64,000 bases of DNA. Origin: Octopus sinensis. Taxonomy: Eukaryota. Location of the stretch: assembly GCF_006345805.1 (NCBI RefSeq), contig NC_043023.1:8804001-8868000 (forward strand). The letters are read 5' to 3'. The notes below the pieces were generated by a model that saw only the letters and a list, made by a program, of their open reading frames with translations, was not told the DNA's origin and searched no databases. Made by a program: the position numbers and the translations under genes. Below, piece after piece: positions 1-64,000 of this stretch (positions within the stretch are counted from its first letter, which is position 1; every line of letters starts with the position of its first letter).

Positions 1-2094
1 TCAACAGAGATTACCCACAAGAACTGGACAAAGAACCGATCTAGATCTGGAAGTAAACCCAGATCATTTCCCCAGGTGGTTAAAAACAATACTAACAAGA
101 AATTGAAAAATAATATAAATAATATACATATAAAAACAAACAGAATACGAAAAGAAAACATAACGAAACCAGGTAAAATACCACAACCAAAACGCAAAAT
201 TCATCAAGCAAACATCAACAGGAATATAAATCATAAACGGGAAAAATTCCATTTTTTACGTCAGGACAACAAACACCGGAGAAAGAAAAATCCAAGAGGA
301 AACATACCCAAACCACTGAACGTATAGATCCTAAAATAATTAATTTTATCAAAAAGAGATCTTGACAATGATGAAATCCAACTTCTGTCAAAAGGACTGA
401 AATTCACACCTACACCAACAGCCAACCACCAAGAATTAAAGGAGGCTATCCAAAATTCTGTCGAAATTACGACTTGTAGAATTCTTCGCTAACAAAAGTA
501 ATGAGATTGATGAATCCCTAGTTAAGGAATAAATCAAATTTCACCCCACCAAAAGGAAGAAATAACTATTTTGACCAATACATTGATATCCTGTCTAAAT
601 TTCCCCTTAGACGCAATACCAATGTTAGGCCAAACATTAACAAATCAGAGTGTCTGCTTGTAAACGTATACAAAACGATCAAACAATAATAATAAAACAA
701 GCAGATAAAGGTGGTGCAATTGTTATTATGGATACCGAATACTATAAGGAATTGGTTGAGGACCAACTGAAGGACACAACTTTCTATTGTGAAATACCCT
801 CAAATATAGACCACCACATCATGAAAAAGATCAACAACCTGATTTCAAACACTACAACTCACTTACCGATAATGAAAGAGACTACATCACCAATTTCGAA
901 CCAAAACCCAGCAACTTCTACGGCTTACCGAAAATACATAAATCAAGATATTAAACAGGCAGTAAAAGAACAAGAAAGTGAGTACATAAAATTACTACAT
1001 CCAAAAGACCTAACACTTAGACCTATCATAGCTGGTCCAGCATGCCCTACCCACCGTCTACAATTTTATTGACATTGTTTTGAAACCACTATGTACTTAC
1101 CCAGTTTTCTCAGGGATGACATCGACTTCCTGTCCCATCTTCCAAAACAACAAAACACATCTTCAGTTTTACTAAGTTTTGATGTGGTAAGCCTCTACAC
1201 CAATATTCCCACGATTTAGGAATAAAGGCGATTAAATACTGGTTAGAAAACATAGAGAAGTGATTCCCAGTAGATTCACAGTGTCATTTTTTAGACACAG
1301 TCAAACTTATTCTAGAAAACAACACGTTCTTCTTCAATGAAAGAATTACATCCAAATTAGAGGCACGGCGATGGGAACGAGGTTTGCTCCCGTTTACGCC
1401 ACTCTGTAATTGGATACTTAGAACAACAACTCTACCAAGAGGTGGAGGTAAACTATGGCACTGGATTTAGAAAGTATATGAAAAGGCATGGAGAGAGATA
1501 CCTTGACGACTGCTGCATAATCTGGACAGAATCTCCTAAATACTCTGGAAGAGTTCAATATCCTCCTGAACAACCTACACCCATCTCTCTAATTTACAAA
1601 GGAGATGAGTAGTACCAAATTACCATTCATAGATATAATGGTAATTAAAAAGGACACCACCATCACCACAGATATATACTATAAACACACAGACACACAT
1701 CAATAACTGAATTTTAAGTCGTGACATCCACCACATACAAAACGTAACATCCCATACTGCCTAGCCAGAAGAATTTGTACCATTGTAGAAGATGCAAATA
1801 TCAGGAACAAACGCCTAACAGAACTAAGAGAATTTTTGCTCAAACAGAAATACCCATCTCTACTTATAGAAAATGGCATACAGCGGGCTATAAAAATACC
1901 CATACAACAACTTAGGACAACCCAGGAAGAGGAAAACAAGAACAAGTCATACCATTCATAGTGCACACAACCCATGTCACCAGAATATCTTCAACATTGC
2001 CAAAGCAAACCTACCAATCATTGCTCAAAGTAATGAATTAAAAGATATAATCACGGATCGAGCTATTGTTCTTAGTAAAAGACAGCCTAAAAAC

Positions 2095-2544
2095 TTGAAA
2101 CAATTACTAACAAAGGCAAAATTTGACCTTAGCAACAAAGACCAAACATTCACTGTATCTAAATGCAATGATAGCCGATGTAGCACATGTCAATTCATAC
2201 ATACCGGCCAATATATAAACACAAAAACCGGGAAAATATTCACAAACGCGAATATGAACTGCAAAAGCAAAAATTTAATTTACTGCATCAAATGCCCAAA
2301 TTGTGAAGAAATATGTGTAGGTCAGACGGGAAATGCACTATCAGAACGTTCACGTGTACACCGACAAAAGATTAGAAACCCAGAGGTCCGTCAGATACCT
2401 TTGAGTAACCACCTAGCAACATGTGGTCGGAAAATATATATAATATTTTCATTCCACAAATTACACAGCCCAAGTGAAATCGAGAGGAAAATCAGAGAAA
2501 AGAATTTTATTGATAAATTCGAACCCAAGCTAAATAAGCAGTAA
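2095..2544 (+). pseudogene. PLE GIY-YIG endonuclease domain (C-terminus of the disrupted ORF)
   Basis: CNDSRCSTC linker, NLIYCIKCPNCEEICVGQTGNALSERSRVH, terminal REKNFIDKFEPKLN. Confidence 0.88.
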
Positions 2545-2850
2545 TAATAATACTTAGAGGTACTACTTCTACTGCTACGACCATGACCACTAACAACAAC
2601 AACAATACTAAAGGTGATCAAGATGAAAGAGCAGGAAAATTACTTATTTAGGGTTAAAAGTTCTATTGCCACCACATCACCACTAGCAACAGTAATTAAG
2701 GTGCTGACAAAGATGATGATGACAATTGAAATATAGAAATCCCTGACAAAGGCTATTTACAACATTTCTAAAAATAGCCCAACAATTGCTGCCTCGGCCA
2801 GGGTTAAGATACAGGACTCTTGACATGTTCAACAAAGCGTGACGCCCTAA

Positions 2851-2963
2851 ACCAATCAGCTCAACCAACCAATCAGCTTAAGTAATTGAGTGATACTACA
2901 CACTGATTGGGCAGAATACAGTTTCAAAACCTAGCAATCTGGAGCCTATACAGCTGTATTTAA
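2851..2963 (+). promoter_or_regulatory. Putative pLTR internal promoter (two CCAAT boxes, TATTTAA)
   Basis: CCAATCAGC twice within 2851-2880 and TATTTAA near 2957, upstream of the hammerhead; function inferred only. Confidence 0.3.
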
Positions 2964-3027
2964 GGCACAGATTTAATCATCTCGTTACAGTCAAAAATTG
3001 TGAAGCATGACTGTCACCACTACTACA

Positions 3028-3072
3028 TGAACCTGAAGATTGCAGAATTTAATGCATGAAAGTACTAGTTCA
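3028..3072 (+). ncRNA. Minimal type I hammerhead ribozyme (PLE pLTR)
   Basis: TGAAC-CTGAAGA-tTGCA(gaatttaa)TGCAt-GAAA-GTAC(palindromic loop)-TA-GTTCA; stem I TGAAC/GTTCA. Confidence 0.8.
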
Positions 3073-3204
3073 ATCAGAATGAACATTTAACATTCTATTA
3101 TTTTATTTTATTATATTATATTATTTTATTTTATTATATCATTATAAGATTGTAAATAAAACGTGAAAATCAGACAAGGTTAGAATCCCTTTTATTAATA
3201 TATA

Positions 3205-6200
3205 TCACTTTGATCAATTTGACTGACCAGTCCGTCAGGCGTCCATTTGACACTGCTGGTCACAGCACGCTGTCTACTCCTCTCTGGATCGCGGATTTCT
3301 CATCCACGTGATCCCAATCGTCCTCCTGAAATCGTAACTCCACCGTCGTGGAGGTCTTCCGGGTGGTCTTTTCCGCTCACGCGGGTACCACTCGGCAACT
3401 GCGTGCGTCCACCGATTATCGGTGAGCCGGGCGACGTGTCCAGCCCATCTATACTTGCTGCGTGTATACTTTGCGATGACATCCCTCACGCAGGACTTCT
3501 TTCTGATGATCTTGCTACTTATGTGCTCTCTCAGCGAGATACCAAGCATTGACCTTTCCATGGCTCTTTCAGCCGTTACCAGTCTTTGCTCTTCTCTCTT
3601 TGTGGTAGCCCATGTTTTCAGTACCATATAACATTGCAGGCAGTACTGCACTGTTAATGAGGTTGGCGCGGGTGTTCTGTCCAACCTTCCCTGAGCACAT
3701 CCCTTATGCCATTGAACGCCTTCCATCCGGCCCTTACTCCCGTGAGATCTCCTTTTTGATATCCCGGCACATATTTAACTCCTGTCCCAGGTAGACATAT
3801 TCTCTCACCTCCTCTATCATCACGCCGATCACCATTCGATCTGTTGGTACATTGTCTGACCGCATGAACTTTGTTTTCATGCGGTTCATCTTGGGACCTA
3901 CTGCAGAACTTTTGATGTCGAGCTCCGTCAGCATGGTCTGAAGCTGATCCATGTTTTCAGCGATGAGTACGAGTTCGTCAGCGAAACGGAGGTGAGTGAG
4001 GAGCTCGCCATTGATGTTGACACCACCTTGCCATTCGATGCCTCTGATGATTCGTTCGAGACATGCAGTGAAAAGTTTTGGGGAGATTGTATCTCCTTGC
4101 TTCACTCCCTTCTCGACCGGCACTCGTATGGGTGATGACAGTAGAGCTATGTCGGTGGTGCATCCGGAATTTGGCTCTCTGAGCAGCTGCACATATTGCG
4201 CTTCGATTCCTTGCCTCTGCAGCGAGTTCAGCACTGCGTTGGTTTCGATGCTATCGAAGGCCTTCTCATAATCTATAAACGCAACGCAAAGAGGCAGCTT
4301 GTACTCATTTGCTCGCTCCAGCAGTTGCGTTAGAGCAAATATATGGTCCATTGTGCTGTTGTTCTTCCGGAAGCCTGCTTGCTCCCTCGGTTGGAGTTCG
4401 TCGAGACGACGTGACAACCTGTTCAGAATTATCTTCGTGAACAGCTTGTACACGTGAGACAGCAAGCATATGGGTCGGTTGTTCTTTAGATCTTCTCTGT
4501 CACCCTTCTTATACAGCAGGATGGTATTTGACTCTTTCCACTGCGAGGGAATTTTTCCCTCGTCTAGATAGTGCGCAAATCGCTCAGCGAGGATTTTCCA
4601 GACCTGCTCTCTGCCTGACTTTAGCTCCTCCGATGTTATACCATCTTTCCCTGGGGCCTTTCCGTTTTTCATCGAGCCGATGGCTCTTTCAACCTCACTG
4701 ACAAAGGTTAGGTGGCACGTTTTCTTCCTGTTGGAGTGGTGGTAACGGCTGGACATTTCTGGTAGACTTAAAGAGCTTGGTGTAGAAGTCTTCACAAACT
4801 TTTTCCATCTCGCTCTTCTGGTTGACCGGTATTCCATCTGTGTTTTTCAGGGCCGTCACCTCTGATCTATATAGTACCATGTCCTCTTGCATTTCTTGAG
4901 GCTCTTCTTTTCTTCTGCGGCCTTCAAGAGCTTCTCCATCCGGTATGCCTCAAAGTCTTTCTTTAGTTGTGACGAATCACTCTGCTGAGATGGAATATTC
5001 AAGGTGATCTTCAATAGTCCTCTTCATATTTTTCCTATTCTCGAGTACTTCGTAGTTTCTTCCGAGATTCTTCCCTTCTTTCTCTTGGGCATACACCCTT
5101 AGCCTTCCTTAACACACTCCTTCAGTTTCCCTATCAGTGAGTTGTAGTCATCGTCTATGTCGTCTCCTTGGCACCAGTCTTCCTGCATGATGGCTTCCTG
5201 CAGCTTTGCCTCGTTGTAGACTCGGACACGTTTTCCCTTCGACGCCAAATATAACGCCATCTTCTCCCTCTTCTCGTCGATGACGACCCTCGCCCTTGCC
5301 AGACGATGATCGCTGCCGGTGTTGAATGGCGTCACGACGGAGACGTCATACAATATGCGTCGCTTATCAACCAGGATGTAGTCGATCTCGCTTCGGTGCT
5401 TAGAGTTCGGCGATATCCAAGTCCATCTCTTCCTCTCTCCCTCTTCCTGAATAGGCTGTTTCCCATGTAGAGCTGTCTCGCCTCTGCCATGGTAGCCAAA
5501 CGTTCTCCTCTCTCGTTTCTCTCTCCCATGCCAAATCTCCCGACGTATTCCTCTCCTTGTCCATGTCCAACCTTTGCGTTGAAGTCTCCCATCACGACAG
5601 TGTAAGTGGACTTCATAGCCAGCCCTTTGTCTAGTTGTCGATAGAATTCTTCCACCTCGTCGTCGTCGCTGGCACTTGTGGGAGCATAGGTCTGGACAAT
5701 CTTGAGGGTGGCCTTCCCTGAGAGGTTCACATTTAGTACACCAATCCGTGATGATATGAAGTGGCAAGAAGCGACCCTCGAAGCCCATTCCTTACTTTCG
5801 ATGAATCCGATACCTCCGATCGATCTAGTACCTTCTGCTCTTCCTAATCTCACAGTGCATCCATCTTGCCATCGTATACTCGCTTCCTTCTTCCAGCGTG
5901 TCTCGCACAGCCCTAACACGTCGCACCTGATCTTCTTCCTCTCCTCTTCTTTCATTCTCCCCTCCATTCAGTTTGCTATTTCTGGCCACCTGCCATAGAC
6001 CTGCATTGTAGGTGCATATGGCAAGTTTAGTCCTGTTCCATGACAGCTTTCGGGAACCTGTGATTCTCAGCAGCCTCGCGTCGCTCGAGTTGCACTCCGC
6101 CGTCATGGAGTGGCCCGATTGACGTGCAGGGTACTGAGGCCCTTTTCCTTTTCTCTTCGTTCTTCGTGCTGTTTTAGCCATAAGATGACGCCATCCCACT

Positions 6201-6420
6201 GGCTGGGTGGGCAGGCCGGTATTTGTTTGGATGGCCGTTGACTCTTCAGAAGTTCATCCGCCCTTTGTTGGGTCTTATTTTTCCATCCCACAGGGAGTCC
6301 AACAGCACCCTCCTCACCAAACGAACCTGGTGGGGTTGTCAGTTTAGTCGCCGACGTCCCGACCATGCAACAGGTTGTACTGGATTACATGTTACCAGTA
6401 GCACTCTAGAGCGACCTGAC
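3205..6420 (-). mobile_element. RTE-clade LINE, near full length (~3.2 kb), frameshifted APE-RT ORF
   Basis: APE motifs CDVLGLCET, YAPTS, VMGDFNAKVG, EIDYIL, SDHRL; RT motifs KAPGKDG, RPICLL, EQAGFR, AFIDYEKAFDS, GVKQGDTISPKLF, HLRFADE, YVYLGQ; RTE C-terminus RWAGHVAR..GRPPRRW; short 3' repeat tail; TA flanks. Confidence 0.95.
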
Positions 6421-6424
6421 ATAA

Positions 6425-6461
<37 letters not shown>

Positions 6462-7867
6462 AAAGGGCTTAGTAAAAAAATTACTTTGCCGCATACTGAA
6501 CTCGTTAGAATAGCAGCTAAAAAACTATTTCTAACACTTAAAGAAAAACCTCTCTCATAGTGTGCTTGCTCAATTCAACCCAAGAAAGTATGAGGGTAGA
6601 GACATTAAAAAATCAATGCAAAGGTTATTGAGTACGTACGTTTCAAGATTAGCTCAATTCGCCCTTCTCTCTCAGCTCAGAATTCGAGTTTGAAAACCAC
6701 TGAAAATGTAGCATCCCTTTCGGGCTTGTTATCGCTTCTGAAGATCTTTCCCACTAACAGTGCTAGCTAACTCAAATATGCAAGAGAAAAATTCTGTTCT
6801 CCCCTTTCCAGCGTGGGTTAAAATCAGCAAACACTATCTTTTTCGTAAAACAACAGACAATATCACTCGATTATCGAATTAAATTTGAGAAATGATCATA
6901 AATCAAGATTGAACTAATGCTAGCTACTCAAAATGCAAGAGAAAAATTTCTGTTCTCCTTTCCACCAGCGTGGGTTAAATCAGCAACACTATCTATTTTT
7001 TTCGGTAAATTCCAAGCAAATAAGTAGAGAGAGATGAATTATAATTTACAATTGAGGGTAAATTAATAATTAATTAATCAATTTCACCATATTCAGTAGC
7101 AAAGGGACCATTTAGGCAAATTCAAATTATTACTTATATAAAAGGGCTTAGTAAAATAACTTTACTTTGCCGCATACTGAACTCGTTAAAATAGCAGCTA
7201 AAAAACTATTTCTAACACTTAAAGAAAACCTCTCTCATATGTGCTTGCTCAATTCAACCCAAAAAGTATGAGGGTAGAGACATTAAAAAATCAAATGCAA
7301 AGGTTATTTGAGTACGTACGTTTCAAGATTAGAGCCAAATTCGACCCTTCTCTCCCTCTCATCAGCTCAGAATGCCTTGTTTGAGTTTGAAAACACTGAA
7401 AATGGGAGCATACCTTTCGGCTTGTTATCGCTTCTGAAGATCTGTTCCCAACTAACAGTGCTAGCTAACTCAAATATGCAAGAGAAAAATTTCTGTTCTC
7501 CCCTTTCACCAGCGTGGGTTAAATCAGCAAAACACTATCTTTTTTTCGGTAAAATCCAAGACAAATAAGTAGAGAGAGATGAATTATAATTTCACAATTG
7601 AGGGTAAAATTAATTAATTAATTAATCAATTTCACCAAGTATTCAGTATGCAAGGGACCATTTAAGGCAAATTCAAATTATTACATTATATAAAAGGGCT
7701 TAGTAAAATAAATTACTTTGCCCGCTACTGAACTCGTTAGAAATAGCAGCTAAAAAACTATTTCTAACACTTAAAGAAACCTCTCTCATAGTGCTTGCTC
7801 AATTCAACTCAAAAGTATGAAGTATAGAGAGGGTAGAGACATTACAAAATCAAATGCAAAGGTTATT

Positions 7868-7920
7868 TGAGTACGTACGTTTCAAGATTAGCCAAATTCG
7901 ACCCTTCTCTCATCAGCTCA
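7868..7920 (-). ncRNA. Type I hammerhead ribozyme, array left arm (intact copy; variant copies at ~6630-6680 and 7309-7369)
   Basis: Reverse complement TGAG-CTGATGA-GAGA..TCTT-GAAA-CGTACG-TA-CTCA. Confidence 0.85.
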
Positions 7921-10900
7921 GAATGCCCTTGTTTGAGTTTGAAAACACTGAAAATGGGAGCATACCCTTCGGCTTGTTATCGCTTCTGAAGATCTGTTCC
8001 CAACTAACAGTGCTAGCTAACTCAAATATGCAAGAGAAAATTCTGTTCTCCCCCTTTCCACCAGCGTGGTTAAAATCAGCAAACACTATCTTTTTTCGGT
8101 AAAATCCAAGACAAATAAGTAGAGAGAGATGAATTATAATTCAACAATTGAGGGTAAAATTAATTAATTAATTAATCAATTTCACCAAGTATTCAGTATG
8201 CAAAGGGACCATTTAAGGCAAATTCAAATTATTACATTATATAAAAGGGCTTAGTAAATAAATTACTTTGCCGCATACTGAACTCGTTAGAAATAGCAGC
8301 TAAAAAAAACTATTTCTAACACTTAAAGAAAACCTCTCTCATATAGTGCTTGCTCAATTCAACCCAAGAAAGTATGAGGGTAGAGACATTAAAAAATCAA
8401 ATGCAAAGGTTATTTGAGTACGTACGTTTCAAGATTAGCCAAATTCGCGGCAAAGATTAGCCAAGTATGCGGCAAAGTAATTTATTTTACTAAGCCCTTT
8501 TATATAATGTAATAATTTGAATTTGCCTTAAATGGTCCCTTTGCATACTGAATACTTGGTGAAATTGATTAATTAATTAATTAATTTTACCCTCAATTGT
8601 TGAAATTATAATTCATCTCTCTCTACTTATTTGTCTTGGATTTACCGAAAAAAGATAGTGTTTGCTGATTTTAACCCACGCTGGTGGAAAGGGGAGAACA
8701 GAAATTTTTCTCTTGCATATTTGAGTTAGCTAGCACTGTTAGTTGGGACAGATCTTCAGAAGCGATAACAAGCCGAAAGGGTATGCTCCCATTTTCAGTG
8801 TTTTCAAACTCAAACAAGGGCATTCTGAGCTGATGAGAGAAGGGTCGAATTTGGCTAATCTTGAAACTACGTACTCAAATAACCTTTGCATTTGATTTTT
8901 TAATGTCTCTACCCTCATACTTTCTTGGGTTGAATTGAGCAAGCACTATATGAGAGAGTTTTCTTTAAGTGTTAGAAATAGTTTTTTTAGCTGCTATTTC
9001 TAACGAGTTCAGTATGCGGCAAAGTAATTTATTTTACTAAGCCCTTTTTATAATGTAATAATTTGAATTTGCCTAAATGGTCCCTTTGCATACTGAATAC
9101 TTGGTGAAATTGATTAATTAAATTAATTAATTTACCCTCAATTGTTGAAATTATAATTCATCTCTCTCTACTTATTTGTTTGGATTTACCGAAAAAAAAT
9201 AGTTGTTTTGCTGATTTTAACCCACGCTGGTGGAAAGGGGAGAACAAATTTTTTCCTTGCATATTTGAGTTAGCTAGCACTGTTAGTTGGGAACAGATCT
9301 TCAGAAGCGATAACAAGCCGAAAGGGTATGCTCCCATTTTCAGTGTTTTCAAACTCAAACAAGGGCATTCTGAGCTGATGAGAGAAGGGTCGAATTTGGC
9401 TAATCTTGAAAACGTACGTACTCAAATAACCTTTGCATTTGATTTTTTAATGTCTCTACCCTCATACTTTCTTGGGTTGAATTGAGCAAGCACTATATGA
9501 GAGAGGTTTTCTTTAAGTGTTAGAAATAGTTTTTTTTAGCTGCTATTTCTAACGAGTTCAGTATGCGGCAAAGTATTTATTTTACTAAGCCCTTTTATAT
9601 AATGTAATAATTTGAATTTGCCTTAAATGGTCCCTTTGCATACTGAATACTTGGTGAAATTGATTAATTATTAATTAATTTTACCCTCAATTGTTGAAAT
9701 TATAATTCATCTCTCTCTACTTATTTGTCTTGGATTTTACCGAAAAAAAGATAGTGTTTGCTGATTTAACCACGCTGGTGGAAAGGGGAGAACAGAAATT
9801 TTTCTCTTGCATATTTGAGTTAGCTAGCCTGTTAGTTGGGAACATTCTTCAGAGCCGATAACAAGCCGAAAGGGTATTCCTCCCATTTTTCAGTGTTTTC
9901 AAACTCAAACAAGGGCATTCTGAGCTGATGAGAGAAGGGTCGAATTTTGCTAATCTTGAAACGTACGTACTCAAATAACCTTTGCATTTGATTTTTTAAT
10001 GTCTCTACCCTCATACTTTCTTGGGTTGAATTGAGCAAGCACTATATGAGAGAGGTTTTCTTTAAGTGTTAGAAATAGTTTTTTTAGCTGCTATTTTCTA
10101 ACGAGTTCAGTATGCGGCAAAGTAATTTATTTACTAAGCCCTTTTATATAATGTAATAATTTGAATTTGCCTTAAATGGTCCCTTTGCATACTGAATACT
10201 TGGTGAAATTGATTAATTAATTAATTAATTTACCCTCAATTGTTTGAAATTATAATTCATCTCTCTCTACTTTTTGTCTTGGATTTTACCGAAAAAAAGA
10301 TAGTGTTTGCTGATTTTAACCCCGCTGGTGGAAAGGGGAGAACAGAAATTTTTCTCTTGCATATTTGAGTTAGCTAGCACTGTTAGTTGGGAACAGATCT
10401 TCAGAAGCGATAACAAGCCGAAAGGGTATGCTCCCATTTTCAGTGTTTTCAAACTCAAACAAGGGCATTCTGAGCTGATGAGAGAAGGGTCGAATTTGGC
10501 TAATCTTGAACGTACGTACTCAAATAACCTTGCATTGATTTTTTAATGTCTCTACCCTCATACTTTCTTCCTTGGGTTGAATTGAGCAAGCACTATATGA
10601 GAGAGGTTTTCTTTAAGTGTTAGAAATAGTTTTTTTAGCTGCTATTTCTAACGAGTTTCAGTATGCGGCAAAGTAATTTATTTTACTAAGCCCTTTTATA
10701 AATGTAATAATTTGAATTTGCCTTAAATGGTCCCTTGCATACTGAATACTTGGTGAAATTGATTAATTAATTAATTAATTTTACCCTCAATTGTTGAAAT
10801 TATAATTCATCTCTCTCTACTTATTTGTCTTGGATTTTTACCGAAAAAAAGATAGTGTTTTGCTGATTTTAACCCACGCTGGTGGAAAGGGGAGAACAGA

Positions 10901-11570
10901 ATTTTTTCTCTTGCATATTTGAGTTAGCTAGCACTGTTAGTTGGAACAGATCTTCAGAAGCGATAACAAGCCGAAAGGTATGCTCCCATTTTCAGTGTTT
11001 TCAAACTCAAACAAGGGCATTCTGACTGATGAGAGAAGGGTCGAATTTGGCTAATCTTGAAACGTACGTACTCAAATAACCTTTGCATTTGATTTTTAAA
11101 TGTCTCTACCCTCATACTTTCTTGGTTGAATTGAGCAAGCACTATATGAGAGAGGTTTTCTTTAGTGTTAGAAATAGTTTTTTTAGCTGCTATTTCTAAC
11201 GAGTTCAGTATGCGGCAAAGTAATTTATTTTACTAAGCCCTTTTATATAATGTAATAATTTGAATTTGCCTTAAATGGTCCCTTTGCATACTGAATACTT
11301 GGTGAAATTGATTAATTAATTAATTAATTTAACCCTCAATTGTTGAATTATAATTCATCTCTCTCTACTTATTTGTCTTGGATTTTACCGAAAAAAAGAT
11401 AGTGTTTGCTGATTTTAACCCACGCTGGTGGAAAGGGGAGAACAGAAATTTTTCTCTTGCATATTTGAGTTAGCTAGCACTGTTAGTTGGGAACAGATCT
11501 TCAGAAGCGATAACAAGCCGAAAGGGTATGCTCCCATTTTCAGTGTTTTCAAACTCAAACAAGGGCATTC

Positions 11571-11623
11571 TGAGCTGATGAGAGAAGGGTCGAATTTGGC
11601 TAATCTTGAAACGTACGTACTCA
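11571..11623 (+). ncRNA. Type I hammerhead ribozyme, array right arm (representative; other cores start at 8830, 9375, 9925, 10475, 11026)
   Basis: TGAG-CTGATGA-GAGAagggtcgaatttggctaaTCTT-GAAA-CGTACG-TA-CTCA; palindromic stem III ACGTACGT. Confidence 0.87.
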
Positions 11624-11893
11624 ATAACCTTTGCATTTGATTTTTTAATGTCTCTACCCTCATACTTTCTTGGGTTGAATGGAGCAAGCACTATATGAGA
11701 GAGGTTTTCTTTAAGTGTTAGAAATAGTTTTTTTAGCTGCTATTTCTAACGAGTTCAGTATGCGGCAAAGTAATTTATTTTACTAGCCCTTTATCTAATG
11801 TAATAATTTGAATTTGCCTTAAATGGTCCCTTTGCATACTGAATACTTGGTGAAATTGATTAATTAATTAATTAATTTTACCCTCAATTGTTG

Positions 11894-11931
<38 letters not shown>

Positions 11932-12117
11932 GTCTCTCTGTATATCTGGTTACCGATCAGATTATCTAATATTTTATCTGTTCTCTCTCTTTTTTCCCCT
12001 TTTTGTATCTCTATGTATTTGGTTCTTACGTCTTCATAGATGGTCTAATTAGCGTAGTATATCTAAATTTAGTGAGTTTTGATAATGCAGCATTAATTAA
12101 TATTTCGTTTAGAAGCC

Positions 12118-12545
12118 AGTGTGTGGTCGTGTGGTAAGAAGTTTGCTTCCCAGCCACATGGTGTCGAGTTCAGTCCCACGGCAGTTTTGGGGACAACTCT
12201 CTTCTATAGCCCCCAGCCGACCAAAGCCTTCGGAGCAGATTTGGTAGACGGAAGCCGAAACAAACTAAGTGCATGTGTGAGTGTGTGTGTGTGTGTGTAT
12301 GTGGTTTGTGTGTGTGTCTGTGTGGTGTTGTATGTATTCTGTGCGCGTGCTTATGTGTTTCTGCCCTGGCCAGAGCTTGAGAATTGGGTGTTGTGTGTTA
12401 TGGCCCCATAAATTTGGGTTTGGCAAACATAAAGTGTTAGAAGTGCCAGTCTTAATGAAATTTGTTTATGCGGTCGATTCGTTCCTTGAAATGTCTTTAT
12501 GCATGCCCACACATGGCCCAGTCTGATGACTGAATCCAGTCAACG
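12118..12545 (+). mobile_element. Degenerate tRNA-derived SINE (family A)
   Basis: tRNA-like head GTGTGGTAAG..GAGTTCAGTCCCAC and GGTAGACGGAA body, matching better copies elsewhere. Confidence 0.7.
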
Positions 12546-12789
12546 ATCAAAGATATGATAGGAAAATGCAAAAATAACTTGGCTATTCAGGAGAATAAAC
12601 ATTGTAAGACAGGTTCATATTATATCTAAATTATTAGTTTTATAGTTATAGATAAACTGAATTTCCGAAAAGTTTAGTAAGAAAGCACTTTATTCAGAGA
12701 ATTTGAATATTACATTGAAAAAGAAGGCAATATGAAAGTTCAACTAGAAAATATGGAAAGATTTTAAATTGCGATAAGATTTTCAAAAG

Positions 12790-13540
12790 TCAGGTACGTA
12801 GCCTCGTTTAAAATTACATCATTGCAGATTATAATCTCATCGTTGCATAGCGTTGTATTAATAGGCAAAAATAAAGCTACTTTAGATGGAAGTATGTTTG
12901 GATATAATATTAGAAGAAAATTTAGTGTTTTGAAGCAAAACTATGATCAAAGGTGAATCGTGAACCGACAGACACACACATTATAGAATATCCGATAAAG
13001 TAAAAACGTAAATATGAATTGGTAGCTAGAATATATTTACTGCCGTTGAAATGCGGCATGTTTTTCAGGTTTTCTGCGTTTCAGCCAGAGTTATGCACTT
13101 AGATTTGTTTAAAATTACATTATTACGGATTATACAGTATTTTAGCTGACGGTATTGTATTATCAATAAAGGTTAAATGTATAAATATTGAAAATTGTTT
13201 AATGTAATATAAGAAGTAATTTAGTTTTTTGAAGAAAATTATGAACAAAGGAGACTCTTTGCATAGTTATAGATTATATTATATATATTGTATATTATAT
13301 TATATTCTAGTGTTATATGGTATATTATAATTATATTGAGATGTAAAATAGTATATGAAATTGGCAGCAAAAATTTTAGTTACTGCCTTTGAAATCAAGC
13401 AAGTTCTTCAGTTTTTCTGCATAGTCATACAAGTAAGCATGTTGAAAATTATATTATTGCGGATTATACAGTCTCTTAATTACATAGTGTTGTATTGAGA
13501 GGTAAAATAAAGCTAAGTTAAATGGAGAAATGCTTATAAG
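12790..13540. repeat. Degenerate ~300-330 bp tandem triplication in the putative GPCR 3' UTR
   Basis: AAAATTACAT(C/T)ATT(G/A)C(A/G)GATTATA-like blocks start at ~12808, ~13109 and ~13444, with shared downstream segments. Confidence 0.65.
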
Positions 13541-13545
13541 AACAT

Positions 13546-13655
13546 TTAGAATTTTGACGCTTCCGCAAATATAATCTTGAAGATATTTTCTTGATTTTCA
13601 TTTATAAGTCCGTTTTGCTGCTGTTTTATTTCTTTTTCCTTACTGATGCTTGGAC
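13546..13655 (-). CDS. Adhesion GPCR, probable terminal coding exon (cytoplasmic tail)
   Basis: Acceptor tttctAG; phase 1 fits the donor at 18049; reads (S)PSISKEKEIKQQQNGLINENQENIFKIIFAEASKF-TAA. Confidence 0.6.
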
Positions 13656-14009
13656 CTAGAAACATAATGAGAACAATTATATAAAATATTATTGATTTTT
13701 AAACACAAATAATTCTTGGCATTAAAATTTAAAAATAGCAACAATTGTCATCAACTGGTTTTCAAGACATCACAACACAAATGAAAATATTACTACATAA
13801 GAAGGAAGTATAGCAACGCAATTATATACAAAACCATGTTACACAAACTAGCTGTAAGTCATTGATTATCGGGGATATATTGTAAGATATTAGCAAATGC
13901 GGTTCAAGAATATTTTCCAGAGCAACTGGACACTTTATATAAAATGATGAACTATTTAGTTCCATGTCAGTCAAAGGTTTGCACGGTTTGTATATATTGT
14001 ACGTGGGTC

Positions 14010-14600
14010 TATAACGTACGTCGCCCCTTTTTAGCCTAACCAGGCTCAGGACCCCGTTTTTCCAGTTTTCTGTGGCGTATGTGTTCCCCCTTGCTGGGAC
14101 GGACGCCAGTCCATCGCAGCGTTCTCAAGAAACAGGAAGAAAGAGCGAAAGAAAGTTGGGGCGAAAGAGTACAACAGGGGTCACCACCATCACCTGCCGG
14201 GCCTCGTGACCTTTTAGGTGTTTCGTTCAATAAAGTGAGAGAAAGTTGTGGCGGCGAAAGAGTACAATAGGGGTCACCACCATCCCCTGCCGGTCCTCAT
14301 GGAGCTCTTTAGGCGTTTCGTTCATAAGAGTGAGAGAAGTTGTGGCGAAAGAGTACAATAGGGGTCACCACCATCCCCTGCCGGGTCCTCATGGAGCTTT
14401 TAGGTGTTTTCGTTCAATAAGAGTGAGAGAAAGTTGGGGCGAAAGAGTACAACAGGGTCACCACCATCCCCTGCCGGGTCCTCATGGAGCTTTAGATATT
14501 TTCGTTCAATAACACACACAACGCCCGGTCTGGGAATCGCCCGGTCTGGGAATCGAAACTGCGATCTTCAGATCCTAACCACTGGGCCATTGCGCCTCCG
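14010..14600 (-). mobile_element. tRNA-derived SINE (family C) with internal ~90-bp unit repeated about 4 times
   Basis: Head GGAGGCGCAATGGCCCAGTGGTTAG on minus at ~14600; GGCGAAAGAGTACAA..GGGGTCACCACCATC repeated at 14150-14510. Confidence 0.8.
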
Positions 14601-15051
14601 TACGTGGGTCTATAGCTTTATGTATATTTATGCATTATTTGTGGTTTAATTTTCTACATTGCTAAATGAATATCTATCTGGCATATGTGTGTGTATATAT
14701 ATATATGGATATGTACGATATATTTCACATATGCCAGAAAAGCTACGAATTGTATTTCTGATCAGTTATCTTAAGAGCAGACGTGTTCTGGTGGGCGCCT
14801 TGGTGCCAGTCCCTTTGGAAGCTGTACTGTTTACTACAAGACGTTCACTGATCATAAAATAAATTTATTTGCCTTTAAAATCATGCAGTTTGATTCGTCA
14901 CCTCCCCATCTCATTTCGAAGATTCCTATTTCATTGTTTGTTTATAAATATCTCTCTTTTCGTACATTGATTCTATTTTACCCGATGGCTGGATATCATC
15001 CGAGATAAAGGATCGAATTCACGACAATGTAGATATCCTTCCTTTTCCTTC

Positions 15052-15365
15052 TACTTGTTTCAGCCATTTGACTGCGGCCATGCTGGAGCACCGCCTTTAA
15101 TCGAGCAACTCGACCCCGGGACTTATTCTTTTGTAAGCCCAGTACTTATTCTACCGTCCCTTTTGCCGAACCGCTAAGTGACACACCATCATCGGTTGTC
15201 AAGCAATACTAGGGGGATAAACACAGACACACCTACATACACGCACACACACACATATATTTCCGTCTACCAAATCCACTCACAAGGCTTTGGTCGGCCC
15301 GAGGCTATAGCAGAAGACACTTGCCTAAGGTGCCACGCAGTGGGATTGAACCCGGAACCATGCGC
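15052..15365 (-). mobile_element. SINE family A (internally deleted)
   Basis: GACTGCGGCCATGCTGGAGCACCGCC tail, CCAAATCCACTCACAAGGC body. Confidence 0.85.
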
Positions 15366-15511
15366 CTATATATATATATATATTATATTGAGAGTACTAC
15401 TATTCGTAGATACCATACGCTAAGAGGGACCAATGCGGTCAAAACTACTAAAATAAACAAAATTTTACCGAATGCAAAACTTCAAAGCAAATCATTTAAA
15501 AAAAGAATTTA

Positions 15512-15575
15512 GTTACATATCACCTGTGATTTCGCAATTAATGCAGGATATGCATTCCATGTTCATCAGTGCAAC
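15512..15575 (-). ncRNA. Type I hammerhead ribozyme (inverted arm; sense to GPCR pre-mRNA)
   Basis: GTTGCA-CTGATGA-stem II-GAAA-TCA(cagg)TGA-TA-TGTAAC; A.C mismatch at the base of stem II. Confidence 0.72.
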
Positions 15576-15808
15576 AAACTCAAGATATATAAGAAAAAAC
15601 ATAACGTTACAAGCTCGATAGCCAACCGCAGAATTCGTCGTAGCATGTACGAATGTTTATCTTTACATATCAATGAAAATGGCGGGCTTATTCGCAATGG
15701 CGGGCTTATTCGGTAACAAATTGCTTACTCGGAATAAAATTCAGTATTGAACTATTCCGTTGGCTATCGAGCTTGTAACGTTATGTTTTTCTTATATATC
15801 TTGAGTTT

Positions 15809-15872
15809 GTTGCACTGATGAACATGGAATGCATATTCTGCATTAATTGCGAAATCACAGGTGATATGTAAC
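15809..15872 (+). ncRNA. Type I hammerhead ribozyme
   Basis: GTTGCA-CTGATGA(15815)-AATGCA/TGCATT hairpin-GAAA(15851)-TCAcaggTGA-TA-TGTAAC. Confidence 0.72.
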
Positions 15873-16115
15873 TAAATTCTTTTTTTAAATGATTTGCTTT
15901 GAAGTTTTGCATTCGGTAAAATTTTGTTTATTTAGTAGTTTGACCGCATTGGTCCCTCTTAGCGTATGGTATCTACGAATAGTAGTACCCTCAATATAAT
16001 ATAAATAAATATTTCAAAGTGGAAAAATTTACGGATTTCTTCTCTTACGAGGTTTTTTACGCTAACTACTGATAATTTCTTTTAAAGATTTTATCCTCAA
16101 TTGTTAATATATATA

Positions 16116-16146
<31 letters not shown>

Positions 16147-16965
16147 ATATATATATATTAATATATATAAACATTATACGACGGGCTTCTTTCAGTTTCT
16201 GTCTACCAAATCCACTCACACCTATGTGAGAGTTTACATAATGTAACATATAATACACATTATATTAGAGAGAAATAACATGCTATTGAAACACGTATAG
16301 TGATGTTTTAGGATATCTGTTCTTAATGTTTACTACGCACGTACCACACACGCACAGGCACACACACGTGAGCACACTCACATACATGCATACACCAAAC
16401 ACACACACGAAATAACTTGTTTTTTACCTTTTATTAAATTTTTGATACTTTTTGATAGTTATATATTTAATATAATATATTTTATTAAAAATAAATAAAA
16501 ATAAAAATAAATAAATAAAAAATAAACAATGTAAATAAATATATAATTAAATAAATAAAAAATAAAATAAAAAATAAAAAATAATAATAAATATTTATAT
16601 ATATATATATACATAAATATATAAATTTATAAGTAAAATTAATAATTTTTAAAAAATTAATCTTTAGCTTTAAATTTAAATAATTTAAATTTGAATTTTA
16701 TATTTTATATATTTGTATATTATATTAATTAATTTTATTCTGTTTTGGTTTATGTTTTTCACTGTTTGATTTGCCTAATAGTGGTTTTATCTCTAATTTA
16801 ATATATATATATTTATACTGTAAAATTAGATTTAATACTAAATCTAATTTTTCGCGGTAAGTTTGGATTTGCTCCCCAATATTATACACACATATATATA
16901 ATATATATATATATAATATCTGCTGTGTATGTATGTATGTACACGTATGTATGTATATGTATATG

Positions 16966-17022
<57 letters not shown>

Positions 17023-17028
17023 CATACA

Positions 17029-17073
<45 letters not shown>

Positions 17074-17082
17074 GTATATATA

Positions 17083-17125
<43 letters not shown>

Positions 17126-17169
17126 TATTATATATATATAATATATATATATTATATACATATGTTGAG

Positions 17170-17390
17170 AACGATGAGGATGACAGCGAAATTGATGTTT
17201 ATGATGAAGAGTTGTAACGTTGGTAGTGAAGCAGTTTTGAGAAATGAAGATTATGATTATTTCCCTCATGACAGAATTGGTTTTGTTGGTGGAAGGAATA
17301 AGAGACGCAAAATCACACTTACTTTTTATATCCTTCATAGCTTGCTTCATATCTACTTTGTTTCGTTTACATGAGTACGGGTAGATGACG
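17170..17390 (-). pseudogene. Diverged duplicate of the 3' end of the GPCR TM5-7 exon plus its donor site
   Basis: [35 protein letters not shown] vs CKRKTWELWEDPKNIKSKCNLVSLIARVTKTNIVM (~17925-18118); same A|GTAAGTG donor; no acceptor found. Confidence 0.75.
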
Positions 17391-17393
17391 CAC

Positions 17394-17424
<31 letters not shown>

Positions 17425-17453
17425 TACACACACACACACCCATAATATATATA

Positions 17454-17820
17454 CTAGCAGTATCGCCGGCGTTGCTCAGGTTTGTAAGGGAAATAACTAT
17501 AAGCATTTTTAGAGAGTTTTAGCCAAAAAATAGCAAAAAAATGAAAAAAAATGATGGTAATTTTTTTTGAGAGTTAAAAAAGGGGAGTGAGTCCCCTAGA
17601 CGGTCTGTGGTTTGGGTTTCTGATTCTCGACCCCATGTCGAATTTATCGATTTTTTTCAGAACTGGGGGACTTTTTAAATTTTCGCTGCGTTATTTTGAA
17701 TTATGACATTGGGCTATGTGGTGTCAAGTTTCATCAGATCGGTGTTGAAAGCCGTGGTCAGAGTGAGGGTACGAGAAAACAGACACAAGAAAAGCACAGA
17801 CAAACTGCCGTTTATATAGA
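17454..17820 (-). mobile_element. Non-autonomous Helitron-like element
   Basis: Minus-strand 5' TCTATATAAAC and 3' CTAG|T preceded by an imperfect GC hairpin (TCGCCGGCGTTGCTCAGG on plus). Confidence 0.6.
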
Positions 17821-17836
17821 TTATATATATATATAT

Positions 17837-17883
<47 letters not shown>

Positions 17884-18049
17884 GTAGTGAGGATATATAC
17901 TTGTATATATGATGATGATGATGATATGATGATGACAGTGGTGTTGAATTTATGACGAAGTCTATCCTAAAAGTGATGATATGATTGTAACATCATGACA
18001 ATATTGGTTTTTGTGACTCTAGCAATTAAAGAGACCAAATTACACTTAC

Positions 18050-18441
18050 TTTTTATATTCTTCGGATCTTCCCACAGCTCCCATGTTTTTCGTTTACATA
18101 CGAACAGGCAAATGACGTCTCTGGTATCTTTTTTGTATATACAGTAGCATAGGAAGATAAACATTCCTTGAAGGGGAGTGAATATAGCAAAAAGAAGGTG
18201 AAACACTTCAGCTGCTTCACCAAAACCAAAGAACGGTAAGAGCCAGGGAAATCCAAGCAGGAAACACAATCCAACGATGCCAAAAACACGTACTTTTTTT
18301 GGTTTGTGTTCAAATTTCTTGTCATTTTGCATTGAGTTAAGACTCCTCATAACGAGAGAAAACATAGTAATGTTGAAGAGGAGGATGAGCGCCACGGGAG
18401 CCAGGAGGGCAGCATAGAAAGCCGTGCTGGATAACCAACAG
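18050..18441 (-). CDS. Adhesion GPCR exon, ECL2-TM5-TM7 (read-through of the donor would stop at 17967)
   Basis: CWLS..FYAALLAPVALILLFNITMF..GLCFLLGFPWLLPFF..LFAIFTPLQGMFIFLCYCI (class B2 7TM motifs); AG at 18443-18442, GTAAGT at 18049. Confidence 0.93.
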
Positions 18442-19131
18442 CTACAAAGAAATAGAAAATCAATCATTAATCTCTGTGTGGAGTAGAGGTATGGGCTGGG
18501 GATTTTAAGTTACGTCTCCGCCCCTGTTTGCGCTTTCCTTCATCGGAATTACTAAAAAAACTGGGAATTATCCCATTTTGTTTTCCGTTGGAGTAGACAT
18601 CTGCGAATACGTCTGGCGTATATATATAAAACTTGTTTGGTAGACCAGCCCCAAAAGACGATTTATGCGTCTTACAGTCGCTCAATGTTTCTGGTATCTC
18701 GACTGCCGTTATCAGCTTTTCGCAGCATTCTGCATCAGCCGCCGAAGGCCGCAGTAGCCCAACAAGATAGGAACTAAAGTTCACTGCCGCTTTCGATTTT
18801 ACTGAACAATCGCCCGAAGTGCCGTTGCGAAGTTGCTCACATCTGCCTTGATGTACATGTTTTGTTTTATTTTTGTATATTACTTTCATCCATATTTTTT
18901 AAGCTATGTCCTAATAGATATTTAGTCTTAGTGAATTGAAAGGCGGAGCAGATGAGAAGACAGACATCAAAAAGAAAGAAAGCAAAAACAGTATCAGTGT
19001 GTAGCTACTAGGGATCAGATCCTTGGCTTCATCTGATGGTAGCTTCTTCATTATTCAACGCATAAATAAATCGAGTAATATTAGTTGTGAAAACCGGAGA
19101 AAATTAGGGCAATAAACACATAAATACTTAC

Positions 19132-19203
19132 GCTTGATCACTTTTGATTGTAATTGTGTGTTGTTAATTGCCAGAGTAATTATGACAATGACAGCTGGAA
19201 TAC
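19132..19203 (-). CDS. Adhesion GPCR exon, TM4-ECL2 (one base short of frame)
   Basis: (W)GIPAVIVIITLAINNT; cAG/GTAAGT; 72 nt where 3n+1 is needed. Confidence 0.85.
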
Positions 19204-20464
19204 CTGACAACGATATTTACAGAAAGGAATAAGCATATGTAGATGTTAATGAAAATTTATAATAATAAACATATGAAATTGAATCGATATAGTTGATTAT
19301 GTTTTCGCCCAAAAGAAATTAATAATATATTTCGTATCTCAAACAGGCCACACCTAGACATTTGATCCTTTGGTTTCAAGAATATGTACGGCTAACATAG
19401 AACTTCGATTCTATCAAATATGTGTTTTAGTGGGAAACAAAAAGTGAAAAAATACTGGACGTTCTGGACAATGGTGTAAAGATCAAATTACACAGAAGAC
19501 AACAAAAGTTCACTCTCACAAACCTCTTCACACATTACTTGTGTGCATCAGGTGAAAGTGCAAAATGAGTAAGTCTTAGAGATGAGATCGAAGTGAAACT
19601 GTCTGAAGGAAAATGTAATTTTAGGCTGCTCTAATAGCTTACCCTGGTGCCCCAGCATGGCCCGCGGCCATCGGACTGAAACACTTTTAAGGATTTAAGG
19701 ATTTAAGGATAATCTTCTTACACATGTATAGATATTTACATCTCGCTTCAACTACTTTCTCATCTTATCAATTTACCAATCTGTTCAAGCGAAGGTCACC
19801 ACTGTTTATCCTGCTAGCTTTCTGATATAATCAAATTGATCATCTGCATTTATTGTTGGTTGAGCTATCATCTTGACTAAGTCAAAATTAATATCTAATT
19901 CGACCACTTATCAATTAAGTTATTTAGCATATTTCCTGTTCCAAGTTGATTATATTAAGACATGAATTGTTTTTGTGGCTCTCTCTAAGATATGGTTTAT
20001 GTTCAAATTTTCTACAGTCATGAAAGAGGAGCAAATATTGTCACGAGGGAATAATACCTTACTCTCTTTAAAAAAGAAGGCAGGATTATATAATACAACC
20101 ATCTCTGGAATGAGGAGCTTGCCAAGTCAAGAATGTTTCTGTTCATAAATCTGTAGAACTGATCTAAAGTCAAACAGTGACCACCACCACAACAACATAT
20201 CTTATGGTGGTTCTGTCTTAATATGATATTTGGTCAACTAACTTCAGCCTTAACTAAATTCTTATTTAGTTAAACCAAGATATAGCATCTCCAACTTCCA
20301 TCAAATTATAGAAGTGAGAAGGTCGGGTGAATAAGAAATATGATTATTTGTGGTGTCTTTAAGTCTACTTTATTATCTCTTTATTTCACCTAACTTATAA
20401 ATAGGAATCGGTTTCTAAGAATGTTCATCGTCAGATGTGAATCCACGAAACGTCTCAGCCCATA

Positions 20465-20732
20465 CTCTCTCTTTTACTTGTTTCAGTCATTTGACAGCGG
20501 CCATGCTGGAGCACCGCCTTTAGTCGAGCAACTCGACCCCGGGACTTATTCTTTTGTAAGCCCAGTACTTATTCTATCAGTTTCTTTTGCCGAACCGCTA
20601 AGTAACGGGGGATATAACACACCAGCATCGGTTGTCAAGCAATGCTAGAGGACAAACACAGACACACAAACACACACACGCATACATATATTATATATAT
20701 ATTAACATATATACGACGGGCTTCTTTTCAGT
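20465..20732 (-). mobile_element. SINE family A, 3' half
   Basis: Matches copies at 30310 and 38925. Confidence 0.85.
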
Positions 20733-21419
20733 TTGGACACTGTAGTGTTTGCTGTATTGACAGGATGGTCATAAATAGAATGTCCTCAATTATAGGTCTG
20801 CCTGTTCACTGCTGACCGAGGTGCCATAGGAGTGATATTTTCACTAAGGATTTAATGCTTCTGGGTTTATAAATCTGGATTTTACTGTGAGACTAAGCGG
20901 TAACCTAGATTGTGGTTGCTTTTAAGTAACAGAAATTTAATTTCGTGTCTCACAAGTGTTTTTAGATATTGCAAGATTGATTACGATGTAGAGGATTGAG
21001 GCTATAAAGCACTGTCCTAAATGCTTTACAGCAATAATTTTCAATGCTTTCTGTAACATTAGAAGAGCATAACGGAGAAAAATAAACTGAGCCCTTTACT
21101 GGGTAGCACCCACTTACATAATTCCAAAAGACATGATTTAAAGTGTTTAGTTCAGTACTCAGGGTTCGAATCCCATGGAAGTCAGTTTATTCTTTCACCA
21201 TTTTCGGGTCAATGAAATCAATAAGTGAACCTTTTCCAATCAACTATTATCAATACAAAACTTTAACACAGAGTGTGGGAAAATAGATAGAGAGAGAGGG
21301 AGAGAAATAAAGGAGAATGAAAGATGAAAGAATGAAAGAGAAAAGAAATGAAGGAAAACAATGTGTGAGAAGAGAGAGATGGAATTAGAGACAGAAAGAC
21401 AGAAAGCCGCCATACATAC

Positions 21420-21564
21420 CCCAGACCAAAATTGAACACTTCTTAATAAAAGATGACTGATATGTGTTGAATACAACAACGACGCCCAGGAAAATATGAA
21501 GTGCTTCTACAGCCATCCAGATGAAAGATGTCAGAAGGAAGTAGTGTAACAGAGCAGCCACTGC
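21420..21564 (-). CDS. Adhesion GPCR exon, TM3-start of TM4
   Basis: AVAALLHYFLLTSFIWMAVEALHIFLGVVVVFNTYQSSFIKKCSILVW-G; canonical LHYF..WM..E motif; AG/GTATGT. Confidence 0.95.
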
Positions 21565-21799
21565 CTACAAAAACAACAAAGTTAATGATATGTAACACAC
21601 ACACAAGGCATTGAATATGTATTATTTTGCAGAGGTGGCGTACAGATGCCAGGCCTTGATTGATATTTTATATTAGTGACCCAGGGGGATACATTTTTAA
21701 ACAGATCTTACTGAAAAATCAACAGAAAATTCAGAAAAACGTCATTCAATATAAAAGTGTATTTCGTTTCATGTTTTACCAATTCACGACATTACCATT

Positions 21800-22396
<597 letters not shown>

Positions 22397-22830
22397 TCTT
22401 TATTTTATTGGCACAAGATTTGAAATTTGGTGAATAGGTTAGTCGATTACATTGACCAAAGTGCTAAGCTGGTACTTATGTTATTGATCACGAAATTTGA
22501 GAGGTGGAATTGGAGCACAGAATGTAAAGACAGACGAAATGCCGCTAAGCCTTTTGTCCGGCGCCCTAACAATTCCGTGGCAAGTTGCGCAAGTTTGAGA
22601 GAGAGAGAGAGAGAGCGATGTTAGTCTATACTATCGATCTCATTACTCGATTGTTACCCTAACTTATCGACTTCGGAGGGAAGACAGGGTTCAACTTTAT
22701 ATTTCATCCCTCATGGGCATCCATACATCAAAGTACTAATCAAGTATCAGGAACTATGGCATCGACTCATTTGCCTCTTCCTAAAAATGGCTGATTAGAT
22801 GAGGAGATAGAATAAAATTGAATGCATGCT

Positions 22831-23145
22831 GAAGAGGAAACTAGTATAGACATGTGGGGTGAGCTATGTTTTTTTATATAAGGCGAGAGGAGGTTTGCAA
22901 GATGTTTTACAAAAATACGATTCAAAATTACAATTACAAAAATATGAATTAAGAATCGACCACTCATTACTGGTATTTTTATCATAAAAGTGTTTTAATA
23001 TGAACAGGAAGCGAGCATAGACATATGGAGGGAGCAAAACATTTTATATAAAGTCATTAGGAGACGCAGAAGATGTCTTACAAAAATACGATTACACCAA
23101 TTAAAAATTGATCACTTATTACTTGGTATTTCTGATCATAATGTT
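22831..23145. repeat. Degenerate ~170-bp direct duplication
   Basis: ATAGACAT..TTTTATATAA..AAGATGT.TTACAAAAATACGATT..TGGTATTT occurs at ~22845 and ~23017. Confidence 0.65.
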
Positions 23146-23614
23146 ATCATCTGACAATTAATCATGGTCAAATGAGAAAAGGTTCACCGTCGGTTATGGC
23201 GATGAGGGGTTTTGTCGATCCGATTAACCCTTTTGATGCCAATCCGCCCGGAACCGCTTCCATTAATGTAGTTGTCAAGAAAATTCAGCGTAACACAGAA
23301 TGTGACAAAGCTGGCCCTATTAAAATACAGGTAGCACTCATTATTTTCTAGCTGTATGGATTCTAGTAGCGTGAAAAAGTGTCTGGCCTAAGGTATCGAA
23401 CTCAGGTCCTTACGATGGTGCGTCGAAAACCCGAAAGCACTTATCCACGCTCCCTCACTGGTCAAATGTAATATTTATAGAAATGTTAGAAGACTTTGGA
23501 AATAGCTACAACATGGACTTTTACTGAATGAAATTTATTTAAGTTATAGACTTTTTTTCATAATTTTTTTATATAAAACAAAATATGTACTGGTTTAAAT
23601 GTGTTTTCACTTAC

Positions 23615-23738
23615 CTTACAAACAGCTGTTATTTCTGTGCTATATGCTTGGAACCCAGCAAGAAAGGTAAGATAAGTGGCAGCTAAAGAAATGCACAAAT
23701 TTACTAAAATCTTTGAAGCCATTACTTTCCATAGGGTT
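23615..23738 (-). CDS. Adhesion GPCR exon, ICL1-TM2
   Basis: TLWKVMASKILVNLCISLAATYLTFLAGFQAYSTEITAVCK; AG/GTAAGT; phases fit. Confidence 0.93.
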
Positions 23739-24205
23739 CTGAGATAATGAAAAAAAAAGAAAAATAATAATATTGTATTTAATTAACATAAACCTAAAGA
23801 AATTGCTCAATGCATCAAAAGTTAACTACAACTGCGTATATTGGTGATAGTCATTCGAAATATAAATGATATATGAAATATTTATTTAGAATTTGTATAT
23901 AGACATGTGTAAAATAGCTGTGTATAATGATCTGTATGAGATATAAAACATTATGTTTATTGTTTATTGTGCTGACTGGGAAGGTCTGGTTGTTTATGAT
24001 GGTAGTTCTTTATAGTCAAAGAACAAGTCAGGTATCTGTACATGTTACATTAAACGTAGGACGCGATGCTGTACACACATAATATACATTGTTGGTACAT
24101 TCGTAGCAATGCTATATTATATTTGTAGGTTTTAGTCGGTGATAGATTCGATGTACAGTTGTAGGAATTACATTACAATATCTTTGTAGCAATAAAAGTA
24201 AGAAT

Positions 24206-24251
24206 CAGCCGGACTAGTTTCAATTTTATGTTGGGATTTCATCAGCGACTG
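24206..24251 (-). ncRNA. Minimal type I hammerhead ribozyme (PLE pLTR relic), sense to GPCR intron
   Basis: CAGTCG-CTGATGA-AAT(loop)ATT-GAAA-CTAG-TC-CGGCTG. Confidence 0.8.
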
Positions 24252-24479
24252 GATAATTTCTTTAACTCTCCACGGAGAGAGTTGTAAGCCAGCTATCGCT
24301 AAAAGTTTAAGGACATCTGCTTGACCATTCTTCGTGTAGAATACATTCTTAGAAGCTAGTTCGATTATTATTTAGTTTATTGTTGTATGAGGAATCTGTA
24401 CACCCCGTTATTGGCTAAGTGAACAATACTAGTTAGTATAAATGAGCATGCGCAGAACAGTCTGATAAGAGGTGTCATA

Positions 24480-26030
24480 TGCGCCAATTTCTAGAGAAGT
24501 TTTGTTTTTCAACGCTAATAGGACCGTGAAGGTATTGTTGTGATTACTTGTTACTGCGTGTTTGTTAAGAACTGTTGTCTGCTTAGCAAGCTTTTGCTGA
24601 AATTGTGTGCTTTCCGCCGACGGGGGAAAGATTTTAAACCTGTGTGATTATTTTCATGAACTTGTTTACAGCTTGTTTGTAGCTTGTTTACAGGTCTTTG
24701 TTTTTGTTTTTAACTGTCCTCATTCGACGGGGGACGATGTGAAAAATTGTCTCTCTCGCAGGAGAAAAATTGATTTAAATTTTCTTCAGAGAGAATTCAT
24801 TTGAAAAAATATTTGTTGTATTTTTCTCTTACGGAAAAAAATGACAGTTGAAATTATTAAAGAACGAATGGCTGTATCTAAAGAAAATCCAAAAACAAGT
24901 GCGGCAAGTATAGCTGCCAGACATTTTGCGGCAGCGGTCACGGTACACCAAGAAAATATTCCACGGTCTGAGTACCAGACATATTATGGAATGTTGACGA
25001 TGAACGGGGCGATGCGAACATTGGCCCACCTAGTGACATTACCATAGAAACGAGGAGCAAAACAATTGTTCACAAATGGTATAATGCAGAAAACTAAAGA
25101 ATTGAAAATTTAGCCAAGGAGAAAATTGAGAAATGCCTCGGGCCAATATGGAAGGATGTCGCATAGGTGGCTCGAAGCAAAAATTTTGCCTCAGTAGAGG
25201 TACATTTTGTGATTGAGGAGAAAGTTCGTGAGAACTCTATGCAGACCTTAAAAACTAATGAGGTGGTAGTTCTGCCTTCATATATGGGGCGAAGAACGTC
25301 CCGGATAAAAAGTACCACCAGAGATAGATATCGCCTGGGTGGTGGCAGCACTGTTTTTTTTCCAGAGAGGATAAAATTAACTTTCCGCGGTTGGATAGCT
25401 TTTTTCCAGGGAGGATAAAATTAACTTTCCGCGGCTGGATAGCTTCTATGGTCAACATCTAGTCTCTCGTATGAATGAACGGTTTCTTCTCGAAATGTTC
25501 AACATCAGGCGATTGGTTCGCTAGGGATGTCCCCTGTCTCAGCTTTTGAATGTGCTGGCTCTTGAGCCATTACTGCGAAGGATGGAGACTTTAGCGGCAT
25601 TCCGCGTAATCTGAGTTGTAGAAGAACGCCTACCGCGTATGCGGGTGGCATCTCCATAATCGTGTCTGATGAATGGCAGCTACCTTGTGTAGGAAACGCC
25701 ATCAAACGATACGAAACGGTGGCATGAGCAGAAATAAACCACAATAAGTCACTCGGCTTGCAACTCGGCACCTGGAGCGAAAAGTTGAACGGAAGATCCT
25801 GTTAAAACGCTAGGGGCCTGTTTCCTGACCTTCAGATAGAGAAGAATTGTTGTGACATCACAAACAAGAAGACTGCCTTAATCCGGACCTGGTCTGGAAG
25901 GGCGTTATCTCTACTAGGACGGGCGGAGGCGACACAGATGTACATAGCTTCTGTTATCACCTACCGCCTGCCCTGTTTCGTGGCTGACCAATTTGGAGCG
26001 CTTCCTCTTCCGGAGGGACTGACCACATCT
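24480..26030 (+). mobile_element. Degenerate, internally deleted L1/Tx1-like LINE
   Basis: RT remnant VR*GCPLS..VLALEPLLR and AYA(D)-like segment at ~25515-25660; ORF1-like fragments upstream. Confidence 0.6.
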
Positions 26031-26481
26031 GTGGCACACTGCCTGCTGTTAAATATGACTTTCTGAACAGCTGTATAGGTTATTATGCTTGATGGTATTT
26101 CCATTGTTATTTTTATAACTAATTAACAAATGTGAGTCGAACACAGAACATAGATTAGTGAGATGATATATGAAAAGGTAGACGTTTTCTTTTTGCAAAG
26201 TGATAAATAGAAAACCTTGGGAATGAGTCTAATTTCTTTACAGTGGTCTAGGTTTCCTCATCAATCTTCCGGTTAGTAATGAGAAATCACATGCAATTCT
26301 GGTTATTGTTTTTACTCTTATAGTGTAGTTGTTGACCTTGGAATTCTCTTCACATCCATGATTTTCCCGCAGACATCAACCACGTCATGCTTACCAATGT
26401 GCGAGAGACCCACTAACTGATGGACACTGTCTCAATGTATTTGAATAGTTTATAAAAGGAAATAGAAATTGAAATGCTTAC

Positions 26482-26603
26482 TTTGAATAAACATGAATTA
26501 TTACTGTCAGAATGAGACAGACAAATGATATTCCGGAACCAATGTTAGAAAGAATAGACAAGAGTTGACTATTCTTTAAATCTCCTTCATTCTGGTAGAC
26601 GTT
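26482..26603 (-). CDS. Adhesion GPCR exon, Stachel end-TM1
   Basis: NVYQNEGDLKNSQLLSILSNIGSGISFVCLILTVIIHVYS-K; AG/GTAAGC. Confidence 0.93.
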
Positions 26604-26806
26604 CTGCAATAGAAACAAACAACAACGTATTATCCCCTCCTCCTCTTCCTTTCTTATATGCTAAGTCAATACTTATATAAATTATGAGTGTTCATATACG
26701 TGGGGACCATCTCCTATTACATGTTACATGATACTTAATTACAATATGAAGCACTACTACATATATAATGTATGTAAGCGACATCTGAGTCCAGGTAGAA
26801 TATACC

Positions 26807-27030
26807 CATTTCTTTATTACCCACAAGGGGCTAAACACAGAGGGGACAAACAAGGACAGACATAGTTATTAAGTCGATTATATCGACCCCAGTGCGTAAC
26901 TGGTACTTATTTAATCGACCCCGAAAGGATGATAGGCAAAGTCGACGTCGGCGGAATTTGAACTCAGAACGTAAGGGCAGACGAAATACGGCTACGCATT
27001 TCGCCCGGCGTGCTAACGTTTCTGCCAGCT
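26807..27030 (-). mobile_element. tRNA-derived SINE family B
   Basis: Minus-strand GAGTTCAAATTCC B-box and GTCGACTTTGCCT.TCATCCTTTCGGGGTCGAT central domain; AATAAAGAAA tail. Confidence 0.85.
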
Positions 27031-27939
27031 TGCAATATACCATCAGCGTTTAAACCTTGAGTTCAAATTCACTGAACGTGTATCTTATGTTATCAGTACA
27101 ACTAATTCAAGGTGCATCACTGAAACGATCTGTTAACTGAGGACCGATGTACGACGTGAAATATGAGATGAATAATTAGCTAGATACATTTAAAATGTGA
27201 AATTGGAATCATTTTGGTAATAAAAACAATAGAAACGAAAACAGTAATAAAGACGAGTTGAATCAGTAGTGTTCCTGAAAACACTGATAATGATAGAAAC
27301 AACATCCGTGACTTGATTATTTAATCTCCGTCATTGTGATGTCAGATGATAATAGAACCAGTATGGAGTGTACTAACATATTGGGTGAGTTCAACTCTTC
27401 GCTTAGGCTTAAATAATCTATAATATATAGGGATATGGTTTTTATGGTTAATAGGAGTGTTGTAAAAACTGATAAATATTGGATACATGTGGATTATTGA
27501 CACAAATTGTCAGTTAAATAAGAGGAGAGATCTTGTAAGAGAATCATGAAACGACCAATGATTAAAATTCTAAGCTGCAAACATGTTTATTGTGCTATTA
27601 AATATCTATCACTTAGAGTAACAGTCTGAGAGTTTCAAAGCAATAGATATTAATTCCAGGAGAGATGACTGTTTCTGTCCTTCACATCCGTGTTGGAAGA
27701 AACCTCACGCATTTTATTGAGGATGGCGACTTGGTGCACCTAACGGACCCCATCGTGAGTTTAAAGTAATAAACAACAGCCGTAGCAGCAAGAACAACAG
27801 TGACTTATTACAAAATATCAATGTCACATATTTACTGAACTATCCACCAACATGAAATTTAATAGGCGTTGAAATTATTTATCCATAGACACAATTGCCA
27901 ATTTACAGGCAGTTAACAACACGCCATAATGTTACCAAC

Positions 27940-28080
27940 CATTAGTATAGCAAAACTTGTAAGATGGTTACAGGAACAAAATACTTTCTTCCTAGGTACA
28001 TAGCGGGACATATTACAGCCTTCTGTCGCCCAATGTTTGGAGGATTCATTCCAGTAGACACATTGGGGGTTGATGGCATT
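27940..28080 (-). CDS. Adhesion GPCR exon, GPS motif with intact HL|T cleavage site and Stachel start
   Basis: NAINPQCVYWNESSKHWATEGCNMSRYVPRKKVFCSCNHLTSFAILM. Confidence 0.96.
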
Positions 28081-28707
28081 CTGGAAAAAATATAAATTCT
28101 GATATTTTAATCAATATTAAAATACATATAATGAATCATTACTAAGCTAAGTTTATAAATGTTTAATTATTACTGACACTGTGAGCGTATATATATATAT
28201 CTATGTATATTCTCCTAATTTATATTGCATCACTATAACAATGACAGAAGAGATTAGTTAGTGTAGTTCTAGAAATGTTAAATGAACTAAATATCGTGAT
28301 GTTCACGATTGTAATGTGTTTTATAATAGGTCAACAAGGTCAAGCATGGCATGAAGGTAAACAACAAGAACAGGATAAAGAAGAGCAACAACAACAACTG
28401 TCAACGAAATCCCAAAGAAATTAACCAAATTTAAAATACACAGCCGCAATCAATGAAAACAATATACTGGCGATACTAAAATACAACACAAATAACTGGA
28501 AACATGTCCATGACACACATTATAAAGATATAGTTATAATTGTCACTTGCAACAGCTAAAACAACAACAACAACTACTGCTACAACTACTACTTGTACTA
28601 TTTGTAGCGCCGTGGTCCATGTTTATTTCAGGAGGAATTAAGTATGTCCTTGAAATGAAAAGAAACAACGAGAACAACAACAGCAATAATAAATAGATAT
28701 TTATTAC

Positions 28708-28842
28708 CGGATCTGTTACATGGAGTGATATTCTAATTGGTTCATCAAGATTGGTAACTGGGGCATGAACGTTAGGAATATTTACAGCAAAAATATGGCT
28801 GTTAATTTTAGTATTTGCTTTGGTATTAGATTTGTGTTGTAC
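28708..28842 (-). CDS. Adhesion GPCR exon, GAIN subdomain B
   Basis: VQHKS..KINSHIFAVNIP..VTNLDEPIRISLHVTDP; phase 0/0. Confidence 0.9.
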
Positions 28843-29259
28843 CTGTAAAGGGAAGCCGTTAGATAAAGTATTTAGTTTCATAGAAAAGTTTATTAAATAC
28901 ATCGTTAAAGCATGAAATCAGAGTTGTTGTACTTCGACATCATTAAATCATATCATCACTTCAGTCAGTACAACAGATCAACACAATATATATTAGATGG
29001 AAATTCACAGCTGAGGGTTGTCCTGGCTTTAAGAAATGGATAATTCGGTTTTACATCCAAACAGTTAACATTAAAAGTTGCTGGTATGACTGTGTACTTA
29101 AGAAGGTCTCTTGGTTATCACCGTCACAGAAATATCATTACCTGTGTTCAACGTCCTTGGATATTCACCATGGGATAAGTGATTTCTACAACACCTTCAG
29201 GTTGACAAGAATATTGTGAGAGGAATTTGGTGTCTCAACCCGCTGAAGATAACGCTTGC

Positions 29260-29360
<101 letters not shown>

Positions 29361-29377
29361 CATATGTGTGTGTGTGT

Positions 29378-29579
29378 GAGGAGGTCCAGTGGTTAGGGCA
29401 GGGGCGGAGGCGAACCCTGCTGTACTCTTTCGTCACAACTTTCTCTCACTCTCTCTTCTGTTGGTCTGCTCGCTTAGCCAGCGGGGGTGGCGACATTTGA
29501 AGGCTAAAACAATGCGAAGCGCATCGTGACCAGTGATGAGTAGCAACATCTGATAGCCTGGTCGGTCACGGTGATCACG

Positions 29580-29583
<4 letters not shown>
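29378..29583 (+). mobile_element. SINE family C deletion variant
   Basis: CAGTGGTTAGGGCAG..CCCTGCTGTACTCTTTCG; tail TGATCACGG repeats; inverse copy at 30905-31070. Confidence 0.75.
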
Positions 29584-29635
<52 letters not shown>

Positions 29636-30309
29636 TCAAATAAAAACATGATGCCAAGGATTTATAACAATGCATAATGTGTGTCTATGGCCTTCTTCAG
29701 CCGCGCACAACTACTACCTCAAGGACATGTATTACATCAAAAATTCTACGTTGGGGATGCAAATCCTCTCATTCGCGTACGACATAATGCGGCAACAGCA
29801 TAAAAATGAAGCGTCCATCTCGTCCTTCTCTCAATGTAGAATGAGGAAGTTTGGATGTTGAGGTAATATAAATAAATAAATAAATAAATATATACATATA
29901 TAAATACAGACAGACGTGAAGGAACCTGGTAATGAGAGCAAATAGGGATAAAGATGGAGGGGCGAGAATTCAGGACGAAGGATAAAAAAATATATAAAAA
30001 GGTGAAAAATAAGAATGTAAGTATAGAAAAATATAAAAATGTAGAGTATAAAGATATAAAGAGATATAAAAAAATATTAAAAAATATAAATGAATATAAA
30101 GGTATATATATACATGGTGAGAAAAGTGTTTAATTCTTTCAGACGATATAGTAATCATCTGAGAGCTCCCACCTTTTGCTTTCTCTCGTTTGGCATGTAT
30201 AAATATATACATATTTTGTATTTGATGTATGTAATGTATTTGATGCGTCTTATTTTCTTATGCCCATAAATGCCTGTACATACACACATATTTGTATGTA
30301 TGTATTTTT

Positions 30310-30702
30310 TCCTTGTTTCAGTCATTTGACTGCGGCCATGCTGGAGCACCGCCTTTAGTCGAGCAATTCGACCCCGGGACATATTCTTTGTAAGCCCAGT
30401 ACTTATTTATCGGTCTCTTTAGCTGAACCGCTAAGTAACGGGGACATAAACACACCAGCATCGGTTGTCAAGCAATGCTAAGGGGACAAATACAGACACA
30501 CAAACATACACGCACACGCACATATATATATACATATATACGACGGGCTTCTTTCAGTTTCCTTCTACCAAATCCACACACAAGGCTTTGGTCGGCCTGA
30601 GGCTATAGTAGAAGACACTTGCCCAAGGTGCCACACAGTGAGACTGAACCGGAACCATGTGGTTGGTAAGAAAGCTACTTACCACACAGCCACTCCTGCG
30701 CC
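30310..30702 (-). mobile_element. SINE family A, full length (tRNA head, CORE-like CCTTGGGCAAGT segment)
   Basis: Minus-strand GGCGCAGGAGTGGCTGTGTGGTAAG A-box and GGTTCAGTC B-box; internal (TA/CA)n. Confidence 0.9.
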
Positions 30703-30904
30703 TATGTATGTATGTATATGCACACATACACACACACATACGACAAAGACATGGGATAAACAAGCTTTAATTACAAATTGCAATATTTATTTCTGTGCAG
30801 TGGCAATAGCTGCACGGCTCTGAGTTCTGAGTCCCATACCACCAATTAATTAATTCATTCATAATATATTCCATAAAGTCATTTTCAAAAAGAAATTCTC
30901 CTCT

Positions 30905-31070
30905 ATCACGATGGTCACGATGCGCTTCGCATTGTTTTAGCCTTCAAATCACGCCACCCCGCTGGCTAAGCGAGCAGACCAACAGAAGAAAGGGTGAGAG
31001 AAAGTTGTGACGAAAGAGTACAGCAGGGATCGCCTCCGCCCCTGCCCTAACCACTGGGCCATTGCACCTC
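30905..31070 (-). mobile_element. SINE family C deletion variant
   Basis: Reverse complement of 29378-29583. Confidence 0.75.
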
Positions 31071-31159
31071 CACACACACATGTATATATATATAAATATA
31101 TACAAAGCATACACATATACATATGTGCGGAAATACACCCCATCTTTTCTGATAATATG

Positions 31160-32330
31160 CAGGGGTAGGACAACATAATGGAAACACCTTGCATCATAGC
31201 ATCATAATTTTGAAATGTCTATAAAACCGTTAAAAGCTGGTTTATTTTATGTTTTTGGTTTATTATTAGTGATGCTGAATATGTTTAGCTAAATTGCTGT
31301 TTCTATTCAGTATCATTGGGTAATTATTCATTTGACAGATATGTTTCAAAGATATTAAATTGCTGGTGCTCGTATGGCAGCAGTGTAACGAAACCAGCCG
31401 AAATGTTTGGTGTATCATAAAGTACTCCCTAATGACAGCCTTTCTTTGAGAAATAGAGAGAAAAGCCTCCTTATCGAAACAAAACTCGAGAAGAAAACAA
31501 AGCTTTCAGATAGGGACCGTCGAACTCTTACGCGAATTTTTAGAAACGTTCACAAAAGTACAGCTCCCAAAATTGCGGCAGATTTTGATGACCAACTGGT
31601 CCCAGCTCAAGAGCCCGATTTCATTGGAAGGTTGAAGTCAGAAGACAAACGTTGCAAACGTTTAGAGTGGAGTAAAACCCCACAGAATCGGTCCCTAGAG
31701 CAGTGGGGGAAATTTATTTTCAAGGACGTGTCGTCCTTTACCCTTTTTCCGATCACTGGCCGAGTATACATGTGGAGACAACCTAAAGAAGCATTTGACC
31801 CAGACTGGCTTCTTCCAACTGTTAAAGATGGAGGAGCATCTAGGATGATCCGGAGGGCTATAACTTGGAAATACGCCGACCCGATGGTTTCCCTCATGGC
31901 AAAATTAATAATCAAGTCTATTTAAGTTTTTATCTGATCAAATTCATCCTTTGGTTGCGGAACTGCTTCCGGAGGGATACGCAATCTTTCGGGATGATAA
32001 TGCACCAATTCACACAACTAAAGTTATTACTGAATGGCACGAGGAACATTCTAGTGAAGTTGAACATCTTAATCTGGCCACCACAGTCCCCAGATCTCAA
32101 TATTATTGAACATTTATTGTGCATTTTAGAAAAACAAGTAAGGAGTCGATATCCTCTACCCTCATCACTACAAGAATGGAGACTTTTAGCTGAAGAATGG
32201 ACAAAACATTCCTTTCGAAACAATTCATACTTTGTACGAGTCCATTCCTCGTAGAATTCAAGCTGTAATTACTGCCAAAGGCGGTCATTAAACTAAATTT
32301 CTTTGAAATTTTAAGATGATTCCATTATTC
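31160..32330 (+). mobile_element. Tc1-family DNA transposon, degenerate
   Basis: LSDRDRR, DVSSF (DESxF), PTVKDGG, FRDDNAPIH, WPPQSPDLNIIEHL, SIPRRIQAVITAKGG; TIR remnants ATAATGGAAACACCTT / AAGATGATTCCATTAT. Confidence 0.9.
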
Positions 32331-32471
32331 CAGATGAGGGTAGCTATATCAAACTCTATGGTTCATCAAGTGCCACATATAAAAGGAGGCTCTTATTAAT
32401 AACAGTGTAGCAAAACGGCGGTGCATCAGCATGGCCACAGCTCTGAGCTGAAACTAGAGGAATATACATAC

Positions 32472-32573
<102 letters not shown>

Positions 32574-33399
32574 ATATATATAATATTAATTTACAGGAAA
32601 AAATTCAATTTAGAAAAACTAAATCAAATCTCACAATCTATAATATATATATAAAAATTAGAAAAAAAACACCTTCCATCAATTCAAAATGAACAATTAA
32701 ATTACTCCATCTAGAAAATTACATATAATAGAAATATTAAATATATAATGAAAATAATATATCAATGATTAAGTAATGTGCAAAATAATAAAAAAAATGT
32801 ATATATAGGTATGACAGGCGCCTTCCAGCTTCCGTCTCTTATAATCACTTACAAGAATTTATTACACTCAGAACCATGGTAGCTTTTAAAGTACAAACAT
32901 ATTATTTTGAGTACAAATATATTATTTTTTACAATAACAATATTGACAATGACTTCGAATTTTCGTTCGGCTTAACCATCATCGGTTTGTCAAAGTGACT
33001 TAGCAGTCCGAATCTTCCAAGTTACTGTGAATGCTTTTCTTGTTAAATGAATACACGCCGATGTTTGATTATTTGGTGGTATATTTTCTGAAAGAACTGT
33101 GATTTCAACACACAAAGTGCGTTAAAAGTAAATTCGCCGAGGCATAATTCAGAACAAGCGCCGCCCTGAGTTTGTAATATGCATCATAAATCACACATAT
33201 ACACACACGCATACATACACGCATAGAAGTGCACTCATACAAACACACAAACATGTCCATATATACATATGCACAAACATATAAACATTGGTAATTGTGT
33301 CATATTAGTATTGTTTCTTCCATTATCAAAAATGCATGAATGAATTCAAACTACTTTAGGTTAACCAGAGAAAGAAATATTTCTATTCTTGTACCATAC

Positions 33400-33546
33400 C
33401 CTATATAGCTTATCGTCCCGCAAACTGACCATGGAAATCCTTGAAATGTTTACCAGTTCTTCGTCTTTCATATGTCTTAATAAACTCTTTGGTAAAGAAA
33501 TGAAGTCCATCGTATCATCTACATTTGAGTTTGAGTTCTGATATAT
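33400..33546 (-). CDS. Adhesion GPCR exon, GAIN
   Basis: IYQNSNSNVDDTMDFISLPKSLL..SRISMVSLRDDKLYR; phase 0/0. Confidence 0.9.
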
Positions 33547-34425
33547 CTGGTGGAGGAAAATGGAAAAAAAAATGAAATTGATACTTAAAAGAAAAACACT
33601 TCTACGACTGAATTTTGTTGACGTCATAAAAATTTTTATAAACTTTTCACAGAACATGAAGTGAAATAATTATTTCTTGGAATAGAGGATTTCGAAAGAC
33701 ATAGATATTGATTTGAAAAATCCTCTGGATAGGAGAAGCCTCACAAGTAGCTTTTGATTTTCCCATTCAAAAATATCTTTTATGCCAATATTTTCGTGTT
33801 ATCATTTATAGCATTTTGTGCTTCGAGATCCATTGCAAAAAAGGAATTATTGCTATTACGCTTGTTATTGCTTTTGTAACTTCAACTTTTTTCCACAAAT
33901 ACATTACTACAACATTACAGTTAACATAACAGATAAAACTCTCATTATCACCCACCACCACTGCTTCATACACAAGTAGTCAGAGGTGTTTCAACTTTAG
34001 TCAACTAATTATTCGTGTATTCAGTAATTTTCTTCTTACTGTCCCAATATTTGACTTACTTGCGGGTACCTAGTTACATGAATACAACAGTGTACAAGGC
34101 TATGGCTATCTCAATCATTTGAACCATTTTCATCATTTGGTAATCCTTCCGAAACGTTTTGCACACATATATAAAAACAGAGGAACACACTCACATAGTT
34201 ACTCATTAGACATTGGCATCCAATGTTCCTCCCACTATACAGGCTGACAGTCGCTTCAAATACATGTTAATAGAAATTAGGACAGCTTGCTCTCTTATTC
34301 TGTGCGTAGTTAAGAACATATTTGAAATTGTGTAAGCAGGGATTTCGAAAGGTTTTCAACAGGTCAAGTGTCAAAATTTCTATTGAATTCAATAAAAGAT
34401 TTTTAAAAATTAAGTAACAGATTTC

Positions 34426-34785
34426 GGATCTTTTCTTTTGAACGGCAGTTTTCAACACAATTTCTAGTTAACTAAACACTTTTAAACTTCGTATACTGGT
34501 AGAATGTGTCAAAATAAAACATTTTATTCTCTTGGCTTTCTTGAGAAAATTGTAATTTGTAAGTTTAACAGAGTTTAATTTTTCGAATTTTAACCAATCA
34601 ATAGCCTCTATTGAGCTAAAATCATTTGCTGCGTAAACTACGTTAAACTTACAAATTACAATTTTCTCAAGAAAGCCAAGAGAAAAAATGTTTTATTTTG
34701 ACACATTCTACCAGTATACGAAGTTTAAAAGTGTTTAGTTAGCTAGAAATTGTGTTGAAAACTGCCGTTCAAAAGGAAAAGATCC
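34426..34785. mobile_element. MITE with ~145-bp TIRs and 8-bp TSD (Merlin-like)
   Basis: GGATC...GATCC termini; arms 34426-34569 and 34642-34785; CAGATTTC duplicated at 34418-34425 and 34786-34793. Confidence 0.88.
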
Positions 34786-34816
34786 CAGATTTCTTTTCAG
34801 TTCAGAATATGTGTGC

Positions 34817-34852
<36 letters not shown>

Positions 34853-35247
34853 TTTGTTAGATGTTCATATAAAATTATAACAATAATCTTGAGGAAGCTT
34901 GAAAGATCTACTGATAGGTTTTGTTTTTCCTCTGCGTGCGTTGGTTTCGTTCGATTGTATTAGGAGTACAATTTTATTTTAATTGTATTACTAAAAGCTT
35001 TCAGCCATGAAGAGTTGTTTTTCGGAAATATGGTGTTCTGGGGAAGGAATTTTTTTTTTTTTACTTTGCTGTGTGAACCTGTGTTAATGGTTGGGCGCAT
35101 GAGGGCGGAACTCTGAAAAGGAAGAAAGCGGATCACCAGAACAGATGCACACACAGAAACACAAGCACACACAAAGAAATCATACACACACACAACACGC
35201 TCAACACACACGCACACTCACACACGAGGCAGATCATATAGATATAG

Positions 35248-35820
35248 GGCGGTGAGCTGGCAGAAACGTTAGCGCGCCGAGCGAAATGCTTAGCGGTATT
35301 TCGTCTGTCGTTACGTTCTAAGTTCAAATTCCGCCGAGGTCGACTTTGCCTTTCATCCTTTCGGGCTCGATAATAAGTACCAGTTTCACTGGGGGGAGGT
35401 CGATGTAATCGACTTAATCCTTTGTCTGTCCTTGTTTATCCCCTCTATGTTTAGTCCCTTGTGGGCAATAAAGAAATACATATATCTAAAGCAATCACAC
35501 GTCTTTGCCTTTCATCCTTTCGGGGTCGATAAATTAAGTACCAGTTACGCACTGGGGTCGATGTAATCAACTTAATCCGTTTGTATGTCCTTGTTTGTCC
35601 CCTCTATGTTTAGCCCCTTGTAGGTAGTAAAGAAATAGGTATTTCGTCTGTCTTTACGTTCTGAGTTCAAATTCCGCCGAGGTCGACTTTGCCTTCCATT
35701 ATTTCGGGGTCGATAAATTAAGTACCAGTTACGCACTGGGGTCGATGTAATCGACTTAATCCGTTTGTCTGTCCTTGTTTGTCCCCTCTATGTTTAGCCC
35801 CTTGTGGGTAGTAAAGGAAT
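35248..35820 (+). mobile_element. SINE family B, tandem trimer (one full, two 5'-truncated)
   Basis: GCCTT.CAT..TTTCGGG and GTCCTTGTTT.TCCCCTCTATG three times. Confidence 0.85.
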
Positions 35821-36335
35821 ATATATAGATACATTTCCGTTTTTAGGAAGAGTTCAAAACCCCAAAATTCACAGTAAAATAGTGATAAAGATGTGTGTAA
35901 ACTATTATTGTTCCATATTTATTTGTGGTTTATATTTGTTCATGCAGTTTTCCTTTGTCAGCTTTAGGCGGTGCGATGACAGTCTTCAGTCTTTACCTTC
36001 TATGTTCAAATTTCACCTTTCATTGTTTCTGGCTCAGGGAAATAAGTATCACTGAAGTACTGGAGTCAATGTAATTGACACTACCCACTCAACAAATTTC
36101 AGACATTGTCCCTGTAGTAGGAGGATTATTATGGTAGCGTTATTGCAAAGTTATATAATCTGTGTGCTGCGTATATTATTATATTTTGTACTTAAATTGC
36201 TATCTCTATCGAGCTCTGTAACATAACTACTTTACGTAACTATAAAAACATTATAATTCATCCTAATATATTTTATTAACTTGGGTGTTTAGAACAAACA
36301 TTCAATAAGACAGTAATCAAGAGAAATTATTGTAC

Positions 36336-36507
36336 CTCAGTCCTTGCTTCTGTTTCATTGGTTCCATATGAAACAGCATAAGTGAGGCCGTTGAAAGTGT
36401 CCTTCTCCACTTTGGCAGCACCAATACCAAGATTAGAATATAAAGCTGTGACTGACTGCTCTCCCAGTGGAATCTGTTCTGGGATTGTTTCTATGATGTC
36501 CAGCATT
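36336..36507 (-). CDS. Adhesion GPCR exon, GAIN
   Basis: (R)MLDIIETIPEQIPLGEQSVTALYSNLGIGAAKVEKDTFNGLTYAVSYGTNETEARTE. Confidence 0.9.
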
Positions 36508-36886
36508 CTGTAAGAAAACCGAGAAAACAACCTTCAGTTGACAGTATGTTTCATATATGTAATTAGATATAGGTTTAATCATATTAATTATATTGATTAA
36601 AATATTTTTTTCACATGACTATTGCAAATGTTGCTTCTGTCGTTGTTACTGCTATTGCTAATATTGTTTCCGCAACATCGCCACCGCCACCGCAACAACA
36701 ACCACCACTACCAACACCATCACCACTACCACCAGCAACAGCGGCAACAACAGCAAGAATAACAATTGCTACTACTACTACTACCACGGCTGCTGCCGCC
36801 GACACTGCTTCCACTGCTGCAACCCCTGCCCACCGCTGAAGTTGCTACTGCTACTGCACTAACAATAAATGAGATGTGAATTTTAC

Positions 36887-37106
36887 CTGTTGACACTTCT
36901 ATTAAATTGTTCTGCCTCAACCAAAATCTTCTCCGGTGTGTTTATCATATTGTTGATACGAAGAAGTGTTATATTGACGGACACATTCGATATCAATGGC
37001 ACCATTTTCTTGAGTACATCTACAGCCAAGTCAACATCTTCTTTTTTGAAATACACTGATTTCTCTGAAATATTTAGGAGCTTTGTTGAAACCGGTTCAA
37101 AATTTT
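36887..37106 (-). CDS. Adhesion GPCR exon, GAIN subdomain A
   Basis: NFEPVSTKLLNIS..KEDVDLAVDVLKKM..INNMINTPEKILVEAEQFNRSVN; phase 1/2 fits neighbours. Confidence 0.9.
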
Positions 37107-37392
37107 CTGCAACGAAAAGTTTAACAAAATAGTGACTGTAACAGCTGCTTTGAGACGAAATTATGTTGCGTCTGGGGAGAGAAAACGAAGTTGTAACGAA
37201 ATATTAGAGGCAAATTAAGCACAGCAATTAATGAATCACTGAAAGTTCATTAACGTCTCCAACTTAATGTGGTGCAGAAATTGCTAAATGTGTTCAGTTC
37301 ATCAGTTGTATACTCATTGTTATGTATCCTTAGTGTCTCCTACTTTGCAGCATTAAATGGGATCGTTTATAGTTTGAGACATACTTGAATGT

Positions 37393-37790
37393 GTGAGTGT
37401 GGTAAGTGGTTTGCTTACGAACCACATGGTTCCAGGTTCAGTCCCACTGCCTGGCACCTTAGGTAAGTGTCTTCTACTATTGCCTCAGGCCGACCAAAGC
37501 CTTGTGAATGGATTTGGTAGACGGAAACTGAAAGAAGCCCGTCGTATATATATATATGTATATATACATATATATATATGCATGTGCGTGTTTGTGTGTC
37601 CGTGTTTGTCCCCCCAACATCACTTGACAACCGATGCTGGTGTGTTTACGTCCCCGTAACTTAGCGGTTCGGCGAAAAAGAGACCGATAAAATAAGTACT
37701 AGGCTTACAAAGAATAAGTCCTGGGGTCGATTTGCTCGACTAAAGGCGGTGTCCCAGCATGGCCACAGTTACATGACTGAAACAAGTAAA
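37393..37790 (+). mobile_element. SINE family A, near full length
   Basis: Same head, body and tail as 30310-30702. Confidence 0.88.
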
Positions 37791-38701
37791 AAAAACTAAT
37801 GAGCTAATACATCAGCCTTCAGAAACAGCAGTCAATCTGAACGAAACTATTCTTCCAATGACAAAATACAAAACGAGTCGTAGTTCTAATACTTAATATT
37901 GCTCAGACTTCCTCAAGGCCATATGAAAAAAATCTCAGCATTTAAGGCTCATGAAAATATTAAAAATTTTATGGTGACAAATGAAATTGATAAATTGTTC
38001 ATATTCTATGGTACGCAACTATGTGGCCTGCATCATTGAACATTTAAATATTTTACAACCATCAGCATCACGTAATGTATTTACAAAGATATGAACCGAC
38101 ATTATCTCTATTAATTTCTTGTGGGGACGCCGTAATTCGTTACGAAACCATAATATAATACCAAGAACATGAAGAGATTTATAAATCAATGGTGAGTTCT
38201 ACCGTGTTAGCAGTGCTATTAACTAACATTCTAAAGCTATTCCTACTGAAAACGAAATTAGATTTTCGTATACGAAACATCATAAGAAATTATTGGTAGT
38301 TCAAACTTCTATAAAAGAAACCTGTAGAGATAAATTAATAAAGTGATTATTTCTATTGCTTTTCCACTGTATTGTATTTCCGTGGCCATTCTACAAAAAG
38401 TCATTAAAATTTTAACGATATAATATTAAATTCAAATCTAAGTATTAACTTCTGTCATAAAGTTTCCGTAACGGATTCAAATTGATCCCCCTTTGGAGAA
38501 CATGAACACATAATATGAGAGCTCAAAAGAAAAATTATTACGTATTACTACTTGGTAGATAACTTTAATCAGAAACATATACACATACACACATACAGTA
38601 ATTGTAATGAACACTCATACAAAGACATACACAGCTCCTCTTCATGCTGAAACAATTAATAAATCTGCTGTAAGAGTATTTCGAAACTGGTTTTCACTCA
38701 C

Positions 38702-38847
38702 CTTCATCAATGCCTTTGGTGGTGATGTTCTTTAGTTTTCCAGTGATCCACTCTGTATTGTTACACTGAGACATGTCTGGCTCTTGCCACACACCGGTAA
38801 ATGGCGAACACTTCCTTGATGTCATATATGGACTTGTTCTGGATGAA
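38702..38847 (-). CDS. Adhesion GPCR exon, HRM C-half
   Basis: SSRTSPYMTSRKCSPFTGVWQEPDMSQCNNTEWITGKLKNITTKGIDE. Confidence 0.9.
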
Positions 38848-38924
38848 CTGAAAAATTTTTATCAAATATGTCCCATCGTTTTATTTCATCAATCACATTG
38901 GAATGCAAGAATTACGTTGATCTC

Positions 38925-39350
38925 TCTTTACTCTCTCTTTTACTCTTTTATTTGTTTCAGTCCTTTGACTGCGGCCATGCTGGAGCACCGCCTTTTGTCG
39001 AGCAAATCGACCCCGGGACTTATTCTCTGTAAGCCCAGTACTTATTCTATCGGACTCTTTTGCCGAACCGATAAGTGACGGGGACGTAAACACACCAGCA
39101 TCGGTTCTCAAACAACGCTAGGGGGACAAACATACACACACAAACATGCACACGCACATATATATAAATATATATATACATATATACGACGGGCTTCTTT
39201 CAGTTTCCGTCTACCAAATCCACTCACAAGGCTTTGGTCGACCCGAGGCTATAGTAGAAGACACTTGCCCAGGATTCCACGCAGTGGGACTGAACCTGGA
39301 ACTATGTGTTTGGTAAGCAAGCTACTTACCACACAGCCACTCCTGCGCCT
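38925..39350 (-). mobile_element. SINE family A, full length
   Basis: As 30310-30702. Confidence 0.9.
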
Positions 39351-39588
39351 ATCTGTTTGTAATTTGTTCTTATAATCTAGTTGATGTAGTTAGACCAAGT
39401 AAAAATTATGTCACATTCTAAATTAAATGGAAAACACCAGTGTTAAGGGATTTGAACTGACGGACATGAATTCTGTAATCTAAATCTCGGTAGGTGTTTT
39501 ATTTAGTAAACTGTGTAACATTCTCTTAGAAAAATTTAAAAAGGGAAAACTTCAAAATTTGTGAAGAGAGAAAACAATCCAAACGAAC

Positions 39589-39700
39589 CAGTTTCTTGTT
39601 GCTACGTTTGCATGACAAGGAATCGTCGCATTAGTTCCTACTTTTGTCATTGGCCACTTGAATGTACCATTGTTAGTTGATGTGTCTTCGTTACAAAACA
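39589..39700 (-). CDS. Adhesion GPCR exon, HRM N-half
   Basis: FCNEDTSTNNGTFKWPMTKVGTNATIPCHANVATRN-C (C..W..T..G..A..PC motif). Confidence 0.92.
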
Positions 39701-39872
39701 CTGAAAAAGATACAAAACGTAGATATGAGATATGCACGAGAGAAGACTTTAGTGTAATTTATATATTGAAAATACTGGTAAAATATTGGTAAATACTAAT
39801 AAAATATTGGTAAAGGTGAGTGATTAAGTAATTGCATTTTAATCAAGTTAGTAGTAGTATTAGTAGTAGTAA

Positions 39873-39919
<47 letters not shown>

Positions 39920-39944
39920 CGAGGAAGAGCAGGAGGAGTACTTA

Positions 39945-40003
<59 letters not shown>

Positions 40004-40005
<2 letters not shown>

Positions 40006-40400
40006 TAGTTTTATTTTTATAGCGTGCTTTCACTTCACTACCGAGCGCAGCTCTGTGTGCCTTGGGTATGTGCTGTGATTTGTTGTGATGCTCTGATGGT
40101 TATTGTATGGAAAGTGTTCTGCGTAGGATGTGTGCAGTGCCTAGTAGTGCAATTTTCTGTATGTTATATGTGTTTGTAAGTCCTGGTGTTTTTGTTATGT
40201 ATTTGTCTGAATATTTTTTTATCATGCCTAATGCACCTACTATGATAGGAATTGTTTCTGTTTTCAGATTCCACATTCTAGTTACCTCTATTTCCAGGTC
40301 TTTGTATTTTGAGAGTTTCTCCATTTCTTTTAGAGACACGTTGTCATCTTCCGGTATTGATACATCAATTAGAAAGCTTTTTTTTTTCTTCATGATCTCT
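40004..40400 (-). mobile_element. R4/Dong-clade non-LTR retrotransposon 3' fragment in (TAA)n
   Basis: RLE endonuclease end LIDVSIP..EKLSKYKDLEIE..IPIIVGALG; TAA repeats on both sides. Confidence 0.85.
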
Positions 40401-40450
40401 GATTATTATTATTATTATTATTATTATTATCATTATTATTACTATTATCA

Positions 40451-40511
<61 letters not shown>

Positions 40512-40512
<1 letters not shown>

Positions 40513-41103
40513 TATGTTTGACTTTTGCTTTATATTTGTACAAGTTGGCTCCAAGTCTCACCCAGAGACCTCAAGAGACAACAGGGTTGGAAGTTCATGT
40601 TGTTGTTATGCCTAGTGTGCCATATATTTGGGGGGTGGGGATGTTGTACTAATGAATGTCTAAAAAAAAGTTTTTTTTTTTTTTTTAACCGAAGATTATG
40701 TTTGTTTTAAACCTTGAGATTACATAGAGAGTATTTTGCGTAGGATATGAGCAGTTACCCTGAGCACTATCTTTTGAACTTCTGCCATTTTTGGGTTTCC
40801 TGGTATCTGAGTTAGGTAACTATCAGCCCCTTTTGCTATCATTCCCAGGGCACCTATGACAACAGGTATTGTTTTAGTCTTCAGCTTCCACATTTTGCTG
40901 ATTTCTATTTCAAGATCTTTATATTTGCTCAGTTTTTGGTAGGTCTTGACAGATACGTTTATATCGATTGGGACAGTCATATCAATGAGGAGGCATGTTC
41001 TTTGTTTGAAGTCTTTCAATATGATGTCTGGCCTATTTGCATCTATCTTCCTGTCAGTTTGAATGGTGAAGTTCCAGAGGAGTGAGATGTGGTCATTTTC
41101 AAA

Positions 41104-41105
<2 letters not shown>
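40512..41105 (-). mobile_element. Second R4/Dong-clade 3' fragment (different subfamily) in (TAA)n
   Basis: LWNFTIQTDRKIDANRPDIILKD..LIDMTVP..KLSKYKDLEIE..IPVVIGALG. Confidence 0.88.
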
Positions 41106-41175
<70 letters not shown>

Positions 41176-41229
41176 TTGTTATTATTATTATTGTTGTTGT
41201 TGTTGTTATTATTGTCGGTTATTATTCAT

Positions 41230-41791
41230 GTTCAGATAAATTTGAAAGCCTCTGCGGGGAATGTTTCATTGTTTGGCAATTCAGCCAACGGATTAAAAAC
41301 ATTATTGATGATTATACCGCAAAATCGCTGAGTGGTATCGCCAAAGAACTACAGGTGTCGTACAATCAGAACTATAGTGCACGTGGACTTTCCATATCTT
41401 CAAAGGCACGTGAAAACAGCTTGATACATACCAAACGGAACTTTTTTATTAAGGTTAAAAGCGAGAGCCAACATTGCATGCGTTGCTTTTTTCTCTCATG
41501 CGAAAAACCTACGACGAAAACTAAAAGTAGGACCGGAGAAATGACAAAAGGCTTCCTGAAGATCCTGCTGATATCCTCAGAGTGATGCAAACTGCGTTTA
41601 ACACATATATACGTGCATACATGATTCAGTGCTTAAGAGATTTGCTTTTCAATGCCAACAATTTGGTCTTCGGTTCTACACCTTAGGAAAGTGTTTCCTA
41701 TAGTAGCTGCAGTTAGCCAAAGCCTTGTCAGTAGATTTGGTAGACGGAAACTAAGAGAAGCCTCTTGTATGCATGTATATAAATATATATA

Positions 41792-41865
<74 letters not shown>

Positions 41866-42440
41866 ATATATATATATATATATATCATAAATATATACTC
41901 ACACACAAATATATATTTTTATATGTGTGTATGTATATAAATGATTTTAGGAGTGGTGAATAAAAATAAGCTATGTCACACAACCCCAGATCTTTCCATA
42001 GGATATTATTATTAATTCAGTTGGATGTATTGAGGTGCCGGAGACAATCGTTAAGCCTTGGACGGATGAAGTACACAATGGTAGGCTATATATGTATGAA
42101 CACGTCTCAGTGCATTCTCACAAACCCATCTAATCGAAAAGTGAAGGAAGGCAATCGTCATGATCTCGTAACACCAAACGTGTATCCTTCAAATTCACCA
42201 GGTTTAAATCCCATCTCACTTTGAGTGATTGAAAGGGGAGACAAGTCGATAATCCCACAATCCCACAGCTTCATTAAATGCCGCCATCTTCCTTCCAGCA
42301 GTTCCAGCAATGGATAGGGTCCATTTAGTGCAGTCATCGATTCCAGTCTTGTATACATATTTATTAAAAATATTATGTTTACTGTTTCATTAGAGTTGTT
42401 TCTTAAGTCGCTATATAACTCCTCAATGCCTCTGGCACTG
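41230..42440 (+). mobile_element. Highly degenerate Tc1/mariner relic interrupted by a SINE A head (41620-41770) and (TA)n
   Basis: SLSGIAKELQVS HTH-like segment; VTPNVYPSNSPGLNPI resembles WPPNSPDLNP. Confidence 0.55.
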
Positions 42441-43174
42441 TAAATACACATGAAAAACACTCATATATACATAGAGGAGAAGGAGGTGAGAGCAGCGTCA
42501 TAGTGATACTAAGAACAGCGACACACACAAATACAGACGCAAACACATGCACATATAAGGATACAAATCATAGAAGAACTAAATGCATTCAACCGAGCAG
42601 AATCACAACGAGCACGGAGTGTGTTACCGAAGAGGTCACAGATGTGTGAGGGAAAATTTGCGGACAATGGACATGAGGTAAAACAAGAACATTAATAAAT
42701 GAGTGAAGAACCAATATATAGTGCGTGTGTTTATTGTTTATTTGGAAAATAAATAAATAAACAATGACCATACCGAATTGCCTTAAGGCATTATTTTCCA
42801 AATACGCCAGCGAAGTTAAGTTGAACTGTCTAAAGTCGTAAGACACCCGCTGTTTTTGTCCTGTTATTACTATTATTGTTTTTTGTATTTATATTCGTGT
42901 GGCATCGTCCGTTTTTCTGTCCTTGTTTCGTATACATTCTATCCTTTTTCCAAGAAATCTAATGCTCGTAGCTTAGTTTTTCCTTGGGACTGGCCGGATC
43001 GGAGCGATCTCAAGATTAATCAGCCGAAATTGCGAGGATGATCCGGTTCTTGCCTGAAGATTAGAGGCTTCGAATGACCCGTCCGTTTTTTGTGTCGTCT
43101 ATTTGAGTGTTTTGCGTTCTTGTCCCATTTTGTATTTTTATATATATTTTTTATAAATATATATATATATATAT

Positions 43175-43229
<55 letters not shown>

Positions 43230-44723
43230 CATGCATCATACACACATATTCATATCCATACATACTACTCATATGTGTGTGTACCTTTCCCTATTTCGGA
43301 AATGGACATGACAAAGTCGAACAAACGAGACTGCGCTCATGAGGGCAGCATCCGAAAATGTCACTTTTTCACTTGCCCAGATTCAGTGAAATTTTCAGCA
43401 GCGAAGCGGAGTTTTTATCTTCTATTTCTAGTTTGATAAAATGCGAAAAAAATCCAGAAACTTTTAGTTTATTTTGTACGGATTTGCTTCCTCGTTTAAG
43501 TACTCTTTATACTCCAGGCAAAAGTTTTAGCGTTGCTAGCAAGTCAGTCAGAACGTATTAAGAGTGGTTTGAATTCTTTCTGTTTTGCATGCATTCTATG
43601 AATTATTAGTATGCATCAGTAAATAATTCATTTGCTGATTTCTATAAACAAGGGTGCATAAACTTGTTAAATTCATTGGTCCGGCTTGGTGACTGTGAGT
43701 GAGGAATGACATAATGAAGATTAATTACCGGGGCTCAAAGTCCCCTGACACCGCTTGATTGCCAGTGTTACAAACACACCTCGTTTAGAGGGAACTGGCG
43801 TTCGGTGATGAAGAAAAGCAATAGCGATTAGATATTCACGTTTGAGTTTGCCGGAATGTATAATGAATGAATACGTTACATTCAAAATTGTTTTAAAAGA
43901 AATAACTCGAAATATCTAGAGGTATATTCAGATAGAAAAAATGACGAAATACAATAAATGGATTTTAAATATATTTACAAAATGAATCACAGATTTGTGG
44001 AATTAATCGCCCTTTCAAAATATAGAAAAAAATTGCTTCAAACTCCAAATCAGAATGGGAGATAACTAAAGTAACCTGTTGGCGTTGAATTTGCAGAATT
44101 GTTAGCACGCCAGGAAAATTCTTTGACTCTCTGAGTTCTAGGTTCAAACACTGCTGAGGTTAACTTTGTCTTTGCTCCTTTCCAGGTCTGTAAGAAACAG
44201 TATCAGCCCAAGCACTTTTAGTTCTGTGCTCAAATGGCATTCAGGTGTGGCAGAATTAATCTATCATCCGGTTTAACAAAGCTATCTGACAGCTTGAGTG
44301 CCACAAATGAAAAAGAACATTCTGATGTAAGTATTTGATCTGGGTCTCTAGTTTGGTGACACCTACTTTCCGACCCCTCACCCTCTACGAAGAACCTTTA
44401 AAACAATCATGGACAGACACTGCTTCCAAGCTCTGTCTAAAAGATAAAGAAGACCTAGAATTTTCACGAATTAATATGTCATTAAGTATAAGAGGGTCAG
44501 GTTTTCTGGAGACATCTGTGAACATGTTTCTGCCTTAATAGTCGTCATCAGAAGAGCATTCAGTAATATATAAGACTTAGACGTGTGTGTTTGTGTGTAT
44601 GTTTGTCTGTGTGTCATGTTTCAATGGTAATACCTACTTATGATAGCGAATATGACGCCGACAATGACGAAAAGGATGATAATGGGTGATAGCGATAGAA
44701 ATGTTAAGAAACTCACAACTTAC

Positions 44724-44877
44724 TTTCACCCTTTGATTTCACCTTAACTGGTTTATTCCCGAGTAACGCAATGTTTGGGATGTATTCAAAATTTTGTAAA
44801 GATTTTGCAAAACTCGATCTTTAGTTCCAATGAGGACTGTACAGTAAATAGTAAACACCACTGAGCTTTTCTCCGAG
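44724..44877 (-). CDS. Adhesion GPCR exon, end of SEA-like region (frame disrupted)
   Basis: SEKSSVVFTIYCTVLIGTKDRVLQNLYKILNTSQT; TGA at 44741-44739 in the entry frame; AG/GTAAGT. Confidence 0.75.
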
Positions 44878-45199
44878 CTGAAACACGATTTTTAAAAAGA
44901 AGTTAAAGAAAAATTAGTTGCAGCAACGACAACCAGAATGTTTTTAGTACACTTCAATCAAACTGGTTTTCAAGATGTTGATCTTATCCTCGTAAGAGAA
45001 ATCTAAGTTTCATCGTTATGTAATACAGTCAGCTGATTTGATTTATCCATAATGGACGCCAATGTGCCAAGGCTGATGTGTGTTAATCCTAATTCCTTTA
45101 CTTTTAGCGTGGTTGCTATTATTACCTTGTTAATTACTTGTGTTAATCACCTATATTCCAACTCCAAATCATAAACGATTGCACCTAAGTTAGAAACTA

Positions 45200-45268
45200 C
45201 TATAGCCTCGGGCCGACCAAATCACTCGCAGTAGACTTTGTAGACGGAACTGAAACAGGCGCATCGTG

Positions 45269-45348
<80 letters not shown>

Positions 45349-45570
45349 AAGAGATGTATATGTGTGTGTACATGTATGTGTGTATTTGTTTGTGTTTTTC
45401 CTCCGCCATCACTTGACGCCTAGATGGTGTGTTCACGTCCCCGTAACTTAGGGATTCGGTCAAAAAGACCGATAGAATAAGCACTAAGCTTACAAAGTTT
45501 AAGTCCTGGGTCGATTAATTCGACTTAAGGCGATGCATTATGGCCGCAGTCAAATGTTTGAAGCAAGTAA
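45200..45570 (+). mobile_element. SINE family A lacking head
   Basis: TATAGCCTCGGGCCGACCAA body, TGGCCGCAGTCAAATG tail. Confidence 0.8.
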
Positions 45571-45650
45571 ATGAATAGAAATATGTCTATACAAAAATAT
45601 ATTTGCATGTGTGTGTGTGTCTGTGTGTGCACCTGCAAGTGTATATGTAC

Positions 45651-45796
<146 letters not shown>

Positions 45797-45844
45797 ATAT
45801 ATATATTATTCATATATATATATATTGTGTATATATATATATTT

Positions 45845-46007
<163 letters not shown>

Positions 46008-46277
46008 TTAAACATAACATTTCAGGTCACACCCTTCTTCGGTTTGGAGAGGGACATTAAAATGCAGATGATAATGATGATGATGATGACAACGACGACG
46101 ACGATGATAATAATATTAATAATAGTCATAAACTCAACATTTGATTAATAGTGTGAATTTGTGAAATTTAATTACAACAGAATTTATTTATTTTATTGTA
46201 ATTAATATATACACGGAAAAGTCACTGGAATGTTTTGAGGAAAAATAAACAAATCACGAATAAAATGTTTTGCTTAC

Positions 46278-46330
46278 CTACAATATTCAACTTTAAATAC
46301 TCCTGTCAAGGTTAATAACTCGTGTTCCAC
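46278..46330 (-). CDS. Adhesion GPCR exon (SEA-like region)
   Basis: VEHELLTLTGVFKVEYC-S; tgcAG/GTAAGC; phase 0/2 fits. Confidence 0.78.
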
Positions 46331-46729
46331 CTGCAATAGTTGAATATATATATTAATAAATGTAAGAAATTTAACTGAATAATAGAGGACGGCTATATTT
46401 ATTGCCCGTGATCATGTCTCTGCGTAAGATATCCCAGGACATAAAAATGACGTCAAGGTCTGTCACCATATGAACTTTCATTAAAGACAAGAAGACGGAG
46501 AGACATTTTTCTTGGGCAGTGTAAGTCTCATCTTCTGCAGGTATAAAAATAGGACATTGAAGTGGTTTAGTAGAACGAAATGGAGCTGATTCTCTGATGT
46601 TCAAAAGCCCAAACATGGTTCTTTATTTCTTGTACGCTTACAACAGACTCCTGTGTGTTTGTGTCTCGGTATATTCACGTCTTTACAAATGTCCATATAT
46701 ACTTCCATACCTACGTACAAATGTATGAG

Positions 46730-46808
<79 letters not shown>

Positions 46809-47097
46809 GTAAAATATGAAAAATCAACGAAAATGCATATTGCATATTGCAAATAGAAAAAGGCTATTTATGACAGGTAACGACAAATATATACATTTAG
46901 ATTAACTGAGGTAGTAAAACGAGTCATAAAAGTCATTATTATGAGATGATTATAAGATGATAATAAAGTGAGAGAACAAAACGAACCAATGATTTACGCA
47001 AAGCTATTCATCGTTTGAACAACACCGTTGATTTTTCATATTTTACACTTACATTTCCACGTGTATTTTATATTTTCTTTTCGTAACATATTTCGAC

Positions 47098-47607
<510 letters not shown>

Positions 47608-47620
47608 AATATATATATAT

Positions 47621-47740
<120 letters not shown>

Positions 47741-48646
47741 TAATATATATATATATATTTTTAAAGTTTCAGCTCAGAGTTGCGGTCATGTAAGTACAAA
47801 TTTATATATACATATATACTTGTATATAAAATTCACGGAAATTGTGAACCTTCGGTGAGGTTCACATCAATTTCGGGTTGATATGTTATCATTAGAGGTG
47901 AAAACTGCTTAAAGGCATTGTTGTTGGTAAGTGAGTGTGCTCAGCAAACCTTATTGGATATTATGGACTGAGGTTCTAAAATTTGATGCAAATGAGTCTG
48001 TGTAGTTGGTGAAACAGTATGTATTCGGATACAGAATCGGATTAATGATTAAACTAATTGAGTGAAGATTGCATAGAAAGGGATTAGAAAATAGGATTTC
48101 ATAGGAATTTATATAATTAATTGGATACGTCAATAAGCAATAACAGTTTGAGCACATTGTGCTGCACTTGGTTTTTAATTATATAATTAGTATTAGTTGA
48201 TAATTTTCGGGTAACTTGTAGTTGTCCTTCAGTTTTATTTTATATATAATGTATATTTGGAATATACAGAGATAAGAGAATCAAGAAGAAAATAAGTGAA
48301 TTTCTGGGCTTCTGTTGAAAGAAAAAGCTTGGGAGAAATTACGGATTTTTTTAAACATTAAATTTACTTTGTAGTAAAAATGCGTCAAGTCTATATAACT
48401 GTCCAGAAATATATAAGAATCTGGTCTTTACGCATTTATAATATATGTGCTAATATGACTGTGAACTGCTATTGAGGCCTTTGATACCAAATTGACATCA
48501 AAACGTATATTGGTATACTGTTTAAACTAAATACAGTTATCTTAATCAAAGCCGCTTTTATCTTTTAACCAAATGAATAATGTTGTCTAGTATATGTAGT
48601 TTCTTCCTTATTTAGTTGATGATTGACATTCGTTTTATATGACATG

Positions 48647-48857
48647 TACTCTTTCACTCTTTTCCTTGTTTCAATCATTTGACTGCGGCCATGCTGGAGC
48701 ACCGCCTTTAATCGAGCAACTCGACACCGGGACTTATTCTTTTGTAAGCCCAGTACTTATTCTATCGGTCTCTTTTGCCGAACCGCTAAGTAACGGGGAC
48801 ATAAACACACCAGCATCGGTTGTCAAGCAATGCTAGACACAAACACACACACACACA

Positions 48858-48920
<63 letters not shown>

Positions 48921-49083
48921 TACGACGGACTTCTTTCAGTTTCCGTCTACCAAATCCACTCACAAGGTTCTGGTCGGTCCAAGGCTATAGTAGATGACAC
49001 TTGCCCAAGGTGCCACGACGTGGGACTGAACCTAGAACCATGTGATTGGTAAACAAGCTACTTACCACACAGCCACTCCTGCG
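48647..49083 (-). mobile_element. SINE family A, full length
   Basis: As 30310-30702. Confidence 0.9.
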
Positions 49084-49153
49084 TGTGTGTGTGAGAAAGA
49101 GAGAGAGAGAGAAAACGAAGAGAGGGATCGAAAGAAAATACATGCTAACTCAC

Positions 49154-49260
49154 AGCTCTAGATACGTTTTCTGTGGTGTTTACATTTTCAGTTAACTTCT
49201 TAAAAGTCGAATATGCGTCCACGGTAAAAATCAGATGAAGTTCAAAGGAATGCGTCCAAC
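49154..49260 (-). CDS. Adhesion GPCR exon (start of SEA-like region)
   Basis: GWTHSFELHLIFTVDAYSTFKKLTENVNTTENVSRA; AG/GTGAGT; phase 1/0 fits. Confidence 0.82.
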
Positions 49261-49836
49261 CTATTCAAGAACATAAAAGAAAAACCTAGACATTGCGATT
49301 ATAAATGAGACACGTGCCACGGATGCACTGAGTGGCATATACTATGAACATAGAAATATATATTTAACAGTGTGTTGTTATATAATCACGGGTTATTTAA
49401 TACCCCGTATGAAACCAATTGCTAATATCAGTTGTAGTCGGTCTATAATACCGTATACTTTCATTAATATAGCCAGTCTACGGACAAATATGCAATTGCA
49501 TAATTTTCTGGCTTATGGATTCTTACACGAGAGAGATGGATGAAAATATAGGATTATTTCAATATTATTTAAATATGATTCATATGCATATGTATATTTT
49601 CAGTGTGTGTTTACTTTTGTAACTGCCTTTGTGCGATGCGTTATACCCAGTTACCTTTAATATGTTCTGCCTAAGGTCTTGTATGGTTGAGAGAGAGTCA
49701 CTGGCTAGATTTCACTTTTAGGCATAGGAGATTGGAGTGTAGGTAATATGCATATGCAGGGTTTACTCACGGATATGTGTGTATGTATATACAGAAGTTC
49801 AGCAAAAATTTAGATTCAAATGAATATGGTACTTAA

Positions 49837-49922
49837 TTGGCTGATGAGTACTCAGCATTTTAAAACTGTTGTAATACTTACAACATTTAATAAAATGATG
49901 TAGTACGAAACGATCGTACCAA
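49837..49922 (+). ncRNA. Type I hammerhead ribozyme with long stem II and palindromic stem III
   Basis: TTGG-CTGATGA-GTACT..TGTTGTAA(tac)TTACAACA..AGTAC-GAAA-CGATCG-TA-CCAA. Confidence 0.87.
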
Positions 49923-49954
49923 ATTACCGGAGTCATTCTTGTTGCTTATTTTGA

Positions 49955-50023
<69 letters not shown>

Positions 50024-50143
50024 CGTTACTGTGTAGTAGATTTGCTTCCCAATCGCAAAGGATTCAGTCCCACTGTGTGGCACATTGAGCAAGTGTCTTA
50101 GCCTTGGTAGTGGATTTGATAGACACAAAGTGAAAGGAGCCCG

Positions 50144-50205
<62 letters not shown>

Positions 50206-50209
<4 letters not shown>

Positions 50210-50560
50210 AATAAAACATATGCATACATACATATATGTACATACCTACATCTATATGTATATATGAAACACGCATTGAGTCGAAGCAGGGGCAGCTGAT
50301 GAAGGGGAATATTCCTAGTATTGTTTGTCTTGTACTCTGTTTTTTCGTTGTTAAAAAGACCGTTTTCTTGTTTGGTTTTATGTTTTCGTTTCTCGTTGTG
50401 TTCTACGTTTATTTGTGGTGTCCTGTACTCATATATGCATGTATATATACATATAGATGTAGGTATGTACATATATGCATGTATATATGCATATGTTTTA
50501 TTTATTAAATTGTTATTATATGATTGAACGCCGCGCGTTATTTTCTTCTTCTCCAAGTAA
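50206..50560 (+). mobile_element. Probable PLE pLTR fragment with inverted 5' duplicate
   Basis: 50206-50265 is the reverse complement of part of 50431-50507; CTGATGA near 50295; flanked by (TA)n. Confidence 0.6.
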
Positions 50561-50599
50561 GTTTATATATATATATATGTGTGTGTGTCTGTGTGTCTT

Positions 50600-50630
<31 letters not shown>

Positions 50631-50679
50631 GGGGAGAGAGAGAGAGGAGGAGGAGAGAGAGATTCAATTAAAGGTTAGA

Positions 50680-51195
50680 TATCTCTTTAAGTAATAAAAC
50701 ATCCGATGAAATCATTGGTGTATGACCTAAGATAACTGCTGAGATATTATATTTAATATTCAACCATAAGGTAATAGAATAATCTGTGGTATACGATTGT
50801 TTAAAAATAATAAGAAAACAGAGATAGACAAATTAATAATTATTTATTAATTACAGAAATAGACATAGTCTCTGACAGCTGTTTCGGAGTTAACAAAATG
50901 AATATAAATTTATATCTATTTATAGAAGTTATAAATATAAATATAAATACAAATATACCTCCTCACCCCTTATAAGGTTTATACCATGTTCTTTCTATAA
51001 AACAATATTCAGTTAGCTGTCATGCTCTGTACACTAAACAAATCATGTAATTGTATATCTTTTTGCTACCTTTGTCGAGATTGAACTTTATAGTGTTTTA
51101 AATTATTCTAGTTAATTTCTAAAGATCGAATCGAAACAGCTGTCAGAGTCTATGTATATTTTTGTAATTAATTATTAACTTTTCCATCTTTTCCA

Positions 51196-51200
<5 letters not shown>
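50680..51200 (-). mobile_element. Probable PLE pLTR fragment with inverted duplicate and hammerhead 3' half
   Basis: CGAAACAGCTGTCAGAG at 51132 is inverted at ~50870-50886. Confidence 0.6.
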
Positions 51201-51259
<59 letters not shown>

Positions 51260-51446
51260 CATACATACATACATACATACATACATACATACATACACAC
51301 ACATATATATACACATATATATATAGACATACATACATACATACACACACATATATATGTACACATTTATATATAGACATACATACATACATATATACAT
51401 ACATACATACATACACACATATATATGTACATATATATATATATAT

Positions 51447-51497
<51 letters not shown>

Positions 51498-52052
51498 TAT
51501 ATTCAAATATATATATACATACACATACATATATTCAAATATATATATATACATATACATACACACACGCACACACATATGTAAAGATGCGTATACAGGT
51601 GCAGGGATAGCCAGATGGTTAAATGGTTCGACACATACTTAAGAATTCAGTCCTACTGCGTGGCACCTTAGGCAAGTGTTTGCTACTCCGGCCGATCAAA
51701 CCCTGATTTGTAAATTTCAGATATCTAAACTGAAAGAAGCCCTGTATATGTCCATATATGTGTGTGTTAAAAAACGTACTCTTTGTTAAAAAACGTACTC
51801 TGAAAATCGCAAGCGCTTTTCCTGTCAACAAATCATTCAATCGTTCCATGCATTGGAAGAAATGTAAAATAAGAAATTCGTTACCAGAAAATGCGTAAGC
51901 ATTAGTGATAGGAATGGCATTCGATTGTAAAACAATTGTTGTATAGTATATCCGTCTAACCCATGACAACATGGATAACGGTCGTAAACCCAATGAAGGT
52001 GCAATGCATGCATACTTGATATATAAATGTGTGTGTGCGTATTTGTGTGAGC

Positions 52053-52090
<38 letters not shown>

Positions 52091-52380
52091 TGAGAGAGAG
52101 AGATTTGTATATATGTGTGTGTATATCTATGTATATATATATGTACATATAGGTGTATGATATACATACAACACTCACACACATGCGCATATATATTATA
52201 TATTATATAGTATATATGTGAGTATATGTGTGTGTGCGTTTGTGTTTGTGAGTGTACACAGTAACTCATTTTATCATATATCAACTATTATCCAATCTTC
52301 ATATTAAACATCCATCTATAAATAAATCAGAAATATTAAATTTCTAAATATCTCATAGAGATATGTACGGTGGTGGAGCG

Positions 52381-52593
52381 ATAGAGTGGTGGTTGTATAC
52401 TGTCAAATTAACGTGACAGCCCTGTAAGGGATTTACACCACTGCTGTTTAGCCCTAGGAAGCATCGACGCTTCCTGTCGGCTTGACACATTTAAGGCCGA
52501 CAGGAAACGTCGATGCTTCCTAGGGCTAAACATCGGTGGTGTTATTCCCTTACAGGACTGTCACGTTAAGTTGGCAGTATACAACCACTCTAT
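52381..52593. mobile_element. Fold-back (palindromic) MITE-like element
   Basis: ~100-bp arms ATAGAGTGGT..CCTGTCGGC / GCCGACAGG..ACCACTCTAT with a short spacer; no clear TSD. Confidence 0.8.
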
Positions 52594-52637
52594 AAATAAA
52601 TCAGATGCGATTAAACCAAAGAATTAACAACACTTAC

Positions 52638-52821
52638 CAGGGAAATCATTCTTATTGCATAAGTTGTCTCTGCAACAAGCAACACAAGCAGTGCCATTGG
52701 ACCAATTTTTGCATGTAAGGGAATTGTTTCTGAAAGCTTCAAGGCAGTTGTTGTATGTGCTGCAGGATCTTTGAAACTTCAATGTACTGCCATCCACTGA
52801 TAGCCCATATTGGCAGAGAGG
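52638..52821 (-). CDS. Adhesion GPCR exon, Ly6/uPAR-like three-finger domain C-part
   Basis: PLCQYGLSVDGSTLKFQRSCSTYNNCLEAFRNNSLTCKNWSNGTACVACCRDNLCNKNDFP; CCxxxxCN terminus. Confidence 0.88.
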
Positions 52822-52854
52822 CTGTAACAATGAAGATAACAGCCATATAATACT

Positions 52855-53081
52855 TATTTCTTTATTACCCTCAAGGGGCTAAACATAGAGAGGACAAACA
52901 AGGACAGAAAAACGGATTATGTCGATTATATCGACCCCAGTGCTTAACTGGTACTTATTTAATCGACCCCCGAAAGGATGAAAGGCAAAGTCGGCGGAAT
53001 TTGAACTCAGAACGCAGCGGCGGACGAAATACCGCAAAGCATTTCGCCCGGCTTGCTAACGATTCTGCCAGCTCGCCGCCT
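52855..53081 (-). mobile_element. SINE family B
   Basis: As 26807-27030. Confidence 0.85.

Positions 53082-64000: not shown

What the first reader, a model, noticed from the sequence alone, without database searches (positions are those of the whole stretch)
6452..11900. Retrozyme-like array: ~10 tandem ~550-bp non-coding monomers, each with a dimer-type hammerhead ribozyme
Seen: every monomer carries TGAG-CTGATGA-stem II-GAAA-CGTACG-TA-CTCA (six cores on plus; three plus one truncated on minus), has no ORF, and holds further helices (GTTAGAAATAG/CTATTTCTAAC, TTCAGTATGC/GCATACTGAA, TTTGAGTT/AACTCAAA). Known: type I hammerheads with palindromic stem III cleave as dimers in Penelope pLTRs and in animal non-LTR retrozymes, whose tandem transcripts yield monomers and circular RNAs. 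Inference: a PLE-mobilised, viroid-like ~550-nt circRNA element, longer than the ~170-400-nt animal retrozymes I know of. It may have been integrated as a concatemer by rolling-circle reverse transcription. I do not know of a description in cephalopods.
Basis: partly seen in the sequence, partly recalled or inferred. Interest (0 to 1): 0.9.

Follow-up and report, generated by a model that had tools for sequence, protein, structure and literature searches.

The report
Ribozyme retroelement inserted as inverted concatemers
This is one copy of an abundant non-coding, self-cleaving-RNA retroelement (a retrozyme) in an animal genome, and its insertion ends and internal uniformity suggest that Penelope-type transposon enzymes copied a single RNA circle round and round from both strands of the target DNA.

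Summary
The array is real, but it is two arms joined head to head: about 3.6 units on minus (6452-8447) and 6.2 on plus (8464-11901), each fused to (TA)n. It belongs to a dispersed superfamily of 550-600-nt non-coding units (6,384 exact motif matches genome-wide). Each unit carries a type I hammerhead whose stem I covaries and whose palindromic stem III favours the dimer fold. New evidence bears on mechanism. Arms end at two fixed sites about 100 nt apart, one per arm: 26 of 30 two-armed insertions in a positional sample. This is the Penelope-like element (PLE) inverted-copy-plus-tail signature, with an unusually long tail. Units within an array share one haplotype across both arms (0.55 differences within arrays, 5.8 between), as rolling-circle reverse transcription of one monomer predicts. 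Not shown: cleavage, circular RNA, or the partner PLE. The stem II closing pair is non-canonical, and 550 nt lies inside the published 51-972-bp range. Verdict: a new variant of animal non-LTR retrozymes that gives junction-level support to a so far hypothesised mechanism.

The parts
6428..6457 (.). (AT)n microsatellite, left half of the target
6452..8447 (-). Minus arm, about 3.6 units; its RNA-3' end at about 6452-6458 is fixed site B (consensus 448-455), fused to (AT)n; its 5' end is at consensus 241
6844..6911 (.). Garbled stretch between a partial repeat of consensus 22-138; consensus error or a template jump, unresolved
6633..6675 (-). Hammerhead core with a one-base deletion in CUGAUGA as assembled
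   Evidence: sequence
7313..7365 (-). Hammerhead core, motif intact, extra bases in stem II
7872..7916 (-). Intact hammerhead core
8419..8447 (-). 3' half of a hammerhead at the truncated 5' end of the minus arm
8448..8463 (.). 16-nt filler at the head-to-head joint, made of short copies of both arm ends
8464..11901 (+). Plus arm, about 6.2 units; starts at consensus 408 and ends at fixed site A (consensus 554), fused to (TA)n
8830..8873 (+). Hammerhead core (one-base deletion in stem III as assembled)
9375..9420 (+). Hammerhead core (one extra A as assembled)
9925..9969 (+). Intact hammerhead core; predicted cleavage after 9969 (GUA triplet)
9970..10518 (+). One predicted cleavage-to-cleavage monomer, the putative circle
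   Evidence: inference
10475..10518 (+). Hammerhead core (one A missing as assembled)
11026..11070 (+). Hammerhead core (stem I G missing as assembled)
11575..11619 (+). Intact hammerhead core
11722..11901 (+). Conserved 3' domain of the last unit (hairpins and a three-way junction) that holds sites B and A; the most conserved part across sister families
11902..11927 (.). (TA)n microsatellite, right half of the target

Best explanation
A young insertion of a non-autonomous, PLE-mobilised non-LTR retrozyme. Shown: dispersed high-copy families, a conserved hammerhead and fold, (TA)n targets, two fixed 3' ends used one per arm, and one haplotype per array. Inferred: a multimeric transcript folds into a double hammerhead through the palindromic stem III and cuts out monomers, which are ligated into circles of about 552 nt. 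A PLE protein binds the conserved 3' domain and cuts both strands of a (TA)n tract. One nick primes at site A and the other at site B, about 100 nt upstream; both sites are single-stranded AU segments. Each reverse transcriptase runs round the circle for a variable number of turns. The two cDNA ends are then joined by microhomology or a short filler, which gives two divergent concatemer arms.
For: Ends: positional sample of 39 regions on C1: of 30 two-armed insertions, 26 A/B, 1 A/A, 1 B/B and 2 with one off-site end. P=2.6e-4 for at most 1 A/A in 27 if ends were chosen independently with equal odds and every B/B were missed. The best-hit sets add 43 A/B and no A/A or B/B. 184 of 187 3' ends abut (TA)4, against 274 of 4,545 random windows. 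An autonomous PLE family of this genome shows the same B/A two-armed layout in 2 of 2 fully visible cases (L102, L108). Published PLE hallmarks are an inverted 5'-truncated copy, a tail at one end and microsatellite bias (PMC8557442), and a PLE protein cuts and extends both strands from two internal start sites (PMC11167929). Monomer template: among 111 full units, mean differences are 0.55 within and 5.80 between arrays (lowest of 200 permutations 4.79), and 0.51 for the same arm against 0.62 for the opposite arm. Site-by-array cells: 56 fixed, 1 mixed, 26 low, 541 absent. Both arms share the non-consensus alleles in 10 of 10 informative loci (read by eye). Within 21 arrays (145 units) there are 126 singleton and 12 shared variants. 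The ligation junction is read through cleanly: 114 of 129 exact, no insertion at the scissile bond. RNA structure: circular fold z = -7.3, -6.0, -6.0 for three families (25 shuffles each). 96.8% of cells are paired in 14 diverse units against 37-48% when slid, and 9 pairs change on both sides. N7 and N17 vary as hammerheads allow, and the palindrome survives a 2-nt insertion.
Against: No cleavage, circle or transcript was observed. No autonomous PLE sharing the 3' domain was found among the families examined. The 10.1-11.1 pair is G-C in only 4 of 14 units, G.U in 2 (including this window's family) and unpaired in 8, whereas PMC4209133 calls G10.1-C11.1 highly conserved. Only 1 of 9 Xenopus retrozyme dimers cleaved in vitro, and a PLE hammerhead was dispensable for insertion in vitro. 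In vitro, the two start sites were not strand-specific. Some units do arise locally: L131 units 4 and 5 share 4 variants, and 6 of 21 arrays have at least one shared variant. Two assemblies of one locus (L040, L045) differ by one unit. Private alleles are private only among 24 sampled loci out of thousands. Many singletons may be sequencing errors. The covariation rests on two main lineages: pairs with a two-sided change were reached by 61 of 500 shuffles and further pair types by 495 of 500. One locus (L167) joins two families, so two templates can serve one site.
Confidence: 0.62

Rival explanations
1. PLE-mobilised, but copied from a linear multimeric transcript of an already homogeneous source array. 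The hammerhead and circle are incidental or only occasionally used.
For: PLE protein used uncleaved RNA in vitro, and hammerhead mutants inserted normally (PMC11167929). Several loci share a haplotype (six carry 48G/245C). The stem II closing pair is weak.
Against: About 14 distinct haplotypes are each fixed across whole arrays among 24 loci, so a monomer bottleneck recurs. Position-specific variants inherited in order between loci were not seen. The hammerhead core and palindrome are conserved across families only 70-76% alike.
Confidence: 0.2
2. A PLE inserts short arms of one to two units, and each arm then expands in place by unequal crossover or slippage (the local-amplification scenario of Li et al.).
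For: Adjacent units share variants in L131, L028, L121 and L127. L040 and L045 differ by one unit. Li et al. propose this.
Against: 15 of 21 arrays have no shared sub-array variant, and singletons outnumber shared variants 126 to 12. No arm-specific fixed allele was seen, and same-arm and opposite-arm distances are alike. Autonomous PLE arms here reach about 3.6 kb, so the enzyme is processive enough.
Confidence: 0.13
3. Assembly or library artefact (fold-back reads, inflated copy number), or a plain satellite with a chance hammerhead.
For: The left arm is error-rich with a garbled stretch. Raw reads of this assembly were not examined.
Against: The two arms end at different fixed sites in different unique flanks at dozens of loci. 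Twice-assembled loci agree, down to two single-unit variants (L040/L045). A contig of another public run (X9) shows the B end running into (TA)n. The covariation and conserved core argue against a chance motif.
Confidence: 0.05

Closest known systems
Animal non-LTR retrozymes (Cervera and de la Pena 2020, PMC7229834; Li, Clavereau and Pollet preprint 10.64898/2026.07.22.740005)
   Same: Non-coding, low-GC (34%) tandem units, each with a type I hammerhead; dispersed dimers to multimers; highly paired predicted circle; size inside the 51-972-bp range; PLEs in the same genome.
   Different: In the parts read, neither paper describes two-armed inverted insertions, fixed ends, a tail, (TA)n targeting or array-fixed haplotypes. 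Stem II is long with a non-canonical closing pair. In the predicted circle the core is mispaired rather than free. No shared-sequence PLE partner was found here, unlike 24 of 57 Xenopus families that matched known elements.
EN+ Penelope-like elements: pLTR, inverted 5'-truncated copy and tail (Craig et al. 2021, PMC8557442; Frangieh et al. 2024, PMC11167929)
   Same: Inverted 5'-truncated arm, tail at one end only, (TA)n or AT-rich targets, internal start sites, hammerhead upstream of the start sites.
   Different: No ORF; the tail is about 100 nt instead of 30-40; both arms can be multi-unit concatemers; A and B are used almost strictly one per arm, whereas no strand difference was seen in vitro.
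Non-autonomous Chlamys elements such as MRC1 (PMC8557442, section 10)
   Same: Non-autonomous PLE passengers with multicopy head-to-tail insertions.
   Different: [quoted passage not shown]
Newt/axolotl satellite 2 double hammerhead (PMC7229834, PMC4209133)
   Same: Short palindromic stem III that is predicted to work only as a dimer.
   Different: Those units are about 330-350 nt with canonical stems, and their cleavage and circles are shown experimentally; here they are only predicted.

Membership tests
Animal non-LTR retrozyme | Tandem non-coding units, each with a type I hammerhead motif | tested here: met
Animal non-LTR retrozyme | No LTR/PBS/PPT, no ORF, GC below 45-50% | tested here: met
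   GC 34%; longest sense ATG ORF 16 aa; ends are A/B sites at (TA)n, not LTRs. PBS and PPT were not searched separately.
Animal non-LTR retrozyme | Dispersed multicopy family, monomers to multimers | tested here: met
Animal non-LTR retrozyme | Self-cleavage of the transcript | not testable with these tools
   folding only
Animal non-LTR retrozyme | Accumulates as a monomeric circular RNA | tested here: inconclusive
   only contigs of runs guessed to be RNA were available; they cannot show strand, ends or circles
Type I hammerhead ribozyme | Core CUGANGA / GAAA / UH with three stems | tested here: met
   N7 varies (U, C, A), H17 is A, U or C and never G, stem I 100% paired with two-sided changes; one of 14 units has U4C
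Type I hammerhead ribozyme | G10.1-C11.1 closing pair of stem II | tested here: not met
   G.U in this window's family; G-C 4, G.U 2, unpaired 8 of 14 units
Type I hammerhead ribozyme | Loop 1-loop 2 tertiary contact of canonical motifs | not tested
   stem I continues into the rod; no loop-loop analysis was made
Type I hammerhead ribozyme | Match to an Rfam hammerhead model | tested here: not met
Dimer-type (double) hammerhead | Palindromic stem III; dimer fold favoured over monomer fold | tested here: met
   duplex -9.8 kcal/mol, no stable hairpin; dimer 4.9/0.0/8.3 against monomer 15.1/8.3/15.9 kcal/mol above the minimum
PLE-type integration product | Inverted 5'-truncated copy next to the main copy | tested here: met
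   30 of 41 complete insertions in the positional sample are two-armed
PLE-type integration product | Tail present at one end only (two start sites) | tested here: met
   26 of 30 A/B; tail about 100 nt, longer than the published 30-40 bp
PLE-type integration product | Microsatellite or AT-rich target | tested here: met
   184 of 187 3' ends
PLE-type integration product | Sequence shared with the pLTR of an autonomous PLE in the same genome | tested here: inconclusive
   none in 25 PLE loci, 30 GIY-YIG loci (two hits were separate insertions) or one Hydra-like 3' end; only 150 of 5,029-17,494 candidates were scored per search
Autonomous PLE | RT plus GIY-YIG ORF | tested here: not met

The most novel reading that the evidence does not exclude
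A dimeric PLE protein captures one ribozyme-made RNA circle through a conserved 3' domain that presents two programmed priming sites about 100 nt apart, one for each strand of the cut (TA)n target. Both reverse transcriptases then roll round the same circle, so every insertion is a clonal pair of divergent concatemers. This would be genomic evidence for rolling-circle, double-primed retrotransposition in animals and a general account of the tandem/inverted/tail architecture of PLEs.
Probability: 0.4. Interest if true: 0.8.

Novelty: new variant of a known kind. Interest (0 to 1): 0.6.

Why it matters
How animal retrozymes move, and how PLEs make their tandem and inverted structures, are both described as unresolved in the papers read (PMC7229834 Discussion, PMC8557442, the Li et al. 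preprint). This superfamily offers thousands of young insertions in which the priming sites, the target, the joint and the template haplotype can all be read. It supports the circle-template model against local satellite growth, and it defines an RNA domain of about 180 nt that can be tested directly in the existing PLE in vitro system. It is also a large, ribozyme-bearing repeat class that Rfam misses in this genome.

Tried and rejected
Rfam: nothing at gathering threshold, three chance hits at E<=10. Partner search led nowhere: the PLE family at window 1-3200 has an unrelated pLTR. Among 30 GIY-YIG loci, the two retrozyme-like hits (L194, L201) are separate insertions next to the PLE. A Neptune-like (L023) and a Hydra-like (L086) 3' end differ as well (clade names are my recalled labels, not tested). 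None of 40 positional regions had an attached PLE ORF. A search with the L201 variant gave only short matches. No loci were obtained for the Hydra-like family search. Expression: no RNA holder listed; contigs of runs guessed to be RNA cover parts of the unit but cannot show transcription, strand or circles. Classical L1-type twin priming on one linear RNA was considered: A-arm starts are spread over the whole unit rather than lying just downstream of B, so it was not adopted. Template jumping on linear monomers was disfavoured because the ligation junction is clean. One rod helix that I first specified was mis-registered and was dropped before counting pairs; the last part crashed. Host taxon: the Atlas look-up gave only 'adhesion/secretin-family GPCR, eukaryote'. 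Earlier-findings look-ups by place and by sequence were empty.
Full report
OBSERVATION. The stretch 6452-11901 holds about 9.8 units of 550-554 bp. It is two arms joined 5' to 5': a minus arm of 1,997 bp and a plus arm of 3,438 bp, with a 16-nt filler built from copies of both arm ends. Both outer ends run into (TA)n. Four of the nine full cores match the motif exactly, and five carry a one-base indel of the kind that pervades this assembly's repeats (637 indel events in 84,934 bp). The unit has no meaningful ORF. Rfam does not recognise it.

A DISPERSED SUPERFAMILY. A search of the own genome (G000, 2.72 Gb) gave 196 matches from 26 of 1,739 candidates scored, the full-length ones 93-97% identical, on many contigs. 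Flanks of those loci revealed sister families of about 567 and 586 nt, and a positional sample showed further subfamilies 80-99% identical to the three consensuses. A shared 21-base motif has 6,384 exact matches (3,192 per strand as reported), and its reversed control has none. The first 100 matches fall in about 52 loci over 36.7 Mb, which extrapolates roughly to 3,000-4,000 loci (my estimate). Contigs of a run labelled organism D match pieces of the unit closely (151 bases with one substitution and one gap), so close relatives exist in at least one other organism.

THE RIBOZYME. Across 14 units chosen for diversity, the core is kept while N7 varies and the cleavage triplet is GUA, GUU or GUC (AUC in one unit with a changed stem III), never GUG. 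Stem I is 100% paired with two-sided changes. Over 52 named pairs, 96.8% of cells pair against 37-48% for slid controls. Cells paired and the covariation score exceed all 500 shuffles, but pair-level counts do not (61 and 495 of 500), and the signal rests on two main lineages. Stem III is a palindrome that stays palindromic after a 2-nt insertion in one family. In two-unit constructs the double-hammerhead fold lies 4.9, 0.0 and 8.3 kcal/mol above the minimum, against 15.1, 8.3 and 15.9 for two single hammerheads. Folded as circles, the three consensuses score z = -7.3, -6.0 and -6.0 against 25 shuffles and share one layout: a rod with the hammerhead at its tip and a 3' domain of hairpins. That 3' domain is the most conserved part (82-87% against 66-72% elsewhere; 79% for the window holding the hammerhead's 3' half). 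Against activity: the 10.1-11.1 pair is G.U here and unpaired in 8 of 14 units, although PMC4209133 reports G-C as highly conserved (passages), and only 1 of 9 Xenopus dimers cleaved.

INSERTION ARCHITECTURE. Arms end at two fixed places, A (consensus 554) and B (448-461), both single-stranded AU segments in the predicted fold. In the positional sample (40 regions on C1, one duplicate dropped) the script found 41 complete insertions and one cut by an edge. Thirty are two-armed: 26 A/B, 1 A/A, 1 B/B and 2 with one off-site end. Ten are single-armed (7 A, 3 B), and one is irregular. The motif used lies between B and A, so short B/B cases would be missed; even dropping B/B, at most 1 A/A in 27 has P = 2.6e-4 under independent, equally likely choice. 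The three best-hit sets (24, 26 and 21 loci after dropping 2, 4 and 9 duplicate or overlapping loci) add 43 A/B, no A/A or B/B, 2 with an off-site end, 27 single-armed, 1 irregular and 5 cut; a few neighbouring insertions are counted in two sets. In all, 184 of 187 3' ends abut (TA)4, against 6% of random windows. The head-to-head joints show 0-10 nt of overlap or short fillers. An autonomous PLE family of this genome (RT plus GIY-YIG) shows the same B/A layout with a shorter tail in 2 of 2 fully visible cases. Craig et al. describe an inverted 5'-truncated copy, a 30-40-bp tail at one end and (TA)n bias as PLE hallmarks (passages and section 10). Frangieh et al. show that a PLE protein cuts and extends both strands and starts at two internal sites that define the tail, with no strand difference, and that the hammerhead is dispensable in vitro (main text, parts 1-2 of 4). 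I put PLE-type integration at about 0.9.

TEMPLATE. In 184 aligned units from 26 loci, 32 variants occur in three or more units. Per site and array they are fixed (56 cells), absent (541), low (26; 14 of these are one artefact at the B junction) or mixed (1). Among 111 full units (two duplicate loci dropped), pairs differ at 0.55 sites within arrays and 5.80 between (200 permutations, lowest 4.79); same-arm 0.51, opposite-arm 0.62. By eye there are about 14 haplotypes in 24 loci, six loci carry alleles seen nowhere else in the sample, and both arms agree in 10 of 10 informative loci. Within 21 arrays there are 126 singletons and 12 shared variants, and 15 arrays have none shared. Two singletons recur in both assemblies of one locus, so units are resolved rather than homogenised. 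The ligation junction is copied without insertions (114 of 129 exact). This is what copying one monomer circle predicts. Limits: the sample is small, many singletons may be errors, some adjacent units clearly arose by local duplication (L131), two assemblies of one locus differ by a unit, and L167 joins two families.

WHAT WAS NOT SHOWN. The partner PLE was not found, and those searches scored a small part of the candidates. Expression data were uninformative.

COMPARISON AND NOVELTY. Cervera and de la Pena 2014 and 2020 already proposed circles as templates for more-than-unit cDNA, and PLEs as candidate mobilisers (passages; passages and Discussion; supplements not read, including the model figure). 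Li et al. link retrozymes to pLTRs by phylogeny, report 51-972 bp, include a local-amplification scenario, and in the text contain no 'tail' or 'junction' and no inverted-insertion analysis (parts 1-3 of 5 and a term search; supplements closed). Paper searches found no description of a cephalopod retrozyme or of these ends and haplotypes. A giant squid genome paper lists 235 Rfam hammerhead hits without analysis (passage), a 2020 review names coral, mussel and axolotl examples (passages), and Lunse et al. 2017 was seen only as a reference title. The library lacks most subscription papers, and repeat databases were not searchable. The element is therefore a new variant of a known kind. Its value lies in the junction and haplotype evidence. 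Interest 0.6; the most novel reading (one circle, two programmed priming sites, both strands) has probability 0.4 and interest 0.8.

Noticed in passing
window 1-3200 (+): Decayed copy of an abundant young PLE family (RT plus C-terminal GIY-YIG; open frames of 775-777 codons elsewhere, e.g. L102), with its own minimal hammerhead-like motif near 3032-3075 and an inverted arm just upstream of the window (L051).
   Followed up: partly
window 3274-6420 (-): LINE remnant with AP endonuclease (5335-5967) and RT (3737-4846) directly left of the (AT)n target.
   Followed up: partly
window 17970-18509 (-): Exon of a secretin/adhesion-family GPCR (PF00002), about 6 kb from the array; whether the array lies in its transcript is unknown.
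   Followed up: partly
L167:2628-8678: Chimeric insertion: the plus arm switches from one retrozyme family to another after about 9 units, and both ends are type B; this suggests template switching between two circles.
   Followed up: partly
L026:2554-4921: The B arm has internal jumps (consensus 143 to 339 and 95 to 321), which suggests RT shortcuts across the base of the predicted rod.
   Followed up: no
L186, L198, L201, L204, L205 (3' ends): A second autonomous PLE family, also ending at (TA)n with or without a short tail, carries a degenerate hammerhead-like motif with a palindromic stem III.
   Followed up: partly
L086:832-1160: A PLE of another clade (Hydra-like by recall) has a hammerhead-like motif with a long stem II and a palindromic stem III.
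   Followed up: no
L201:2600-2870: A fourth, more distant retrozyme-like family, with 1,925 first-look candidates in the genome.
   Followed up: partly
L030/L031, L040/L045, L126/L127, L172/L174: The same loci are assembled twice (haplotigs or duplicated segments), so raw genome counts are somewhat inflated.
   Followed up: yes
window 31389-32254 (+) and 40720-41103 (-): Fragments that look like a Tc1/mariner transposase and a LINE C-terminus by recall; no Pfam hit at E<=0.001.
   Followed up: partly
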